A stretch of 64,000 bases of DNA from a virus. Taxonomy: Duplodnaviria > Caudoviricetes. The translations under genes and the position numbers were made by a program. The stretch is taken from IMG/VR virus record IMGVR_UViG_3300046733_000629; one strand, 5' to 3'. Below are positions 1-64,000 of the stretch, piece after piece (the first letter of the stretch is position 1; each line of letters begins with the position of its first letter). The notes beneath the pieces were generated by a model. That model made no database searches. It saw nothing but the letters and a program-made list of their open reading frames with translations, and was not told the origin of the DNA.

Positions 1-41
1 CTTTTATGTTGCCACCATTGATGCCCAAACATGTTTAACAT
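1..41 (-). CDS. Partial ORF (MLNMFGHQWWQHK...), continues off the left edge
   Basis: ATG at 41 preceded by AAGGA; open to the window edge. Confidence 0.5.
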   Translation of the reverse strand, partial: MLNMFGHQWWQHK

Positions 42-69
42 ATATATTTCCTTTATAGTATATGTTTAT

Positions 70-702
70 TTATTCTATAATTTTTTGCAGAGTTTGAGAC
101 TTAAAATTTTCTAATGTAGATGTGTTAGTTAAGTTAATATCAAAATTCCAACCTGCCCAACTCCATTCGCTTTTATGTACATCAGGAAAAACAACAGACA
201 TACTGTTATGTTCAACATTATTTGCACCTGCTTGATTAATACTAGAAGCAGTAGCCCACCATAATGGTTTCTCATTTCTCCAAACAACTGCTGTTGTTCC
301 ACCTAATTTTTTAATTGCTTTAAGTTCATTAAAAAATCTACAGTCACTAATAACAACATTTTTTGTACACATCTCAATTTGACGTTCACATGCCGCAACC
401 CAGATATCTGGATGGAAATGTGTTCTCAAAACATCAGTGCCTACGTGTTGTAATGCAAATCTTGGAGTAAAATTAGGAATATCTAAACGCTCAGCCCACC
501 ACTCATCAACAGTTTCTCTCCATACTCTACTTTCTGATGTATTTCCTTCTAGTAGGATTCTGTCCCAACCAAATATATTTGCACATGCATCTTTTAATAC
601 TCCTGCAAAACTAATACGTTGAAAGCCTTCTTCGATGAGAAAACCTGCGGCGGTGTCTTTTCCGTGACCAATAAGGCCACATATACCAATTACTTTTTTC
701 AT
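70..702 (-). CDS. gp1: Deoxynucleoside monophosphate kinase (T4 gp1-like)
   Basis: N-terminal P-loop GICGLIGHGKDT, FAGVLKD, TPRFALQHVGTD and VISDCRFFNE motifs. Confidence 0.9.
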   Translation of the reverse strand: MKKVIGICGLIGHGKDTAAGFLIEEGFQRISFAGVLKDACANIFGWDRILLEGNTSESRVWRETVDEWWAERLDIPNFTPRFALQHVGTDVLRTHFHPDIWVAACERQIEMCTKNVVISDCRFFNELKAIKKLGGTTAVVWRNEKPLWWATASSINQAGANNVEHNSMSVVFPDVHKSEWSWAGWNFDINLTNTSTLENFKSQTLQKIIE

Positions 703-708
703 AAATTT

Positions 709-737
709 ATTATAGTGGGTTTTTAATTATTTGTCAA
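709..737 (-). promoter_or_regulatory. Sigma70-type promoter for dNMP kinase, probably leaderless
   Basis: TTGACA-17bp-TATAAT, 6 nt before the ATG. Confidence 0.85.
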
Positions 738-1362
738 TAACAAAGTTATTGTTTCTAAGTTTTTCAACTACGTCTTCAAACTTCTCACCTAATACTTTAA
801 TTCTTAGGTAAATTCTTTCTCTTTTAATAGTAGGTACACCGTGTACAGTCATTCCATTAAATAATGTAGGGTGCTTATTGCTATAGTAGTGATTATATTC
901 AATATCTAAATCATTCCATCCATATTTCTTTTCATAGTTAACATTTCTTTCTGGGGTAACTCCAACTCTACTATAAAAACTAATTGGTTCGCCTGCATCT
1001 TCTGGCATAATAGGAAACATTATTCCACACCACATGTAATGATCAGTATGAGGGTGAAAGCTATAACCTGGATCGTAATGTAATAAATCAATGTCACGTG
1101 GAGCAATAGGTTGTTTGAAGTTAAACATATTAACGTATTTTTCTATTACTGGATAATCAAGTAAGTTTTTGCCTTCAGTTTTTTGTACTGCAATAGCGTT
1201 CATACCTGTTCTGCCTTTGAACTCTCTCTTTTCTGGAGAAAGGTATTGCATATAATCTCCAAATTGCATTATATTATGTTTATGTTGATTTACAAAATCT
1301 AATAGTTCTAACCTATCGTATGTTACTTCGTCGATAGTACAGTGGTGATTACCAAGTTGCAT
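727..1362 (-). CDS. 2OG-Fe(II) oxygenase-like protein
   Basis: HxD (HPHTD), distal His (VHGVP) and basic residues in the following strand. Confidence 0.65.
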   Translation of the reverse strand: MQLGNHHCTIDEVTYDRLELLDFVNQHKHNIMQFGDYMQYLSPEKREFKGRTGMNAIAVQKTEGKNLLDYPVIEKYVNMFNFKQPIAPRDIDLLHYDPGYSFHPHTDHYMWCGIMFPIMPEDAGEPISFYSRVGVTPERNVNYEKKYGWNDLDIEYNHYYSNKHPTLFNGMTVHGVPTIKRERIYLRIKVLGEKFEDVVEKLRNNNFVIDK

Positions 1363-1365
1363 TTT

Positions 1366-2103
1366 TTACCCTATTACAAAGCCAAGTCCTGTACTTCCAT
1401 CGTTGTATAATGTTAGTTCAGTTTCTAATTTATCAATTTCTGCTTGTGCGTCTGCTCTAAGTTGATCTGCGTTCATTGTAGTACCACCTTGTGGTCCTGC
1501 AATCTGTGTAAATTTACCACGTGCTTCTGATAAGATCATTTTAGCATGAGCAAATGCATAATCTTTTAACCAAGGTCCTGCATATGTATCTTCTAATAAA
1601 CTTTCTGTTGGTCTATAATTGTAGCAATGCAATACTGCATTGTCATTTGCTTTAATTTTACGCTGTAAAATTAATTTTTTATCTTGAGGTCTCCAAGTAA
1701 ACATTATTTCAGCACCAAATAGTCTACCCATTGTTTCTCTATTCTGTTGTAAGAAATCAAATGATGCTAATCCACCATTTCTACTACTTCCTAATAGGTA
1801 CGTATTAATGTAAGCGGCTTGGAATGGTTCTATATCGTTACCTGTTCCACTACTTACACCAGTTGTTCTACGATAAATGTCACGAACTTCCATTACTTCT
1901 TCAGGTAAAGTATATTCACTTTGATCCTTTATCATATCTAATATAATAAAGCTCTCCTCAACTGCGTTTTCTGCACGTTGTCTATACTTTGATAAAGATT
2001 TGTCTATTGCTAGCTCATAATGTTCCGGATCTAGCTCAACATCAATCATTCCACCACCTAGGCGAAGTTCTATTTCTTTTTGAAGTTTGTTTGATGCACT
2101 CAT
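1366..2103 (-). CDS. gp13: Neck / head-tail adaptor protein (gp13-like)
   Basis: IELRLGGGMIDVELDPEHY...WLKDYA..AK..L...RGKF..IAGPQGG.TMN pattern. Confidence 0.85.
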   Translation of the reverse strand: MSASNKLQKEIELRLGGGMIDVELDPEHYELAIDKSLSKYRQRAENAVEESFIILDMIKDQSEYTLPEEVMEVRDIYRRTTGVSSGTGNDIEPFQAAYINTYLLGSSRNGGLASFDFLQQNRETMGRLFGAEIMFTWRPQDKKLILQRKIKANDNAVLHCYNYRPTESLLEDTYAGPWLKDYAFAHAKMILSEARGKFTQIAGPQGGTTMNADQLRADAQAEIDKLETELTLYNDGSTGLGFVIG

Positions 2104-2126
2104 TTACGTTATTCTCCTGCTGTATG

Positions 2127-2133
2127 TATTTAT
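2127..2133 (-). promoter_or_regulatory. Late promoter (ATAAATA) for gp13
   Basis: T4-late-like motif followed by AGGAG and the ATG. Confidence 0.7.
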
Positions 2134-2141
2134 CATAACAA

Positions 2142-2861
2142 CTAGAAATTTATTGTACGTTTACCAATCCTGACAGGGTTATTTAAACACTCTTCTAGAT
2201 ATTTTCTAGCTACATTTTGCCATATTGGGTACTGCTCGTCTTTAATATCATCAATAAACAGTAATTGTTCAAAATTTGTATCTTTATATAATGAACAATA
2301 ATGTTTAATATATGTAGTGTCTACTAGTTTAAGTTCGTCTTTAAATGAACTTGTATTAATTATGCCAGGTGTGTGATCGGTATATGTTAATCCATTCCAA
2401 GCATCATTGACATTTTGAAAACGAGTATATGGCTGATCAGCATCTGGATAATTATAGTCTATGTATATAATTTCATTTACTGCTTGGCGTTGTGCCCATC
2501 TTGCAAACAGTCTGCTTTTACCAGGATGAACATTAACTCTACCAGGAATCCAATATGCAACTGGCTTGTAAATTATATCTTGATCTGCCATATGCAAATT
2601 CTGTACTACATATCTGCATTGCTGTCCTGTCTGCATATGGAAAAAATTTTTACTATTGTTAATATAGTATTCGTAATGTTCATCTATTTCTTTCCAATTT
2701 TTTCTTACAAACCTTACCCAAGGTGCAAGAGTAGAGTATAATATTTCTGGAATACTTAGACTATAATTTCTAATATTAGATGCGTCGAAATAACCTATGT
2801 TTCCGCCGCATTCTATATGATTGTCATACCATTTTACAAAGTCATTATATGCATTATCCAT
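2142..2861 (-). CDS. Hypothetical protein, possible ParB/Srx-like core
   Basis: 239-aa ORF in operon orientation; VHPGKSRLFA loosely resembles the ParB-type GxxRxxA motif. Confidence 0.5.
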   Translation of the reverse strand: MDNAYNDFVKWYDNHIECGGNIGYFDASNIRNYSLSIPEILYSTLAPWVRFVRKNWKEIDEHYEYYINNSKNFFHMQTGQQCRYVVQNLHMADQDIIYKPVAYWIPGRVNVHPGKSRLFARWAQRQAVNEIIYIDYNYPDADQPYTRFQNVNDAWNGLTYTDHTPGIINTSSFKDELKLVDTTYIKHYCSLYKDTNFEQLLFIDDIKDEQYPIWQNVARKYLEECLNNPVRIGKRTINF

Positions 2862-2865
2862 GCAA

Positions 2866-4158
2866 TTATTTATTAAATGTTGCTAGTAGTATAACTTCGC
2901 CGTTTACTCGACCGTTTAGTTTAGTTTCTGTTGTCTTTAATGTTTCGAACAACTTTTCTGTTTTAGATCTTGTAGCTTTTTTAACTTCTGGTAAGAATTC
3001 AGCAGGTTTACGAACAGTACGTTGTACACTTTTGTCTTCATCGTAACCTATTATAGTAGTTCCTTTAACACTTAGTCCACTACCTTCACGTTTTAATCCC
3101 ATAGGATCTACATTCTTAGCATAATACATTCCTATCTTACGGTTCTTAGTGTTAAAAACCACCAGTATTCGGGCGTAAACAATATCTGCTGGTGTTATGC
3201 TACCTAAACCATAATCAGTGTCTGTTTGCTTAAATTTGAGCTTCTTAACAATATCTTCTGGACTCTTTGTACGAGTCTTACGTGGCTTACGATTTGCTTT
3301 ACTTTCTGCTTCAACAATATCACATGCATCTACTATTTTACGATATACTTCTAATAGTGCTTTTTTCTGTTGAGCATTAAGGTGATTATATCCTTCTTCT
3401 AATTGTTCACGCCAGTCATCAATTTTATCTTTAGGAATTTTAGTATTAAGTTCTGTGTATTCTTCTAATCCGTGAATATACCCTTTACGTATAATACGTG
3501 CATGAGCTTGCTTAACACCTGCTCTACGAAACATCTCAACTGGAGCAAAGTCTTTTACAAATTTTAAATCATAACCTGAGTTAACCCAGTCGTCTAAAAA
3601 TTGTTCAACTTCATCAGTCATTTGCATTGCGGCTTTATGAAGCAAATCTTGTATTGTAGGTTTATATACATTCGCTGTTCGTTTAGCTTCTGCTTCTGCT
3701 AATTTTTCAGCTTCTTCTACAAACGTTGAACCTTCTTCAATTGCATTAGTAATACGTGATTTAATATATGTAGAAATTGGCTGAGGTGTACCGCCTGTAC
3801 CAGGAAGACTTTCCCAATATGCATTCCATGCTAGGTGTATATCAGGACAACCCATTGTAAGCATACGACAGTAATATCCTGTTACTGCACTAAGTGATTG
3901 GCTTTTTGCTGCCTTTACACATTTAATATCTTTTTTTGTATAATCATTTGCAAGCATCCAATCATATGCATACTCAACTAAATCGCTTGCTTTATAATTA
4001 CGATAATAATATTCAGTTGCATGTTGTCTTTTAACATGATATTCTTTACCAGACCAACCGTCTGCACCCTCCCATGAAGGATCTTGTAATGAACCTTTAC
4101 GGATTCGTTGTGAAGGTGCTCTTGCTTTTTTCTTTTTAGTAGCTTTGGGTAATGCCAT
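2866..4158 (-). CDS. Conserved T4-like phage hypothetical protein
   Basis: 430 aa; C-terminal VVFNTKNRKIG...GLSVKGTTI...RKP motif that I recall from T4-like phages; function unknown. Confidence 0.6.
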   Translation of the reverse strand: MALPKATKKKKARAPSQRIRKGSLQDPSWEGADGWSGKEYHVKRQHATEYYYRNYKASDLVEYAYDWMLANDYTKKDIKCVKAAKSQSLSAVTGYYCRMLTMGCPDIHLAWNAYWESLPGTGGTPQPISTYIKSRITNAIEEGSTFVEEAEKLAEAEAKRTANVYKPTIQDLLHKAAMQMTDEVEQFLDDWVNSGYDLKFVKDFAPVEMFRRAGVKQAHARIIRKGYIHGLEEYTELNTKIPKDKIDDWREQLEEGYNHLNAQQKKALLEVYRKIVDACDIVEAESKANRKPRKTRTKSPEDIVKKLKFKQTDTDYGLGSITPADIVYARILVVFNTKNRKIGMYYAKNVDPMGLKREGSGLSVKGTTIIGYDEDKSVQRTVRKPAEFLPEVKKATRSKTEKLFETLKTTETKLNGRVNGEVILLATFNK

Positions 4159-4161
4159 TGC

Positions 4162-4299
4162 TTATACTCCGTGATAATCTTCGAACATATGACGATCTAG
4201 TTCGTCTGCTTTATTTTGATACTTATCAATTAAAGACAAAACTTCGTCGGTTTGAGGTAATTTTTTTAATTCTTCGATGAATTCTAACAACTCCATCAT
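4162..4299 (-). CDS. 45-aa acidic small protein (MMELLEFIEELKKLPQTDEV...), not in ORF track
   Basis: AGGAG RBS, own sigma70 promoter upstream, stop 3 nt before the next start. Confidence 0.7.
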   Translation of the reverse strand: MMELLEFIEELKKLPQTDEVLSLIDKYQNKADELDRHMFEDYHGV

Positions 4300-4326
4300 A
4301 GTATGATTACTCCTGTGAATGTTCTA

Positions 4327-4355
4327 AGTATACGGCTTCTAGTTTATAGTGTCAA
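4327..4355 (-). promoter_or_regulatory. Sigma70-type early promoter
   Basis: ggTTGACA-17bp-TATACT overlapping the end of the upstream gene. Confidence 0.85.
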
Positions 4356-4698
4356 CCGGTTTGAATCCAAAATTAGCAACTACATGTTGAGAACCCGATG
4401 AATCTTCAACAATATCTCCAACACTAACACTATACATACGAGATAAACGTTCTATATTTTCTTCAGGACCCATGTTACCTGTGTGAAACACGCCTTCTAA
4501 TCCATCAGCGGTAATGTTACTAACATGTGTATAGTAGCCTCGGTTAAAAGCATCAGCGGCAACTGTACCAATTTCATTTTTACTAAAGTTCATGTCTAGC
4601 TTTAATGATTGTTTATGAACAGCATCGTGTCCTTCAGCATTAACTAGATCTATTTCGGCATCTGTTAAATGAATTTGGTATAATTTATATGTTTGCAT
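4339..4698 (-). CDS. YodL-like domain protein
   Basis: N-terminal YKLYQI and C-terminal RMYSVSVGDIV, matching the YodL-type SxSVxDxV motif. Confidence 0.55.
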   Translation of the reverse strand: MQTYKLYQIHLTDAEIDLVNAEGHDAVHKQSLKLDMNFSKNEIGTVAADAFNRGYYTHVSNITADGLEGVFHTGNMGPEENIERLSRMYSVSVGDIVEDSSGSQHVVANFGFKPVDTIN

Positions 4699-4727
4699 TT
4701 CTGACTCCTTTAATTAACTATACATAC

Positions 4728-4756
4728 AGTATACGATAAGACGTCTTGGTTGTCAA
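4728..4756 (-). promoter_or_regulatory. Sigma70-type early promoter
   Basis: ggTTGACA-17bp-TATACT, then AAGGAG RBS. Confidence 0.9.
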
Positions 4757-4770
4757 CCTTTAGTCGTCAG

Positions 4771-4796
4771 AAAAAACCCAATAAAATCAATGGGTT
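4771..4796 (-). terminator. Intrinsic terminator after the halogenase-like gene
   Basis: AACCCA...TGGGTT stem followed by a T run on the minus strand. Confidence 0.55.
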
Positions 4797-4811
4797 ATAA
4801 TTTTTTTAAAT

Positions 4812-6017
4812 TTATTTTGATTTATAGTGAATTAATTTGTCATAATATAGTGCTAAAGTAGCCCATATTGCGTCTGGGTACAAGTTAGTATATTTGTTTC
4901 CCATTTTATGATAATTTTCCCATACTGTTTTACTTACATCAAACTTACTGTAATATTTCCAAAAATCAGTATCTGTTCTATCACTTAACATGTAATGATG
5001 TTTTATATATGTACTATTATCATTCCAAACATTACGCATTGCTCTATTGTAAGTTTTAGCCCCATATCCACGTTTTAAGCACCGTACAAGCGTTGTTATA
5101 CTGAATTGCGTCATAAACAGTGCATTACTTTCTAAAGGGTCTATAAAGCCGTTACTGAGCCCTACTGCAACTACATTATTGTGCCAGGGATTAGCTAAGA
5201 CACTAGGATTCCATTTTAACAGTCTAGGTGTTTTTCCCATAAAGGGAGTTCTGTGTGCATTTACTTTATTAAACTCTGCAAGTGCATCTTCGTCAGTTTG
5301 ATGTTTGCTACTAAACACATATCCTGTTCCAATTCTATTTGTTAAATCAATTATAAATTGCCAACCATTACTACGTGCTACGCTTTGAGTGTATCCTTGT
5401 ACATCATTATCTTGCAATTCAAAAGGACAAACCCATGCTCTATCTACTAAATGATTTTCTAATTGTACTTCAGTATTGTCTTTTACAAATTTTCTACGAA
5501 ACCCTGTGCAGTCTATATATAAATCATATCCCTCTGGTAACTCGTCTAATGTGTCTATAATGTGAGTTACATTTTTACAATTATTTTTAACTATGTCTCC
5601 GGCTTTTTCAGCATCTAAGTGATATGCAGTTGCTTGCCAGCCACCTTTGTGATATAGTTGATCATTAATGTTATGCTTATCAACAATACCACTATCGTAT
5701 TGTTGTTTCCATTTATCAAAAACATTATTATCATTAAACCAAAAGGTGAATGCAAACGGATCGCCATTTGGCTTATTCCATTGACTCTTTATGTTTCCAA
5801 ATTTCTTTTGTGCATTACTTTTTTCCATCCATTCGTCTTCTGACATTCCCATGTCTTCAAAGAATTGTGCAATCTGTGGTAATGTACTTTCGCCTACGCC
5901 TATAATAGGAATATCACTACTTTCAATAAGTGTAATATCATAATCTGGAAATTGTTTTTCTAAGTATCCTGCGGCCCACCATCCAGTAGTTCCGCCTCCA
6001 ATAATACAAATTTTCAT
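4812..6017 (-). CDS. Tryptophan-halogenase (PrnA) family flavoprotein
   Basis: IIGGGTTG FAD motif, IGVGESTLP, YIDCTGF, VGLSNGFIDPLES.ALF. Confidence 0.85.
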   Translation of the reverse strand: MKICIIGGGTTGWWAAGYLEKQFPDYDITLIESSDIPIIGVGESTLPQIAQFFEDMGMSEDEWMEKSNAQKKFGNIKSQWNKPNGDPFAFTFWFNDNNVFDKWKQQYDSGIVDKHNINDQLYHKGGWQATAYHLDAEKAGDIVKNNCKNVTHIIDTLDELPEGYDLYIDCTGFRRKFVKDNTEVQLENHLVDRAWVCPFELQDNDVQGYTQSVARSNGWQFIIDLTNRIGTGYVFSSKHQTDEDALAEFNKVNAHRTPFMGKTPRLLKWNPSVLANPWHNNVVAVGLSNGFIDPLESNALFMTQFSITTLVRCLKRGYGAKTYNRAMRNVWNDNSTYIKHHYMLSDRTDTDFWKYYSKFDVSKTVWENYHKMGNKYTNLYPDAIWATLALYYDKLIHYKSK

Positions 6018-6036
6018 AGTTGTTCCTTATATGTAT

Positions 6037-6074
6037 TATTTATAATAACGCAGGCGTATTTTACCTGCGTTATT
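6037..6074 (-). promoter_or_regulatory. Perfect 11-bp hairpin directly followed by late promoter ATAAATA
   Basis: AATAACGCAGG/CCTGCGTTATT (6044-6074); ATAAATA at 6037-6043; AAGGA RBS. Confidence 0.7.
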
Positions 6075-6080
6075 AAATTT

Positions 6081-7052
6081 TTATTTTTCTTCAATTAGTC
6101 TTTCAAACTCTCTCAAACGTTTATATACGCTTGCTAGTTCAATAATAGTAGGCCATGCTTTAAGTATATATTGCATTGAACCTTCTACTCTACCAAAAGC
6201 TCTAATAATTTGTTGCATCACACCTAGTGTTACAACACCTGCTACAATAGCTGGTGCTAAAAATACATAAGCTGATAATACATTTGCTTGTAAATATGAA
6301 ATTCTACCTATATTAAAATACAAGTATCTAATATAAGATTTAAAGTGAATACTTCTTACATCTTGAAATAATTCATCAATTCTTTTAGGACGAATTGTCA
6401 CATCATCTTCTGCAATTACAAGTATTTTTCTGTAAGCTGCTTCTTTCTTTTGTAAATCATATTCTACTCCAACTAGACGTAATAACCAACCTAATCCAAT
6501 TAAGAATATTGTTCCTCCAATACTCCAAATTAACGCACCAGTTACTAGTCCATATTGCCAATCACCAAAGAAGAAGATTGGAATACCAACTGATAGTCCT
6601 AATAGAATAGGAACAAATTGTACTAGAACCATTACTGATTCAATTAAACTTGTACCAAGTCCTTCCATGATACGACTAAACTTAATAGTATCTTCTTGTA
6701 CACGTTGAGCTGCACCTTCAATAGTACGTGCTTTGTCGTATACACTATGATACCATTCAACCATTGCTGCTCTCCATCTAAACAAATAGTGTGCAGTAAA
6801 GTAACTAACAACTACGGCAATCAAAACATAAATTGCAGCCAAGTAAATAAAAGTTCCTAAACTACTCCAATATTCTGTAATTGTAATAGCGTTTGGTGCA
6901 CCAAGTGCTTTTTGAATCATATCGTAAAACTGCCCAAACCATTCATTAATTTTAACGTCAATTTGAACTTGTACCCATAATGAACTTAGGATAATAGCTG
7001 AACCCAGCCACGACCACAATGCCCATTGTTTTTGTGTGAAAAATCTAAACAT
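6081..7052 (-). CDS. sbmA: SbmA/BacA-family peptide transporter
   Basis: INEWFGQFYDMIQKAL, FRWRAAM, IEGAAQRVQEDT, QKKEAAYRK.LV, IIELASVYKRLREFE; several TM segments. Confidence 0.9.
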   Translation of the reverse strand: MFRFFTQKQWALWSWLGSAIILSSLWVQVQIDVKINEWFGQFYDMIQKALGAPNAITITEYWSSLGTFIYLAAIYVLIAVVVSYFTAHYLFRWRAAMVEWYHSVYDKARTIEGAAQRVQEDTIKFSRIMEGLGTSLIESVMVLVQFVPILLGLSVGIPIFFFGDWQYGLVTGALIWSIGGTIFLIGLGWLLRLVGVEYDLQKKEAAYRKILVIAEDDVTIRPKRIDELFQDVRSIHFKSYIRYLYFNIGRISYLQANVLSAYVFLAPAIVAGVVTLGVMQQIIRAFGRVEGSMQYILKAWPTIIELASVYKRLREFERLIEEK

Positions 7053-7096
7053 TTTCTTTTCCTTATATAAAATGCAGAATTAACTACATACATATC

Positions 7097-7135
7097 TATT
7101 TATGGCAACTATAGTATGACTAATTTGCATAAATA
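7097..7135. promoter_or_regulatory. Back-to-back late promoters (sbmA leftward, gp14 rightward)
   Basis: TATTTAT 7097-7103 and ATAAATA 7129-7135. Confidence 0.7.
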
Positions 7136-7156
7136 CAATATAACAAGGAAACCTGC

Positions 7157-8224
7157 ATGCCAAGATTAAGTTTATATAAACCATTTAAAGGTAACGACTA
7201 TAAGTTTATGGATCACGCAATACGTGAACAATTCGATATAGGTGGTACTGGAATACACGTACACAAATACCTAGGACCGGATCCTAAGAACGATAGTAAA
7301 GATCCTAGCGAGCCTAATTATGGCAGTGGTATGGAAATAGATAATATTACAGGAGAAGAAATTAATCCTGAAGGTTTAATTGACGAAACAAACATACAAG
7401 ACTTATTGTTTATGGAAAACAGAGATCGTAAATACGATCCTGACGTATTTGAACTACGTGGTGTATATAATGTTAGTGATAATGATTTTGATTTAACACA
7501 ATTTGGTTTATTTTTAACAAATGATACATTGTTTATTAGTTTTCATATTAACGATATGGTAGAACGTTTAGGGCGTAGACTTATGCCAGGTGATGTAATT
7601 GAATTACCACATTTACGTGATGAACTTTTACTTACTAACGCTAGAGATGCTATTAATAAATTTTATGTAGTGCAAGATGCCGCTAGAGGAAGTGAAGGAT
7701 TTTCACAAACTTGGTATCCACACATTTGGCGTGTTAAAGTAGCACCATTAACAGATACACAAGAATACGCAGATATACTTGGAACTGCTAATGATCCAGA
7801 TAGTCTTAAAAATGATATAAGTGCATACAAAACAGAACTTAACATTAGTAATGCTATTGTAAAGAGTGCTGAAGCTGCTGACCCACTAGGATTACCATTA
7901 GCTGACCATTTATTTGGTGTAGAGACTGAAGATAAAACATATAAGCATGGTGAGACATTAGAACAAGGCGATCAGTTTCCAGTAAGTCCAAACGAAGGTG
8001 AGTATTTTGTAAGAACAGACTTTACACCTAATAGACTTTTTGTCAGAAGAGGCAATAAATGGCATAGATTATATGATAATGTTACTGATCAAACATGGAG
8101 TGATAGAACATATAATGCTAGTAGCTTTATTAATAACAATGCTACTACAGTTATCGACGATAAAGAGTTTCCTGAAAAGCAAGCACTTAGTCAAGTTATT
8201 AAACCAAAGAGTGATTTTGAATAA
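7157..8224 (+). CDS. gp14: Neck / head closure protein (gp14-like)
   Basis: IQDLLFMENRDR.YD...LRGVY...FDLTQFGLF...PGDVIELPH pattern. Confidence 0.8.
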   Translation: MPRLSLYKPFKGNDYKFMDHAIREQFDIGGTGIHVHKYLGPDPKNDSKDPSEPNYGSGMEIDNITGEEINPEGLIDETNIQDLLFMENRDRKYDPDVFELRGVYNVSDNDFDLTQFGLFLTNDTLFISFHINDMVERLGRRLMPGDVIELPHLRDELLLTNARDAINKFYVVQDAARGSEGFSQTWYPHIWRVKVAPLTDTQEYADILGTANDPDSLKNDISAYKTELNISNAIVKSAEAADPLGLPLADHLFGVETEDKTYKHGETLEQGDQFPVSPNEGEYFVRTDFTPNRLFVRRGNKWHRLYDNVTDQTWSDRTYNASSFINNNATTVIDDKEFPEKQALSQVIKPKSDFE

Positions 8225-9579
8225 TGGCACAACAATATTTTTACGATAAACAAATTAGAAGATACATTCAACAGTTTATAAGACTGTTTAGTGGATTCAG
8301 TGTTGAAATGGGTAAAAACGAAGAAGACTTATCTGTATTTCAACAAGTTCCTGTACGTTATGGAGACATTAATAGAATGGCTGCACACATAACAAGAGAA
8401 AACAGTGAAAACATTATTAATACTGTTCCGTTTATAAGTTGTTACGTAACTTCATTAGATATGTTACCAGAAAGACGTACATATCAAGATCATGTTGATA
8501 AAGTTCAAGTATTTGAAAAGAAATACGATGACACAACTGGTGAATATATAAATGAAAGAGGAAATAGTTATACCGTTGAAAGACATGCACCTGTTCCTTA
8601 TATGTTACAAATGAATTGTGATATTTGGACTTCAAACACAGACCAAAAATTACAATTAATGGAACAAATACTAGTATTATTTAATCCTACACTAGACATA
8701 AGAACAAACAATAGTCCAATTGACTGGACTGCATTGAGTCATGTAGAATTAACTAATACAACATGGAGTACAAGAAGTGTGGGATCAAGCATAGATGATA
8801 TTATTGATGTTGCTACTTTAAGTTTTAATATACCAGTACATATTAATCCTCCAGCTAAAGTTAAACAGCAAAAATTAATTCATACAATTATAAGTGAACT
8901 GTATAACTTAGACGATACAAATTTAGATTTGTTTAGAGAAGAGCAATCCTTTGATAAACAAACGTTGCAATATACAATTGTAACATACGAAGATAGAAAA
9001 GTGAAATACGAAGATGGTAATTTACAATTATTAAACGCTAATGGGCAAAAACTTGATAACGATGGTTTAATACTAGACTGGTCTAAAGAGTTAAAACCTT
9101 TTGGTGAATTACGAACTGGAATAAGTCAATTAAGACTTAGAAAAAATACAGACGTAAGTGACAAATCAGATGATATAATTGGTAAACTTGATTTCCATCC
9201 TAGTGACTCAAATCTATTAACAGTTGACGTAGATCAGTCAACATTACCAACAAATACACTCACAGCCGTAAATGCTATTTTAGATCCAGTTAAAAATTAT
9301 CCTGGAGATGGAACAGTTCCAGCCGCATCATTAGGACAAAGATATATATTAATTAATGATGTACCTAGTAATCAATGGTTAAATGTTGTTGCCCACAGAT
9401 ATGATATTATTGAATATAATGGATCAACTTGGAATGTAAGTTTTGATTCTTCTACAAATACAGATACTCAATATGTAACTAACGTAGCAAGCAACGACCA
9501 GTTAGAATGGAACGGTAAAGAGTGGGTTAATAGCTATGAGGGAATTTACAATGCAGGATTCTGGAGACTCTATCTTTAA
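8224..9579 (+). CDS. gp15: Tail terminator / sheath stabiliser (gp15-like) with C-terminal extension
   Basis: YFYDKQIRRYIQQFIRLFS, VPVRYG, PVPY.L, QLMEQILVLFNP. Confidence 0.8.
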   Translation: MAQQYFYDKQIRRYIQQFIRLFSGFSVEMGKNEEDLSVFQQVPVRYGDINRMAAHITRENSENIINTVPFISCYVTSLDMLPERRTYQDHVDKVQVFEKKYDDTTGEYINERGNSYTVERHAPVPYMLQMNCDIWTSNTDQKLQLMEQILVLFNPTLDIRTNNSPIDWTALSHVELTNTTWSTRSVGSSIDDIIDVATLSFNIPVHINPPAKVKQQKLIHTIISELYNLDDTNLDLFREEQSFDKQTLQYTIVTYEDRKVKYEDGNLQLLNANGQKLDNDGLILDWSKELKPFGELRTGISQLRLRKNTDVSDKSDDIIGKLDFHPSDSNLLTVDVDQSTLPTNTLTAVNAILDPVKNYPGDGTVPAASLGQRYILINDVPSNQWLNVVAHRYDIIEYNGSTWNVSFDSSTNTDTQYVTNVASNDQLEWNGKEWVNSYEGIYNAGFWRLYL

Positions 9580-9628
9580 TATCGACGACCCGTGTGACGA
9601 TGTAAGTCATTGGATAGGAAAAATATGA
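9551..9628 (+). CDS. Putative 25-aa micro-ORF (MQDSGDSIFNIDDPCDDVSHWIGKI)
   Basis: Stop forms an ATGA overlap with the probable NUDIX start at 9625. Confidence 0.35.
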   Translation: MQDSGDSIFNIDDPCDDVSHWIGKI

Positions 9629-10059
9629 TAATAGCAAGTGGTTGTTTATTTTTAAGCACAGACACAGGAAGAATAATGCTTCAACAACGAAGCGGTGAAG
9701 TTAATCACCCACGAACATGGGGTTTCTTTGGAGGCAAGGCTGAAAAAGGTGAAAGACCAACTGAAGCACTATTGCGTGAAATAGAAGAAGAGCTTGGATT
9801 AGTTCCAGATATAAAAAAAGTTATTCCTGTTAATAAATTTACTAGTCCTAATAAGAAATTTGTTTACCATACATTTTTAGTCACAGTTGAAGAGGAGTTT
9901 ATTCCTGTTCTTAATAACGAAAGTGATGGTTATTGCTGGATTAAAATTGGCAACTGGCCTAGACCGTTGCACCCTGGTGCAAAAATACAATGTAATTCAA
10001 AACAGTTTGTTAAAAAAATAAAAACAGTATACGAACAGTTTACTACATCGCTGGATTAA
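9610..10059 (+). CDS. NUDIX hydrolase (probable start 9625)
   Basis: Complete Nudix box GGKAEKGERPTEALLREIEEELGL. Confidence 0.9.
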   Translation: MDRKNMIIASGCLFLSTDTGRIMLQQRSGEVNHPRTWGFFGGKAEKGERPTEALLREIEEELGLVPDIKKVIPVNKFTSPNKKFVYHTFLVTVEEEFIPVLNNESDGYCWIKIGNWPRPLHPGAKIQCNSKQFVKKIKTVYEQFTTSLD

Positions 10060-10759
10060 TAATACCCATTTCTTTTCTACTGAATATATTATTTAAAAAT
10101 GAATTAAATACTTCTTCACTATCATATTGATGAATATCACTAAAATCTGGATCAATTTCATACATTTCAGAATTTGTTCTCATGCTATGTGAGAAACCCA
10201 ATGCAGTTGCAGTTTCTTTCCAACCATAATAACGTTTTAAATTAAAATTATTTTTTATTTCATTACATTCTATAGTAATTTGTTGTAGCATTCTTTCGTC
10301 ATTTTTATACCAAGTATATATTGGATATGTAATATCCCACCCACCTACATGTTTCCACCAATTAAAGCATTCTTGTGGTGTATCATAAAAAGACCAAAAC
10401 CTTGCTTTTGGAAATAGTTGTTTTAATAATGGCAAATGATAGCTAAACCAATGACTTTTAATAATTTTAGTTCCATAATTCCAATCAGTAAATGGTGCTT
10501 TAAATTCTTGTATTATTTCTTCTTTAGTTAATGTATCTAATATATCAAACTTATGTCCTACTGGATTATCAGGACCCCAATAAGCACCTCGATGCCATCC
10601 AACAACTTGTCCGTCAACTTTTTTTCTATATACAAAGTTATTCTTATTATCAGACAAATTAATATCTTTACATATAAGACTAAGCATACGAATTGCTCCA
10701 CTCCATCTAGATCCTGGAGCTCCTGTAACTATAATTAAATCTTCACCTTGATATTCCAT
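10043..10759 (-). CDS. Sulfotransferase-like / P-loop-like protein
   Basis: N-terminal IIVTGAPGSRWSG and IIKSHWF motifs. Confidence 0.45.
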   Translation of the reverse strand: MEYQGEDLIIVTGAPGSRWSGAIRMLSLICKDINLSDNKNNFVYRKKVDGQVVGWHRGAYWGPDNPVGHKFDILDTLTKEEIIQEFKAPFTDWNYGTKIIKSHWFSYHLPLLKQLFPKARFWSFYDTPQECFNWWKHVGGWDITYPIYTWYKNDERMLQQITIECNEIKNNFNLKRYYGWKETATALGFSHSMRTNSEMYEIDPDFSDIHQYDSEEVFNSFLNNIFSRKEMGIINPAM

Positions 10760-11568
10760 TAGTTTCCTTTATTAATTTCTTTTAAAATTTTGTTTGTAAG
10801 GTATTCATGTGTCTTAGGTCCTGGGTGTGTTTGGTCTCTTCCTAAATCTATCATTTCTTCTTTACTGTACTGTATTGATTTAATGTGTGTTGGTTCATAA
10901 TCATAAAACCAATGCTTTCTTCTTTCGTTTGGTTCTAATATATAATACTGTGCATTTGGAAATGATTGTAGTAACGCTAGTTCAAACATTTTAAATATTT
11001 TACCATTGCTTTGTTTAAAAGTTTCTCTAACAAGTTTTCTAACTTTTTCATCTTTTTCTTTTCTTAACCAAAATCGCATAAGCCAATTAGTATCATTAAC
11101 ACCCCAAAAATCAGTAAGTATAACATATTTTGGATTAAGTTTAAAATCAAATAGATTATCTGCCATATCAGTTAATGTATCAAAATCACTTATATTAAAA
11201 TGATTTAATGATAATTTTTTAGAAAGCAAATATGGTATACTCATTTCATATGGTATTCCAGTTCCTAATAATAAACTTCCGCCGGCAAATACTATACCAA
11301 CATCAGTTAAATCATCTGGACCTCTATATCCATATTTGTTCCATTTATAACTAAAGTCTAAATTAGTATCATTATCCCAATCAAGTTCTTGTATTGCATT
11401 AAAAGTAAAATGATCAGTTCCATTTTCTCCTACTTTGCATTTGTTTCCTGTATCATGCCGGCCATAATATTTTATTGTTTCATTTGGCAATCTTGGCTGT
11501 TTTTCAGCTTTTTCTTTTTGATTATAAAAGAACTTTGGATCTACCTCAGGAAAGTCGTTTTCTATCAT
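10759..11568 (-). CDS. SGNH/GDSL hydrolase-like protein
   Basis: NKYGYR...FAGGSLLLG and C-terminal GRDQTHPG..TH (DxxH). Confidence 0.6.
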   Translation of the reverse strand: MIENDFPEVDPKFFYNQKEKAEKQPRLPNETIKYYGRHDTGNKCKVGENGTDHFTFNAIQELDWDNDTNLDFSYKWNKYGYRGPDDLTDVGIVFAGGSLLLGTGIPYEMSIPYLLSKKLSLNHFNISDFDTLTDMADNLFDFKLNPKYVILTDFWGVNDTNWLMRFWLRKEKDEKVRKLVRETFKQSNGKIFKMFELALLQSFPNAQYYILEPNERRKHWFYDYEPTHIKSIQYSKEEMIDLGRDQTHPGPKTHEYLTNKILKEINKGN

Positions 11569-12518
11569 ACTTTAATAACTCTATTAGGATCTGGATTATC
11601 AATCATGTGTTGTACTTTATCATTAATGAATCCAGTAAATTGGAAAGTAACTCTTGGTGTATATCCAAAGTTAGCTGTTCCATGTGGCATATTACACCAA
11701 TCGTATGTTATACATTCGCCTGCTTTATACTGATGATAATATGTATTACCAAATTGCCATACATGTCCATAATCCCAATCTTGTAGCATAACTAAAAACC
11801 TTCTTAATTTTAAAGGATTTTTATCAGCGCCAGCTTTAGTCCATACTTCACGCCATCCTGGTCTTGCATATCTCATTTGTTGATCAATATGAATAGGAGT
11901 AACTTGTCCTAGTCTTTGAATATGTAATCTGGATTGATGAACATCTACTCCTAATGCATCTATCATTCTAAGTAGTATTGCATACTCTGGTGATTCATTA
12001 CGCTTTGCGAAATAGTTTTTTCCATCTTTATCAAATCTTGCTCTAACAACCATGTCATGATACATACTACTTACGTCTTCTTTACCAGAAGCAAGTAGAA
12101 CGTCTTGTATTTCTCCGTCATGTAAATCTTTATCTTGTTTACTTAGATTACGCTGTCTATAATTTCCTATAGTCATTTCTGTTGCAGTTTTTAGTGCATG
12201 CTGTACTGCTTCACTAAAATCTCCTTCAAATCTACAAGGTACTACAAATGTTTCTTCATGTGGATCAGCAAAAGTATCAAAGTGCCAATCGGCACGTAAT
12301 TTATTATGCTCCCATCTGCTTGGAACTCCATCTACTTTAAAAATGTTATCCATTTTGTCATGTTTTTCCATCTGTTCATTACTATACATTTCATCTTTAT
12401 ATGCTGAATCAATTTGGGTATTACCTTCTTGATGTTTATGTTCTGCTTTTTTAACTGCATCTACAAGGTCATCTATTTTATCGCCACTATAATAATTTTT
12501 ATCTGTTTTTTGTTTCAT
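11565..12518 (-). CDS. 2OG-Fe(II) dioxygenase (Asp/Asn beta-hydroxylase-like)
   Basis: GQVTPIHID, PHGTAN, PRVTFQFTG. Confidence 0.7.
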   Translation of the reverse strand: MKQKTDKNYYSGDKIDDLVDAVKKAEHKHQEGNTQIDSAYKDEMYSNEQMEKHDKMDNIFKVDGVPSRWEHNKLRADWHFDTFADPHEETFVVPCRFEGDFSEAVQHALKTATEMTIGNYRQRNLSKQDKDLHDGEIQDVLLASGKEDVSSMYHDMVVRARFDKDGKNYFAKRNESPEYAILLRMIDALGVDVHQSRLHIQRLGQVTPIHIDQQMRYARPGWREVWTKAGADKNPLKLRRFLVMLQDWDYGHVWQFGNTYYHQYKAGECITYDWCNMPHGTANFGYTPRVTFQFTGFINDKVQHMIDNPDPNRVIKV

Positions 12519-12519
12519 G

Positions 12520-13098
12520 TTAATGTTCTTTACAGTTTGGTAACATACTAATAATTGTCTTTAAGTTATTTTCAGTTAAAAACACACTCATCAATATATG
12601 ATATATGTCGTCTGACATAGCAAAGCTACCGTGTTGTTTTCTTGTATTTAATATATATGGAACACCAGGTTTAAAATCTATACGTTTGTTTTCGTATATA
12701 AAATTCCATTGACTAACATCTGTTTTATTTAATGGAATGAAAATTCTAATTTGTGGATTAAGTCTATATGCATCTCTATGCATACTAAAGAACGAACCTG
12801 CATTCATGTGTGCAGCTCTACATCTAGCTAAATTTTCCCATTTAGTAAAAAAATCAATAATTGATGGGCAATTGTGTGTATTAACATTTGGCTCTTGGTA
12901 TTCTGCATGTTTGCCTTTATGGTCAAGTGTTAAATCACCAACTGGTCCTGTTAAATTTACTCCACGTTTTCCGTTAGGTCCTTGTTCCCATTCTAATTGT
13001 TTAAGTTCGTTGATAGCTTCGTCTGAATTAAACTTATAATCTAATTCAAATATATCTCCGTAACTATTCAGTAGTGGTAGTAGATTTATATCTTTCAT
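12520..13098 (-). CDS. 2OG-Fe(II) dioxygenase (Asp/Asn beta-hydroxylase-like)
   Basis: GSFFSMHRD, RIFIPL, LNTRKQH. Confidence 0.7.
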   Translation of the reverse strand: MKDINLLPLLNSYGDIFELDYKFNSDEAINELKQLEWEQGPNGKRGVNLTGPVGDLTLDHKGKHAEYQEPNVNTHNCPSIIDFFTKWENLARCRAAHMNAGSFFSMHRDAYRLNPQIRIFIPLNKTDVSQWNFIYENKRIDFKPGVPYILNTRKQHGSFAMSDDIYHILMSVFLTENNLKTIISMLPNCKEH

Positions 13099-13348
13099 TT
13101 TTTGGTTGCTTTCTTAATTCGTCCATATCTTTTATATGCTGAATACGCATAATTTGATGATACATTCTAATTACACCTTTAGGTGCATCTGCTTTCCATA
13201 AGAAAGGAAATATTCCGTGTGCAATACTTTTAAATGCAATTATAATAAGTGACCAGCTATTTTTAAAACTGTGCCATAAATGATACCAGTAACCCCATCC
13301 TGTTTCTACTTTAAGATGATGTACTGATTCCTTGAACCATTTTAGCAT
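13064..13348 (-). CDS. Small hydrophobic protein, DUF6356-like
   Basis: HL...YWYH...IAHGIFPFL pattern. Confidence 0.5.
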   Translation of the reverse strand: MLKWFKESVHHLKVETGWGYWYHLWHSFKNSWSLIIIAFKSIAHGIFPFLWKADAPKGVIRMYHQIMRIQHIKDMDELRKQPKNERYKSTTTTE

Positions 13349-13351
13349 TTA

Positions 13352-14476
13352 TCATTCCGTCACTTTCTTTTTCATACTTGCAACAAATTGTTCACGTAAC
13401 CATTCATAGTCATTAATTTTGTTAAGAGCATCAACATCTTTTGCATGTTCTTCGCCATACAATTTTCCTTCTAATGCACCTTTAATACAATAACGTCCAA
13501 ATCTTGCACCGTTGTCTAATGTACACCATGCTTCTAATCTGTCTACTGTATCTTTTCTAGGACTATCTGTTTGCTGAATTCCACTTGAAAGTTTTACACA
13601 TTCACGGAATGCACTACGCCATGTTCTATATGGATCTTTGTTAAATCTTGTGATGTTTGATACATCTGTAATTGGTTGATAAAAACTAACACCTGTTGTA
13701 AAGTCTGGAAGTATATGTCCTAACTCTAACAATTGTTCTCTTGGAAATAATTTTACACCTCCATATCCATATTCTAAATCATTAATAGGATTTTTAGCAC
13801 TCCACACATATGTTGTATTTTTACGTTTACTCATTGGTGGAATATAATCAAAACTAAAATGCGACATTACGTCTGCATCTGCGTCAACAATATATACCAT
13901 TTCTGATTTAGCTAATTCTGCAACTTTTCTGTGTGCATTACCAATGCCTTCAACATTCTTAACATGTTGTGCATCTTTAAATCTATTTCTTAGTTTTTGG
14001 AAATTTTCGTCTGCTTCAGCTTCATGGAAACTAATCATAAAAATATCAAATTCTGCTACATGATAACTTGAAACAATTTTATTTTGTACTGTAGTGTGTG
14101 ATACACCATTTGTTGGAACTAAATGAATATCTCCCCAACTAACTGGTCTGTTTGTTCTTTTAATTACTCTAGGAAATGTGTGTATTACAGATTTTGCAAT
14201 ACGATCGGTTGGTCTATATTGCCAAGGAAAGTTAGGATTAATTTCAGTTTCATCAAATACTACCCAAGCCATATCAGCTGTATCTTTGTATTGTGATGCT
14301 TCTTTTAGTAATTCTGTTTCTTCTGTAATTTTTGTAGCAGTTCTAATTATTGGATATGATTCGAACATAAATCTTTTTAGTCTATCCCAAGGCGTTACTA
14401 CATTTTGTCCTTGGAACTCTTTACCTTTGTTATTAATTAAATTAATCATTGCAATCGCCTTTAACTGTAAATGCAC
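13352..14476 (-). CDS. GT-A-fold glycosyltransferase-like protein (probable start 14449)
   Basis: NAHRKVAE..SEMVYIVDADA (DxD), NPINDLEYGYGGVKL. Confidence 0.65.
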   Translation of the reverse strand: MHLQLKAIAMINLINNKGKEFQGQNVVTPWDRLKRFMFESYPIIRTATKITEETELLKEASQYKDTADMAWVVFDETEINPNFPWQYRPTDRIAKSVIHTFPRVIKRTNRPVSWGDIHLVPTNGVSHTTVQNKIVSSYHVAEFDIFMISFHEAEADENFQKLRNRFKDAQHVKNVEGIGNAHRKVAELAKSEMVYIVDADADVMSHFSFDYIPPMSKRKNTTYVWSAKNPINDLEYGYGGVKLFPREQLLELGHILPDFTTGVSFYQPITDVSNITRFNKDPYRTWRSAFRECVKLSSGIQQTDSPRKDTVDRLEAWCTLDNGARFGRYCIKGALEGKLYGEEHAKDVDALNKINDYEWLREQFVASMKKKVTE

Positions 14477-15092
14477 GTGTTCCTATATGTGCAATTCTGT
14501 CACTTAATTCGTGACTAATATTTACTTCATATCCTGCATTATTTGCAAGGCTACAAAAGTATATATCTTCTCCTACAAGGCTAGTATATGTTTCATTATA
14601 TTCTATCTTATAGTGAGGTAGAGGAATATTTTCGTATACTTCTCTTCTTACTAACATCATTCCACTACCAACTGCCCAAACTTTTTCAATTCCTGTACCT
14701 GTTAATACTCTACTATCTAAGTTTGTTTTGCTTTTAAAAGCAACAGGCCTGTGTGGTGGTACTCTTGTTGCATAATTACCAGCAATAATATCTTTATTGG
14801 CTGCTAATAATATATTTAGCGTATCTACCGGAAACTGCATATCAGCATCTATCCACATAATATGTGTACAATTTGTTTCTAGTGCTTCAGTTACAAGTTG
14901 CTGACGTTGCATAGCTACTTCGCTTCCCATATTAAAATGTAAGCTAGTAGATAGTCCAGTCTCACCACACTTTTTTTGAAGCATGGCAAGGCTGTACGCA
15001 AAGACCGCGGTAACATTATCTCGCACAGGAACACATATTGCTACATTTGCGGTATTGTTATTTTTGTGAAAATAATTAGGTACGCTAACCAT
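14442..15092 (-). CDS. Glycosyltransferase family 2-like protein
   Basis: VAICVPVRD, HIMWIDADM, GSGMMLVRREVY, GEDIYFC. Confidence 0.8.
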   Translation of the reverse strand: MVSVPNYFHKNNNTANVAICVPVRDNVTAVFAYSLAMLQKKCGETGLSTSLHFNMGSEVAMQRQQLVTEALETNCTHIMWIDADMQFPVDTLNILLAANKDIIAGNYATRVPPHRPVAFKSKTNLDSRVLTGTGIEKVWAVGSGMMLVRREVYENIPLPHYKIEYNETYTSLVGEDIYFCSLANNAGYEVNISHELSDRIAHIGTRAFTVKGDCND

Positions 15093-15095
15093 TAA

Positions 15096-15518
15096 TTATT
15101 TTTCAGAAGCAAGTTCTGTTTGAAGTTCTGCTTCTACTTGCTGTACTTCATAATTAAGTTGTTTAGCAATAGCTGTAGCTTGTTTAACACATGCGGCAAA
15201 TGCTTCATCTTCTAAAGCTACCATATAGTTCATATGTTCAGGCTGTACTTTACCAATTGTTAAAATATCAATAGCCGCTAATTTTGATAAACGTGCTACC
15301 CAATATTCTTCTTCAGACTCTTCAATATTTGCTAATAGTGCATCAATATCATGCTCAGCTGCAAAATCTTTGTGGATTGCTTCTAAAACTGGTAAGTCTG
15401 GATGTTGTTGTTCACGTGCTTGCATAAGCTCCGTGGTTAATACTTGTGCTTTACGTGACGCTGTTGGATGTGCGCCAAGCACGAACGTTTCGATCTCAAA
15501 TCGTGTTCTTATACTCAT
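15096..15518 (-). CDS. Hypothetical helical protein, first gene of the modification operon
   Basis: 140 aa, AGGAG RBS. Confidence 0.7.
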   Translation of the reverse strand: MSIRTRFEIETFVLGAHPTASRKAQVLTTELMQAREQQHPDLPVLEAIHKDFAAEHDIDALLANIEESEEEYWVARLSKLAAIDILTIGKVQPEHMNYMVALEDEAFAACVKQATAIAKQLNYEVQQVEAELQTELASEK

Positions 15519-15568
15519 TGTTTTCTCCTGTGTTGAGTTTACATTTTTTGTAAATATAATTAGTTACT

Positions 15569-15597
15569 ATTTTACAATAAAACGATGATGTTGTCAA
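15569..15597 (-). promoter_or_regulatory. Sigma70-type promoter for the 15518-10043 operon
   Basis: TTGACA-17bp-TAAAAT. Confidence 0.8.
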
Positions 15598-15627
15598 CAA
15601 GTAACAACACCATCATTAAATTAATTC

Positions 15628-15849
15628 TTATGGATGTGTTGGTTCGTCAGTTGTCGGATCTACTCCGGAACTCGTACCCCACGTGTTAGGGTTCTGCCAT
15701 CCGCCAAACGTAGCCGATAAACTAATGTTTGATGTTACTGATGGTGTAATAAACGCACCTAATTGACTTAGTGTTACTGTTCCACTTAGTCCAAAGTAGT
15801 TACGTACTTGTCCCATGCTGATTGCTGAACCTGTTGCTGGTAATGCCAT
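15628..15849 (-). CDS. Small tail-fibre-associated protein
   Basis: MALPATGSAISM N-terminus typical of small fibre-tip proteins; late promoter 15905-15911 and AAGGAG RBS. Confidence 0.6.
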   Translation of the reverse strand: MALPATGSAISMGQVRNYFGLSGTVTLSQLGAFITPSVTSNISLSATFGGWQNPNTWGTSSGVDPTTDEPTHP

Positions 15850-15962
15850 TTGTTGACTCCTTGCTTATAATTAACGTTAATCACAAGCATATTGCTTGCT
15901 TAACTATTTATCTATATGTCTCATAACATATAAGAGTATATTATTTTTTCTTTAATATAATA

Positions 15963-17324
15963 TTAAGGTGTTATTTGTAGTGTAGATGGTACTAATTGTA
16001 TCCAATTTGTTCCGTCATATCCTTCAAATATTTTAGTATCAGTATTAAAATAAAACTGTCCTTCTACCGGACTAACCGGTCTTTGTGCTTCTGTACCTTT
16101 AGGTGCTACAAACGTAGTAGGTGCATTAGCATAACTTTGTAAATTAGCTGTAACTGTAGTTATCTGCCCATCTGTATACGAATTTGCTGTATTTACGGCT
16201 GCTGTTTTAGTTATTAAATCTTGTTGTTGTGCAAATAAATTAGATACTGCTGTTGTTGAATAATTTGATAAATCATTTGGCTGTATTACATTATTAGCAT
16301 CAGTTAAATCACTTATATCTAATCCAGTTATTGTTGCATTAGTAACATCCATTGTATCATTAACTGTTAACTCATCTATTGATGCTACTGTTACTGCTAA
16401 CTGTGAATCGTTGTTGCCAGTTCCTACTGTAAGTACTGGGTTATTTGCTAGTGTATCGCCAAGGTCACCATATAGTGTTCCTGTTAAATAAGCATTGTGT
16501 CCAAAAAATGTATCTGCTCCAGTAGTATTAACTATTGTTGCTCCGCCTGATGATGATGGTGCTTTTAGTTTTTCAACTTCAGCATCGTGAATTGTTAATG
16601 TATCTCTTACTGCTCCAGTAGTAATGATTGGAACTAGTGAAGTTGGAGATGTTACATCACCATGCACATCACCATAAAGTCTACCTGTTACATTACCATT
16701 TAAACTACCAGTAAGAGAGACTGTATTACTTAGTGCTACACTAACACGAGCGTCTGCATAAGAATTAACTTCGGTTGCAAAATCTACAAAGGCAAATTTA
16801 CTTGTGCTACTGTCGTATAAAAGAAAATCTCCATTTGCTACAGTATCACTAGTATGTCCAACATCTGATAATCCAATTAGTGATTGTGAATTTTGTGATG
16901 CTGTAATGCGTGTGTTAATTTCACTTTCAAGGTTTACATAACTCCATGTTGAACCATCATATAAAATTAAATCACCAGTTGTAGCTGATCCATTATCAAT
17001 ATCAGTTAAATCAGATAATGTGGAAGGAATATTTCCTGCAATAATTATATCTGCAGTAAGTGTTCCTACTGATAAATTTCCTTTTTGTGTTATTTGTGCT
17101 GCTTCAATTTGGTTACTTGACTCTGCTCCAATGTATCCATCAATTACATAAAATGTCTGTGTTTCTGCGTCTCTAACAAATCCTGCATAATTGTTAATAC
17201 CAATTTTTCCTAAGAAGCCTATATCAGATATACCTGAATTATCCTTTCCTAAAATTAGGATAGGATCGGAAAAAGCAGCATCACTAGTGTCAATGTTTGA
17301 CGTTTGAATTTTTCTAAAAGACAT
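15963..17324 (-). CDS. Virion fibre / structural protein
   Basis: Two GD(L/F)xLYD repeats; C-terminal PKGTEAQRP...GQFYFNTDTKIFEGYDGTNW; late promoter 17351-17357. Confidence 0.7.
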   Translation of the reverse strand: MSFRKIQTSNIDTSDAAFSDPILILGKDNSGISDIGFLGKIGINNYAGFVRDAETQTFYVIDGYIGAESSNQIEAAQITQKGNLSVGTLTADIIIAGNIPSTLSDLTDIDNGSATTGDLILYDGSTWSYVNLESEINTRITASQNSQSLIGLSDVGHTSDTVANGDFLLYDSSTSKFAFVDFATEVNSYADARVSVALSNTVSLTGSLNGNVTGRLYGDVHGDVTSPTSLVPIITTGAVRDTLTIHDAEVEKLKAPSSSGGATIVNTTGADTFFGHNAYLTGTLYGDLGDTLANNPVLTVGTGNNDSQLAVTVASIDELTVNDTMDVTNATITGLDISDLTDANNVIQPNDLSNYSTTAVSNLFAQQQDLITKTAAVNTANSYTDGQITTVTANLQSYANAPTTFVAPKGTEAQRPVSPVEGQFYFNTDTKIFEGYDGTNWIQLVPSTLQITP

Positions 17325-17382
17325 TTTTGTGTTCCTTACGTATATAGTAGTATTTATCTATTACGTAATTATATTTAGCCAT

Positions 17383-17412
17383 AAAAAAAGCAGGGTAAAA
17401 ATACCCTGCTTT
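17383..17412 (-). terminator. Intrinsic terminator
   Basis: AAAGCAGGGTA/TACCCTGCTTT stem plus T run. Confidence 0.8.
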
Positions 17413-17432
17413 AGTTTAATTAGTAATTTAAA

Positions 17433-18581
17433 TTACTTTTTAGCTTTAAGTTCTTCTACTTGAGCTGATAATTCTTTAACTGCTTCAATTAGTAGACCTG
17501 TGATGTTTCCGTATGCTACTGAATGAACACCTTCTGCATCTGTGTGTACTGCTTCTGGAAGAACTGCTTTTAGTTCTTGGGCGATAACACCAGTTGAAGT
17601 TGATCCATCTGAGATACGATCAAAAGTTACACCACGAATTGCTTCAACTTTACCTAAAGCACCGTCAATTACTTGTACGTTTGTTTTTAGAGTATCGTCT
17701 GAGTAAGCTGTAATATCACCAGTTGCTGTAAAGCTACCTGTGTATGAACCACTCATTGCAAACGATGTACCAGTTAATGATAAACCGTTGCCTGCAGTGT
17801 AAGTTGTATCTGCATCACCATTATCAGCATATACTTTTGCTGCTGCTAGTGCTGCGTCTGCTTTAGATGTTGCGTCTGCTGCCGCTGTTGCTACTGCGTC
17901 TGCTTCTGCTGTATCTGTGTAAGCATAAGAGATAGTAATTGCTTCAGCTTTTTTAGCATCAGCATATGTATTAGATGCTGAAATAGCTGCTGCTTCTGCC
18001 GCATCTGCTTTAGTAGTTGCGTCTGCTGCCGCTGTAGAAGCCGCTGATGAAGTAACACTAGCGATTGCTGAACTTAGTTCTGAATCTGTTGCCATTGCAT
18101 CTTGGATTTCTTTCAATGTATCAAACGCTGCGCCTGCACCGTTAGTTACTGTTGAAACTGCTGCCGCTTGTGCCGCATCAACATAAGTTTTGTTTGCCGC
18201 ATCGTTACCTGATGTTGGTGCTGCTAAATCAGTAATTTTCTTGCTGTTCATGTCGATGGTTTCTTTCATGTCCAGTGTATCGTCTATACGAACACCTTTT
18301 TTGAAACGTGTTGTGTTGTTTACGTTAGTACCAAAACTTGCGTTGTTACCATCGTCAGCTGCACCATCTGTAGTTGTTAGTTTTGTTGCTAGAATTGAAA
18401 TGTTACGTTCCATGTCCGCCATACGTCTTAGAGACGATTTTGAACCTGAAATTGTAATTTCTTCTGCACCTGGATCACCAGTAAACTCTGTTAGTGTACC
18501 AGTTGAATCGTACTTATATTTCTTTGATTTATCGAATGAAAAGGTACCTGTAGCACCATTACTTCTTACTTTTCTTGCCAT
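17433..18581 (-). CDS. Tail fibre with C-terminal intramolecular chaperone (peptidase S74-type)
   Basis: AYSDDTLKTNV...GVIAQEL..VLPEAV...VAYGNITGLLIEAVKEL. Confidence 0.85.
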   Translation of the reverse strand: MARKVRSNGATGTFSFDKSKKYKYDSTGTLTEFTGDPGAEEITISGSKSSLRRMADMERNISILATKLTTTDGAADDGNNASFGTNVNNTTRFKKGVRIDDTLDMKETIDMNSKKITDLAAPTSGNDAANKTYVDAAQAAAVSTVTNGAGAAFDTLKEIQDAMATDSELSSAIASVTSSAASTAAADATTKADAAEAAAISASNTYADAKKAEAITISYAYTDTAEADAVATAAADATSKADAALAAAKVYADNGDADTTYTAGNGLSLTGTSFAMSGSYTGSFTATGDITAYSDDTLKTNVQVIDGALGKVEAIRGVTFDRISDGSTSTGVIAQELKAVLPEAVHTDAEGVHSVAYGNITGLLIEAVKELSAQVEELKAKK

Positions 18582-18694
18582 TTTAATTCTCCTTTAGAGT
18601 TGTTTAGCCACGTAGTAGAACTCTGTTCCACCATAGCACTTATTAAGTGCCTAAGTAGGGGGTTTGGCTCCCCCTACCTTTGGACTAATCTTTA

Positions 18695-20137
18695 TTAGCT
18701 AACTAATTTCCATCCTTTGACTTCAATTTCGTCGCCTACTTCAATAACATTCGAGTTGAATGTTACTACACCTGTTGATGTGTTAACTGAACTTAATTCA
18801 GCTGGTCTAGCCAGTTGTCTGTTAACGTATACTGTGTAATCATCTGCTCCAACAACATCAGTAAATGTATATGCTAGTGTTGCCGCATTAGTTACATCAG
18901 TTACTGAACTGTGGAATGTTGAAGTTGAAATATTTGCTTCAATTCCTGCTACTGCTGTTGCAATTGCTGCATCACGTGCTGTTGCTTCTGATGCTACTTT
19001 AGAAGTTGCATCTGCACTTGCTGTAGCTTCAGCCGCTGATTGAGCTGCGTTTGCTTTAGCTGTTGCATCTGCTGCCGCTGATGCAATTGCATCTGCTTCT
19101 GCTGTATCTGCATAAGATTGTAATGATGTAGTTACTGTAGCAATCTCTGTATCAGTATATGTATTTGCTGACGTTCCACTTGACGAAGCACTTGATGCAA
19201 TCGCTGCTGTGTAAGCTGTAGTAATTGCTGTTTCACGTGTATCAGTGTAAGTGCCTGCTGCTGAAATTGCATCTGCTTCTGCTGCATCTGCTTTAGTAGT
19301 TGCATCTGTAGCCGCTGTAGTAAGTGCATTAGATACTGTGTTGTCAGTGTAATTACCTGCTGATGCAATTGCCGCTGTATCACCTGCTACTCTGTTTGAT
19401 GTTTCTGTTGATACTAGTGTGTTAAGAGCTGCTACGTCTGCTACTCTTGCCGCATTAGCTGAAACAATCGCTGCTTGGTTAGTAGAGATATCAGCTGCGT
19501 TAGTTGCAATGTTTGTATTAGCTGTAGTAAGTGCAGTTGTGTTAGTTGCAATATTAGCTGTTACTGTTGCACTAAAGTTAGCGTCATCGCCTAAGGCGTT
19601 AGCTAATTCATTTAATGTATCTAATGCACCAGGTGCACCGTTGATAACATTTGCAACTTGCTGGTCTACATATGCTTTGTTTGTTACGTCAGTTGTATCT
19701 ACTGGTGTTGAGACATTAACGATTCTGTTTGAATCCATGTCAATTTTATCACCAAATGTTACGGCTGCGCCGCCAGCGTCAGTAATTCTTTTACCAGACG
19801 CCATTTGTAATGTTGCGTTTATTGCTAGTGGTACCTGAGATGATAAAGTTAAAGCACCAGTACCTTCTGTCTTAATGGTAAGTCCTTGGTCAGTGTCAGA
19901 TCTAACAATAATAGTTCCAGAATCGTCTTCCAAAACTTTTTGGTTGTTAATGAATAGTGATCCTTGTGAAAGATATAAGTCTCTCCACTTGAATGAAGTA
20001 GAACCTAAATCGAAACCTGTTGTACCATCTGAATCAACATTAGGTAGGATTGAACCACCCATTGTTAAGTTTGCTAATAATTCAGAGGCGTCATCAGTTT
20101 TGAAACCACCATCAATTATAAATTTTCTTTGTGCCAT
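18695..20137 (-). CDS. Coiled-coil fibre protein
   Basis: NKAYVD, GAPGALDTLNELANAL and Ala/Thr-rich heptads. Confidence 0.75.
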   Translation of the reverse strand: MAQRKFIIDGGFKTDDASELLANLTMGGSILPNVDSDGTTGFDLGSTSFKWRDLYLSQGSLFINNQKVLEDDSGTIIVRSDTDQGLTIKTEGTGALTLSSQVPLAINATLQMASGKRITDAGGAAVTFGDKIDMDSNRIVNVSTPVDTTDVTNKAYVDQQVANVINGAPGALDTLNELANALGDDANFSATVTANIATNTTALTTANTNIATNAADISTNQAAIVSANAARVADVAALNTLVSTETSNRVAGDTAAIASAGNYTDNTVSNALTTAATDATTKADAAEADAISAAGTYTDTRETAITTAYTAAIASSASSSGTSANTYTDTEIATVTTSLQSYADTAEADAIASAAADATAKANAAQSAAEATASADATSKVASEATARDAAIATAVAGIEANISTSTFHSSVTDVTNAATLAYTFTDVVGADDYTVYVNRQLARPAELSSVNTSTGVVTFNSNVIEVGDEIEVKGWKLVS

Positions 20138-20239
20138 TTTATGACTCCTTTTTGATCAAAAAAGTTATTGCTACATTGAGTAGCAATGTATTTATTGCTT
20201 TTTTTTAACTATTAACTGCTTTTATAACAATTTTTAGTT

Positions 20240-20275
20240 AAAAGAGGCATACCCTGTTACCAAGCTATGCCTCTT
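20240..20275 (-). terminator. Intrinsic terminator after the giant fibre gene
   Basis: AAGAGGCATA/TATGCCTCTT perfect 10-bp stem plus TT. Confidence 0.7.
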
Positions 20276-20305
20276 AATTTAGGTTATTAAGAAGCGTTAT
20301 GTTTC

Positions 20306-23300
20306 TTAAACATCAATGTAAGTTGCAATAACTTTCACGTCTGCTGAACCTGATGTTGGTGTATAAGTTAGTTCTACTGTGTTACCATTCATAGTCACAC
20401 TTGCATCACCAATTAAGTCGTTTCCGGTATAAACCATCGCGTACTCTGTAATGTATGCAGTTGTTCCATCATGTACAACTAAAGCTTCACGTGTCTCATA
20501 GTTACCATTTGCGTCACCCACTTGGATAACATACTTAGCTGAACGATACAGTGTACCGTTAAAGCTGTCTACAGTTGTAGCACCAGTTGCTGAAACTGAT
20601 GATTTCTGTACGTATGCTTTAATATCCGCTGAGAACTTATCAAACGTTACCTGACCTGCAACAAGTACTGGCTGTAAGCCTGAAATGTGTGCAACAACTA
20701 CTGCCGCAGTTCCTACTGGTAGGGCACTGTTGAATGTAATTGTTTGTGCAGATGAGTTGATAGTATAGTGAGTTACTGGATCCTGAATAACACCGCCAAC
20801 AAATACCATGCTGTTTGCTTGGTCTGTTACGAAGTTAAGTGAATAAGTAGTCGCTACACCGTCACCTGGGATAGTTTGACGTTGGTTACTTGTAAAGATA
20901 TCTAATGGGCTTACTAGCTCCATTCCATCTTCAGTTGAGTTAACACGTAATACAAAGTCTTCTTTACCTGTGTAATCTGTGTCTGAGACATCAGTTAAAT
21001 CAAGTACTGATTCATTTGTATCAATGCTAATAACACCTGTTGCACTATCGTAAGTTGCTAGGCCGTTGCCTGCTGTATCTGTTACAGATATAGCTGCTCT
21101 TGCTTTTGCTGGTGTGTAGTATTCGTTGCTACCTTCAGTTAAGTCATCTGTAGTGTAAACTGAGATGTCTTGTGACTGAATTGCTGCATCTAATACTGCT
21201 TTAGAAACTGCGTCACCTGGGTTGGCTGCTGTTCCTAAACCTGATACCATGTTACCGCCCATAGCTACATCACCGCTCATTGTTCCACCAGCTAGTGGTA
21301 GTTTAGTTGCGATTACTGTATCTTGTGCTGAGTCAGCTGCTGCAAACTCTGAACGAATTGCCGCTCTGTCTGTAGTTGCTGCTGCATGGTCTGTATCATT
21401 GTCTGATACTTCAGTTGCTAGTGCTTGTGATAGTGCCGCTTCAGCTGCCAATGCACGAGTTTCCTCTGCACCAATTGCTGTTGAGTTGGCTGCTACCGCA
21501 CCAGTTAACGTACTGTCTGCGTTTTGGAATGCTGTAACGATTTCTGTTAAAGAATCCAAAGCTGCTGGGTCAGTGTTACTGATGATGTCATTAACAGTCG
21601 ATGTTAAGTTTGTGATTGCTGTTGCATTTGCGCCTTCAGCTGCTGTTGCTCTAGTTACTTCAGCTGTTAAGTTAGTAGATACAGTAGAAATTGCTGCTGC
21701 ATTTACGCCCTCTGCCGCTGTTGCTCTAGTTACCTCATTTGAGATTGCTGTTGCGTTTGCTGCTTCTGCATTCGTTGCACGTGTTACTTCATTTGCTAAA
21801 TTAGCAGTTAATACACCTTCTGCTGCTGTTGCACGAGTTTCCTCTGCATTTACTGCTGCATCTAGTTTGTCATCTGCGTCTTTTAGAGTTGAAGCTGTAC
21901 TGATGTAATTAGCTGAACCATTAGCTGTGTAAGTACCGTCTGTTGCCAAACCTGCACCTGCTTGTGTAGCTGTAATTTCAGTTAAGTTATTTGCGATATC
22001 AGTTGCGTTTGCACCTTCTGCCGCTGTTGCTCTTGTTGTTTCCGCCGCAATTGCGTTTGCATTTACTAATTCAGCTGCTCTTGCTGTTGTTGCTTCTGCT
22101 GTAATTGCGTTTGCATTTACACCTTCAGCTGCTAAAGCTCTTACTGTTTCTGCTTGGATAGCAGATGCATTAGTTGCAATATCAGTTACGTTGGTTGCAA
22201 TGTTAGTTGCGTTAGTTGCGATATCAGTTACGTTACTTGCAATACCTGCCGCATTAGTTGCTACATTAGTTGTTAATGTTGCTTCTGCTGCTTCGGCACG
22301 TGTTTTTTCAGCTAAGATTGCCGCATCCAATTTGTTGTCAGCATCTTTTAAAGATGTTGCACTATCAATTGCATGTGAACCTGTTGCTGCTGTATACGTA
22401 CCATCTGCATTTAAGCCTGCGCCTAATTGCGATGCGTCAACTTCAGTTTGTAAGTTTGCAATACCTGATGATGAACCTGTGTTCAATTCATTAATTGCTT
22501 CTGTTACAGTTTGTGCTGTAGTTGTCATTGTTGCAGAACCCATTGTTGCTTCTAAAGCATCAATATTACCTTCTTCAGTTGTTAAACGTGTGTCTAACGC
22601 TGTATCAGCTGCTGCAAATTCAGTACGGATTGCCGCTCTGTCTGTTGCCGCTGTAGATGATAACGAAGTGATCGCACCGTTAATTGTGCTATCAGCACTT
22701 TGGAATGCACTAACAATTTCTGTTAATGAATCTAAAGCTGCTGGATCAGTGTTAGTTAGAATTGAATCAATTCTAGCTGTTTCAACATCAATGTTTGATT
22801 GTAAAACACCTTCTGCTGATTGTGCTCTAGCTATTTCAATGTTTAGGTTTGAAACGTTAGTTGCGATATCAACAACATTTGCTGCGATAGCATTTGTATG
22901 TGTTGTATCTGCTGTAGTTGAACGTGATACTTCATTAGCGATTGCTGTTGCATTTGCACCTTCAGCTGCTAAAGCACGAGTTTCCTCTGCTGTAATAGCA
23001 TTTGCATTTGCTAATTCAGCTGCTCTTGCTGTTGTTGCTTCTGCAGTAATTTTACCATCTAATGTTGTATCAGCTGCTGCTCTGTCTGTTGCTTCTGTAG
23101 AAATTGCAGTTGCGTTAGTAGCAATGTCTGCTGTATTAGTAGCAATATTGCCTGCATTAGCTGTAATGTTTAGAGTGTTAGCACCTTCTGCCGCTAAAGC
23201 TCTATTTTTCTCAACTAGTACTTCTGCATCTGTGTAAGTTTCTGCTGATGCAATTGCATCTAGTTCAGCTTGGTCTGCATATGCTTCTGCCGCTGCTGCT

Positions 23301-25090
23301 CTTACAACGTCTTTTGCTTCTGCCGCTGTAATTGCATCTGCTTCTGCTGCATCTGCTTTAGATGTTGCGTCTGCTGCCGCTGTTGCGATTGCATCTGCTT
23401 CTGCTGTATCTGCGTATGCTTGTGCTGCCGCTAGTGTTTGAGCATCACCTGTAGTTCTATTAGTTACTTCATTTGCTAACCCAGTTGTTAGAATGCCTTC
23501 AGCTGCTAAAGCACGAGTTTCCTCTGCCGCAATAGCTGTTGCATTAGTTGCGTCACCGTTTGTACGATCACTTGTTTCTGTTGCCAGATCAGTGATTACT
23601 GTGTTAAGTGTTGCAGTTAATACTGAGTCACCATTTTGAAATGCTGTAACGATTTCTGTTAATGAGTCTAAAGCTGCTGGATCAGTATTGCTAATAATGT
23701 TAGCAATGTCTGCTGTGTTGGTTGCAATATTAGTTGCGTTAGTTGCGATATCAGTTACATTAGTTGCAATGTCTGCTGTTGCAGTTGTTACTTCTGTATG
23801 TAGTTCGTTAATCGCTGCACCTAATGAAGTTGCAGTTGTATCAAGTGGTGTATTTGCGATATCACCAACAGTGTCTTCTAGTGCTTGTACTTCTGTTTCC
23901 AGTGTAGTTGCACGTGCTGCCAATGCAGTATCTGCCGCATCACTTGTTGCTGCTCTTGCAACGTCTTTTGCTTCTGCTGCCGCAATTGCGTCTAGCTCAG
24001 CTTGGTCTGCTTTAGCTGTTGCATCTGCTGCCGCTGTTGCGATTGCATCTGCTTCTGCTGTATCTGCGTATGTTTCCATTGCAGTTTGTAGGGCTGTATC
24101 TGCTGCTGCAAAATCAGTTCTGATACTTGTATCAGCTACTGCTCTAGCATTTGCTTCAGTGTTAATGTCTGCCGCGTTAGCTGCTTCAGCGCCTTGTGCT
24201 CTAGTTACTTCAGCTGCTAAGTCAGTTGTTAGCGTTGAAATTTCACCGTCTGTAGTGCTGATTTCAGTTGCTAAACCACTTTGTAGTGTGCTGATGTCGC
24301 CTTCGTTAACTGTAACTCTTGCGTCTAATGCATTGTCGTCAGCTAAACGTGTAGCTGCTTCAGTTGAAATAGCTGCCGCATTTGCCGCTTCAACACCTTG
24401 TGCTCTAGTTGCTTCAGTTGAAATTGCTGTTGCATTTACACCTTCTGCTGCTGTTGCACGTGTTACTTCTGCTGTGATAGCGTTAGCGTTAGCTGTAATA
24501 GCCGCTGTTAATGCACTATCTTGACTTTGGAATTCAGCAACGATCTCACTTAGTGAGTCAAGTGCTGCTGGATCAACGTTTGATACGATGTTATTAATTT
24601 GTGTTTGTAAACCAGCGTCTGCCGCTTTATAAGCTGTGTCAAGTGCAGATTCTGCGCCTGTTGCACGACTTACTTCGGTAGCTAGATCAGTAGTTAATAC
24701 ACCTTCTGCTGCTGTTGCACGAGTAATTTCAGCCGCAATATCATTTGCGTTCTGAGTTTCTGCTGCACGTGCTATAACTGCTTCTGCTGCCACTGCATCA
24801 GAAATATCTGTTGCAACTGCTGCCTGTGCTCTTGCATCTGTAAAATACTTAAACCCAGCATTTTCTGCTAAATCTGAAGTATCAAATGATCCAATTAAAT
24901 CACCAGCTGTTACTTTAGCTAATGATGATGAAGCGTTTGTGTGTACTAAAAGAGTGTCTAGACTGTCGAGAGATACAGAAGCAGTTTGGCCTGAAACTGA
25001 ACTTGCATCTAACTTAGTGTTAAGGACCGACTGATCCGCTAACGCTGGACTCTTAATTTGTCTAAAAGCCATAGAGATTTCTCCAATCAA
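20306..25090 (-). CDS. Giant coiled-coil fibre, ~1,590 aa (probable start 25072, MAFRQIK)
   Basis: Four N(T/V)DPAALDSL(T/S)EIV knots, many RA.AAE..NA heptad repeats, C-terminal DSF..YRSAKY.IQ..LVVHDGT..TEY domain; GGAGA RBS before 25072. Confidence 0.8.
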   Translation of the reverse strand: MIGEISMAFRQIKSPALADQSVLNTKLDASSVSGQTASVSLDSLDTLLVHTNASSSLAKVTAGDLIGSFDTSDLAENAGFKYFTDARAQAAVATDISDAVAAEAVIARAAETQNANDIAAEITRATAAEGVLTTDLATEVSRATGAESALDTAYKAADAGLQTQINNIVSNVDPAALDSLSEIVAEFQSQDSALTAAITANANAITAEVTRATAAEGVNATAISTEATRAQGVEAANAAAISTEAATRLADDNALDARVTVNEGDISTLQSGLATEISTTDGEISTLTTDLAAEVTRAQGAEAANAADINTEANARAVADTSIRTDFAAADTALQTAMETYADTAEADAIATAAADATAKADQAELDAIAAAEAKDVARAATSDAADTALAARATTLETEVQALEDTVGDIANTPLDTTATSLGAAINELHTEVTTATADIATNVTDIATNATNIATNTADIANIISNTDPAALDSLTEIVTAFQNGDSVLTATLNTVITDLATETSDRTNGDATNATAIAAEETRALAAEGILTTGLANEVTNRTTGDAQTLAAAQAYADTAEADAIATAAADATSKADAAEADAITAAEAKDVVRAAAAEAYADQAELDAIASAETYTDAEVLVEKNRALAAEGANTLNITANAGNIATNTADIATNATAISTEATDRAAADTTLDGKITAEATTARAAELANANAITAEETRALAAEGANATAIANEVSRSTTADTTHTNAIAANVVDIATNVSNLNIEIARAQSAEGVLQSNIDVETARIDSILTNTDPAALDSLTEIVSAFQSADSTINGAITSLSSTAATDRAAIRTEFAAADTALDTRLTTEEGNIDALEATMGSATMTTTAQTVTEAINELNTGSSSGIANLQTEVDASQLGAGLNADGTYTAATGSHAIDSATSLKDADNKLDAAILAEKTRAEAAEATLTTNVATNAAGIASNVTDIATNATNIATNVTDIATNASAIQAETVRALAAEGVNANAITAEATTARAAELVNANAIAAETTRATAAEGANATDIANNLTEITATQAGAGLATDGTYTANGSANYISTASTLKDADDKLDAAVNAEETRATAAEGVLTANLANEVTRATNAEAANATAISNEVTRATAAEGVNAAAISTVSTNLTAEVTRATAAEGANATAITNLTSTVNDIISNTDPAALDSLTEIVTAFQNADSTLTGAVAANSTAIGAEETRALAAEAALSQALATEVSDNDTDHAAATTDRAAIRSEFAAADSAQDTVIATKLPLAGGTMSGDVAMGGNMVSGLGTAANPGDAVSKAVLDAAIQSQDISVYTTDDLTEGSNEYYTPAKARAAISVTDTAGNGLATYDSATGVISIDTNESVLDLTDVSDTDYTGKEDFVLRVNSTEDGMELVSPLDIFTSNQRQTIPGDGVATTYSLNFVTDQANSMVFVGGVIQDPVTHYTINSSAQTITFNSALPVGTAAVVVAHISGLQPVLVAGQVTFDKFSADIKAYVQKSSVSATGATTVDSFNGTLYRSAKYVIQVGDANGNYETREALVVHDGTTAYITEYAMVYTGNDLIGDASVTMNGNTVELTYTPTSGSADVKVIATYIDV
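23370..24072. repeat. Exact 49-bp direct repeat (23370-23418 and 24024-24072); degenerate copies near 17860-17915 and 19050-19095
   Basis: tctgctgccgctgttgcgattgcatctgcttctgctgtatctgcgtatg occurs twice; encodes YADTAEADAIATAAAD. Confidence 0.9.
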
Positions 25091-25226
25091 ATATATTTGA
25101 TTTGCATGTAATCTTTACATGCAAAAGTATAACCACAGCTTAACGAGGTTATACTACATAAGGTCATTACAACCTATGCAATGTATTTATTAGATTTGGG
25201 AGTTTATTAAGTAATATGATTATTAT

Positions 25227-26432
25227 TTAGATTGGCATATATCTGAAATCAACAACTGAATTTGCACCTGGTGCTGTTGTGATTGTTAGTGTTGTTCCAT
25301 TTATTGTATATTCTGTTGTTGGTAAAATTGAACCATCAACAATAACTAGAACACTATGTACGCTATGCCCAGCAGGAACTAGATAATCTGTAGTTGTACT
25401 ATCTCCTGTGTATTGACTACTAGTATATATCAAATTTAAATGCTTATTCTCAATACAGTTATTTGGAAATGCTGTAATATTTGCAAAAGAATATCTATAT
25501 TTTACATAAATGTCTGCACCAACATGAGGAGTTACACTAAATGTTAATACTGCACCATTAAGTGAGAACACATCTGGTCTTTGTAATACTTCATCGACAT
25601 AAACATCAATTGCTTCTTCGGTTGCTGGAGTACTATTTAAGGTAAAATCTACTTGTATTCCATCACCTGTAAATTCTTGTGCTGGTTCAATACTTGTAGA
25701 AGGTAATGCTAAATCATTTCTTAGTAAGTTTTCTAAGTTTGTTAATTCTGTACTTGTAGCAAACGCTGTATCTGCATTTTGAAACGCATTAACAATTTCT
25801 GTTAATGAGTCAAGTGCGGCAGGATCTGTATTTGTTAATATGTCTGCTACTTGTGTCTGTAGTGTAGCAATGTCACTATTAATATTAGCAACAACATTTG
25901 GATCACTAACACCAAATTGCCCTGTGTAGACTGCACCACTTATATAAACACTTTTTCCTGTAAAGTCTTTTCCATCTGGTAAGTTATCACCAATAAAGTT
26001 TAATACACCTGATTGATAATCAAAGAACCATTCATCATTATTACCACTACCAGTAACAAATACTTTATTTGCTAAACTTTCTGCATTAGCTGAATCATTG
26101 CTATCATGAATATAAACACTAACAAGATATGTACTACCAAATTCTGGAGTAACCCAATCAGTAACTCCTGTTTTCCAAGTTCGTTTACCTGTTGCTGTAA
26201 TATCTTCAGTTGCTTCAACTGCTGAGTATATGGTTAATACACCCGCTGATGTTGTTGGTTTAACACTTGGTATATCACCAGATTCTGCCCATACTTTATC
26301 ACCACGTAATAAAAGTGGACTTGGAATACTTTCATTGGCCGCTAATTTATTAAATATGGTATCTGTTTTAGTTGCACCATATCCTAACTTTTTAAATAGG
26401 TAGTCAATTTTTTGATTGTCGGAAATAGCCAT
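25227..26432 (-). CDS. Virion structural protein
   Basis: NTDPAALDSLTEIV knot plus two (F/Y)TGD...V.VD beta modules of the type also seen near the giant fibre C-terminus. Confidence 0.7.
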   Translation of the reverse strand: MAISDNQKIDYLFKKLGYGATKTDTIFNKLAANESIPSPLLLRGDKVWAESGDIPSVKPTTSAGVLTIYSAVEATEDITATGKRTWKTGVTDWVTPEFGSTYLVSVYIHDSNDSANAESLANKVFVTGSGNNDEWFFDYQSGVLNFIGDNLPDGKDFTGKSVYISGAVYTGQFGVSDPNVVANINSDIATLQTQVADILTNTDPAALDSLTEIVNAFQNADTAFATSTELTNLENLLRNDLALPSTSIEPAQEFTGDGIQVDFTLNSTPATEEAIDVYVDEVLQRPDVFSLNGAVLTFSVTPHVGADIYVKYRYSFANITAFPNNCIENKHLNLIYTSSQYTGDSTTTDYLVPAGHSVHSVLVIVDGSILPTTEYTINGTTLTITTAPGANSVVDFRYMPI

Positions 26433-29400
26433 TAACTAGCTTCTCCTATTTGCAAGTTTGTTATTTCTTGACCACTCGTAAGTGCTATTCTAACTAACAC
26501 AACATTATTAGTTGCATTACTCATATTTTCACTACCTAAAGTCATTGTATAACTATTATCGTTTATTGTACTGTTTGTAGGAATAACATCTGCGCCTGTT
26601 AATGCACAACCGTCAGCACCGTTACCTCCTGTTCCAGTATTACTACCAGGAACACCTACACCTGCATATTGACTTGTACCTTCTAGCCAACCACTTAATC
26701 CACTTGCAGTATCTATACCAGTACCAGGAGATGCAATCCACATACCTGCAATACCATTAGGAGCTGTAAGTCTAATATCAAAGTTAGCAACAACCTGTCT
26801 TTGGAAAGCAAAAGTAAAATATTGTGTTCCAGTATCAGCACTTCTATCTGGACCAACTGGTAAAAATCCTGTGCTATAGTTTGTTGTATTGTGTTCTAAT
26901 TGTCCCCAACGTACTGTTGCTTCTTGTGTTCCACTTACTGCTATTGCACCAGTGAACGGTGTTGCCATATAATCAATAACACTATTAATAGTAGGGGTAT
27001 TTGTATTACCATATGCTACAAAGTCTGCAATACGTATTGCATTGTTTGTGATTACTCCATTACCTAGTGTTGTTGCTACTGGTATATCGTCTTCTATTAC
27101 ACCGCTAGGATTAGCTGTATGTACCTGTACAGAGGTGTTTGTTAGTTCTACATAGTTAGAGCTACCATTAACATTATTTGCTTTAAATTTAAGCGTTTCT
27201 ACTGCCGCTATATTGGATGTAGTAATGTTAATAAGTTGATCTGCTATATTATATGGAGCTGTAAATCCTGTGTTTGAGTTTGGTATACCATTTGTTAAGT
27301 ATGGTGTTGTTCCACTTTCAAGTTCTGCATAGTCTTTGTACTGTGTACTAATTGTTGCACCACTTGTTCCTTCTGAGTTAGTTCCATTAGAAATTTCAAA
27401 TACATTATTTGTATCTCTATATGCTTGACCAATCCAGTCAGTAAGCAGTGCACCAGTTAGTACCAACTGTGGACCACCGGTGTTATAATATGGAATTCCA
27501 GATATGTATCTGTACGTTCCAGGATTATTCTCTGAGAGGATAGAACCAGCAAGGTCAATAGTAGGAACGTTAGTTAAGTCATCACAAATAACTGTTACGT
27601 AATTAGTATTTCCTGTTTCTGTATGCTCTATCCTCTGATCATTTACACCTAGTGAGTATCCACTGAAGTTGTTAGTAATCTTTGAATCAAATGTTTGGTA
27701 AAATCCTGTAGGATAAGTTGACGAACTAATTGTATTATTTGCATCATCTTGTCCACTAATAACTAAGCTACCAAATGTACCGTTTTCGTTTAGGGAAGTA
27801 GTAAAAGATTTTGATCCGCTTGATACTCCGTTAATAATTGCACTAGCTTCTCCACTTAATCCATTATAAGAATTTTGTGCAATTGTTGTGTCAATTGTAC
27901 CATTTGTGTATCTTCTTGCTGTATATGTATCTAAGTCATCACCTGCTGTTAAAGGAGATGTTGAACTATTATCTATAAAGCCGTTAGCTAATTTTGGATC
28001 TATACCTTGCCAAGGGTCTGTTAGTTGAATTGTTTTAGATCCTAATCCTTGTGGAGCTGCTGGTACTGCATTAACTTGGAAAGTTAAACTAGCTGTATCT
28101 GTTTGTGCAGTTATATCCGGTGTTCCACTTGCTGTAAAGTCTAATGTATAATTACCCGGTGCTACTCCTGTAAAGTCATGTTGTACGCTGTTTAGTCCTG
28201 CTTCAACATCATTTGAACTACTGTCATTCCAATTGTATTCGTGACTGTCTCCATTTTGAGTTGTATTGTTTACAGTAACTAATGCTCTGTTTACACCATT
28301 ATAATCTACGCTATCATATACATCGTAAATGTTATCGCCATTGCGATCTGAAACTGTGTTTGCACTACCTGAGATGTTTGCTCTAACATCTGGTTCAACA
28401 TGTATTGTAAATGGTGAACTAGTAAATGGACTGTTTGTGTGTGAACTGATTACTTTTAAGTTTCCTGTGTAATCTCTAGCTACGCCATTTGCTTGGTCTG
28501 AAGCTGATAATGTATATTTGTGATTTATTGTAGTTCCTTGGTCTCCTGAATTTCCAGACCCAGAATTTACTGTTTGAATACTTCCATCACCAAAGTCCCA
28601 TTCATATGTTATTCCATAGTTGTTATAACTTCCTACAGTTGCTTCTGTATTATTTGTAAATGTTACGTTTAATCCATTAACTGAATCTTCATTAATACCT
28701 GTTGTTATATCAGATGTTGTATCTGGTGTATGTGTATCATAAATTTTAAATGATGCTGTATCATCTAATGGTAATATACCTGGTGTTGCTGAACTATGTA
28801 CATCTAGTGTTAGTGTTACGTTACGAGTAACATCAATTTCTGTGCCGGGCTGGAATGTGTGAGCTATTCTAGCACCGGCACTACCACCTGTGACTGTGTC
28901 GTCATTAATAACATCATCTGCAAGACCGTCACCCCAGGACCAAGTATATTGGACTGTTGCCGCGGTTGCATTTGTTGTAGTATTTTGGAAGTAGACAGTA
29001 TCACCGTCATTCCAAGTGGTAATCTGATTTCCGCCTGTAAGTGAATCCCATGCTTGAAAACTTACTGCTGGGTCGGCGGTAAAAATTGTTATATAATCTT
29101 CTTTTGTTTTGCTTATAGTGCTACCTGCACCAGTACCATTATTATTAAATGCTGTTACTGCTACATCAAAAGGAGATCCTGAATTTGTTGCGTATGTATG
29201 TGTAGGTGTGCTGTCGGTTGTCGCTGTAGTTGTATTTCCATCTCCCCAACTAATAGTATATCTATTTGGGTTACCTTCTGTACTAATAACTAGAGTTGTT
29301 GTTAAGCCTGCTCCACCTGTTGTTATGTTTGCGTTAAAATCAATAGACTTAACATAAGTATTATTTCTTACGTTTTCAATTGTTTCATAAACATCTGTTA

Positions 29401-29617
29401 GATCAGCTGTAAGTTCGCTATCTTGATTAGAATCAAAATTAGCTATCTGAGCTTCAAGGTATGCTTTTGTAACTAGATCTTGTGGATCAACTGGATCACT
29501 AGCATTTTTAACTATCTTAGTTGAAACATCAATATTACTTAATGCATTTGAATCTAGTACTAAATCAGACGATTCTGATGTAATTTTTCCTATGCTGTGA
29601 TTAATATTAATCGCCAA
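26432..29617 (-). CDS. PKD-domain virion surface protein (TTG start)
   Basis: Repeated W(G/D)DG PKD motifs (YTISWGDG, YTWSWGDG, YEWDFGDG); late promoter TAAATA 29657-29662. Confidence 0.75.
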   Translation of the reverse strand: MAININHSIGKITSESSDLVLDSNALSNIDVSTKIVKNASDPVDPQDLVTKAYLEAQIANFDSNQDSELTADLTDVYETIENVRNNTYVKSIDFNANITTGGAGLTTTLVISTEGNPNRYTISWGDGNTTTATTDSTPTHTYATNSGSPFDVAVTAFNNNGTGAGSTISKTKEDYITIFTADPAVSFQAWDSLTGGNQITTWNDGDTVYFQNTTTNATAATVQYTWSWGDGLADDVINDDTVTGGSAGARIAHTFQPGTEIDVTRNVTLTLDVHSSATPGILPLDDTASFKIYDTHTPDTTSDITTGINEDSVNGLNVTFTNNTEATVGSYNNYGITYEWDFGDGSIQTVNSGSGNSGDQGTTINHKYTLSASDQANGVARDYTGNLKVISSHTNSPFTSSPFTIHVEPDVRANISGSANTVSDRNGDNIYDVYDSVDYNGVNRALVTVNNTTQNGDSHEYNWNDSSSNDVEAGLNSVQHDFTGVAPGNYTLDFTASGTPDITAQTDTASLTFQVNAVPAAPQGLGSKTIQLTDPWQGIDPKLANGFIDNSSTSPLTAGDDLDTYTARRYTNGTIDTTIAQNSYNGLSGEASAIINGVSSGSKSFTTSLNENGTFGSLVISGQDDANNTISSSTYPTGFYQTFDSKITNNFSGYSLGVNDQRIEHTETGNTNYVTVICDDLTNVPTIDLAGSILSENNPGTYRYISGIPYYNTGGPQLVLTGALLTDWIGQAYRDTNNVFEISNGTNSEGTSGATISTQYKDYAELESGTTPYLTNGIPNSNTGFTAPYNIADQLINITTSNIAAVETLKFKANNVNGSSNYVELTNTSVQVHTANPSGVIEDDIPVATTLGNGVITNNAIRIADFVAYGNTNTPTINSVIDYMATPFTGAIAVSGTQEATVRWGQLEHNTTNYSTGFLPVGPDRSADTGTQYFTFAFQRQVVANFDIRLTAPNGIAGMWIASPGTGIDTASGLSGWLEGTSQYAGVGVPGSNTGTGGNGADGCALTGADVIPTNSTINDNSYTMTLGSENMSNATNNVVLVRIALTSGQEITNLQIGEAS

Positions 29618-29670
29618 TTTCTATACCTCAATTCTTCTTCGCTCTTGCGTATATTGTATTTACTTTTTTT

Positions 29671-29814
29671 TTAATCTAACAATATAGAAAGTGTAGAGAA
29701 ACGATTATCAGTGTATAAAATGTTTTGATGCATAGAGTTAAAAGACGTTCTTAAAACGCCTTCTTTGTTCTCTATAGCTTTTACTCCAAAATCTGGGTTA
29801 AAATGTGATGACAT
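29671..29814 (-). CDS. Putative 47-aa small protein (MSSHFNPDFGVKAIENK...), not in ORF track
   Basis: Follows late promoter 29851-29857; AGGA 8 nt upstream of the ATG. Confidence 0.4.
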   Translation of the reverse strand: MSSHFNPDFGVKAIENKEGVLRTSFNSMHQNILYTDNRFSTLSILLD

Positions 29815-29867
29815 AACTCGACTTCCTACTACTTCCTATTATTATACATGTATTTATCAAATAGAAG

Positions 29868-29896
29868 TCAAAAGAAAAGACGCCGAAGCGTCTTTT
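29868..29896 (-). terminator. Intrinsic terminator with UUCG loop
   Basis: AAAAGACGC-TTCG-GCGTCTTTT-CTTTT. Confidence 0.9.
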
Positions 29897-29902
29897 CAAA
29901 AT

Positions 29903-30119
29903 ACAAGCAAAATAGGGAGGATTAGGGTTTACCTCCAACTCCTCGACAAGATACCATTCTATATCCAGAGAGCCTGTTTCCGTTCGGTAGAACGATGTGA
30001 CTCAGCGTATTTCTACTACCAAGCCTGGGTACCACCCCTAAACAGCCAAGTTCGACAGTCTGGTTACTGCCTCTTCCTTGCACTATAAACATTGAGCCGC
30101 TAAACTCTTTGTTGCTTAT
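29903..30119 (-). ncRNA. Unassigned ~217-nt structured RNA
   Basis: Own promoter and terminator; 5'/3' closing helix AUAAGCAA/UUGCUUGU; at least six internal hairpins. Confidence 0.75.
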
Positions 30120-30125
30120 GTACTT

Positions 30126-30154
30126 AATATATAACGTTTTGATCAAAAGGTCAA
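30126..30154 (-). promoter_or_regulatory. Sigma70-type promoter for the ncRNA
   Basis: ggTTGACC-17bp-TATATT; predicted +1 at A30119. Confidence 0.8.
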
Positions 30155-30173
30155 CCTTTTTTTTTAAAAAAGA

Positions 30174-30326
30174 TTAAATTTTTTGTAGTCTTGGATCTGA
30201 ACTTAGTATGTTTTTCTGAGCACGTGGTCTAGACAAAGGTCTTTCCATTTGTCTTCTATGCAATGCTTTATGTGCTTGCTTAGTACGCTCTTTTTTACGA
30301 GCTAGTTCGAAGTCTCTGTGATTCAT
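30174..30326 (-). CDS. 50-aa Arg/Lys-rich protein (MNHRDFELARKKERTKQAHK...), not in ORF track
   Basis: AAGGAG RBS; late promoter at 30401-30407. Confidence 0.7.
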   Translation of the reverse strand: MNHRDFELARKKERTKQAHKALHRRQMERPLSRPRAQKNILSSDPRLQKI

Positions 30327-30352
30327 AACACTCTCCTTTTTACAGTTAAGTG

Positions 30353-30394
30353 CGTTCCTTCGCTATTGCTACTTCCGTCCCATTGGGATGAACG
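30353..30394 (-). ncRNA. Compact structured leader RNA (three-way junction)
   Basis: CGUUC/GAACG closing helix, UCCC-AAU-GGGA hairpin, GGAAGUA linker; begins near the predicted late +1. Confidence 0.55.
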
Positions 30395-30413
30395 TATTAT
30401 TATTTATCTAAAT

Positions 30414-30487
30414 TGGCATGAGTGAAAGGAATCGAACCCTCATTTGCGGAGTTGGAAGCCGCCGTGTTACCATTACACTACACTCAC
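30414..30487 (-). tRNA. trnW: tRNA-Trp (CCA) with encoded 3' CCA
   Basis: Cloverleaf GTGAGTG/CACTCAT, D arm GTGT/ACAC, T loop TTCGATT, anticodon loop TT-CCA-AC, discriminator G73. Confidence 0.85.
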
Positions 30488-30524
30488 AAAAAAAGCCCCT
30501 AATAAAATTAATTACTAGGGGCTT
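30488..30524 (-). terminator. Strong terminator abutting the tRNA 5' end
   Basis: AAGCCCCTA/TAGGGGCTT stem; the T7 run is directly followed by tRNA G1. Confidence 0.8.
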
Positions 30525-30553
30525 ACTAAAATAACTTTTGTTAAAAAGTCACA

Positions 30554-30616
30554 TCAAGACATACCCCAAATTAATGGTGGCCAATTTGTAATATAAATTG
30601 TATTAGTCTGTGACAT
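30554..30616 (-). CDS. Putative 20-aa leader peptide MSQTNTIYITNWPPLIWGMS
   Basis: Downstream of a sigma70 promoter; AAGGA 13 nt upstream; two TGG codons. Confidence 0.45.
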   Translation of the reverse strand: MSQTNTIYITNWPPLIWGMS

Positions 30617-30646
30617 GTTAAAATTTCGTTCCTTTATTATGTATGT

Positions 30647-30675
30647 AATATACTACACATATTTATGAAAGTCAA
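30647..30675 (-). promoter_or_regulatory. Sigma70-type promoter for the leader/tRNA unit
   Basis: ggTTGACT-17bp-TATATT. Confidence 0.8.
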
Positions 30676-30696
30676 CCACTTAATGAAAAAAAGATC

Positions 30697-30726
30697 AAAA
30701 AAATAGGGCCCCTAAAGGCCCTATTT
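30697..30726 (-). terminator. Terminator after the major capsid gene
   Basis: AAATAGGGCC/GGCCCTATTT plus T run. Confidence 0.85.
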
Positions 30727-30749
30727 CTATATCTGTTCCTTGTTCTCTA

Positions 30750-31913
30750 TTATGAGAATGAAAGGTTACCAGCGTTAACACCAATTTTAGCTAGGTAGTC
30801 AGCTGCGTTACCAAGAGATGAAGCTTGGTTGTTTAGCTCTACATAACCGTAACGTGTCATGAATGACACTGTTGGTTCGAATGTTGCTGGATCAAGTACT
30901 GTGCCTGAAGACATTAGTGGGATGTATGGGCAATAGAATGCTGCCGCATCAATTTCACCGTCGCCTTTGTAGCCAACTAGTACTGGAGCATCGTCTGCTG
31001 CATACTGATCTACAAACACTCTCATAGTGTTATTTAAAGTTCCAACAAATTTAGTGTTAGTTGGTGCTTCAAAAGGACCTTCAGTTGTTCTTGCGAATGC
31101 TGAAGTTGTCGCTGATTGTAGTACTGTTAACATTGTTGGTGAGATAACAACGTAGTTACCTGCGCCACGTCTTGTACGTGTAGCGATTAGGTTAGCTGCT
31201 CTGTTAATTAGAACTGCTAGTGCCGCATGTTGGTCTCCAACGAAAGTTGCTTGACCTGATACGTTACCTTGATCGTATGTGTCTGTGGCTGCGCCTGCTA
31301 GTGTACGTAGTGAAGTAAGAACTTCTTGGTCAATCTCAGCAGTAATTTCTTGTGCAAGTGCTTGCATGATTTCTGCTTCAACGTCTAGACCGTGCATTGA
31401 ATTAGCATCTTGTGCTGCTTCAAAAGTCCAACGTGCTGATAATTTACGTGTTTTAGCTTCAACAGTTTGTTTCAATACTTGGATTGAAAGTTTACGACCT
31501 GCTTCTGCTTCTAGAGCTGAAGTTGAAGTCGGTCCACCTGTTGATGCGTCACCTGAGTAACCTTTTGCAATTGCAAATGGTGATAGTGCTTCGTCACCAG
31601 CTGTTACGCCAGCTGCTGTTTGGCCATATCTTACTCTTAGTGTGTGGATTTGTCCTACTGGACCTGTCATAGGTTGTACACCTACTAGTTCGTTCGCGAT
31701 AACTGTTGGCATAACACGACGAATAACTGGTAGAATCACTTTGTTAAGTGATGCAACGTTACCTGCCATTGTTGTACCTGCGGTTGCTGATTCTGAAAGA
31801 TAGTTTCTTGTGTTTTCAAGAACTGATTCCATAACAACCTTTTTGTTACCATTTAAACCATCTGTAAGGGCGTCTTTTGTTACGTCCCAATTTTCAAATA
31901 GATTCTGTGTCAT
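30750..31913 (-). CDS. gp23: Major capsid protein (gp23-like)
   Basis: ILPVIRRVMPTVIANELVGVQPMTGPVGQI, VEAKTRKLSARWTFE, AFYCPYIPL, FMTRYG. Confidence 0.97.
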   Translation of the reverse strand: MTQNLFENWDVTKDALTDGLNGNKKVVMESVLENTRNYLSESATAGTTMAGNVASLNKVILPVIRRVMPTVIANELVGVQPMTGPVGQIHTLRVRYGQTAAGVTAGDEALSPFAIAKGYSGDASTGGPTSTSALEAEAGRKLSIQVLKQTVEAKTRKLSARWTFEAAQDANSMHGLDVEAEIMQALAQEITAEIDQEVLTSLRTLAGAATDTYDQGNVSGQATFVGDQHAALAVLINRAANLIATRTRRGAGNYVVISPTMLTVLQSATTSAFARTTEGPFEAPTNTKFVGTLNNTMRVFVDQYAADDAPVLVGYKGDGEIDAAAFYCPYIPLMSSGTVLDPATFEPTVSFMTRYGYVELNNQASSLGNAADYLAKIGVNAGNLSFS

Positions 31914-31925
31914 TTGGAGATCTCC

Positions 31926-33020
31926 TTAGTTGATTCCTGCTAACTTTTTAAGGTTAATAATTTCGGCTGCACTATCAGTTACCTGGGTCGTGTCTGCCTT
32001 GTTACCTGTAATCTCAGTCTTCTGAGATTCGTTTAGTTTCTGTGATTTAGTTGTGCTTGATTCGTTAAGTACCGTTGGTAGGTATTTGTTGAATTGAGCT
32101 TTTAGCTTACTTGTGCTTACGCTTTCAAGTAAGTTGTTCATTAATTCACGTTTGTCTTTTGATAGTGGTGACATAAGTTCAGCCATAACTGACTCACGTT
32201 CACGGCTTTCATTAATTCTAGTAACTTTATCAGTTGCTTCAGTAATTTTTGCCTCTCTATCTTTAATTTCTTTATGTGATTCGTCAAGTTGACTCTTCAC
32301 GTCTGAAAGTTCTTTTGAAAGTTTTGAAATATGTGTACCTTCAGCTAAGTGAGAACCCATAAATTCTGCTGCGAATGTTTCAAACAACTTACGTCCAAAC
32401 ATATTTTCTTTAGCAGTTTTAATATCTTCTTTTAAAGTACCTAGTTCTTTTGAGAGTGTGCCCTCAACAATACCAGCTAGTTTAGTAGAAGCTTTATCTA
32501 CGAATTCAGCTTTCGCTTTAGTGATCATTTCTTTACCTTCGGCGACAAGTTTTACCTTTTGTTCAATAAGGTCTTTCTTGTCATTATGGAATTCATTAAG
32601 TTCTGAAGTAAGTTGTTCCATCACAAAATCTTCTAACTTCTCAAAGTTACCTTCTTGAAGTTTTCTGTCTTTGCGTAGTTCTGTAATTTCCTTGTTAAGA
32701 GTTTCCATAACAAACTTATCAAGTAGATTAGCGTGTTCCGCAATCTTACGTTTGTACTCAACTTGAGCTTCTACTGCTGCTTTTTTGTCCGCTGCAAATT
32801 CTTTCAACTCAGTATTAATTGTATCTGATACCATCGCGTCTAGTGCTTCCACCATTGATGTTTTATCAGTTTCATATCTGTTTGCGAATTCTTCACGTAA
32901 TTCAGCAGTGATCTCTTCTCGAGCCTCACCTAATTTTACTTCCCATGCTTCTGAAAGTGTTGAACGCACTTCTTCCGATAGGACTTCTGAACTTAGGAGT
33001 TGTTCTATTGCATTAGCCAT
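31926..33020 (-). CDS. gp22: Prohead scaffolding protein (gp22-like)
   Basis: Glu/Lys-rich coiled coil between protease and capsid genes. Confidence 0.8.
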   Translation of the reverse strand: MANAIEQLLSSEVLSEEVRSTLSEAWEVKLGEAREEITAELREEFANRYETDKTSMVEALDAMVSDTINTELKEFAADKKAAVEAQVEYKRKIAEHANLLDKFVMETLNKEITELRKDRKLQEGNFEKLEDFVMEQLTSELNEFHNDKKDLIEQKVKLVAEGKEMITKAKAEFVDKASTKLAGIVEGTLSKELGTLKEDIKTAKENMFGRKLFETFAAEFMGSHLAEGTHISKLSKELSDVKSQLDESHKEIKDREAKITEATDKVTRINESRERESVMAELMSPLSKDKRELMNNLLESVSTSKLKAQFNKYLPTVLNESSTTKSQKLNESQKTEITGNKADTTQVTDSAAEIINLKKLAGIN

Positions 33021-33650
33021 TTAGTTTCTCCTAATATCTAGTTTTTCAATGAACTGTAGTACTTCCTTCTGGAGGTACTCCTCAGCTAATTTGTCGTTGT
33101 TTGCCGCGTTTGCTACGTCAAGTAAGATGTTACCACGTTTCCCATTCATAATTTGTTCATAAATTGGATTTGGGTATGCATCTGGTGCACTTGGATTAGC
33201 TACAATATCAACTGTTTGTATTTCAAAATCGCTAACATTGCCATTGTCTGTAACATTACCGCTACCCCTTGACGAAACGCCAAGTTTGACTCCATTGTCT
33301 AAAAGGGTTTTACAAATATTTCCCATCGGAGTTGGTAATAGCTTTAAACGACCATAACCGTCTTGACCATCCATCCACATTTTTTCAATCATGTGTGACA
33401 CACGGTCTAAATTTACTTGCAGATCATCTGGGTGATCTGCTTCACCTAATACAGAGTAACCAGTATCAATCTTTTCTTGGATGACTTTAACAGCCTTACC
33501 AATTTCTGATACTGGATATACTCTCTGATTTTGATTACGCTTTTCACCTTGGACGAAAATTCCTTGCATATATAGGTTCTTACCATCTTCTGAAGATTCA
33601 GTGATGATATTTGCCTGGTCGTATGTTAGGTTTTCTTTAAGTGTGAGCAT
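33021..33650 (-). CDS. gp21: Prohead protease (gp21-like)
   Basis: GIFVQGEKRNQNQRVYP, GEADHP, GVSSRGSG, DIVANPSAPDAY. Confidence 0.95.
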   Translation of the reverse strand: MLTLKENLTYDQANIITESSEDGKNLYMQGIFVQGEKRNQNQRVYPVSEIGKAVKVIQEKIDTGYSVLGEADHPDDLQVNLDRVSHMIEKMWMDGQDGYGRLKLLPTPMGNICKTLLDNGVKLGVSSRGSGNVTDNGNVSDFEIQTVDIVANPSAPDAYPNPIYEQIMNGKRGNILLDVANAANNDKLAEEYLQKEVLQFIEKLDIRRN

Positions 33651-33652
33651 AA

Positions 33653-34498
33653 TTATTCAGCCTTGCCTTTTTTCTCTGCGCCGTGACCTTTAGACTCTGG
33701 AGATAATTTTGCACCGTCACCTGGGTGAGTTACATTCATATCTTTTGCATCGCCTGTTAAGCCTTTTGAATCGCCGCCGTCTGATTTAGCAGACATATCA
33801 ACTGCTTTGCCGCCCATGTCATTTTTACCTGCAACTGGTGATGCTTTACCATCGTCACCTGCTGGCATATCTGCTGGGTGCATGCCGTCTTTACCTACTT
33901 TAGTTAAATCAGCTGCTTCTTCGATTTCTTCCGAGTCTTCATCAGCTTCCGCTGCAGTTTCTTCAACTACTGCTTCTTCCATTTCTGGTTCCATATCCAT
34001 TTCTGGAGCTGGATCTGCTGCTGGCTCGTCGCCCATAATTTTAGCAAATTCTGCTTTAAGATCTTCTAGTGCGTCTTCAACGTTTACTAGCTTATCTTCA
34101 ATTTCTTCGTGATCTTCTTCGTGATCGTCTACTTCACCATCACCATTTAAATCACCGTCATCGTCTGATGCTAATTCCATTTCAGCTTCTGGCTCTGCTA
34201 GATCTGATTCAGGAGCGTCTTCGCCCTCTTTATCTTCTCCGTACATTTCCTCTGCTTCAATTTCGTCATCATCTTCTTCGATGTCGTCGATAAAGTTATC
34301 AGCTTTTTCGTCACCGATCGCTTCATCTAATTCTTCTTCCGCTACTTCATCTTCTACAACTTCGTCTGCTTCGACTAAGTCGTTCCAAATTTCACGTGCT
34401 TTTTCTACGAATGCTTCGTGTAGTAGGTCAGAAGCTTTTGCTTCTTCGCCATTCACTAGGCTTTCTATCACTTTAATATAACGTTCGCGAGTACTCAT
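33653..34498 (-). CDS. Acidic prohead core protein (gp67/68 position; start MSTRERY)
   Basis: Very Asp/Glu-rich; late promoter 34533-34538 and AAGGAG place the start at 34498. Confidence 0.7.
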   Translation of the reverse strand: MSTRERYIKVIESLVNGEEAKASDLLHEAFVEKAREIWNDLVEADEVVEDEVAEEELDEAIGDEKADNFIDDIEEDDDEIEAEEMYGEDKEGEDAPESDLAEPEAEMELASDDDGDLNGDGEVDDHEEDHEEIEDKLVNVEDALEDLKAEFAKIMGDEPAADPAPEMDMEPEMEEAVVEETAAEADEDSEEIEEAADLTKVGKDGMHPADMPAGDDGKASPVAGKNDMGGKAVDMSAKSDGGDSKGLTGDAKDMNVTHPGDGAKLSPESKGHGAEKKGKAE

Positions 34499-34569
34499 TA
34501 GCTTTTCTCCTTTATCGAGGTTATAACACATGTATTTAGTCTTACTACAAGGTAAGATATCTTAAATAC

Positions 34570-34598
34570 AAAAAAAACCGCGGTTTTGACACCGCTGG
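34570..34598 (-). terminator. Probable terminator after the portal operon
   Basis: CC(A)GCGGT/ACCGCGG stem plus T8. Confidence 0.6.
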
Positions 34599-34629
34599 TA
34601 TAAAAATAACAGTTATGTAGGTATTTTAT

Positions 34630-43277: not shown

Positions 43278-45045
43278 CAATTACTTCAATCTCAGTATTA
43301 AAAGTAGTGAAGCCATTTTCTTTTGTAACTTGTAGAACGCTGTTAACACGACCCACTAATTCATCTCGATGAGATATAAGTAAAATATTTTTTCCACGAT
43401 CACGTTCCATTTTCTTTAATACACTTAATGCACTTTCAACACCAATTGTATCCATACCGCTATCAACAAGTTCGTCAATGCATACTAAGTTAATAGGATG
43501 ATTCATGCTTTCAAATACATCACGGAAACTCCAACTAAGACCTAGTATTAATCTGTTACGTTCACCTCTTGACAAATTATCAAAGTCTAAGTCTTGTCCA
43601 AGTTGTGTAATAGTTACAGTTAAGTCACTTTGGAATTGTACTTCATGTGGTAAACCTAAACGTGTAATATAATATTCTAAACGTGTGTTTAAGAATTGTA
43701 AATTTTGTTCAATAATCTTTTTACGAATAAAACTATCTTTGTTTGTAAGTAGTTTCAATAAAAAGTCTTGATGTTCTTTTAATTCAGTAAGTCTATTAAC
43801 TTCTGTCCAACTTACTTCTTGTAACCCAGTATTTTTTAATGCTTCAATTTGTTCTGTATATGGGTCTAATTCCTTTTCAGTATTCTCAAGTAATATTTTA
43901 TTTTCTTTAATTTTATTTTGATGTTCGTATGCTTCGTTCAAACTATTATATTCAATACGTGGTGCAATGCCAATATCGCCAATTTCTTCAACAGCAAGTT
44001 TGTATTCTTCCATTGCTGATGTATCATCGTCAATATGTTTTTGAGAATCATTAACTAGTTCTGTTTTTTGTTCTACTATTTTATCATGTTGCTCATCATG
44101 TATTTCTTGTCCACATGCATAGCATTTATGTTCTAAAGTAGAATCTAAATCTGTTTGTGCCTTGTTTAAACGTTTTTGTTCACGTTCAATACTACTAGTA
44201 AGTCTTGCTATTTCAGCAGTTAATGTATCTCTTTGATTTTTCTTTTCATTGAATTGTGCAAACTCAGCATGTGATTTAATTTCAGCGTCAATATCAATAT
44301 GTTCTAATGCATTAACTTCACTAGCATATTCATTTATTTTTTCAATCTGTTTACTAGCCCAATGAGTTTGTCTACGTTCTAAATCTTTAATACTACTACC
44401 AATACGTTCATTGGCATCTTCAATGCCTTTTATTCGAAATGTTTCTTCAGTAATTCTATCTTTAGTATTCTTAGTTAAGTCTTTTAATATATTTGCTTTT
44501 TGACTAAGTTTTGTAATACCTAACAGTTGTTCAATCATCTCACGTTGATCATTTGCTCGCATACTTAAGAATGGTTCTGTGTATGTGTTTAATGCACAAA
44601 TATGCTTAAACATTGTATGACTCATACCAAGTACATCTTCAATAACTGCTTGGCTTTGTCTACCTTCGCCTTGCATTTCGTCGGTGATGCCTTCGTTGTT
44701 ATCAACATCGTTTACTAAGAACTTAAATATGTTAGGCTTACGTCCACGTTCAATTCTGTAACTTACACCGTCTTTTTCAAAGTCGCAAGTTACCATCATA
44801 TTCTTATTATTAGTTTTATTAACTAGATTATCTTTTTTAATATTGTAAAGTGCATTGCCATACAATGCATAACTTAATGCATTAATAATAGTAGTCTTAC
44901 CAGTACCATTACGAGAACCATCTCCTCCTAAGTCAATGTTATTACCTAATACAAGTGTTAAGCCGTGTACGTCAAAGTGTACAGCCTGTGTGACATTACC
45001 CACACTCATAAAATTCTTTACGGTGATATTTTTAATTGTTAGCAT
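43270..45045 (-). CDS. gp46: Recombination endonuclease ATPase subunit (gp46, SbcC/Rad50-like)
   Basis: Walker A NGTGKTT, Zn-hook CYAC, LSRGE signature, CIDE Walker B. Confidence 0.95.
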   Translation of the reverse strand: MLTIKNITVKNFMSVGNVTQAVHFDVHGLTLVLGNNIDLGGDGSRNGTGKTTIINALSYALYGNALYNIKKDNLVNKTNNKNMMVTCDFEKDGVSYRIERGRKPNIFKFLVNDVDNNEGITDEMQGEGRQSQAVIEDVLGMSHTMFKHICALNTYTEPFLSMRANDQREMIEQLLGITKLSQKANILKDLTKNTKDRITEETFRIKGIEDANERIGSSIKDLERRQTHWASKQIEKINEYASEVNALEHIDIDAEIKSHAEFAQFNEKKNQRDTLTAEIARLTSSIEREQKRLNKAQTDLDSTLEHKCYACGQEIHDEQHDKIVEQKTELVNDSQKHIDDDTSAMEEYKLAVEEIGDIGIAPRIEYNSLNEAYEHQNKIKENKILLENTEKELDPYTEQIEALKNTGLQEVSWTEVNRLTELKEHQDFLLKLLTNKDSFIRKKIIEQNLQFLNTRLEYYITRLGLPHEVQFQSDLTVTITQLGQDLDFDNLSRGERNRLILGLSWSFRDVFESMNHPINLVCIDELVDSGMDTIGVESALSVLKKMERDRGKNILLISHRDELVGRVNSVLQVTKENGFTTFNTEIEVIDA

Positions 45046-45047
45046 GT

Positions 45048-46070
45048 TTACGATGTTAATCCTGTATAAATGTCTACTAATAGTTCTTTTTTGATAGTAT
45101 CGCTTTGTACTGAATCTAGTTGTGATAATACAATACTGTCTACATTTTCAACTTGTATATCAACTCCTTTATTCCAGTCTTGTGTATGCTCTTCTTTCTT
45201 ACTTGGCATAAGAGCAATCTCACGTAAGTCATATTGTTTAGCAAATGTTTCTTTAATAAAGTTTGCTTCTTCATATGTTATACCTACGTCAAGTGTTACA
45301 CGACAATAAGTTTTGTCTGACAAAAACTTGTCTGGGTCGTCAATAAGTTTACTTAATGTAAGTGTACGATATTTAGGTGCATCAGGCCATTTTAGATATT
45401 CGATAGTACCATCCCAATCTAAAATAGTACAACCACGTTCATCATCCCATGCATCAGCATAGTTATGTGGAAAACAATTACCTGGATAAATTACATTACC
45501 GTGTTGTTGTCTTTTATGAAAGTGTCCACTAAACACCATTTCGGGTCCTGATAAATCTTCTGCTTTTAGTCCACCATGATCTGGCATCTGTACCATTGCA
45601 TTCATATAGAAACTAGGTAGTTCAAAATGACCAAACATATATTTACATTTAATATCTCTCAACGACTTCCATTCGTCATCACATAGCCATGGAATAAATG
45701 CAACACCGTCTTCAACAAAACGCTGATCATTTATCATTCTAATCTTAGGAAAATCTTCAATCATAGACAAACTATGAATCTCACGTTTTTCTCTATAATA
45801 GAGATCGTGATTTCCTGTAATCATAATAACTTCATCGAAGTTATCATTTAGTCTACGTAAATTACTTGTTGTATAGTTTAATGTACTAACATTAATACTT
45901 GCACGATTATGATGCCAGTCACCTAAGAAGAAACATTTTTTAATACCTCTATTATGTGCCTCTGATATCATCCAATCAATAAAGTCTTCACAATCTTGAT
46001 TGTGATGCCGACTATTATTCTTCATGCCAAAGTGAATGTCAGTAAAAATTATTGCTTTGTCAAAAAACAT
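45048..46070 (-). CDS. gp47: Recombination nuclease subunit (gp47, SbcD/Mre11-like)
   Basis: FTDIHFG, GDWHH, GNHD, GHFE, GHFH. Confidence 0.95.
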   Translation of the reverse strand: MFFDKAIIFTDIHFGMKNNSRHHNQDCEDFIDWMISEAHNRGIKKCFFLGDWHHNRASINVSTLNYTTSNLRRLNDNFDEVIMITGNHDLYYREKREIHSLSMIEDFPKIRMINDQRFVEDGVAFIPWLCDDEWKSLRDIKCKYMFGHFELPSFYMNAMVQMPDHGGLKAEDLSGPEMVFSGHFHKRQQHGNVIYPGNCFPHNYADAWDDERGCTILDWDGTIEYLKWPDAPKYRTLTLSKLIDDPDKFLSDKTYCRVTLDVGITYEEANFIKETFAKQYDLREIALMPSKKEEHTQDWNKGVDIQVENVDSIVLSQLDSVQSDTIKKELLVDIYTGLTS

Positions 46071-46988
46071 TTATTCTCCAGTTTCTTCTGCTTCAGGTTC
46101 GCTATCTGTAATATATACTGTTTTCTTTAATGTTGGATTCTTTTCTTTGAGAGCTTGTTCACGTTCTTCGTGTGCTTTCCACTCTGCATTAAATGTTCTA
46201 GTATTACTTGGATTCAAACCTTCTTCTTCTAATAAGTCATCTCTAATGTTCTGACTACGTTTTTCTAAATTAAGAACTCTTGTAAAACTATTGTTAATAG
46301 CGGCAGTATAATATGCAAATGGATTTTGTGATTTAAATTCATTAAACTGTAATCCAATTTGTGCCAACTGTAGTAATGCTTGTCCACGCATTTCGTCTAC
46401 ATAAGTGTATCCACGCCAGTTACCACGCATACTGTATCTCTCACATAGTTTGATATACATACGAGCTAGTCTATCGTTTGTTTTTCCATGGTCTACACTA
46501 AAATGACCGTTATCTCTTCCACCTTCCCAATGACTACGAGCTACTTCTTCTAGATCGCCTTCAATGTACGCATAATGCTTAAATGGTGGGAAGTTACATT
46601 TAGCATGTAAATCTGCTTCTGTTTTTGGTTTGTTTTTTCTGTTTTCTTGTGGGACATGATCAAATGTCATTACTCTAACCACAATATCATCGTCTTGAAT
46701 AGTGTCTATATCTACTGCGAAATCTGCTGCCCTGGGTTTAGTTTTTTTACCTGTTAAACCTTTTTCCCATCTTTTAACTTCAGCTTCGTGTGCTAGTTTC
46801 TGTAATCTTTTTGCTCTATTCTGTTTAGCTTCTGCAGTCACTTCCTTAGTTATTGCATCTAAGCCTTCAACAATAATATCATAATGAGTATACTGATCAT
46901 CACGTGCCCAGCAATAAGACATCTTACTACTGTGTATCTCTCTTAACAAATCTTTGTTTGTTAAGTAAAATTGTTTTGGTGTTTTCAT
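46071..46988 (-). CDS. gp55: Late-transcription sigma factor (gp55-like)
   Basis: YLTNKDLL, NWRGYTYVDEM, KSQNPFAYYT. Confidence 0.9.
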   Translation of the reverse strand: MKTPKQFYLTNKDLLREIHSSKMSYCWARDDQYTHYDIIVEGLDAITKEVTAEAKQNRAKRLQKLAHEAEVKRWEKGLTGKKTKPRAADFAVDIDTIQDDDIVVRVMTFDHVPQENRKNKPKTEADLHAKCNFPPFKHYAYIEGDLEEVARSHWEGGRDNGHFSVDHGKTNDRLARMYIKLCERYSMRGNWRGYTYVDEMRGQALLQLAQIGLQFNEFKSQNPFAYYTAAINNSFTRVLNLEKRSQNIRDDLLEEEGLNPSNTRTFNAEWKAHEEREQALKEKNPTLKKTVYITDSEPEAEETGE

Positions 46989-47011
46989 TAAAATATTCCT
47001 TTGTTAGCGTT

Positions 47012-47063
47012 ATTATACGTAAGTACTAGTTGATTGTCAACCGGTTTTTTAAAATGATAAATA
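47012..47063. promoter_or_regulatory. gp55 sigma70 promoter (-) back-to-back with baseplate late promoter (+)
   Basis: TTGACA-17bp-TATAAT at 47012-47040; ATAAATA at 47057-47063. Confidence 0.85.
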
Positions 47064-47085
47064 CTAACGAACGGAGAGTAGTATC

Positions 47086-47694
47086 ATGCTAATTGAACAC
47101 ATATTAACAGAGGGTGTAAACAATATTGCCGTATTTTATGGCGGTCGTTTTCAACCTATGCACCAAGGACACAAAGATGTTTATAAACATTTGTGTAATA
47201 AGTTTGGTGCCGATAACGTATTTATTGCTACAACTTTTAGCCAAAAAGCAAAAAAAGCACACGCTGGCGGCGACTTTAGTAGTGATCCATTTACGTTTGA
47301 TGAAAAAGCAAGCATCATGAGAAAGATGTTTGACATACCAGGAGATAAGATTGTTAACACAAATCCTTATAGACCAGACCTAGCCGCAGTAAACAGAGAC
47401 CCTGGAGATACTGCTACAATACTAGTATATGGTGCAAAGGATGCAGATAGGTTAGCAACAGGAACAGGATTCTTACATAAAATGCCAGAAGACATGGATG
47501 AACTAATTCCAACTGCCCAAGATAGAGGTTACGTTTACGTAGCTCCATTAATGCAAGGCGGAATGAGTGCAAGTGACTTTAGAGCAACTATGGCTAGTGC
47601 TGCACCTGATGAAGAAAAGCAAAAGAGCTTTACTAATTTCTTTGGTAAATTTGATCCAAATGTATTTGGATTCATTAAGGAGCGTCTAACGTAA
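47086..47694 (+). CDS. Cytidylyltransferase-like (HIGH) nucleotidyltransferase
   Basis: GGRFQPMHQGH, VYGAKDADR, MSASDFR. Confidence 0.75.
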   Translation: MLIEHILTEGVNNIAVFYGGRFQPMHQGHKDVYKHLCNKFGADNVFIATTFSQKAKKAHAGGDFSSDPFTFDEKASIMRKMFDIPGDKIVNTNPYRPDLAAVNRDPGDTATILVYGAKDADRLATGTGFLHKMPEDMDELIPTAQDRGYVYVAPLMQGGMSASDFRATMASAAPDEEKQKSFTNFFGKFDPNVFGFIKERLT

Positions 47695-48317
47695 TGGCTG
47701 GTATAGCAGACAAGAATAAAGCATCGCTTGTACTTAAAAAACAAGGTAAACCATTTTTTACACTTGGAATCTTAAATCCATTAAAGGATGCAGGAGGTGT
47801 TGAGTTTCCGTTCACACCTACTATTCAGATATCACACCAAACATCTTATGGACAATACGATGTTCCAGGTTCTAATTATCAACAGCAATACTACATGAAT
47901 ACTCCAAACCCAAGTATATCAGTAACAGCAATGTTTGCCGCTAATTCAGATGAAGAAGCAAGATATACAGCAGCCGCATTACACTTTTTTAAAACATGTA
48001 CTAAATCAGATTTTGGTGCTACAAGACAAGCAACCGCAGGTACACCACCTCCTATATTAAAATTTAATTGCTATGGGTCTGTTCACGCTAATAATGTTCC
48101 ATGTGTAATACGAAGCTTTAACTATACGTTACCAGAAGATACTGATTATGTAGATGTATCCACAGGCAACGAGACAATGAGTATACCAGCATTATTGCTA
48201 GTCAGTTTAGAACTAGCACCTCAACTTACTCCAAAGAATGTAAAAGATGAATTTAACATAGCTACCTTTGCTAGTGGACTTGCATTAAAAGGTGGAAACA
48301 ACGGAGGGTTTATTTAA
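47694..48317 (+). CDS. Baseplate / tail-tube initiator (gp48/gp54-like)
   Basis: FPFTPTI...GTPPPILKFNCYG..N.PCVI.SF..P.D.DYV. Confidence 0.65.
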   Translation: MAGIADKNKASLVLKKQGKPFFTLGILNPLKDAGGVEFPFTPTIQISHQTSYGQYDVPGSNYQQQYYMNTPNPSISVTAMFAANSDEEARYTAAALHFFKTCTKSDFGATRQATAGTPPPILKFNCYGSVHANNVPCVIRSFNYTLPEDTDYVDVSTGNETMSIPALLLVSLELAPQLTPKNVKDEFNIATFASGLALKGGNNGGFI

Positions 48318-48601
48318 TGGAAAAATATAGAACAGATAGTTTATATAGAAACACAGAAGTAGTTGGTTCTAAATTTTTAGATGTATTATCAATTGATAAT
48401 ATTGACGTTAAGAATACAATTACAAAAACTATAACGCTAGAACCAAAACACAATGAGCGTCCAGACTTATTAGCATATGAGTTATATGGAAACTCAAAAC
48501 TATGGTGGGCATTTGCGTTGTTTAATCAAGACAAACTTCAAGACCCTATTATAGATTTTAAATCAGGGCTACATATTATAGTTCCTGTAAGGTTCGCATA
48601 A
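48317..48601 (+). CDS. gp53: Baseplate wedge protein (gp53-like)
   Basis: RPDLLAYELYGNSKLWW.FA.FN..L.DPI. Confidence 0.85.
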   Translation: MEKYRTDSLYRNTEVVGSKFLDVLSIDNIDVKNTITKTITLEPKHNERPDLLAYELYGNSKLWWAFALFNQDKLQDPIIDFKSGLHIIVPVRFA

Positions 48602-48602
48602 C

Positions 48603-50975
48603 ATGGCAGACAAGTCACTAACAGCAATAAATTCTAGAAACTATAACCCAGGAAACTTGCGACCAAGTAGTAAGTATACATGGAATGGTGAAGTAGGACA
48701 GAATGGCGGCTTTGTTGTTTTTGACAGCCCAGAAATGGGAACACGTGCTCTTGCAAAGAATTTATATACAAGTCAAGAAACACATGGTAATAATTCAGTA
48801 CGTGATATTATTACCCGTTGGGCACCACCAAGTGAAAATAATACAGAAGCATATGTTCAAAAAGTTGCAAAAGAAATGGGAGTTAATCCTGATGCCAACT
48901 TAGGTAGCTTACGAGACAATCCAGCTACTACTAAAGCACTTGTTAAATCTATTACTAAACACGAAGGCGGCGGATTAGGAATTTACAACGATAAACATTT
49001 TGAAGACGGTATTGCACTAGCTAACGGTAAGTCAGCTGCTGAGATAGATTTTCAAAGAAAGCCAGAAAACTTTGAGCCACCAGCAGATGCAAATGATGGC
49101 TTTGCTGAAAACGAAGACGGAGATCTTGTACCACAAACAACTGTACCAACTAAACCAGAAATAGCTAAAAAACAAATTGAAAATATTGTAACTTCAAATT
49201 GGATGAGTACAGTTGATTCGCCACAATACATATGGACATTATTTCTTGTTGACAATGAGACATTTAACGATCCAAATAGTTTACATGGAAGTGAATCAGC
49301 AGTGTCTGCAGGTAAAGCAGTTATTGTTGCAAGGCAAGGAGTAACTACACAGTTCTCTTTAGATAACTTTGCAATGATAGCAACTGTAACACCAGGACAA
49401 GCACACGGTAATAGTACACCAGGAATCATTCAGTTTGATATAATAGAAACTTTGGGATTTACTTTTTTAGATAGAATAATAAAAGCCGGTATTGGGTTGG
49501 GAAAGCCTGGAAATTTACACGAACAAAACTTTGTTCTAAAATTAGACTTTGTTGGTAGAGATCCACTTACGGCTGCTAGTGTCAAGTATCCTGGAACTTT
49601 TATATATCCAGTAAAACTAAATCAAATAAGAAGTACAACAGGTCCTGAAGGAACAAGATACAATGTTATTGCATGGTCGTTAATTAAACATGCACAAACA
49701 GAAACTGTTACTGATGTAGATGTAACAGTTAAAAATGTAACAACTGTAAAAGAATTTATTGATGGGTTTGTAACAAAATATAATAGTCAGCAGATGGAAA
49801 TGTTATCTCCTGTAGATCAGAAAAATGGTAAAACTCCTGATAAACAAATTGAAATAAATTTTGATGAAAGTAGTAATGTTCGAGGCATCAAAGGATTAAT
49901 GAATTTTAATTTAGCAGTTAAACCTTGGGGAGCTACTGCGAATGCTGACAAGGCAGGTGGACAAGCTAAGAACTTAGATAATGCAGATGCAAATGATATT
50001 ACAATAGAAGCTGAAACATCCATACCAGTAGCTATTGGAAACAAGGTGCAACTGAATACTCCGGCATTTGCTGAGTATGTTAAGGAAGCACAGAAGATTG
50101 GAATGACACCAAGTATTGTTGTTGATTCAAAACCAGTTTATCCAGATAACTTTGCTGGAACAGGAACAGGCGCAGATGCATATGTTGGACCAATTAAAAT
50201 TATATACACAATTAAAATACATCAGCATTGGGCAGCACAAAATGGAGATAAAGCAACACACAGAAAAAACTTTGCTGATACTAAATTCCAAACAGAAAAA
50301 TTTAAAATGTTACCAATTGAAAAGAATTATACATTTCTTTATACAGGATTAAATACTGAAGTATTAAATTATCAAATTGATATAGAAAGTTTATATACAG
50401 TGGTATCAGTTCCACAAGCTGGAATATATCATGCAGACAAGTCAGAACAGTTTACTCCTACTACGCCTACTAAAATTACTAAGTACTTAGAGGATGTTCA
50501 ATATGATAAGATGCCATCAAATTATAACGATTACACAAAATTTATTAACAAGCCTTATTCAATTGGTGAACAACAAAAAAATGAAACAGATGCCACAGAC
50601 ACGTTAAACGCTAGTCTCGCAGCCAATATGGCAAAAAGAGAATATGATTCATATAACTTTTCAATGGAAATAAAAGGCGATCCGTATTGGATGGCAGGAT
50701 CGTTGCAATCTATTGTAGAAGGAGCAGACAGTCCAGATTACAGTAAACGAGATGCATTAGTATCATTTTTACAATACAATCCTAACGCAGAAGACTTATT
50801 AGAGTTTCAAAGGAGAGGTCCAGTTGATCTAGTATCAAGTGGAATATATAAATTAACAAAAATTGAAAGTAGATTCCAAGGTGGAAAGTTTACACAGACA
50901 CTGTCTGGATTTAAAGATCCAACAACAAATACACTTTTAATATTACCACAACTAATAGAAATATCAGGAGCATAA
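48603..50975 (+). CDS. Baseplate hub protein (gp27/gp44-like) with N-terminal lysozyme-like domain
   Basis: Position between gp53 and gp5; N-terminal NPGNLR...RWAPPSENNTEAY; C-terminal IKGDPYW...GIYKLTKIESRFQGGKFTQ.L. Confidence 0.65.
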   Translation: MADKSLTAINSRNYNPGNLRPSSKYTWNGEVGQNGGFVVFDSPEMGTRALAKNLYTSQETHGNNSVRDIITRWAPPSENNTEAYVQKVAKEMGVNPDANLGSLRDNPATTKALVKSITKHEGGGLGIYNDKHFEDGIALANGKSAAEIDFQRKPENFEPPADANDGFAENEDGDLVPQTTVPTKPEIAKKQIENIVTSNWMSTVDSPQYIWTLFLVDNETFNDPNSLHGSESAVSAGKAVIVARQGVTTQFSLDNFAMIATVTPGQAHGNSTPGIIQFDIIETLGFTFLDRIIKAGIGLGKPGNLHEQNFVLKLDFVGRDPLTAASVKYPGTFIYPVKLNQIRSTTGPEGTRYNVIAWSLIKHAQTETVTDVDVTVKNVTTVKEFIDGFVTKYNSQQMEMLSPVDQKNGKTPDKQIEINFDESSNVRGIKGLMNFNLAVKPWGATANADKAGGQAKNLDNADANDITIEAETSIPVAIGNKVQLNTPAFAEYVKEAQKIGMTPSIVVDSKPVYPDNFAGTGTGADAYVGPIKIIYTIKIHQHWAAQNGDKATHRKNFADTKFQTEKFKMLPIEKNYTFLYTGLNTEVLNYQIDIESLYTVVSVPQAGIYHADKSEQFTPTTPTKITKYLEDVQYDKMPSNYNDYTKFINKPYSIGEQQKNETDATDTLNASLAANMAKREYDSYNFSMEIKGDPYWMAGSLQSIVEGADSPDYSKRDALVSFLQYNPNAEDLLEFQRRGPVDLVSSGIYKLTKIESRFQGGKFTQTLSGFKDPTTNTLLILPQLIEISGA

Positions 50976-50976
50976 A

Positions 50977-52182
50977 ATGGCAGGCTATTTAAAACATGAC
51001 GGAGTACACGTATCAAATAGAGTTAAACAAAGCAACGAAAAAGGAACTAATACTCTTAGTGGAATTTATATTGCTCAAGTAATAAACAACGAAGACAGTT
51101 TATATACGGGTAGAATTTCAGTAAAGATTGCAGACTTTGGCTCAAAGGATAACACACGTATTTGTTTATTAGCAACACCATTTGGTGGACATACAGAAAT
51201 TAAAGAAAGCGGTGATGATGAAACTAAAGAAGCACAAGCACCTATAAGTTATGGAATGTGGCCACAGCCACCTGAAGTTGGAACTAATGTAGTTGTTGCA
51301 TATACTGGTAGCCAGGAACAAGGAATTGTTTTGGGTAGCCTCATAGCTAAAGATAGAAACGCTATGATGGGTGGCAATGCTAGTGGACAGGTTTATGCAG
51401 ACGGACAAAAAAGTTTAGGACCAGCAGTTGAAAAGAATCCATATGATCAGAATGATAGTGATACAAAACCATTAGACGAATTTAACCAAGCAGTATTAAA
51501 TGAACAAGGATTAAGTTTAGACTATGTAAGAGGACACAGTCAAAGTAGTGCTAGACGTGAAAGTCCAAGTAAAGTATTTGGTATAACAACTCGAGGTGGA
51601 CATACGTTTACATTAGACGATGGTGACGACGGTGGCAACAGTCAAAATATTAGATTAAGAACAAAAGGTGGAGCTCAGATATTAATGGACGACACTAATG
51701 GATTTGTTTTCATAACAACACAAACAGGTGATGCATGGGTTGAACTTGATCGTTCAGGACATGTAGATGTATATAGTAAAGCAGGTATAAGTTTTCACAC
51801 AGAAGGTGATTACAATGTACATGCTAAAGGAAGTATTAATATGCAGTCAGAACAAGGTGTTAACATTAAAAGTTCTGGAGCAGATGGAATTAAAGTAGAA
51901 ACAAGTGTAGGTAACATTGATGTATACAGTGCATTAGATATTAACATACAATCAGATGCCAATTACGGTTTACTTGTTGCAGGTAATCAAATTATAAAAG
52001 GTACTAGAATAGATATGAATGGACCAGAACCAACACCAGCTACAAAAACTACAATACAAAATCAAGGAGCTAACACAAGTGTCAAAGTATCTACAGCAAG
52101 CAGAGTTCCAGAGAAGCATCCTTGGAAAGGTGTTGAAGCTACTCAAGAATCATTCAAAGCAGGAAAAGGAAATACTGCATAA
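50977..52182 (+). CDS. gp5: Baseplate central spike (gp5/VgrG-like) without a lysozyme domain
   Basis: OB-fold V.NN.D..GRI.V.I, PPEVGT.V.V; beta repeats TTRGGH...DDG. Confidence 0.8.
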   Translation: MAGYLKHDGVHVSNRVKQSNEKGTNTLSGIYIAQVINNEDSLYTGRISVKIADFGSKDNTRICLLATPFGGHTEIKESGDDETKEAQAPISYGMWPQPPEVGTNVVVAYTGSQEQGIVLGSLIAKDRNAMMGGNASGQVYADGQKSLGPAVEKNPYDQNDSDTKPLDEFNQAVLNEQGLSLDYVRGHSQSSARRESPSKVFGITTRGGHTFTLDDGDDGGNSQNIRLRTKGGAQILMDDTNGFVFITTQTGDAWVELDRSGHVDVYSKAGISFHTEGDYNVHAKGSINMQSEQGVNIKSSGADGIKVETSVGNIDVYSALDINIQSDANYGLLVAGNQIIKGTRIDMNGPEPTPATKTTIQNQGANTSVKVSTASRVPEKHPWKGVEATQESFKAGKGNTA

Positions 52183-52907
52183 TGGTTGATTTTATTTTAC
52201 CTAATAATATTAGTAGTCGTAACTTAATTGATTACACACTATTTCAAACATTGGATGCTAGTGCAGTTAATGATCAAAAACCAATGTCTGAATTAGAAGC
52301 TAGTTCTAAATTAATTAATTTAAAAATTAGAACAACTGGTTGGACAGGATACAATAAAGTTATTGACAAACAAACAGTAATCGGTTATGCTAATAGAGAT
52401 GACACTCTTCTACAAGGTAATGGTATCACCGAAGAAGATGCTTTCAATATATGGATAGAAGATTTCAAAGACAGAGAAAGAAGATTTAAAAATACATTCT
52501 TATTAGAAACATTATCACAAACACAATATGATGCAATGTTAAGTATGTATTTACAAACTAACACATTTAATGAAGTAGGTTCAGATATTAGAATGTTTGA
52601 TCTAAGAGAATTTATTGACAATAGACAATGGAATCATATTGCTACTGCTATGACTATATGTGGGAAGAACAGATTACAAAGACAAGCTGATGCAAAAATA
52701 TTAATGCTTGGCGATTACGGAACTAACAAAGATAGATCATTAATTAAAGAACAAGGCTTACAAGTATTGTATAAAGAACATAGTGCAGGTGTACTTAATC
52801 AGTTGCAAACCGAACAAGCAGAATATGTTTACTATGCAGAAACAAATAGATTCTTACCAAACATGAATGAAAGCCGTAAAAGAATTTTAGCAAAACAGCT
52901 AAGTTAA
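52182..52907 (+). CDS. GH24/T4-lysozyme-like protein, apparently degenerate active site
   Basis: VIGYA, GITEEDA, LSQTQYDAMLS, LQRQADAKIL. Confidence 0.6.
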   Translation: MVDFILPNNISSRNLIDYTLFQTLDASAVNDQKPMSELEASSKLINLKIRTTGWTGYNKVIDKQTVIGYANRDDTLLQGNGITEEDAFNIWIEDFKDRERRFKNTFLLETLSQTQYDAMLSMYLQTNTFNEVGSDIRMFDLREFIDNRQWNHIATAMTICGKNRLQRQADAKILMLGDYGTNKDRSLIKEQGLQVLYKEHSAGVLNQLQTEQAEYVYYAETNRFLPNMNESRKRILAKQLS

Positions 52908-52954
52908 TCCCCCACTGAAATAATTTAAATACTACTATAACAAGGAATAATAAC

Positions 52955-53500
52955 TTGAATCACGCCGTACTCTTACTTAACGCAGATGGAAACCCGTTAT
53001 CGATATTTCCATTGAGCACAATTAGCTGGCAGAATGCAGTTAAAGCGTTATGGGGTGACAAAGTACATGTTATTAAAAATTATGATAATCAATTCCTCCG
53101 GTCACCTACAGTAACTATTCCATTTCCAAGTATTGTTATGCTTAATACATATCATAGACAACCCACTAGAGCTAAGTTTACTAGACGTAATGTTTACATC
53201 AGAGATAATTATACGTGTCAATATTGCGGAGATAACTTTGCTTACAATGAACTTACACTAGATCATGTTATACCAAAGTCAGCAGGAGGCAGGCTAACTT
53301 GGGTTAATACAGTAAGTGCATGTGGTCCTTGCAATGTAAAGAAGAGCAATAACTCATATCCACTTCCAAAAAAGAAGCCAATTATTCCTACATGGCATCA
53401 AATTAACTATTCAAACAAGCGTCATACCCTGTCAATTCCCGATATTGCATGGCAAGATTATGTACAATGGCCAGAAGATAAGCTAATTTTACAATCATAA
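52955..53500 (+). CDS. HNH endonuclease (TTG start)
   Basis: RDNYTCQYCG, LTLDHVIPKS.GG, VSACGPCNVKK; late motif TAAATA 52926-52931. Confidence 0.9.
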   Translation: MNHAVLLLNADGNPLSIFPLSTISWQNAVKALWGDKVHVIKNYDNQFLRSPTVTIPFPSIVMLNTYHRQPTRAKFTRRNVYIRDNYTCQYCGDNFAYNELTLDHVIPKSAGGRLTWVNTVSACGPCNVKKSNNSYPLPKKKPIIPTWHQINYSNKRHTLSIPDIAWQDYVQWPEDKLILQS

Positions 53501-53533
53501 TCTACCTACTTAATTATTTGCATAAATAGTTGT

Positions 53534-53917
53534 ATGAGCAATATAATTGGATACACAACAATAGATCAACCATACACGAGCAGCAATCTATCTAATATAG
53601 ATTTAGCGAAGCGTGATCTGCTAAACCATTTCCATATCCGTAAAGGAGAGAAGTGGACAGATCCTGAGTTTGGTTGTGACTTACCTTTATACATATTTCA
53701 ACCTTTAGATGACATCACAATGGATGCTATCAAGGAAGAAGTATTTGCAGTAGTAAATTATGATCCAAGATTTGTAGTAGATGATACTAATATCATTGTT
53801 AATCAAGATGCTCACTATGTTACTATTAATGTAAAGCTAACATATGTACCAACAACAACTGCAATAGATTTGCAGATCAAATTCGATAACGAATTTCAAC
53901 AGAACGCAGAGTTTTAA
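53534..53917 (+). CDS. gp25: Baseplate wedge subunit (gp25-like)
   Basis: DLLNHFHIRKGEK..PEFG..L..IFQPL..V.YDPR. Confidence 0.9.
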   Translation: MSNIIGYTTIDQPYTSSNLSNIDLAKRDLLNHFHIRKGEKWTDPEFGCDLPLYIFQPLDDITMDAIKEEVFAVVNYDPRFVVDDTNIIVNQDAHYVTINVKLTYVPTTTAIDLQIKFDNEFQQNAEF

Positions 53918-53919
53918 TT

Positions 53920-56900
53920 ATGGCACAAAAAACTAGACAAACAAAATTATTTGCGGCAGAAGACTATACAGTTGTATATGAATCATATATTAATGCAAAC
54001 TTTCAAGCATTTGATTATGATACTATGCGATCAGCAATGGTCGAGTATGTACGTAACACATACCCAGAGAATTATAATGACTGGGTAGAATCAGCAGAAT
54101 TTGTATCACTACTAGATGTAGTTGCACAATTTGGACATAACTTAGCATACAGAGTAGACCTCAATGCAAGAAACAATTTCTTAACAACAGCCCAAAAACA
54201 AGAGTCAGTATATAAGCTGGCAGAGTTTTTAGGATATCAGCCAAGACGTAACGTGCCAGCGTATGGTGAGATGAAAGTTATTGCAGTTAAAACAAATGAA
54301 GCAGTTATTGGTAGTGCAGGAACAAGTTTAGGTGGAACTGAAGTTAAATATGAAATTACAAACAACTCAAGTAACTTAGATGATTTTATTACAGTATTAA
54401 ATGCATCAATGCAAAACAGTAATCAATATGGAAGTCCTACTAAAAGTTCAGTAATTAATAATATTAAAACAGATTTCTATGATTTAAATAATACACCAAA
54501 TCAAATTAAATTTGATGTTGAAGGTGTTGCACTTGGTAAGTCAGCAACGTTTAATATTGTTAACAGTGAATATGATAGTGTTAATAAAACATTCGTAGAA
54601 AAAATGCCAGACCCAGTAAGTTCGTTTGGAATTTATTTTAAAAATGACGGCAAAGGTATTAACAGTATTAATAGTGGATTCTTTGCAGGAGTTAAACAAG
54701 GATCATTAGCATACCAAGACTTTGTTATTTCAGATCCAATTGACAACGCAGTGCTTGATGTAACTGCAACAGACATCAACCAAAACGATGTATGGGTGCA
54801 GAACATTAACGATACTGGTAACGTTACTAAGCAATGGACAAAAGTTTCAGATGTAAATGGAAATGTAATTTATAATAATTTAGCTAACGGTGTTAGAGAT
54901 GTATACAGTGTTAAGACTAGAGAAAATAATCAAATTTCAATTGTGTTTCCAGATAGAGCATTTGGTAACATTCCAAAAGACACAATAAGAGTTTGGTATA
55001 GAACTAGTGCTAACAGTACATATGTTGTTAGACCAGATGACTTAACAAATAAAAAAGTACAAATAAATTATACAGGATTAGATGGAAACGTATACACACT
55101 TGTAATAACGCTACAACTAAAACAGCCAATTGCAAATGCAAGCTCAAATGAAACACTAGATAGTATTAGAGAAAATGCTCCTAGAAATTATGCTACACAA
55201 GATAGAATGATTACAGCAAGTGATTATAATACAATGCTTGGTGGTAGTAATGGTGGACTTATTAAAATTAAAAGTGTTAACAGAACATTCAGTGGACACA
55301 GTAGATATTCTAAATTTACAGACCCAACTGGTACGTATTCTGATTTATACTTACGTGGAAGCGATGCAGTAGTTTCGGAAAGCGAAAATTTAGTTTCGTA
55401 CTCAACATCAAGTTCAGATTCGTCAACACAAATATTTGAAAAATATGTTAAAAATATTATTGACAACGATGAATTTGTAAACTTATATTACACAAAATTT
55501 AAAACAACATTTGAAGGACTAGCAACTTCAGCAGGATATACTACAAACAAATTTACATGGGTTAGTCCTAGTACAACTGCAAGTGGTGCAAAGAATGGAT
55601 ATATTACGGATCCAAGCAATGCAGGATTAATTCAACGTGTGGGTGAAACTTCAGATACTTATATGAAGTATATAACACCAGGCGCATTAATTAAATTTAA
55701 AAAAGTAAATGGTGAAGAACTATGGTCTAAAGTTGTAAGTGTATCGATGAACGGATTAGGTATAGAAAACATTGGAGCACAAGCCGGTGCACCAACGGGC
55801 AAGCGTAAGGACGGTACAGGTGCAATTGTATTGGATAGTATTATTCCAGGACAAAGCACAATTGAAGTAATTTATCCAGCATTGTCTAGAAGATTTATTT
55901 CTAGAGAACGAGATATTATTAAAACATATTTAGATGCTAAAAGATCATTTAGTGTAAAATATAATTACAAAAATAAAAGTTGGGATGTTGTAAGTGAAAA
56001 CATTGGTAACATTAATGATGCATACCCAGATAATTTTGCACTAGGAAGTGATAGTTGGATTTTATATTTTGACTATACAGGCTCAGCATTTGATATTTAT
56101 TTGAGAACAATTAGATTTAATTTTACAAGTAGTTCAGTTAGATTAGGAAACATACAAAACGAATATGATTTAAGTTCGTATACTAAAAAAGCCAAACGTG
56201 ATCAAATAAAAATAGTTGATGCGGTTGATAATGCGATAGTAGAAACTGGAAAGTTTTTTGTATATGGATATGATCAGGCTAGCACTAACAATTATAGATT
56301 AGTATTAATAGATGGTAACGCAGATAGTAGACCAGATAATCCATTAGCATTCAATGAAGTAGTAGGATTTGGTAACACAACTAAATCAAATTTAAACTTT
56401 GAATGGCAACATGTTACTACAGATAATCAAGTAGTAGATCCTAGCTTTACAAATGTTATTGATGTGTTTGCATTAACTTCAGCATATGATACTAGTTATA
56501 AGAACTGGCTAAATGGTACAATTTCTACACAACCATCACCACCAACTAGCTATACATTATCGCAACAGTTTGGATCAGTTGAAGGCAAAAAAGCAATGAG
56601 TGATACTATTGTTTACAAGCCAGTTAAGTATAAACCAATATTTGGTACACATGCTGAACCAGAACTAAAAGCAAGATTTAGAATTATTAAATTATACGGA
56701 TCAAATATTACAGACAGTGATTTAAAATCAAAAACAGTAACAGCTATAAAGGAATTCTTTAGTTCATCAGAATGGGACTTTGGAGAGACTTTTTACTTTA
56801 CTGAGTTAGCGGCATACGTACACAAGGAACTAGCAGGTGTACTAAGTAGTTTTGTTATTGTACCACAAGGAACCGGAACAACATTTGGAGACTTATTTGA

Positions 56901-57003
56901 GTACACACCAAACACAGACGAAATGCTAATTGCAGATGTAACAGTAAATGAAATTGATATTATTCAAAACATTACAGACGAAAATATTAGAGCAGGAAGT
57001 TAA
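53920..57003 (+). CDS. gp6: Baseplate wedge subunit (gp6-like)
   Basis: F.A.D(Y/F)..MR, LA.FLGY.P, ETLDSIRENAP..YATQDRMITASDY. Confidence 0.85.
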   Translation: MAQKTRQTKLFAAEDYTVVYESYINANFQAFDYDTMRSAMVEYVRNTYPENYNDWVESAEFVSLLDVVAQFGHNLAYRVDLNARNNFLTTAQKQESVYKLAEFLGYQPRRNVPAYGEMKVIAVKTNEAVIGSAGTSLGGTEVKYEITNNSSNLDDFITVLNASMQNSNQYGSPTKSSVINNIKTDFYDLNNTPNQIKFDVEGVALGKSATFNIVNSEYDSVNKTFVEKMPDPVSSFGIYFKNDGKGINSINSGFFAGVKQGSLAYQDFVISDPIDNAVLDVTATDINQNDVWVQNINDTGNVTKQWTKVSDVNGNVIYNNLANGVRDVYSVKTRENNQISIVFPDRAFGNIPKDTIRVWYRTSANSTYVVRPDDLTNKKVQINYTGLDGNVYTLVITLQLKQPIANASSNETLDSIRENAPRNYATQDRMITASDYNTMLGGSNGGLIKIKSVNRTFSGHSRYSKFTDPTGTYSDLYLRGSDAVVSESENLVSYSTSSSDSSTQIFEKYVKNIIDNDEFVNLYYTKFKTTFEGLATSAGYTTNKFTWVSPSTTASGAKNGYITDPSNAGLIQRVGETSDTYMKYITPGALIKFKKVNGEELWSKVVSVSMNGLGIENIGAQAGAPTGKRKDGTGAIVLDSIIPGQSTIEVIYPALSRRFISRERDIIKTYLDAKRSFSVKYNYKNKSWDVVSENIGNINDAYPDNFALGSDSWILYFDYTGSAFDIYLRTIRFNFTSSSVRLGNIQNEYDLSSYTKKAKRDQIKIVDAVDNAIVETGKFFVYGYDQASTNNYRLVLIDGNADSRPDNPLAFNEVVGFGNTTKSNLNFEWQHVTTDNQVVDPSFTNVIDVFALTSAYDTSYKNWLNGTISTQPSPPTSYTLSQQFGSVEGKKAMSDTIVYKPVKYKPIFGTHAEPELKARFRIIKLYGSNITDSDLKSKTVTAIKEFFSSSEWDFGETFYFTELAAYVHKELAGVLSSFVIVPQGTGTTFGDLFEYTPNTDEMLIADVTVNEIDIIQNITDENIRAGS

Positions 57004-57006
57004 TAA

Positions 57007-60000
57007 ATGGCTAAGAAAAAAGCAGGACAATCTAAGGTAAACAATATAAAAACAAATAAGTTTTTACCAGGTGTATTTCAAACTGATCTAAATAAAAGTT
57101 GGTTAGATAGCACATTAGATCAAATGGTTTCTAAAGGACCACTTGATAACATTAATGGATACGTTGGATCTAGAAACGGTGCAACTGCAAATATTAATGA
57201 CTCTTATATTGAACCAAAGTTTCATATACCTCTTAGACGTAAGTCTCAACTAAAGCCAGGTGTTGTTAGTTATGATGATGATTTAAAAATAACTAATCAA
57301 CTTACTATAGATGACATTGCTCATTCTATTAACACAAATTTTGATGCATACAATTATAACTCTGCATACAATACAGAAATATATTCATACAGCCCACCAG
57401 TTGATGTTGACAAATTAGTTAACTTTAAAAATTATATTTGGGCAGAAGAGTTACCAGTATACGAAAGTATATACACGGGTGCTAGTAAAAATCCATTAGT
57501 AGATTCTAGACATCGTACATTATACACATTAACAGATGATAATAATACGTTCAGCGTTGAAGACCATATGCTTATTAAGTTTACTGGTTCAGGTTGGGAT
57601 GTAGCTGTTAAAGACAAAACATTTATTGTAACTGGTGTTGGTACATTTGTTACATTTGAAGAATTCAGAGATGAGAACACTAGAAGAGTATATCACAGTG
57701 TTGTACCTCACACACAAAATAATGATGGTATATGGGACGACAGTAAAGTTCATCGTGTCATCCCAAATAAGCAAAACAAATACTGGCAAGCCGGAGCAAG
57801 AAACTTTTTAACATTAATTAATGATTATAATAATGATGCTAGCCAGCTACCAATCTTTGATGGCTTTCATTTTACAGACTTAAACTCTAATGCAACTCAA
57901 TTAGTTGAAGGTGTGTTAATTAGATTTGATTCTGATGATTGGTTTTATAATAATGCAGAACAAAAAGAAAACATATACATTGTTGATAAATTTCCAAATG
58001 GATTATTATCACTTAGAGAAGTTGTAAAAGCAACATGGAGTGTAGACCATTGGACACTTTCTACAAGTCCAAGTGCTAAAGCAAGTGACATTGCAAAACT
58101 AAAAAACATAGCAAAGTTTGATATGAATGGCGAACTTGCGTGGGACTTTGGATTACCAGTTGAACCTATTTTAGATTATATAGTAATTGCTAAAGAAGAT
58201 TTATTTCATACAGCATGGAGCAGAGCTAACCACTGGGTAAACATCAGTACAGTTAGAAAACTAATGACGTTGTTACCTGATTATAACTTTGACGACATCC
58301 TATCAAATAAACGTAGAGCAAAAAGACCAATCATTGAATACAATGCAGGCATTAACTTACACAACAATGCAAGGCATCACGATTATGAAGATGACCCAAC
58401 ATACATTGGTGCAATAGACTTTGGTGTAACAGCAGGTGACGATATTAGCATCTTGCCAGTGGGATCAACATATGTTTACATAGATAGCACCCAAGATAAA
58501 GTTTATAAGTCAACAACTACTACACCAACTACAGTGCTTACAATGTCAAATAATTATTGCTTAACAATTAAGAGTGTACTAAATGCAAACAAACTTAATT
58601 GGCAACACAGTGACGTATGGTACGTTAACAATAAATTTACTCTAGCACAACAAAAAACAAAAGTCAACCAATATCCGCTTTATAAATTCTTTACAGATGA
58701 AGGCGTTGCATTTGAAGATATAGTAGGTACAAACTTTACAGGTGATAAAATATTTGGATACAAAGAAGGCACTGGTGCAATTGATCCAGAACTTGGATTA
58801 CAATTAAGTTATAAAGATTCTCCAAAAGGTGCTGAATATGAATTTGAGAATTTTATTTTAACAAGCAAATATAAAAATACATTACAAAATGCAGAGAATC
58901 CAAAAATAACATTTAATAAATCAGGACAAGGTTATAACTTATATAAAAGATATGACAAACTTGAAACTGTTTACAGACAGTCTGGAATGCCAGCTGGCGC
59001 ATTAACAACTGAACAATATAAAATTACAATAGGCGATAACAACTTAACTATTCCATATGGATATGATAATTGGGACAGAACACATGCATTTGTATTACAC
59101 AAGAAAAATGATAAGTTTACTTTGTCAAGATTAAATGTAGACACGGGCGAATTTTTAGAACAAGATGTTCCGTCTATACAAACAATACGTAAAAATACTA
59201 ATATTAAAATACATAACTTAACAACTGAAACTATACAATATTTCCTTCCAGGTAACATTCAAGTTACGCCAACTACAAGTTCACAGACTGTTGGCGGATT
59301 GGTAATTGAAAAAGATGCAAACAATGTTGTTGAGTTTTCATTAACTACTGACAATGTTAGTATTGTTGTTGAAGGTAAAGTATTATCAATGATTACTTCA
59401 ATTGATAATCAAGATGATTTAAATTATTCAATAACAAATAACGGAAATAAAATTAACGATTCGTACATTACAATAAACAATAATAATATTGTAATAAGTG
59501 AATTTGCATTTAAAGAAAATGATATAATTGATTTTAGTTTTAGAAGCAATGAAAATAAAACAGCTACAACAATTAGCTACCCAGAAGTTATGGAACACAA
59601 TGTACATAATGAATCAATAAAAACGTTTACAATAAGCGAGACACTTGAACATTGGGTTAGTAAATTAAATGTTAATCCAAATTTTGATGGCAACTCGTTT
59701 TCAGAAAATAATTATAGTAGTATAACACATACACCATATTATGGTGGAACATTATATATGCGTAAGCATGATAGTATAATGCACGACATTAATTATTCAA
59801 ATGAGAATATAGATGTTACTGGTTCATTAGTTGAACAAGGTGCAGATTGGATTTCATTTAGAAACAGAGTACTAGCACAAGTAAAAAGATTATATCAAAT
59901 TAATCCTTATACAGATATTAAAAGTATAACAGATGATTCAATTAGTGAGATATTAAAAAATAAAAGAACTATTGACTTACATAAAACTTCTAACATGTTA

Positions 60001-63000
60001 TATGCAGAAGCTGAAGTAACGCAGACTATAAAAATTACTGATACAAGTGTTTTAGCATATAAAACAAATTACACATTCAACGGTGATTTAAATATTAGAG
60101 ATCATGTATATGTTTATCTTACTGACGCAAACGGAAAAGTAATATTACAAAAAGATACAAACTATACAATGATTGGAGATACAATTTATCTAACAAGTTT
60201 AAGTAATACTGCTACTGAACTAGAAGTAGTATATCATAACATGGACTCAGATAGTTTTGTTCCAGCAAGTTTAACTAAGCTAGGATTATCAAAAGGTTAT
60301 AGACCAATTGTAAGTAACAATGTATTATATACACATGATGGTTATGAATATAATTTAACAAGTACTGCTAACGTAACAGATATTACATCAGCAAACTTTG
60401 ATGTAGTGCATGCAGTATTATTAGATATGGAAAATAGAATATACGCTGGTCTTGTATTACAAGATACAATGTATGATAAAAAGCAATATGCTTCATACAC
60501 AGACTTCTTGCCTAACACGCAACACAGTACATGGTATACATTAAACATTTTAAATAATTATACAGAAAAGTTTTATACAAAATGGGCAAGTATAAGAAAT
60601 GTAAATGAAACTAATATATACGACCAAGCTGATAAGTTCACATGGAACTACAGTACAATACAGTTTGATAACTTTAAAACACCAGGACATTACAAAGGAG
60701 TATACACACTTCTGTTTGGTACAGCAACACCACATTTAACTCCTTGGCATATGCTAGGATTTGGATTCAAACCAACATGGTGGGATGCAAACTATAGTTG
60801 GACAGATGCAACTAAACGTACAGCATTAATTAATGCGTTAACAAATGGTATAGTATCTCAGCCAAGCCAGCCAGTAGAACAAGATTTAAAATACGCTAGG
60901 TTTAATTGGGAGTGGTCAACTAGATGCCCAGTAACAACAACAGGTGTACTGGAAGATCCAACAACAGTAATTGGTTTACCTAACTCAGCTGATGCGGCAC
61001 AAGACTTTGTATTTGGTGATTACGGACCTACAGAATATATGTGGAGAAACTCTGCAGAAGGACAAGCAACAATGATTGACGCTGTTCTAAAATTAAATCC
61101 AACTACAGCATGGACTAGTTTCTTCCAGCCAGGATTTGTAAAAGAAAGTATTAATGGATTACCACAAACTTATTATGATAAGCAATTAACTGCAACAGCA
61201 AAATATAAAGTACCGGGCATAGTTTATGATAAAACTATTACAAAAGTAACAGTATCAAACTCGCCGAGCGGACTAACAACTGATTCAGAATTTATTATTA
61301 TTGATGACTTTACAAGTTCAAAAGCACGTGCTAAATTTAAAATAACATATGGAAAAATTACTAGTGTTAGTTTAATTGATCGTGGAATTAATTTCACAGG
61401 CGATCCTATTGCAGTACATAAACTTGGCACCGACATTCAACCAATAACAATAGACTTTAAAGTTAATGAAATTCCATTTGTTGCAAACGGAATAGCACAA
61501 GCACAATATAACTTTGCACAACGAAATCAAAAAGATGTAAATCATGAACAACTTTATAAAAACTTAACAACTAAACTAATACAAAAAGTTGGTGGGTTTA
61601 CTAGCAAACATTTATTAAATGTATTTGCTGAAAGCAGTGTTAATGGTGATTTTCAATTTGGTCAAGCAGACTTTGATGTTACTATGTATACCGGTAAGCC
61701 AACACAACTTGTAACAGCAAGTGCATTGTTTATTACTAAAGATATTGCTGGTTACAAAGTTAATGGTATAAGCAACAACAAACAAGAATTTAATTTTTAT
61801 GAACCAAACACAACAGGTTTAGAATATGATGAACTAACAATAGCTAACTCATCAGTTAAGAGATATAAAAGATTTGTTTCTACTCCAAGTGTTATTGAGT
61901 ATAATGCACCTGTAGAAAAAATACAAGATGTTTATAACTTTATACGAGGCTATTGGATGTGGATGGAAACAAATGGATACACATTAGAATTTGACAAAGA
62001 CAGTTCGGCTGCAGACTTTGTAGGCTGGGCTAAGACAGCTGATGACAATGACATTTATGTTTTACAAATAGGTAGAAAGATTTCGTTTAAACCAACACAC
62101 GGAACAGTACTTGAATATAATAAATTAACATACAGTAACAATGACGTACTATCAATATATAATAAAAAACTAGACAACAGTGATCTAAGTATTGATAGAA
62201 AAGAAGGTGTTGCTTACATAGAAACAAAAGATAAAGAATTTATTGGAAGCATCACAAGTGCAGTAGTAGATTATGAACATGCAATTATATTTGAAAAGAA
62301 AACTAACCTTGGTGTTGATGTATTTGATGATGTAAAAGATAAAGTACAAAATAGATTGTTAATTAAAGGACAACGAACACAAGACTGGAACGGTGAGAAG
62401 AAAGCACCAGGATATTTAGTACTAGATAATCATATTGTTGAAAATATTGATAGTGCAGTACAAAGTATAGATGACATTTATAGAACTGATGTTGATGAAT
62501 TTAATTCAGCATTAGGAAAAGCAAAAGACCTGACAATAGGAAACATAGAAAAAACATGGACACAAGATTTGGGATTAAACAAAAACGTAATCACAAAGAT
62601 GCATCAAGGACTAATAGGAAATACAGGTACAACTACAGCGTTAGATAAAATTGGTAGATCAAATATATTAAATGAAAACGGAACTGATATTTCAGTATAC
62701 GAACAATATATGTTTAGACAATCAGAATTAGGTAACAATGACATTGAAGAACCTTTTGAATTTGAAATTACATCTTCTGATATTTCTTCATCACCGCAGA
62801 TTATTGCATTAGATGATTCAGTTGTTGATCCAGTTGAATTATTAAATGTACTACCGGAAAAGATTGTTAACAATAAAGACTTAACATTTGATACTAAGTC
62901 TTTTGGTAGTAGTATGGTTGATATACTTACAGGCGGTGAGCCGCTTTCAACAGAAACAAAATATAAAATACTTAATGCAGATCAATTATCTACTGTATGG

Positions 63001-64000
63001 GATTCAAGTGCATCATATGCAACTATTCCAACTTGGAATAATTATACAAGTTATAAACTAGGCGACGAAGTTAGACACGAAGGTAAATTATGGGAATGTC
63101 AAGTTGACTACACAGGTAAGACAGAAATAACAGCAAACATAGAATTAAAAGCTAGAAACGCAGGAATAGCATTTCCTAGTGGAACAGTTGCAACTGTAGC
63201 TGGAACAACAACTACGTTTGCTCAAACAAAAACAGAATATCAAGATATAGTAGCAGTAGGAAGTACAACTAATCCTACATTTGCTCCAACAGAAACTTTA
63301 CTAATAGATGGCATTGGAGTAGGCTTCAGTAAGTCACAAGAAGTTCCAGTAGTTACTGGACCAGCAGTTATAAGAGCAAACTCAGGACCAAAACAGTTTA
63401 CAGATGTAACAGGAAAGAATATTACTATTAATGGAGTGTTAGTTGACTTTGATACTACTCCACAGGATATTATTGAAAACTTTACAGGTGTTGATAATGG
63501 AGTAGCACCAGCAGTTGATCTTGAAGATACATTTACATTAGCAACTACACTAAGTCCAAATACATACGGTATTTCAAGTGTAACAGTTGACGGCTCAGTA
63601 ACAACAGCATACTCGGTGAGTGGACAAGATATTATATTTACAACTGCACCAACAGTCGGAGCTGCAATTGTTGTAACACTTGTACATGTTGCAAATCAAA
63701 TGTCAACAACTGACATTAGAGATTTTATTAACAACGCAGGTATCACAGGTGTAACTGCTAGCTTAGTAACAAGTTTTGACTTATTAGAATTATCATATAA
63801 TACAAATACAGTAGGAGATAACTTAGTATTATCTGCATCAACAACAAATGTAGACTTAGGATTTCCATCAAGTGGTGCAACAGTACAAGCACCTAGTGAA
63901 CTTCAACAACAAAATGCTAACTTAGTACTGTCAGATATTGTTACACAAATTAATGCTACAAACGGATTAGAGTTAGTAATAGCAGACGAATTTAATAACG
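57007..64000 (+). CDS. Giant baseplate wedge protein (gp7-like), partial, >2,330 aa
   Basis: ATG 57007 (MAKKKAGQ...FLPGVFQTDLNK); absent from the ORF track because no stop lies in the window; frame checked open near 63000 and at 64000. Confidence 0.7.
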   Translation, partial: MAKKKAGQSKVNNIKTNKFLPGVFQTDLNKSWLDSTLDQMVSKGPLDNINGYVGSRNGATANINDSYIEPKFHIPLRRKSQLKPGVVSYDDDLKITNQLTIDDIAHSINTNFDAYNYNSAYNTEIYSYSPPVDVDKLVNFKNYIWAEELPVYESIYTGASKNPLVDSRHRTLYTLTDDNNTFSVEDHMLIKFTGSGWDVAVKDKTFIVTGVGTFVTFEEFRDENTRRVYHSVVPHTQNNDGIWDDSKVHRVIPNKQNKYWQAGARNFLTLINDYNNDASQLPIFDGFHFTDLNSNATQLVEGVLIRFDSDDWFYNNAEQKENIYIVDKFPNGLLSLREVVKATWSVDHWTLSTSPSAKASDIAKLKNIAKFDMNGELAWDFGLPVEPILDYIVIAKEDLFHTAWSRANHWVNISTVRKLMTLLPDYNFDDILSNKRRAKRPIIEYNAGINLHNNARHHDYEDDPTYIGAIDFGVTAGDDISILPVGSTYVYIDSTQDKVYKSTTTTPTTVLTMSNNYCLTIKSVLNANKLNWQHSDVWYVNNKFTLAQQKTKVNQYPLYKFFTDEGVAFEDIVGTNFTGDKIFGYKEGTGAIDPELGLQLSYKDSPKGAEYEFENFILTSKYKNTLQNAENPKITFNKSGQGYNLYKRYDKLETVYRQSGMPAGALTTEQYKITIGDNNLTIPYGYDNWDRTHAFVLHKKNDKFTLSRLNVDTGEFLEQDVPSIQTIRKNTNIKIHNLTTETIQYFLPGNIQVTPTTSSQTVGGLVIEKDANNVVEFSLTTDNVSIVVEGKVLSMITSIDNQDDLNYSITNNGNKINDSYITINNNNIVISEFAFKENDIIDFSFRSNENKTATTISYPEVMEHNVHNESIKTFTISETLEHWVSKLNVNPNFDGNSFSENNYSSITHTPYYGGTLYMRKHDSIMHDINYSNENIDVTGSLVEQGADWISFRNRVLAQVKRLYQINPYTDIKSITDDSISEILKNKRTIDLHKTSNMLYAEAEVTQTIKITDTSVLAYKTNYTFNGDLNIRDHVYVYLTDANGKVILQKDTNYTMIGDTIYLTSLSNTATELEVVYHNMDSDSFVPASLTKLGLSKGYRPIVSNNVLYTHDGYEYNLTSTANVTDITSANFDVVHAVLLDMENRIYAGLVLQDTMYDKKQYASYTDFLPNTQHSTWYTLNILNNYTEKFYTKWASIRNVNETNIYDQADKFTWNYSTIQFDNFKTPGHYKGVYTLLFGTATPHLTPWHMLGFGFKPTWWDANYSWTDATKRTALINALTNGIVSQPSQPVEQDLKYARFNWEWSTRCPVTTTGVLEDPTTVIGLPNSADAAQDFVFGDYGPTEYMWRNSAEGQATMIDAVLKLNPTTAWTSFFQPGFVKESINGLPQTYYDKQLTATAKYKVPGIVYDKTITKVTVSNSPSGLTTDSEFIIIDDFTSSKARAKFKITYGKITSVSLIDRGINFTGDPIAVHKLGTDIQPITIDFKVNEIPFVANGIAQAQYNFAQRNQKDVNHEQLYKNLTTKLIQKVGGFTSKHLLNVFAESSVNGDFQFGQADFDVTMYTGKPTQLVTASALFITKDIAGYKVNGISNNKQEFNFYEPNTTGLEYDELTIANSSVKRYKRFVSTPSVIEYNAPVEKIQDVYNFIRGYWMWMETNGYTLEFDKDSSAADFVGWAKTADDNDIYVLQIGRKISFKPTHGTVLEYNKLTYSNNDVLSIYNKKLDNSDLSIDRKEGVAYIETKDKEFIGSITSAVVDYEHAIIFEKKTNLGVDVFDDVKDKVQNRLLIKGQRTQDWNGEKKAPGYLVLDNHIVENIDSAVQSIDDIYRTDVDEFNSALGKAKDLTIGNIEKTWTQDLGLNKNVITKMHQGLIGNTGTTTALDKIGRSNILNENGTDISVYEQYMFRQSELGNNDIEEPFEFEITSSDISSSPQIIALDDSVVDPVELLNVLPEKIVNNKDLTFDTKSFGSSMVDILTGGEPLSTETKYKILNADQLSTVWDSSASYATIPTWNNYTSYKLGDEVRHEGKLWECQVDYTGKTEITANIELKARNAGIAFPSGTVATVAGTTTTFAQTKTEYQDIVAVGSTTNPTFAPTETLLIDGIGVGFSKSQEVPVVTGPAVIRANSGPKQFTDVTGKNITINGVLVDFDTTPQDIIENFTGVDNGVAPAVDLEDTFTLATTLSPNTYGISSVTVDGSVTTAYSVSGQDIIFTTAPTVGAAIVVTLVHVANQMSTTDIRDFINNAGITGVTASLVTSFDLLELSYNTNTVGDNLVLSASTTNVDLGFPSSGATVQAPSELQQQNANLVLSDIVTQINATNGLELVIADEFNN

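What the first reader, a model, noticed from the sequence alone, without database searches (positions are those of the whole stretch)
29868..30154. Independently transcribed ~217-nt structured RNA of unknown family
The predicted +1 of a TTGACC-17-TATATT promoter (A30119) is the first base of a helix closing on the 3' end (AUAAGCAA/UUGCUUGU), and a UUCG terminator follows. Inside are GAGUU/GGCUC, GGCAG/CUGUC, CUUGG..GUA-GAAA-UAC..CUGAG, CGUUC-UACC-GAACG, GAUAU/GUAUC, GGAGG/CCUCC and a long-range GGCUGUUU/AAACAG(G)CU. Imperfect pairs are G-U on this strand (A-C on the other), which argues for RNA-level selection. Short stretches (AGUGCAA, GGUAAACCC, ACGGAAACAGGCU) echo RNase P conserved regions but in the wrong order, so a tRNA-binding or decoy role is only speculation.
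Basis: partly seen in the sequence, partly recalled or inferred. Interest (0 to 1): 0.85.

Follow-up and report, generated by a model that had tools for sequence, protein, structure and literature searches.

The report
Free-standing manA-family RNA gene in phage
The flagged stretch is a real folded RNA gene with its own promoter and terminator in a marine T4-like phage, but it belongs to the known manA RNA family (shown in a 2026 preprint to form RNA cages in vitro), and its layout argues that it is a free RNA product, not the gene-leader switch it is catalogued as.

Summary
On the minus strand, a TTGACC-17-TATATT promoter (30154-30126) is followed by a 217-nt RNA (30119-29903), then an intrinsic terminator (29897-29874).

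The "unknown family" reading does not hold. The RNA matches Rfam manA (RF01745) over the full model at 52.1 bits, E 2e-10. That is 3 bits under the cut-off, which is why the default scan missed it. Its homologue in Pelagibacter phage Mosig scores 64 bits.

In 59 diverse homologues, 51 of 77 base pairs show compensatory changes, including a new outer helix joining the two RNA ends.

Among 139 homologues:
- all carry a sigma70-type promoter 5-6 nt upstream of the RNA;
- 99 carry a terminator 4-9 nt downstream, with 52 unrelated hairpin sequences (random windows: 15 of 414);
- no antiterminator alternative is detectable.

Best reading: this is a stand-alone phage ncRNA, not a cis-regulator. It probably self-assembles through loop-loop pairing, as manA RNAs do in a 2026 cryo-EM preprint. 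The biological role is unknown.

This scan reached the same reading before on other DNA (e1-5323103, e1-5319818, e1-5320153). I class it as a new member of a known kind, of moderate interest.

The parts
30126..30154 (-). Sigma70-type promoter: -35 TTGACC (30154-30149), 17-nt spacer, -10 TATATT (30131-30126). RNA base 1 (A30119) lies 7 nt after the -10.
   Evidence: One search gives the scan hit; 121 of 139 homologues have TTGAC[T/A/C]-16/17-TATAnT, and the other 18 have TTGCTT with TGTTATATT. The gap from the -10 to the first RNA base is 5-6 nt in 108 of 121.
29903..30119 (-). 217-nt manA-family RNA. With RNA position i = 30120 - coordinate, the helices are: P0 1-7/211-217; P1 hairpin 8-31; P2 34-37/205-208; P3 40-43/70-73 plus 49-54/61-66; P4 74-80/141-148; P5 82-84/91-93; P6 95-106/111-121 (GAAA loop); P7 125-129/136-140; P8 149-154/175-180 plus 160-162/169-171; P9 184-188/200-204.
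   Evidence: Across the 59-sequence alignment, 88% of cells are paired against 36-51% when the partners are slid. 51 of 77 pairs carry compensatory changes against 18-28 when slid.
29906..30104 (-). Stretch matched by the Rfam manA model RF01745, model positions 1-192 of 192.
   Evidence: 52.1 bits against a gathering score of 55.2; E 2.8e-12 for the region and 2e-10 for the whole window.
29868..29897 (-). Intrinsic terminator GAAAAGACGC-UUCG-GCGUCUUUUC followed by a U tract. It starts 5 nt after the RNA's 3' end.
   Evidence: for the window; 99 of 139 homologues have a terminator starting 4-9 nt after the RNA, with 52 distinct hairpin sequences, against 15 of 414 random windows; no competing antiterminator.
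29851..29858 (-). GATAAATA, resembling the T4-type late promoter TATAAATA. It would drive the downstream 47-aa ORF (29671-29814) and the 1061-aa structural gene (26432-29617) independently of the RNA.
   Evidence: for the sequence; the GATAAATA stretch is conserved. ATAAATA follows the terminator in 63 of 99 homologues. That it acts as a late promoter is inferred from the T4 consensus.
30174..30396 (-). Upstream neighbour, for context only: glutamine riboswitch aptamer (30349-30396) and a 50-aa basic ORF (30174-30326). This pair recurs upstream of the RNA.
   Evidence: RF01739 at 53.3 bits; the same small ORF lies upstream in 32 related loci, plus 9 with a related ORF; the riboswitch is present in 5 of 13 sampled loci.
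30414..30487 (-). tRNA-Trp (CCA), about 295 nt upstream. Context only.

Best explanation
This is a divergent member of the manA RNA family (Rfam RF01745) encoded as a free-standing gene in a marine T4-like phage.

Proposed sequence of events:
1. Host sigma70 RNA polymerase starts at A30119, directly behind a near-consensus promoter. This is inferred; such promoters are the early class in T4-like phages.
2. The first 7 nt pair with the last 7 nt of the RNA. This outer helix P0 is not in the Rfam model.
3. Inside P0 the RNA folds into the manA architecture: a 5' hairpin, a closing stem, and two multi-helix domains.
4. A strong intrinsic terminator 5 nt downstream releases a discrete transcript of about 250 nt. 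The downstream structural genes have their own late-type promoter.

The RNA therefore acts as a product in trans, not as a leader switch.

By homology with the manA RNAs solved by cryo-EM, its complementary loops most likely join copies into pentamer-based particles. The loops are L5 GUGGUA with L7 CUACCG, and L8 AUGGUA with L9 AACCC, plus a GAAA loop on P6. What the particle does in the infected cell is unknown.

Status of the claims:
- Shown here: family membership, fold, conserved promoter, conserved terminator, and absence of an antiterminator.
- Inferred: early timing, discrete RNA ends in vivo, and oligomerisation.
For: Family. The match to RF01745 is full-length at 52.1 bits, E 2e-10. 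The 80%-identical copy in Pelagibacter phage Mosig scores 64 bits, over the cut-off. Twelve of 13 sampled relatives score 40-62 bits.

Fold. 88% of cells are paired and 51 of 77 pairs carry compensatory changes, against 18-28 in slid controls. P0 has 5 of 7 pairs compensatory. G74-C148 covaries.

Loops. L5-L7 complementarity is kept through changes on both sides: GGUA/UACC, UGUC/GACA, UAU/AUA, UGC/GCA.

Own unit.
- A promoter is present in all 139 homologues at a fixed 5-6 nt from RNA base 1.
- RNA length is constant at 214-220 nt.
- A terminator follows in 99 of 139, with 52 unrelated hairpin sequences, against 3.6% of random windows.
- The module sits in different genomic places: after gp23, and before gp32, CSP, rubrerythrin, peroxiredoxin or a mannose-6-P-isomerase-like gene. 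Seven of 7 copies in front of the isomerase-like gene still carry a terminator.
- A late-promoter-like ATAAATA follows the terminator.

No switch platform. The terminator coexists with the full fold in the MFE structure. Forbidding the terminator costs as much as the hairpin itself, with a median ratio of 1.11.

RNA libraries. Separate contigs of 206-243 nt cover just this RNA in 3 metatranscriptome runs from 2 studies.

Literature. In vitro, manA RNAs form decamers and a 60-mer cage through L5-L7' and L8-L9' kissing loops (bioRxiv 10.64898/2026.07.01.735769).
Against: - The Rfam score is under the curated cut-off.
- Forty of 139 homologues lack a terminator and run into a gene, either directly into an RBS and ATG (rubrerythrin in Mosig, peroxiredoxin) or via a late promoter (gp32). 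A leader role in some genomes is therefore not excluded.
- The RNA-library evidence is from assembled contigs. Their ends coincide with the borders of sequence conservation, so they do not prove transcript ends. One contig reaches 22 nt upstream of the predicted start. A run with deep gp23 coverage shows no contig for the RNA.
- L8-L9 pairing rests on an invariant GG/CC core and cannot be tested by covariation.
- Covariation cannot tell intramolecular pseudoknots from intermolecular kissing.
- Oligomerisation has been shown only in vitro, for other family members.
Confidence: 0.7

Rival explanations
1. This is a classical cis-acting riboswitch or attenuator. The manA fold would bind a ligand and tune read-through of the terminator into the downstream 47-aa ORF and structural gene.
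For: Rfam and Weinberg 2010 class manA as cis-regulatory and a riboswitch candidate. The RNA lies upstream of genes on the same strand. Forty of 139 homologues have no terminator and lead straight into a gene. A complex, conserved junction-rich fold is typical of aptamers.
Against: - The terminator starts after the closed P0 helix and shares no nucleotides with the fold.
- Terminator stems are unrelated in sequence (52 kinds) while the RNA's 3' end is conserved, so no conserved antiterminator pairing can exist.
- Removing the terminator is not compensated by any alternative structure.
- The downstream genes carry their own late-type promoter.
- Downstream genes are functionally unrelated: tail-like protein, gp32, CSP, rubrerythrin, peroxiredoxin, isomerase.
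- Classic manA copies abut tRNA genes.
Confidence: 0.12
2. This is a cis-acting 5' leader with no ligand. It would be a stabilising or processing module attached to a strong portable promoter, and the terminated copies would be decaying or neutral.
For: The promoter and RNA travel together to many genomic sites, and in a minority of loci they drive real genes.
Against: The terminated form is the majority at 71%. It occurs across the full diversity of the clade with many independent terminator sequences, which implies selection for termination. About 50 covarying pairs and invariant loops are far more structure than a stabiliser needs.
Confidence: 0.1
3. This is a tRNA-related decoy or an RNase P-like RNA.
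For: A tRNA-Trp lies 295 nt upstream. Classic manA copies sit directly beside tRNA genes in some cyanophage contigs.
Against: No match to RNase P, tRNA-like or tmRNA models appears in the stretch even at E <= 10. Only 4 of 138 homologues of this clade have a tRNA gene within 600 nt.
Confidence: 0.05
4. The stretch is protein-coding, through the 74-aa ORF 29922-30146 (minus strand) or the 107-aa ORF 29765-30088 (plus strand).
For: Both ORFs exist mechanically.
Against: - Homologues differ by indels that are not multiples of three (lengths 214-220 nt).
- The longest stop-free stretch has a median of 57 aa and a minimum of 36, out of about 72 possible.
- Substitutions are compensatory in helices.
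- The stretch matches an RNA family.
Confidence: 0.01

Closest known systems
manA RNA motif (Rfam RF01745; Weinberg et al. 2010, PMC2864571), classic cyanophage form, e.g. Prochlorococcus phage P-SSM2 142837-143034 (181.6 bits)
   Same: - The order of helices is the same over the whole model (positions 1-192).
- The GGUGGU-type L5 loop and ACC-type L7 loop are shared, as is the terminal GGUA...AAUCC hairpin next to the closing stem.
- Both occur in marine T4-like phages.
- A sigma70-type promoter lies directly in front: 75 of 98 classic copies by a strict pattern, and P-SSM2 has TTGACA-16-TATAAT.
   Different: - This RNA scores only 52 bits; classic copies score 173-191.
- The internal loop of P3 reads GGAAGA instead of CUGAAUAAACUU.
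- P6 is longer and capped by GAAA.
- An extra outer helix P0 joins the 5' and 3' ends. It is not in the Rfam model.
- A terminator follows in 71% of this clade against 35% of classic copies.
- The phage's capsid protein is closest to those of jumbo phages, not cyanophages.
manA copy of Pelagibacter phage Mosig EXVC030M (MT647606.1, 108164-108371; unannotated in the record)
   Same: It is 80% identical over the core, has the same promoter position (TTGACA-17-TATATT), and keeps the P0 helix. It is the only isolate-phage hit in the phage collection.
   Different: Mosig has no terminator. The RNA runs straight into the RBS and ATG of a rubrerythrin gene. It also sits at a different genome position, near gp32 rather than behind gp23.
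manA RNA assemblies solved by cryo-EM (Ren et al. 2026 preprint, bioRxiv 10.64898/2026.07.01.735769)
   Same: Same Rfam family. The loops named there as intermolecular interfaces are complementary here too: L5-L7', L8-L9' and the L6 GNRA loop. L5-L7 covaries.
   Different: Those are in vitro transcripts of other family members. The preprint still calls manA a putative cis-regulatory element and gives no in vivo or genomic-context data. Nothing has been measured for this clade.
GOLLD and ROOL large ncRNAs of phages and prophages. The comparison rests on my own knowledge of the 2024-2025 cryo-EM literature and was not checked here.
   Same: They are phage-borne, free-standing, ornate RNAs of unknown function that form homo-oligomeric cages and are often found near tRNA genes.
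   Different: There is no sequence or structure homology and no Rfam hit. Those RNAs are 500-800 nt, while this one is 217 nt.

Membership tests
manA RNA motif (Rfam RF01745) | Covariance-model score at or above the curated gathering score (55.2 bits) | tested here: not met
   The window scores 52.1 bits, E 2e-10 for the whole window. The same clade scores 40-64 bits. Mosig and 4 of 13 sampled loci are over the cut-off, so the clade straddles the threshold. Homology itself is not in doubt.
manA RNA motif (Rfam RF01745) | Full-length architecture: 5' hairpin, closing stem, an internal-loop hairpin, a multi-stem domain with three hairpins, then two more hairpins, in that order | tested here: met
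   The match covers model positions 1-192 of 192. Every helix is kept in 59 homologues, and 51 of 77 pairs show compensatory changes.
manA RNA motif (Rfam RF01745) | Loop-loop complementarity: the 'pseudoknots' of Weinberg 2010, which are the L5-L7' and L8-L9' kissing loops in the cryo-EM preprint | tested here: inconclusive
   L5-L7 is kept through double changes (GGUA/UACC, UGUC/GACA, UAU/AUA, UGC/GCA). L8-L9 has an invariant GG/CC core, 80% paired, and is no better than shuffles. Whether the pairing is intra- or intermolecular cannot be told from sequence.
manA RNA motif (Rfam RF01745) | Occurs in marine T4-like phages | tested here: met
   gp20, gp21, gp22-like and gp23 genes flank it. Holders are seawater and viral metagenomes. 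Homologues come from IMG/VR contigs.
manA RNA motif (Rfam RF01745) | Lies in the 5' UTR of a protein-coding gene (the basis of the 'Cis-reg' label) | tested here: not met
   An intrinsic terminator and a late-type promoter separate the RNA from the next gene. The same holds in 99 of 139 homologues.
manA RNA motif (Rfam RF01745) | Homo-oligomerises (pentamer, decamer, 60-mer) | not testable with these tools
   Known only from in vitro cryo-EM of other members.
Riboswitch with a transcription-termination platform | The terminator competes with the aptamer or with an antiterminator through shared nucleotides | tested here: not met
   In 84 of 84 distinct RNA-plus-terminator sequences the MFE structure keeps the terminator, and in 70 it also keeps P0. 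The cost of forbidding the terminator equals the hairpin energy, with a median ratio of 1.11.
RNase P RNA, tRNA-like RNA, SRP, 6S | Match to the family's covariance model | tested here: not met
   No such hit appears in 29600-30500 at E <= 10, nor in the whole window at E <= 0.01.

The most novel reading that the evidence does not exclude
manA-family RNAs are not gene leaders at all. They would be a widespread class of phage-encoded, early-expressed free RNAs that build RNA-only polyhedral particles inside infected marine bacteria. Such a particle could sequester or scaffold a host or phage component. This clade, with its sealed ends (P0) and its own terminator, would be the cleanest natural 'particle subunit gene'.
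Probability: 0.25. Interest if true: 0.85.

Novelty: new member of a known kind. Interest (0 to 1): 0.45.

Why it matters
manA has been an orphan 'riboswitch candidate' since 2010, and in 2026 it became the first natural RNA reported to form an icosahedral cage in vitro. Its biological role is unknown, and it is still described as a 5'-UTR element.

The comparative picture here argues that the cell makes it as a discrete free RNA:
- a fixed promoter;
- sealed 5' and 3' ends;
- terminators of 52 unrelated sequences;
- a portable module found at many genome sites;
- classic copies that abut tRNA genes.

A free RNA is what a cage-forming subunit needs. This points experiments towards trans functions and away from ligand screens.

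The work also shows that Rfam's threshold misses a large clade. More than 200 IMG/VR contigs hold it, and Pelagibacter phage Mosig is a cultivable system that carries a copy.

Tried and rejected
- The default Rfam scan at gathering threshold missed the element. Only the E-value mode showed it.
- Megablast against isolate phages found nothing. The distant mode found only Mosig.
- No whole genome is held for this window.
- S-PM2 and Syn9 carry no manA copy.
- I tested the tRNA-association idea for this clade and dropped it: 4 of 138 copies have a tRNA gene within 600 nt.
- My first register for L8-L9 was wrong (56% paired). The corrected register is 80% paired but shows no covariation.
- My first assignment of C148 to P8 was replaced by G74-C148.
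- The metatranscriptome contigs cannot give true ends.
- I did not build my own covariance model. MAFFT misregisters the variable P1 hairpin, so P1 was checked by folding each sequence instead.

Full report
**What is there**

On the minus strand the window reads, in order:
- gp20 portal, gp21 protease, a scaffold-like gene, and the gp23 capsid gene (30750-31913);
- a terminator;
- tRNA-Trp (30414-30487);
- a glutamine riboswitch aptamer (30349-30396) with a 50-aa basic ORF (30174-30326);
- the flagged element;
- a 47-aa ORF and a 1061-aa structural gene.

The flagged element consists of three pieces:
- a promoter, TTGACC-17-TATATT, at 30154-30126;
- a 217-nt ORF-independent stretch, 30119-29903;
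- a 10-bp GC-rich hairpin with a UUCG loop and a U tract, 29897-29874.

The transcript strand folds far better than shuffles: -81.9 kcal/mol, z = -3.1, 0 of 200 shuffles as stable. The opposite strand gives z = -1.7.

**What it is**

The default Rfam scan lists only the tRNA and the glutamine riboswitch. In E-value mode the stretch 30104-29906 matches the manA RNA model RF01745 over all 192 positions at 52.1 bits. That is 3.1 bits under the gathering score. The E-value is 2.8e-12 for the region and 2e-10 for the whole window. No RNase P, SRP, 6S or tRNA-like model matches.

The only isolate-phage relative is an unannotated stretch of Pelagibacter phage Mosig. It is 80% identical and scores 64 bits, over the cut-off.

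Two exact-pattern scans of IMG/VR returned more than 200 contigs with close homologues. Twelve of 13 sampled loci match manA at 40-62 bits, and four of them are over the cut-off. The element thus belongs to a large clade of the manA family that straddles Rfam's threshold.

**Structure**

I aligned 59 copies that are less than 97% identical to each other and 60-85% identical to the window. Results:
- 88% of cells are standard pairs, against 36-51% when the partners are slid.
- 51 of 77 pairs have compensatory changes, against 18-28 when slid.
- 0 of 500 shuffles reach the observed value on any measure.

The outer helix P0 (RNA positions 1-7 with 211-217) is not part of the Rfam model. It has compensatory changes in 5 of 7 pairs, for example AUAAGC/GCUUAU, AUAAGU/ACUUAU and AAUGC/GCAUU.

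- GAUAU/GUAUC is only 51% paired with no compensation. The conserved pairing there is AGA/UCU around an invariant AUGGUA loop (89% paired, 2 of 3 pairs compensatory).
- The variable 5' hairpin is present in 59 of 59 sequences.

Many conserved pairs are G-U on this strand. They would be A-C on the other strand, so selection acts on the RNA.

**Loops**

L5 (GUGGUA) and L7 (CUACCG) stay complementary through double changes: GGUA/UACC, UGUC/GACA, UAU/AUA and UGC/GCA.

L8 (AUGGUA) and L9 (..AACC..) share an invariant GG/CC core, so covariation cannot test that pairing.

P6 carries a GAAA or GAGA loop in most copies. L3 carries another UACC.

A 2026 preprint (bioRxiv 10.64898/2026.07.01.735769) solved manA RNAs by cryo-EM. 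These very loops form intermolecular kissing contacts (L5-L7', L8-L9', L3-L8' and an L6 GNRA-receptor contact). The contacts build pentamers, decamers and a 60-mer icosahedral cage in vitro. The preprint still calls manA a putative cis-regulatory element and has no in vivo or context data.

**Is it a separate transcription unit?**

Among 139 non-identical homologues with intact flanks:
- All have a sigma70-type promoter. In 121 it reads TTGAC[T/A/C]-16/17-TATAnT. In the other 18 it reads TTGCTT with an extended TGTTATATT. The -10 ends 5-6 nt before RNA base 1 in 108 of the 121.
- RNA length is 214-220 nt throughout.
- 99 have a hairpin (dG <= -6) plus U tract starting 4-9 nt after the RNA. These use 52 different hairpin sequences. 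Random 75-nt windows of the same contigs give 15 of 414. The terminator function is thus conserved while its sequence is not.
- After the terminator, 63 of 99 carry ATAAATA, which resembles the T4 late promoter. In the window this is GATAAATA at 29858-29851. The next gene therefore has its own late signal.

The module sits at different genome sites:
- It lies behind gp23 in 33 loci. In 32 more it lies behind the riboswitch-controlled small ORF, the arrangement seen in the window.
- It lies in front of a tail-like structural gene in 47 loci, 42 of them with a terminator.
- It lies in front of gp32 in 18 loci, none with a terminator.
- It also lies in front of a cold-shock protein, rubrerythrin or peroxiredoxin.
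- It lies in front of a mannose-6-phosphate-isomerase/cytidylyltransferase gene in 7 loci, all with a terminator.

Folding the RNA together with its terminator keeps both in the MFE structure. The terminator is kept in 84 of 84 distinct sequences, and P0 as well in 70. Forbidding the terminator costs as much as the hairpin itself, with a median ratio of 1.11. There is therefore no antiterminator or expression platform.

**RNA libraries**

In three metatranscriptome runs from two studies the RNA appears as its own contig:
- 29901-30106;
- 29899-30141;
- 29905-30122 from a close relative.

These are separate from contigs for the riboswitch ORF and for the downstream gene. The promoter zone and the terminator zone have no coverage.

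This agrees with a discrete RNA but is weak evidence:
- They are assembled contigs at low depth.
- Their ends also coincide with the borders of sequence conservation.
- One contig reaches 22 nt upstream of the predicted start.
- A run with deep gp23 coverage has no contig for the RNA.

**The classic family**

Prochlorococcus phage P-SSM2 has a 181.6-bit copy directly behind TTGACA-16-TATAAT and directly in front of a purine-synthesis ORF.

Of 98 classic copies from IMG/VR:
- 75 have the promoter pattern.
- 34 have a terminator. Mostly this is a conserved hairpin, AGACCUAAGAUGCAAC...GGGCAGAUGGUCU, plus Us.
- Several abut tRNA genes within 5-8 nt.

Even classic manA RNAs are therefore often not leaders of protein-coding genes.

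**Mechanism proposed**

The phage makes a free RNA of 217-250 nt from a host-type, presumably early, promoter. The RNA's ends are sealed by P0 and a terminator hairpin. It acts in trans, most likely as a self-assembling particle.

My confidence by step:
- About 0.9 that it is a manA homologue.
- About 0.75 that it is a discrete free RNA.
- About 0.3 that it forms cages in vivo.

The main rivals are a terminator-controlling riboswitch (0.12) and a ligand-free leader or stabiliser (0.10).

**Novelty**

The family is known, and the cage is known from the preprint. Three things are apparently unpublished: the sub-threshold clade, the P0 helix, and the stand-alone gene organisation.

Three earlier follow-ups of this scan reached the same reading on other DNA (e1-5323103, e1-5319818, e1-5320153). 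I therefore rate it a new member of a known kind, of moderate interest.

Noticed in passing
window 30174-30396 (-): A glutamine riboswitch aptamer (RF01739, 53.3 bits) precedes a 50-aa Arg/Lys-rich ORF. The same pair lies upstream of the manA-like RNA in 32 related contigs, plus 9 with a related ORF. From my own knowledge, glutamine riboswitches in cyanobacteria control small glutamine-synthetase inactivating factors, so this phage peptide may be such a factor. Another first-reader note (e1-5365973) guessed abiF for this leader; the Rfam result says glutamine riboswitch.
   Followed up: partly
L024:3324-3406, L037:156-238, L046:562-644: In some relatives a freshwater-2 RNA (RF02980, 66-69 bits) lies about 60-70 nt downstream of the manA-like RNA, in front of the next gene. 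The window has no such match.
   Followed up: no
L244, L247, L289, L266, L273 and others (classic manA loci), 6-12 nt after the manA RNA: A conserved, roughly 40-nt hairpin (AGACCTAAGATGCAAC ... GGGCAGATGGTCT) followed by a T run sits directly after many classic cyanophage manA RNAs. No Rfam family matches it at gathering score. It may be a conserved terminator or a separate small motif.
   Followed up: partly
L229:2878-2950, L272:1729-1801, L312:3451-3603, L304:4921-5063: Classic manA RNAs (173-191 bits) abut tRNA genes within 5-8 nt on the same strand. This suggests co-transcription and processing as stable RNAs.
   Followed up: partly
L134:2105-2378 (-): An alphaproteobacterial-type (permuted) tmRNA gene (RF01849, 96 bits) lies on a contig that also carries the manA-like RNA. 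Mosig also encodes a tmRNA. This fits a SAR11-type host for part of the clade.
   Followed up: no
window 30750-31913 (-): The gp23 capsid protein is closest (65-71% identity) to those of jumbo phages of Sinorhizobium, Vibrio, Pseudomonas (PA5oct) and Erwinia, not to cyanophage or pelagiphage capsids. The manA-like RNA therefore occurs well outside cyanophages.
   Followed up: partly
window 29671-29814 and 26432-29617 (-): The 47-aa ORF starts like the 200-aa proteins found downstream in related loci (MSSH.NPD...). It is followed after a short gap by a 1061-aa structural ORF with a TTG start. This could be a split or mis-started gene.
   Followed up: no

What the first reader, a model, noticed from the sequence alone, without database searches (positions are those of the whole stretch)
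30174..30407. Structured late leader coupled to a 50-aa Arg/Lys-rich peptide
Just after the late promoter the RNA folds as CGUUC[A-UCCC-AAU-GGGA-C-GGAAGUA-GC-AAUA-GC-GAAG]GAACG, then comes an AAGGAG RBS and a strongly basic peptide. From memory, similar CGUUCAUCC..GGAAGUA..GAAGGAACG elements occur in marine T4-like phages, where Rfam abiF hits have been reported; I could not verify this. If it is abiF-like it might mimic an RNA antitoxin. Alternatively the basic peptide may bind this leader or the adjacent 217-nt RNA.
Basis: inference. Interest (0 to 1): 0.6.

Follow-up and report, generated by a model that had tools for sequence, protein, structure and literature searches.

The report
Phage glutamine riboswitch gating a micro-protein
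An uncultured giant marine T4-related phage starts a late message with a genuine glutamine-sensing RNA switch (not an abiF-like RNA) that most likely lets a conserved 50-residue basic protein, shared with SAR11-type ocean bacteria, be made only when the infected cell is nitrogen-rich; the switch class and its presence in such phages were known, the protein it controls is unannotated and of unknown target.

Summary
The fold CGUUC/UCCC-GGGA/GGAAGUA/GC-GC/GAAGGAACG is a type-1 glutamine riboswitch aptamer (Rfam RF01739, 53.3 bits against a cut-off of 35). abiF does not match. A T4-type late-promoter motif (TAAATA) starts 12 nt before P1, and this distance is fixed in dozens of related loci. The bases just after P1 (GCACUU) pair with GAGUGU at the 3' edge of the ribosome-binding site, and this helix covaries, as in the published gifB ON switch. 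The 50-aa ORF is a real gene: pN/pS is 0.27 and its length is conserved. All 80 viral loci found through the peptide alone carry the aptamer 26-28 nt upstream, and 59 of them lie right behind the capsid gene. The protein matches no Pfam, NCBIfam or PDB entry and is not detectably related to IF7, IF17 or DUF4278. A 48-aa homologue lies on chromosomes of small alphaproteobacterial (probably SAR11) genomes, behind a different, uncatalogued pseudoknotted leader. Other marine heterotrophs carry the same riboswitch in front of other small basic proteins. The target is unknown; control of nitrogen assimilation is an inference. This scan has already reported the same cassette on other DNA.

The parts
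30401..30408 (-). T4-type late-promoter-like motif GATAAATA (consensus TATAAATA, 7 of 8). Its TAAATA starts 12 nt upstream of P1.
   Evidence: Sequence. TAAATA lies at -12 or -13 in nearly all capsid-linked loci and within 16 nt of the aptamer in 72 of 80 peptide-found loci. The transcript start was not mapped.
30349..30396 (-). Type-1 glutamine riboswitch aptamer (glnA RNA motif, RF01739): P1 30394-30390/30357-30353, P2 30388-30385/30381-30378, P3 30369-30368/30363-30362.
   Evidence: 53.3 bits against gathering 35, E 6.8e-9, full model 1-53. P3 covaries across 72 phage copies: GC/CG/AU.
30328..30353 (-). Expression platform. GCACUU (30353-30348, starting with the last base of P1) pairs with GAGUGU (30333-30328). 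This covers the 3' end of the ribosome-binding site and the spacer before the AUG.
   Evidence: The helix is in the MFE and centroid folds. It covaries among loci: pair 58-82 is UA 48, CG 13, UG 6 and pair 57-83 is CG 48, UG 7, UA 4, AU 1. The layout matches the model for gifB in PMC6212724.
30333..30338 (-). Ribosome-binding site AAGGAG, 6 nt before the ATG.
   Evidence: Sequence. GGAG is conserved in the alignment.
30174..30326 (-). Gene for a 50-aa basic micro-protein ('family A'): N-terminal helix plus a conserved tail motif SRPRA-KNILS-DPRLQKI.
   Evidence: 31 protein clusters, all about 50 aa. Differences by codon position are 858/724/1533 and pN/pS is 0.27. AlphaFold2 gives a helix at 3-28 and an extended tail, pLDDT 86. 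Exact RNA-library contigs cover 30196-30372 and 30225-30375 in two studies.
30414..30487 (-). Context: tRNA-Trp (CCA) inserted between the capsid-gene terminator and the cassette.
   Evidence: In most relatives the cassette follows the capsid terminator directly.
30750..31913 (-). Context: major capsid protein gene (gp23 type) upstream on the same strand.
   Evidence: The capsid gene lies upstream on the same strand in 59 of 80 peptide-found loci.
29906..30104 (-). Context: manA-family RNA downstream. It is a variable neighbour, not part of the unit.
   Evidence: RF01745 scores 52.1 bits (cut-off 55.2), E 3.6e-12 locally. It follows the peptide gene in only 3 of 20 related loci.

Best explanation
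This is a self-contained late unit of an uncultured giant T4-related marine phage: late promoter, type-1 glutamine riboswitch, ribosome-binding site and a 50-aa basic micro-protein gene. The riboswitch most likely acts on translation as an ON switch. Without glutamine, the bases immediately 3' of P1 (GCACUU, beginning with the invariant C that follows P1) pair with GAGUGU and cover the 3' part of the ribosome-binding site and the spacer. With glutamine bound, P1 and its capping contact hold those bases and the site opens. This is the mechanism proposed for the Synechocystis gifB leader. The protein would therefore be made late in infection only when host glutamine is high, that is, when the cell is nitrogen-replete.

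The protein is a real, conserved, orphan protein. Its nearest relative is a chromosomal 48-aa gene in small alphaproteobacterial (probably SAR11-order) genomes, so the phage most likely carries a copy of a host regulator.

By inference only, it modulates host nitrogen assimilation, with glutamine synthetase the first candidate target. The inference rests on two points. In cyanobacteria this riboswitch controls the GS-inactivating factor IF17. In each of five marine heterotroph genomes examined, the only RF01739 locus precedes a small basic protein.

Shown: aptamer membership, the covarying platform helix, coding conservation, obligatory RNA-peptide linkage, and the host homologue. Inferred: ligand response, ON polarity, late transcription start, and target.
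For: - Aptamer: RF01739 scores 53.3 bits against a cut-off of 35.
- Structure: P3 and the anti-SD helix covary in 72 distinct phage copies. The covariation score is 0.226 against a shuffled mean of 0.122 (0 of 500 shuffles reach it), and 92.5% of cells pair against 30-55% when the partners are slid. The helix is present in the MFE fold.
- Published model: the same model, with in vivo ON behaviour, is published for gifB (PMC6212724).
- Transcriptional versus translational: only 26-28 nt separate P1 from the start codon and there is no terminator, so control by translation is the only option.
- Coding: pN/pS is 0.27. There are 31 clusters and 39 representatives in 1.84 billion proteins.
- Linkage: 80 of 80 loci found through the peptide carry the aptamer, 72 of 80 carry TAAATA, and 59 of 80 lie behind the capsid gene. 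In a sample of 20, all 20 pass the RF01739 cut-off.
- Host homologue: the profile matches at E 1e-8 in two genomes. The homologue occurs in 6 of 301 genomes of that order, on chromosomal contigs of up to 1.2 Mb, between housekeeping genes.
- Heterotroph cassettes: cassettes with the same aptamer and platform lie on large chromosomal contigs of marine heterotrophs. Hosts include Pelagibacteraceae, OM43-like Burkholderiales, SAR116/Levibacter and Porticoccaceae. Small basic proteins follow them, and in each of five genomes this is the sole RF01739 locus.
- Equivalence of outputs: in SAR11-order genomes, family-A-like and family-C-like micro-proteins share one alternative leader, which argues that they are equivalent outputs.
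- Expression: exact contigs in RNA libraries of two studies cover the ORF and the 3' half of the aptamer.
Against:
- The sequestering helix in this copy is only 6 bp with two G-U pairs and touches only the last base of GGAG. The fold z-score is -1.55.
- No transcript start was mapped. Contigs cannot show ends or strand, and RNA libraries may hold DNA.
- The protein shows no detectable relation to IF7-like or DUF4278 profiles: hhalign probability is 0.1% for each. The same holds for the co-located families C (0.4%) and B (5.8%).
- GlnE, the usual proteobacterial GS off-switch, is present in 2 of 5 cassette-bearing genomes, so there is no clean complementarity.
- PMC9004378 states that the OM43 host of phage Melnitz has no glnA. 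If so, GS cannot be the target of that phage's family-B peptide.
- The cellular family-A homologue lacks RF01739, so its link to glutamine rests on association.
Confidence: 0.6

Rival explanations
1. The micro-protein is specifically a glutamine-synthetase inactivating factor, a functional analogue of cyanobacterial IF7/IF17. It binds GS electrostatically when glutamine is high and so spares ATP and glutamate for virion synthesis. This is the sharpest form of the target inference in the best explanation.
For: It has the same riboswitch class and the same kind of output as gifB: a small, very basic protein that is part helix and part extended. All five cassette-bearing heterotroph genomes have GS, and three of the five show no GlnE. 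An IF7-like 47-aa gene in a Microcystaceae MAG sits behind the same aptamer; its likeness to IF7 is judged from memory.
Against: There is no sequence or profile relation to IF7-like or DUF4278 proteins. GlnE is present in 2 of 5 genomes. OM43 strain H5P1 is reported to lack glnA (PMC9004378). No binding data exist.
Confidence: 0.25
2. The peptide is a virion or DNA-packaging accessory: a basic counter-ion or internal head peptide. It would be made beside the capsid protein, and its nitrogen-costly synthesis would be allowed only when nitrogen is plentiful.
For: The position is conserved directly behind the major capsid gene under a late promoter. The composition is very basic.
Against: Homologues and analogous cassettes lie on bacterial chromosomes among housekeeping genes, away from any phage genes. 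The conserved non-basic tail motif suggests a specific partner. In 21 of 80 peptide-found loci no capsid gene was found upstream.
Confidence: 0.08
3. The basic peptide is an RNA-binding protein that acts on its own leader (autoregulation) or on the neighbouring structured RNA.
For: Arg/Lys-rich helices often bind RNA. The slot downstream of the gene often holds structured RNA genes: manA, freshwater-2 and tRNAs.
Against: The downstream RNA varies: manA in 3 of 20, freshwater-2 in 3 of 20, otherwise tRNAs or none. Cellular homologues have no such neighbour. The same protein families occur behind two unrelated leaders.
Confidence: 0.05
4. The element is an abiF-like RNA that mimics an RNA antitoxin of an AbiF/HEPN system.
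For: None beyond the recollection that abiF hits were reported in a marine T4-like cyanophage. That report is true of S-CREM1, but there abiF and glnA are separate loci.
Against: abiF does not appear even at E up to 10, and the same bases match RF01739 over the full model.
Confidence: 0.01

Closest known systems
Type-1 glutamine riboswitch in the gifB (IF17) leader of Synechocystis sp. PCC 6803 (Klahn et al. 2018, PMC6212724; Rfam RF01739)
   Same: Same aptamer family with a full-model match. Same kind of expression platform, in which the bases following P1 pair with the ribosome-binding region. Same kind of output, a small basic protein. Both lie at the start of their transcripts.
   Different: This one is driven by a phage late promoter rather than an NtcA-repressed host promoter. 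Its output protein is unrelated in sequence to IF17/DUF4278 and IF7. The host is probably a heterotroph, whereas that paper found the class only in cyanobacterial genomes.
Glutamine riboswitches reported in Methylophilales phage Melnitz, Pelagibacter phage Mosig and pelagimyophage MAVGs (Buchholz et al. 2022, PMC9004378)
   Same: Same aptamer and nearly the same platform. The window bases 30323-30395 are 87.8% identical to Melnitz. Both are marine T4-related phages of streamlined heterotrophs.
   Different: That paper assigns the switch to the upstream ssrA (tmRNA) gene. The GenBank record places it under the SsrA feature and leaves the 32-codon basic ORF downstream unannotated. Here the controlled gene is a 50-aa protein of another family, a tRNA-Trp gene rather than a tmRNA gene lies upstream, and a late-promoter motif directly precedes the aptamer.
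Cyanophage and picocyanobacterial glnA / Downstream-peptide RNAs in front of YRG (DUF4278) peptides (Weinberg et al. 2010, PMC2864571; PMC9964418)
   Same: A glutamine-sensing leader followed by a very short ORF carried by a T4-like phage. 26 of the 121 aptamer matches found (119 viral stretches plus Melnitz and the window) have such YRG peptides.
   Different: The cyanophage copies carry NtcA-type boxes and DUF4278 peptides. The window's copy has a late promoter and a non-YRG orphan protein.
IF7 / IF17 glutamine-synthetase inactivating factors (gifA, gifB)
   Same: Small, strongly basic and partly unstructured. Expressed only at high glutamine or nitrogen.
   Different: No Pfam DUF4278 match, no YRG motif, and hhalign probability of 0.1% to IF7-like and DUF4278 alignments. 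GS binding is untested.
abiF RNA motif (Rfam RF03085)
   Same: A short structured RNA also reported in one marine T4-like cyanophage (PMC9964418).
   Different: No covariance-model match here at any listed E-value. The sequence and fold are different.

Membership tests
Glutamine riboswitch type 1 (glnA RNA, RF01739) | Covariance-model score at or above Rfam's gathering score over the full model | tested here: met
   53.3 bits against 35, model positions 1-53 of 53, E 6.8e-9 for 64 kb.
Glutamine riboswitch type 1 (glnA RNA, RF01739) | Three-stem junction (P1, P2, P3) with conserved ACGGAAGUA and GAAGGAACG strands | tested here: met
   All elements are present with exact consensus bases. P3 covaries across phage copies: pair 35-44 is CG 40, GC 24, AU 8. 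P1 and P2 could not vary because the search pattern fixed them.
Glutamine riboswitch type 1 (glnA RNA, RF01739) | Selective binding of L-glutamine | not testable with these tools
   Needs in-line probing or ITC on the RNA 30398-30324.
Glutamine riboswitch type 1 (glnA RNA, RF01739) | Expression platform in which the bases after P1 sequester the ribosome-binding region (translational ON switch) | tested here: met
   The helix GCACUU/GAGUGU is in the MFE fold and covaries among 72 copies. ON polarity is inferred from PMC6212724.
abiF RNA (RF03085) | Covariance-model match | tested here: not met
   Absent from all 25 matches up to E = 10 in 29600-30760 and from the gathering-threshold scan of the window.
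IF17 / DUF4278 (PF14105) | Pfam DUF4278 match with the N-terminal YRG motif | tested here: not met
   No Pfam family at E up to 10. hhalign against a DUF4278 alignment gives probability 0.07%. As controls, phage YRG peptides do match PF14105.
IF7-like GS-inactivating factors | Sequence relation to the arginine-rich GS-binding region | tested here: not met
   hhalign against three IF7-like 47-aa proteins found behind a Microcystaceae riboswitch gives probability 0.11%. Their identity as IF7 rests on my memory of the IF7 sequence.
IF7 / IF17 (function) | Binds and inactivates glutamine synthetase | not testable with these tools
   Needs an enzyme assay or pull-down. No multimer modelling was available.
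T4-type late promoter | TATAAATA-like -10 element at a fixed short distance from the transcript start | tested here: met
   GATAAATA lies at 30408-30401. TAAATA lies at -12/-13 from P1 in nearly all capsid-linked loci and in 72 of 80 loci.
T4-type late promoter | Mapped transcript 5' end | tested here: inconclusive
   Only assembled RNA-library contigs were available. They end inside the aptamer at 30372 and 30375 and cannot show ends.
manA RNA (RF01745), the neighbouring 217-nt RNA | Covariance-model score at or above gathering | tested here: inconclusive
   52.1 bits against 55.2, E 3.6e-12 locally, full model. The 80%-identical copy in phage Mosig scores 64 bits.

The most novel reading that the evidence does not exclude
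The 50-aa protein and the other small basic proteins found in the same slot (families B and C) form an unrecognised set of nitrogen-status effectors of abundant marine heterotrophs such as SAR11, OM43, SAR116 and SAR92. They would work like cyanobacterial IF7/IF17. Giant and T4-like phages would copy them and re-wire them to a late promoter. In SAR11-order genomes and in some phages, the same proteins are driven by a second, uncatalogued pseudoknotted leader instead of RF01739. That leader would then be a new class of glutamine- or nitrogen-sensing riboswitch.
Probability: 0.25. Interest if true: 0.8.

Novelty: new variant of a known kind. Interest (0 to 1): 0.5.

Why it matters
Glutamine riboswitches have been treated as a cyanobacterial device that controls the GS-inactivating factor IF17. 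The one paper on phages of heterotrophs assigned the switch to an upstream tmRNA gene.

The evidence here points to a different output: an unannotated family of basic micro-proteins. The RNA and the protein are never separated (80 of 80 loci). The protein has a chromosomal homologue in probable SAR11 genomes. Several dominant marine heterotroph lineages carry the same riboswitch in front of similar micro-proteins.

If these proteins regulate nitrogen assimilation, two things follow. First, phages would be tuning nitrogen metabolism in the ocean's most abundant heterotrophs according to the host's glutamine pool. Second, these streamlined bacteria would have a nitrogen-control layer that is not in current models. 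For this window itself the result is more modest: a known riboswitch class, correctly re-identified, with a new orphan output gene.

Tried and rejected
- **abiF:** no covariance-model match.
- **Family searches for the peptide:** Pfam, NCBIfam, PDB sequence search and ESM Atlas gave nothing usable. The best PDB row (ribosomal protein L13a, E 1.3) is chance.
- **Profile comparisons:** family A against family C, family B, IF7-like and DUF4278 alignments gave no significant relation. The shared slot is therefore not evidence of homology.
- **Exhaustive profile search:** it gave 39 representatives. The four long ones (305-525 aa) match through repeats or ankyrin-like stretches and were set aside.
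- **Naming the Microcystaceae 47-aa protein as IF7:** it has only three unnamed relatives, so the likeness to IF7 rests on memory.
GlnE is absent from 3 genomes, all MAGs, and present in 2 of the 5 cassette-bearing genomes. The idea is not supported as a rule.
- **Family A in Gammaproteobacteria:** none in the 401 genomes sampled. There was no positive control, so this shows nothing.
- **RNA libraries:** only assembled contigs were available. They show presence of 30196-30375 in two studies, but no ends, strand or level. The uncovered stretch 30376-30735 proves nothing.
- **The window's own genome:** no whole genome is held for it.

Full report
**1. What is there**

All features lie on the minus strand. 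Read 5' to 3', the order is:
- the gp23-type capsid gene (31913-30750) and its terminator;
- a short leader and tRNA-Trp(CCA) (30487-30414);
- GATAAATA (30408-30401);
- the structured element (30396-30349);
- AAGGAG (30338-30333) and the ATG at 30326;
- a 50-codon ORF ending at 30174;
- a manA-family RNA (30104-29906) and a terminator.

The peptide has 15 K+R against 5 D+E and a pI of 11.7.

**2. Identity of the RNA**

A gathering-threshold scan of the window against Rfam 15 gives two matches. One is the tRNA. The other is RF01739, the glutamine riboswitch aptamer, at 30396-30349: 53.3 bits against a cut-off of 35, E 6.8e-9, full model. A permissive scan of 29600-30760 lists 25 matches up to E = 10, and abiF is not among them. 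The neighbouring '217-nt RNA' matches manA (RF01745) at 52.1 bits, just under its cut-off of 55.2, with E 3.6e-12. Its 80%-identical counterpart in Pelagibacter phage Mosig scores 64 bits.

**3. Relatives and the expression platform**

In 72 distinct copies, P3 covaries: pair 35-44 is CG 40, GC 24, AU 8. A helix between the five bases after P1 and the bases at the 3' edge of the ribosome-binding site also covaries: pair 58-82 is UA 48, CG 13, UG 6, and pair 57-83 is CG 48, UG 7, UA 4, AU 1. Overall, 92.5% of cells pair against 30-55% when the partners are slid, and 0 of 500 shuffles reach the covariation score. P1 and most of P2 were fixed by my pattern, so they say nothing.

In the window the helix is G30353-U30348 with G30333-U30328. 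It appears in the MFE and centroid folds, although the overall z-score is only -1.55. Only 26 nt separate P1 from the AUG and there is no terminator, so control must act on translation. Klahn et al. proposed the same arrangement for gifB. There, the conserved C after P1 and the following bases pair with the ribosome-binding site, and glutamine binding releases it. They showed glutamine-dependent increase of expression in vivo (PMC6212724). ON polarity here is therefore an inference by analogy.

**4. Promoter and position**

In the capsid-linked loci the order is: capsid terminator hairpin, T-run, G/A-CTAAATA, then the aptamer. TAAATA starts 12 or 13 nt before P1 in nearly every case, and the window has the same spacing. 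T4 late promoters are TATAAATA (established knowledge), so the riboswitch would sit at the very 5' end of a late transcript. No 5' end could be mapped.

Metatranscriptome libraries from two studies contain contigs identical to 30196-30372 and 30225-30375. Contigs show presence only.

**5. The ORF is a gene, and it is tied to the riboswitch**

- Thirty-one 90%-identity clusters exist, nearly all exactly 50 aa and all 'hypothetical'.
- Among 14 distinct coding sequences, differences by codon position are 858/724/1533 and pN/pS is 0.27.
- A search from the protein side alone returned 80 viral loci. All 80 have the aptamer, with P1 ending 26-28 nt before the start codon. 72 have TAAATA just upstream, and 59 lie behind the capsid gene.
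- In a sample of 20 loci, all 20 pass the RF01739 cut-off and 4 have tandem aptamers. The downstream neighbour varies: manA in 3, freshwater-2 RNA in 3, otherwise tRNAs or nothing.

The RNA and the peptide are therefore one unit, and the manA RNA is not part of it.

**6. What the protein is**

There is no Pfam, NCBIfam, PDB or Atlas relative. An exhaustive profile search of 1.84 billion representatives gives 39 hits. Apart from four long spurious ones and a few with extended or truncated ends, they are orphans of roughly 50-60 aa that share the tail motif (S/A)RP(R/K)A-KNI(L/T)S--P-(L/M)Q-I. AlphaFold2 with the family alignment predicts one helix (residues 3-28) and an extended conserved tail, with mean pLDDT 86. 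hhalign finds no relation to DUF4278 (0.07%) or to IF7-like proteins (0.11%).

The same genomic slot, behind the same riboswitch, holds other small basic proteins in other phages:
- family B, 28-34 aa, which includes an unannotated ORF in Melnitz;
- family C, 64 aa;
- family E;
- YRG/DUF4278 peptides in cyanophage-type loci.

Family A is not detectably homologous to B or C.

**7. Cellular counterparts**

A scan of one genome per prokaryote species for the aptamer's 3' half plus the phage-type platform found 27 stretches. Many lie on large chromosomal contigs:
- Pelagibacteraceae (264 kb);
- Candidatus Levibacter (complete chromosome);
- Candidatus Marisalimonas (712 kb);
- SAR116;
- OM43-like Burkholderiales;
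- Porticoccaceae.

Downstream lie family-C-like proteins of 66-70 aa (Pelagibacteraceae, Porticoccaceae), family-B-like proteins of 35-40 aa (Burkholderiales, SAR116 and relatives), and in one case a glutamate-synthase-like ORF. Many of these cassettes have tandem aptamers.

In each of five such genomes this is the only RF01739 locus. The neighbouring genes examined in two of them are ordinary housekeeping genes. This goes beyond the statement in PMC6212724 that the class is exclusive to cyanobacteria. PMC12379486 mentions RF01739 in SAR86. All five genomes have GS and PII, and GlnE is found in two of the five.

**8. A host homologue of the window's own protein**

The family-A profile matches a 48-aa ORF in two 1.2-Mb alphaproteobacterial genomes (E 1e-8). 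With that protein as query, 6 of 301 genomes of the same order have it. All genomes listed for that order are 1.0-1.5 Mb. In one genome the gene lies at 1.20 Mb on a single contig. It sits between glyoxalase, cytochrome c and transporter genes. The glyoxalase is 62% identical to that of a Pelagibacteraceae MAG, against 35% for SAR116-type genomes. The order is therefore probably Pelagibacterales, but its identity is not told. The phage gene thus has a chromosomal relative, which fits a host-derived regulator better than a virion part.

**9. Side finding**

That cellular gene has no RF01739. Instead it has a conserved leader of about 80 nt. A covariance model built from the six copies finds the motif in 15 of 151 genomes of that order. 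In 11 of these it sits in front of family-C-like micro-proteins.

The core is a hairpin whose loop pairs with the following linker (a pseudoknot), followed by a second hairpin. The pseudoknot pair 31-45 is AU 12, GC 2, UA 2. In hairpin 2, pair 49-64 is CG 10, UA 6, GC 1 and pair 50-63 is GC 10, CG 7. Overall, 93% of cells pair against 24-37% when slid. Seven viral contigs carry the motif directly after TATAAATA. At least three of these have a 38-39-aa basic ORF behind it. No Rfam family matches at E up to 0.01.

Two unrelated leaders therefore drive the same protein families, in cells and in phages alike. This argues that the proteins are equivalent outputs, and that the second leader is a candidate new nitrogen-responsive element.

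**10. The phage**

The capsid protein is 67-71% identical to those of jumbo phages (Sinorhizobium phage Phosso, Vibrio phage 2.275.O, Pseudomonas phage PA5oct). Related contigs reach 222 kb. Parts of the cassette region resemble Mosig and Melnitz. The host is unknown; the peptide's homologue hints at SAR11-type bacteria.

**11. Verdict**

The riboswitch class and its presence in phages of heterotrophs are published (PMC2864571, PMC9004378). The output gene is not: PMC9004378 assigned the switch to the upstream ssrA. The target of the protein remains unknown, and control of glutamine synthetase or nitrogen assimilation is an inference with real counter-evidence. Earlier notes of this scan describe the same cassette on other DNA. 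I reproduced their core claims independently. I found the GlnE idea only partly true. I added the SAR11-order homologue and the alternative leader.

Noticed in passing
L249-L269 (for example L249:1406-1486:+); viral L270-L276: An uncatalogued leader RNA of about 80 nt: a hairpin whose loop forms a covarying pseudoknot with the linker, then a second hairpin. It lies in front of family-A-like and family-C-like micro-protein genes in 15 of 151 genomes of a probable SAR11 order. In 7 viral contigs it lies directly after TATAAATA, and at least 3 of these have a 38-39-aa basic ORF behind it. There is no Rfam match. It is a candidate new nitrogen- or glutamine-responsive cis-regulator.
   Followed up: partly
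L122-L148 (for example L123, L131, L128, L139, L125): RF01739 glutamine riboswitches, often in tandem, occur on chromosomal contigs of marine heterotrophs (Pelagibacteraceae, OM43-like Burkholderiales, SAR116/Levibacter, Marisalimonas, Porticoccaceae). Each precedes a small basic protein, and in five genomes this is the only such locus. This contradicts the published view that the class is exclusive to cyanobacteria.
   Followed up: partly
L001:2406-2575 (Methylophilales phage Melnitz-1, MZ577095.1): The published Melnitz riboswitch lies under the annotated SsrA feature. A 32-codon basic ORF with a good ribosome-binding site follows it on the same strand and is not annotated. A 33-aa ORF on the opposite strand is annotated instead.
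   Followed up: partly
L170-L234, positions about 2660-2920 of each locus: The slot just downstream of the micro-protein gene is a hot spot for structured RNA genes: manA RNA in 3 of 20 loci, freshwater-2 RNA (RF02980) in 3 of 20, and tRNA genes in others.
   Followed up: no
L145:6833-7365 (SAR116 single-cell genome): Here the glutamine riboswitch precedes a long ORF whose N-terminus looks like the glutamate synthase large subunit. This is a direct link of the aptamer to a nitrogen-assimilation enzyme in a heterotroph.
   Followed up: no
L017, L030, L048, L094, L112: In these viral contigs the same aptamer and platform precede a 78-aa protein with a GTG start. It is not basic and belongs to a different family (it ends ...WLPPRWCH...), and it sits at a different place in the genome.
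   Followed up: no
L004, L008, L010, L016, L020 and others (cyanophage-type loci): GTA-N8-TAC (NtcA-type) boxes lie about 25-35 nt upstream of the aptamer in the loci that encode YRG/DUF4278 peptides. The capsid-linked loci have a late-promoter motif there instead.
   Followed up: no
window 29886-30141: RNA-library contigs identical to the window cover the manA-family RNA in two runs of one study (29899-30141 and 29886-30115). This is consistent with its being expressed.
   Followed up: no
L141:427-570 (Microcystaceae MAG): A 47-aa arginine-rich protein that, from memory, resembles IF7 (gifA) sits directly behind an RF01739-type aptamer. In Synechocystis the riboswitch is on gifB, not gifA.
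   Followed up: partly

What the first reader, a model, noticed from the sequence alone, without database searches (positions are those of the whole stretch)
30488..30675. Candidate Trp-sensing leader-peptide attenuator controlling a phage tRNA-Trp
The order is sigma70 promoter, 20-aa ORF with two UGG codons (..NWPPLIWGMS), strong terminator whose U7 touches tRNA G1, so the tRNA needs read-through or processing. Three helices match attenuator logic: CAAAUUGG/UUAAUUUG (30567-30588, contains Trp codon 1); GGGGU (Trp2-Gly codons) pairing with the terminator arm GCCCC across an internal UGACUUUU/AAAAGUUA hairpin; and the terminator itself. Stalling at Trp1 (also a W-P-P motif) would leave GGGGU free to antiterminate, so the tRNA would be made when charged host tRNA-Trp is depleted or cleaved. 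I know of no described phage tRNA attenuator. Weak points are the 13-nt RBS spacing and the short antiterminator core.
Basis: partly seen in the sequence, partly recalled or inferred. Interest (0 to 1): 0.8.

Follow-up and report, generated by a model that had tools for sequence, protein, structure and literature searches.

The report
Trp-codon attenuator gating phage tRNA-Trp
A marine phage puts a tiny translated test gene with a never-changing tryptophan codon, plus a switchable transcription stop, directly in front of its own tRNA-Trp gene, so it probably makes this tRNA only when ribosomes read that codon slowly; I found no published case of this control for tRNA genes.

Summary
On the minus strand lie a sigma70-type promoter (30675-30647), a 20-codon ORF (30616-30554), a 13-bp terminator with U7 (30524-30488) and tRNA-Trp starting at the next base (30487). 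I found the same module in at least 118 uncultured phage contigs (about 73 distinct leaders).

- **tRNA link:** tRNA-Trp is the first tRNA downstream in all but one (a probable ARAGORN miss).
- **ORF:** it stays open through several length classes and start and stop codon changes. One Trp codon never changes, but the peptide sequence drifts freely.
- **Structures:** the terminator and a start-to-stop helix covary. A conserved G-run 10-13 nt before the stop can pair with the terminator's 5' arm. It stays free when a ribosome waits at the Trp codon and is covered when a ribosome sits on the stop.
- **Codon match:** in relatives, codons around the Trp codon match the further tRNA genes downstream (50/59 and 45/50; 0 of 20,000 permutations each).

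No Rfam family, paper, cultured phage or bacterial genome held it. This scan has already noted the same family on other DNA. Regulation itself is inferred, not shown.

The parts
30647..30675 (-). Sigma70-type promoter TTGACT(30675-30670)-17-TATATT(30652-30647). Its spacer holds CATAAATA (30667-30660), the phage's late-promoter-like motif.
   Evidence: 10/12 matches. 35 of 41 distinct relatives have TTGACA-17-TATAGT-like sites (11/12), 27-37 nt before the AUG, with TAAATA in the spacer. ATAAATA lies upstream of many genes in the window.
30629..30635 (-). Shine-Dalgarno AAAGGAA, 13 nt before the AUG (about 8 nt in most relatives)
   Evidence: alignment A1
30554..30616 (-). Leader ORF, 20 codons plus UGA: MSQTNTIYITNWPPLIWGMS
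   Evidence: The ORF is conserved in frame at 17-21 codons in 41 distinct leaders and at 15-24 codons, with ATG/GTG starts and TGA/TAA/TAG stops, in 32 more. There is no codon periodicity and about 82% of codon differences are nonsynonymous. No Pfam family.
30581..30583 (-). Invariant sensor codon UGG (Trp12)
   Evidence: A Trp codon is present in every leader. It lies 10-19 nt upstream of the G-run.
30606..30617 (-). Helix A, 5' strand (CAUGUCACAGAC; start codon and codons 2-4)
   Evidence: MFE. Covariation in A2: AU>GC in 7 sequences (AUG>GUG start) and CG>UA in 4 (UGA>UAA stop); 12 double-change cells, 0/500 shuffles.
30550..30560 (-). Helix A, 3' strand (GUCUUGAUGUG; last codons, stop codon and 4 nt). 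It overlaps the antiterminator 5' strand and the base of hairpin B.
30557..30571 (-). Antiterminator 5' strand AUUUGGGGUAUGUCU, including the G-run GGGGU (30567-30563), which contains the second UGG (30568-30566)
   Evidence: Folding with ribosome masks. The core is paired in 40-41 of 41 and 50-51 of 52 sequences. The G-run lies 10-13 nt before the stop in all.
30531..30552 (-). Hairpin B (GUGACUUUU-UAAC-AAAAGUUAU), the top of the antiterminator stem; possible pause hairpin followed by UUUUA
   Evidence: 91.5% of cells paired
30514..30527 (-). Antiterminator 3' strand AGUAAGCCCCUAGU (spacer plus the first 11 nt of the terminator 5' arm)
30488..30524 (-). Intrinsic terminator: 13-bp stem, 6-nt loop (30524-30493), U7 (30494-30488)
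   Evidence: Folding of the 62 nt after the stop (hairpin B plus terminator) gives -24.9 kcal/mol. Covariation: 6 pairs and 27 cells with double changes, 0/500 shuffles.
30414..30487 (-). tRNA-Trp (anticodon CCA, encoded CCA end). G1 follows the last U of the terminator.
   Evidence: ARAGORN; Rfam tRNA 58.1 bits

Best explanation
This is a ribosome-mediated (leader-peptide) transcription attenuator that gates the phage's own tRNA-Trp gene.

Transcription starts at the sigma70-type promoter, near 30640, and a ribosome translates the 20-codon leader close behind RNA polymerase. Three outcomes follow.

1. If decoding is fast, the ribosome reaches the UGA stop. There it covers the G-run GGGGU and the stop region, so the terminator hairpin forms. 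Transcription ends in the U-run at 30494-30488, one base before the tRNA.
2. If the ribosome waits at the invariant UGG (codon 12) because charged tRNA-Trp is scarce, the G-run and stop region stay free. They pair with the spacer and the GCCCC base of the terminator's 5' arm, forming an antiterminator stacked under hairpin B. Polymerase reads through, and RNase P releases tRNA-Trp from the read-through transcript.
3. If no ribosome is on the leader, a covarying helix between the start-codon and stop-codon regions (helix A) takes away half of the antiterminator strand. In this window that favours termination.

The circuit is a negative feedback that sets tRNA-Trp output by the speed of UGG decoding. 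In relatives the same design senses several codons that match a whole tRNA cluster.

Shown: the anatomy, conservation, covariation of the terminator and helix A, the footprint geometry, and the codon-tRNA match. Inferred: translation of the leader, switching, and the response to tRNA supply.
For: 1. Anatomy is confirmed, and there is no promoter between terminator and tRNA.
2. The module recurs. 72 loci were found through a 17-mer at the stop region. 47 further loci were found through the terminator-tRNA junction alone, so without bias towards the leader; 46 of these have an SD-led ORF of 15-24 codons and all 46 ORFs contain Trp.
3. tRNA-Trp is the first tRNA downstream in 71 of 72 by ARAGORN; the exception is probably a missed call.
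4. The frame is kept through 17, 18, 19, 20 and 21 codons. Variability shows no codon periodicity and about 82% of codon differences are nonsynonymous, so the codons matter and not the peptide.
5. The window and L082 are 92-93% identical in the flanks and 95.9% in the tRNA, but 100% over the 129-nt leader.
6. The terminator covaries. Helix A covaries, including AUG>GUG and UGA>UAA changes that are compensated on the other strand.
7. With a ribosome footprint at the Trp codon, the terminator's 5' arm is sequestered by the 16 nt before the stop in 39 of 41 leaders. With the footprint on the stop it is sequestered in 0 of 41. The geometry is constant.
8. The codon before the GGU is NGG (Gly, Arg or Trp), which points to an RNA-level constraint.
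9. In relatives, 50 of 59 non-Trp tRNAs of the downstream cluster have a cognate codon within W-4..W+3. The permutation mean is 33.4 and 0 of 20,000 permutations reach 50. This replicates as 45 of 50 in the second set. AUA codons go with tRNA(CAU/UAU) at p=1e-6. Independent sister pairs go about 8 the same way and 0 the opposite way.
Against: - There is no expression or termination data. Metatranscriptome contigs do not cover the leader or the tRNA.
- The antiterminator is 6-10 kcal/mol weaker than the terminator state, and the direct-path refolding barrier is only 3-5 kcal/mol.
- The antiterminator is conserved rather than covarying (27/500 shuffles; 15-43/500).
- In this window its energy beats only 94% of composition-matched shuffles.
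- Only one regulatory codon is conserved, whereas classical attenuators usually have runs.
- The SD-AUG spacing here is 13 nt.
- A close relative (L001, capsid protein 97% identical) has a different tRNA-Trp directly behind a similar-looking sigma70-type promoter with no leader. The control is therefore dispensable.
- More tRNA would not cure a shortage of tryptophan itself, and the natural trigger is unknown.
Confidence: 0.72

Rival explanations
1. A fixed, leaky terminator or insulator. The promoter, small ORF and terminator form a small transcription unit of their own, giving a short RNA or peptide. tRNA-Trp is then made by a constant fraction of read-through that does not depend on decoding of the Trp codon.
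For: The terminator is strong and far more stable than the antiterminator, and the refolding barrier is low. Antiterminator covariation is weak. L001 expresses a tRNA-Trp without any leader.
Against: This does not explain the invariant UGG, the frame kept through five or more length classes and changed start and stop codons, the codon-tRNA covariation, or the fixed placement of the G-run inside the stop-codon footprint.
Confidence: 0.12
2. A nascent-peptide arrest sensor of the TnaC type. The growing chain around W-P-P stalls the ribosome in response to a small molecule or to EF-P state, and that stall, not tRNA supply, sets read-through.
For: Trp followed by Pro or Cys-Pro is conserved in most leaders. 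This rival uses the same ORF and terminator anatomy.
Against: The residues around Trp change together with the downstream tRNA set: PP becomes RR with tRNA-Arg, and G, C or Y before W goes with tRNA-Gly, Cys or Tyr. The peptide is otherwise unconstrained. This window's lineage and several others have WPL or WCL in place of WPP.
Confidence: 0.06
3. The terminated leader of about 150 nt is mainly a trans-acting small RNA or encodes a working micropeptide. Its position before tRNA-Trp is only linkage.
For: It has its own promoter and terminator and is well folded (z = -4.6). The leader is 100% conserved between the window and L082. Attenuator-derived sRNAs exist (rnTrpL, PMC6614838).
Against: There is no Rfam family and no Pfam family. 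The peptide is not under amino-acid constraint. The 100% association with tRNA-Trp and the codon-tRNA match would remain unexplained. This reading could also hold in addition to attenuation rather than instead of it.
Confidence: 0.06

Closest known systems
trp operon attenuator of Escherichia coli (trpL; Rfam RF00513 Trp_leader)
   Same: A short SD-led leader ORF carries Trp codon(s), followed by an intrinsic terminator. Mutually exclusive anti-antiterminator, antiterminator and terminator pairings are chosen by the ribosome's position. The stop codon lies next to the antiterminator strand.
   Different: The regulated product is a tRNA gene, not biosynthetic enzymes. There is one conserved Trp codon, not two in tandem. 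The anti-antiterminator is a long-range start:stop helix. There is no sequence or CM similarity (no RF00513 hit). The element is phage-borne.
pheM leader of pheST (phenylalanyl-tRNA synthetase) in E. coli (from my own knowledge of the literature; not checked here)
   Same: Leader-peptide attenuation applied to a gene of the translation apparatus, giving feedback on charged-tRNA supply.
   Different: It controls a synthetase protein gene in a bacterial chromosome. Here the tRNA gene itself is controlled, and RNase P must free it from the read-through RNA.
Multivalent attenuators thrL and ilvL of enterobacteria
   Same: At family level, relatives of this leader carry several different sensor codons (Trp, Pro, Cys, Tyr, Ser, Gly, AUA-Ile, Arg, Gln) that match several downstream products.
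   Different: In this window only Trp is matched. The products are tRNAs, and the codon sets change with the gene content of the cluster.
T-box riboswitches
   Same: Both control translation-apparatus genes by transcription antitermination according to tRNA status.
   Different: A T-box binds uncharged tRNA directly and needs no translation. No T-box model matched. Here an ORF with an SD is the sensor.
Earlier notes of this scan on other DNA (e1-5345692, e1-5341426, e1-5336885, e1-5336881)
   Same: Apparently the same leader family in other marine phage genomes, with the same reading.
   Different: These are unpublished AI notes, not independent evidence. The tests reported here were run on this window and on freshly fetched loci.

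Membership tests
Ribosome-mediated (leader-peptide) transcription attenuators | Short leader ORF with a ribosome-binding site and start codon upstream of the regulated gene | tested here: met
   20-codon ORF with an SD. It is conserved in frame in about 73 distinct leaders, despite length changes and ATG/GTG and TGA/TAA/TAG changes.
Ribosome-mediated (leader-peptide) transcription attenuators | Regulatory codons cognate to the regulated product | tested here: met
   An invariant UGG precedes tRNA-Trp. In relatives the flanking codons match the further tRNAs.
Ribosome-mediated (leader-peptide) transcription attenuators | Intrinsic terminator between the leader ORF and the regulated gene | tested here: met
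   13-bp stem plus U7; covariation 0/500 shuffles.
Ribosome-mediated (leader-peptide) transcription attenuators | Antiterminator that excludes the terminator and overlaps the end of the ORF, so that ribosome position decides | tested here: inconclusive
   The pairing is conserved (88.6% of cells) and the footprint geometry fits. However, covariation is weak, the structure is weaker than the terminator, and the refolding barrier is low.
Ribosome-mediated (leader-peptide) transcription attenuators | Read-through rises when the cognate charged tRNA is limiting | not testable with these tools
   This needs reporter, in vitro transcription-translation or Term-seq experiments. The RNA contigs were uninformative.
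Rfam Trp_leader RF00513 (homologous family) | Match to the covariance model at or above the gathering score | tested here: not met
   No RF00513 hit at E up to 10. Only sub-threshold hits appeared: Phe_leader 23.4 bits (GA 55) and trpB motif 20.5 bits (GA 59).
T-box riboswitch | Match to the T-box model (Stem I specifier plus T-box antiterminator bulge) | tested here: not met
   No T-box hit in the E-value scan.
Functional small protein | Purifying selection on the amino-acid sequence (excess third-position and synonymous change) | tested here: not met
   Entropy per codon position is 0.52/0.56/0.48, 0.44/0.58/0.46 and 0.45/0.45/0.48 in the three classes tested. There are 255 synonymous and 1253 nonsynonymous codon differences. 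No Pfam family.

The most novel reading that the evidence does not exclude
Codon-matched leader peptides form a general tRNA-on-demand circuit of phages. The phage measures decoding speed at exactly the codons for which it carries tRNA genes. It opens its tRNA operon when host tRNAs for those codons run short, for instance after host shut-off or after cleavage by anticodon-nuclease defences. On this reading the element works as a sensor for counter-defence. This window would be the minimal, single-tRNA (Trp-only) form of that circuit.
Probability: 0.35. Interest if true: 0.9.

Novelty: new variant of a known kind. Interest (0 to 1): 0.8.

Why it matters
Why phages carry tRNA genes is still debated: codon-usage compensation, replacement of degraded host tRNAs, or escape from tRNA-cleaving defences. 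How these genes are controlled is largely unknown. An attenuator whose sensor codon is read by the very tRNA it gates would mean that tRNA output is set by feedback from decoding speed. That favours the supply-on-demand readings and makes them testable with a 190-bp element. It would also extend leader-peptide attenuation, known for amino-acid biosynthetic and synthetase genes, to RNA genes. Finally, it would give annotators a recognisable signature (small ORF, terminator, tRNA) for stretches that gene callers leave blank.

Tried and rejected
- **Known RNA families.** The Rfam E-value scan gave only sub-threshold hits over the leader: VrrA 30.7 bits (GA 50), Phe_leader 23.4, trpB motif 20.5, PyrR and Spot42. 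They rest largely on the terminator. Rejected.
- **UGA read-through by tRNA-Trp.** In the window the frame runs 12 codons past the UGA to a UAG inside the terminator arm. In L096 the spacing is 35 nt and an earlier in-frame stop occurs. The extension is not conserved. Rejected.
It can form here but is not conserved.
- **'At least 4 of 8 arm nucleotides paired' as a statistic.** 81% of mononucleotide shuffles also pass, because the segment is G-rich. Only the energy comparison carries information.
- **RNAalifold on the MAFFT alignment.** It returned only the GGGGU:GCCCC core, because the alignment is too gappy in the terminator.
- **Whole genome of the window.** Not held.
- **Metatranscriptome contigs (X15-X18).** They cover the capsid gene, the riboswitch-ORF region and the manA region. 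The leader and tRNA are not covered, apart from a faint bin at 30514-30564 in one run. No conclusion drawn.
- **Prokaryote genomes.** 36 exact 17-mer hits, none followed by a terminator.
- **Cultured-phage collection.** Only the tRNA part and the riboswitch part match.
- **Literature.** Four searches found no description. The 'tRNA operon' mention in PMC3082878 is unrelated.

Full report
**What is there.** All elements lie on the minus strand, in this order:
- The T4-type major capsid gene (31913..30750; 65-71% identical to jumbo-phage capsid proteins) ends with its own terminator (30728..30699).
- A sigma70-type promoter follows: TTGACT-17-TATATT (30675..30647, 10/12 matches).
- Next is an SD, AAAGGAA, 13 nt before an AUG.
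- A 20-codon ORF follows (30616..30554, MSQTNTIYITNWPPLIWGMS).
- A 9-bp hairpin sits just after the stop (30552..30531).
- A 13-bp, 6-nt-loop terminator with U7 follows (30524..30488).
- At the next base begins tRNA-Trp(CCA) (30487..30414).

No promoter-like site lies between the leader promoter and the tRNA. The tRNA therefore depends on read-through of this terminator.

**Is it more than chance?** The window alone cannot say, so I looked for relatives.
- The slot between the capsid gene and a glutamine riboswitch further down is hypervariable among 80 capsid-defined relatives.
- Only L001 (capsid 97% identical) has a tRNA-Trp there. It is a different tRNA-Trp, placed directly behind a TTGACA-17-TACTAT promoter with no leader.
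- Anchoring on the tRNA and on the leader gave homologues in other phage contexts.
- A 17-mer at the stop region then gave 85 loci. 72 of them are true modules; the rest are chance hits inside genes.
- To remove the bias of that pattern, I searched for the terminator 3' arm plus U-run plus the first bases of the tRNA. That gave 47 further loci with tRNA-Trp abutting a terminator and at least 150 nt of sequence upstream. None of them contains the 17-mer.
- 46 of these 47 have an SD-led ORF of 15-24 codons, and every one of those ORFs contains Trp. The 47th has the ORF but a weak SD.
- The module was not found in 185,579 prokaryote genomes. In the cultured-phage collection only the tRNA matched.
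- The window's DNA occurs in seawater metagenomes.

**Translation signature.**
- In 41 distinct leaders of the first set the ORF is open and in frame at 17, 18, 19, 20 or 21 codons.
- In the second set the start is AUG or GUG and the stop is UGA, UAA or UAG.
- One Trp codon is present in all.
- Variability has no three-base periodicity. Of the codon differences counted, 255 are synonymous and 1253 are nonsynonymous, and there is no Pfam match.

So the peptide is not conserved as a protein. What is kept is an open frame, its start signals and particular codons. This is what a leader peptide looks like, and it argues against a working micropeptide.

Between the window and L082 the flanks are 92-93% identical and the tRNA 95.9%. 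The 129 nt from the AUG to the U-run are 100% identical.

**RNA structures.**
- *Terminator.* It covaries strongly: 6 pairs and 27 cells with changes on both sides, reached by 0/500 shuffles.
- *Helix A.* This long-range helix joins the start-codon region (CAUGxxCAAGAC) to the stop-codon region (GUCUUGAYGUG). It also covaries. AUG>GUG is matched by U>C on the other strand in 7 sequences. UGA>UAA is matched by C>U in 4. In total there are 12 double-change cells, reached by 0/500 shuffles. Coding signals and pairing are thus kept together.
- *Antiterminator.* This is the G-run GGGGU (30567..30563) and the stop region pairing with the spacer and the GCCCC base of the terminator's 5' arm, stacked under hairpin B. 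It was recovered by unbiased folding.
  - With a footprint of -15..+11 around a Trp codon in the A site, the first 8 nt of the 5' arm are sequestered by the 16 nt before the stop in 39 of 41 leaders.
  - With the footprint on the stop codon this happens in 0 of 41.
  - Without any ribosome it happens in 32 of 41. In the window, helix A and a GCC.ACC/UGG.GGU pairing win instead, leaving the arm free.
- *Geometry.* The geometry is constant: 10-19 nt from the Trp codon to the G-run, and 10-13 nt from the G-run to the stop.
- *Nucleotide-level constraint.* The codon holding the first Gs is NGG (Gly, Arg or Trp), so the constraint is on nucleotides. This also explains the window's second Trp codon.

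**Weak points.**
- The antiterminator core is conserved but barely covaries (27/500 shuffles reach the score; 15-43/500).
- In the window its energy is -15.9 kcal/mol against -10.8 +/- 2.8 for composition-matched shuffles; 12 of 200 shuffles do as well.
- The terminator state is 6-10 kcal/mol more stable. A direct-path estimate gives a refolding barrier of only 3-5 kcal/mol.

**Link to the tRNAs.**
- tRNA-Trp is the first tRNA after the terminator in 71 of 72 loci of the first set. The exception looks like an ARAGORN miss. It was required in the second set.
- In 18 of 40 distinct leaders of the first set with a tRNA-Trp call, the tRNA starts right after the U-run.
- Many relatives continue into a tRNA cluster. 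Of 59 non-Trp tRNAs in those clusters, 50 have a cognate codon within four codons before to three after the Trp codon. The permutation mean is 33.4 (sd 2.4) and 0 of 20,000 permutations reach 50.
AUA occurs in the sensor window of 7 leaders, and all 7 have a tRNA(CAU) or tRNA(UAU) downstream (p = 1.2e-6).
- The second, independently ascertained set gives 45 of 50 against a mean of 30.9, with 0 of 20,000 permutations reaching 45.
- Phylogenetically independent pairs go the same way about 8 times and never the other way, pooled over six tRNA types. Each type alone is too small for significance.
- Examples: CWRR goes with tRNA-Arg(ACG) in place of tRNA-Pro. G, C or Y before W goes with tRNA-Gly, Cys or Tyr.
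- The window is the minimal case. Only tRNA-Trp follows, and only Trp is matched. Its Pro-Pro is probably inherited from Trp-Pro ancestors such as L094.

**Promoter.**
- 35 of 41 distinct modules have TTGACA-17-TATAGT-like sites (11/12 matches), 27-37 nt before the AUG.
- The spacers contain TAAATA.
- In the window, ATAAATA lies just upstream of many genes. It resembles the T4 late-promoter motif.
- The unit may therefore be read both early and late. This is a side inference.

**Mechanism proposed.**
- Fast decoding puts the ribosome on the stop. The G-run is covered, the terminator forms and no tRNA is made.
- Waiting at UGG12 leaves the G-run and stop region free, while the ribosome keeps helix A from closing. 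The antiterminator forms, polymerase reads through, and RNase P frees the tRNA.
- With no ribosome, helix A removes half of the antiterminator strand, and transcription terminates.
- Hairpin B followed by UUUUA may serve as the pause that couples polymerase to the ribosome.
- All of this is inference from anatomy. No expression data could be obtained, because the metatranscriptome contigs do not cover the leader or tRNA.

**Comparison with what is known.**
- It works like the trp attenuator, and at family level like the multivalent thrL and ilvL attenuators.
- It is not a sequence relative of them: there is no RF00513 hit, no T-box hit, and only sub-threshold hits to other leaders.
- What differs in kind is the target: a tRNA gene, on a phage, sensed through its own codon.
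- Four full-text searches found no description.
- This scan has already noted what appears to be the same family on other DNA. I treated those notes as leads and re-tested their claims on freshly fetched loci.

**Verdict.** This is a new variant of a known kind of control, with high interest and about 0.7 confidence. The decisive experiments are simple reporter and in vitro termination assays.

Noticed in passing
window 30349-30396 (-), with ORF 30326..30174 (-): A glutamine riboswitch aptamer (RF01739, 53.3 bits, GA 35) lies right after the tRNA and an ATAAATA motif (30407-30401). It precedes a 50-aa basic ORF with a strong AAGGAG SD and no Pfam family. L001 appears to carry two tandem copies by eye (about L001:6880-6990). 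Methylophilales phage Melnitz matches this stretch, where it is annotated 'SsrA'.
   Followed up: partly
window 29906-30104 (-): A manA RNA (RF01745) scores 52.1 bits, just under the gathering score of 55.2. It lies between the small ORF and the terminator at 29897..29874. An RNA contig covers 29899-30141 in a marine metatranscriptome.
   Followed up: partly
window, 21 sites listed (e.g. 7129+, 47057+, 53522+, 40522-, 36510-, 30660-, 30401-, 29851-, 25184-, 20189-, 17351-, 15905-, 7097-, 6037-, 2127-, 67-): ATAAATA lies in intergenic DNA a few tens of bases upstream of gene starts at about 17 of its 21 sites. It is probably this phage's late-promoter core, like TATAAATA in T4. All six CATAAATA sites are of this kind.
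   Followed up: partly
L001:4918-6770; L068:3410-3960; L070:5170-5660: The slot between the capsid gene and the glutamine riboswitch is a hot spot for cargo. L001 holds a calcineurin-like phosphoesterase and a GT4 glycosyltransferase (Pfam), plus a different tRNA-Trp behind a bare promoter. L068 and L070 each hold another small gene.
   Followed up: partly
L104, L119, L122, L137, L146, L163, L165 (87-93 nt between the U-run and tRNA-Trp); L143 and L133 hold other inserts: A conserved insert of about 90 nt lies between the attenuator terminator and tRNA-Trp. It has a long closing stem (ACUACACUA...UAGUGUAGU) around two hairpins. No Rfam family matches. Its function is unknown; it may be a processing or second regulatory element.
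   Followed up: partly
L270, L299 (stop UAG just before the G-run); L287, L301 (ORF runs 4 codons further, to a UAA in hairpin B): Some relatives have a shifted leader frame, so the ORF ends earlier or later than usual. These are natural variants that could calibrate how stop-codon position affects termination.
   Followed up: no
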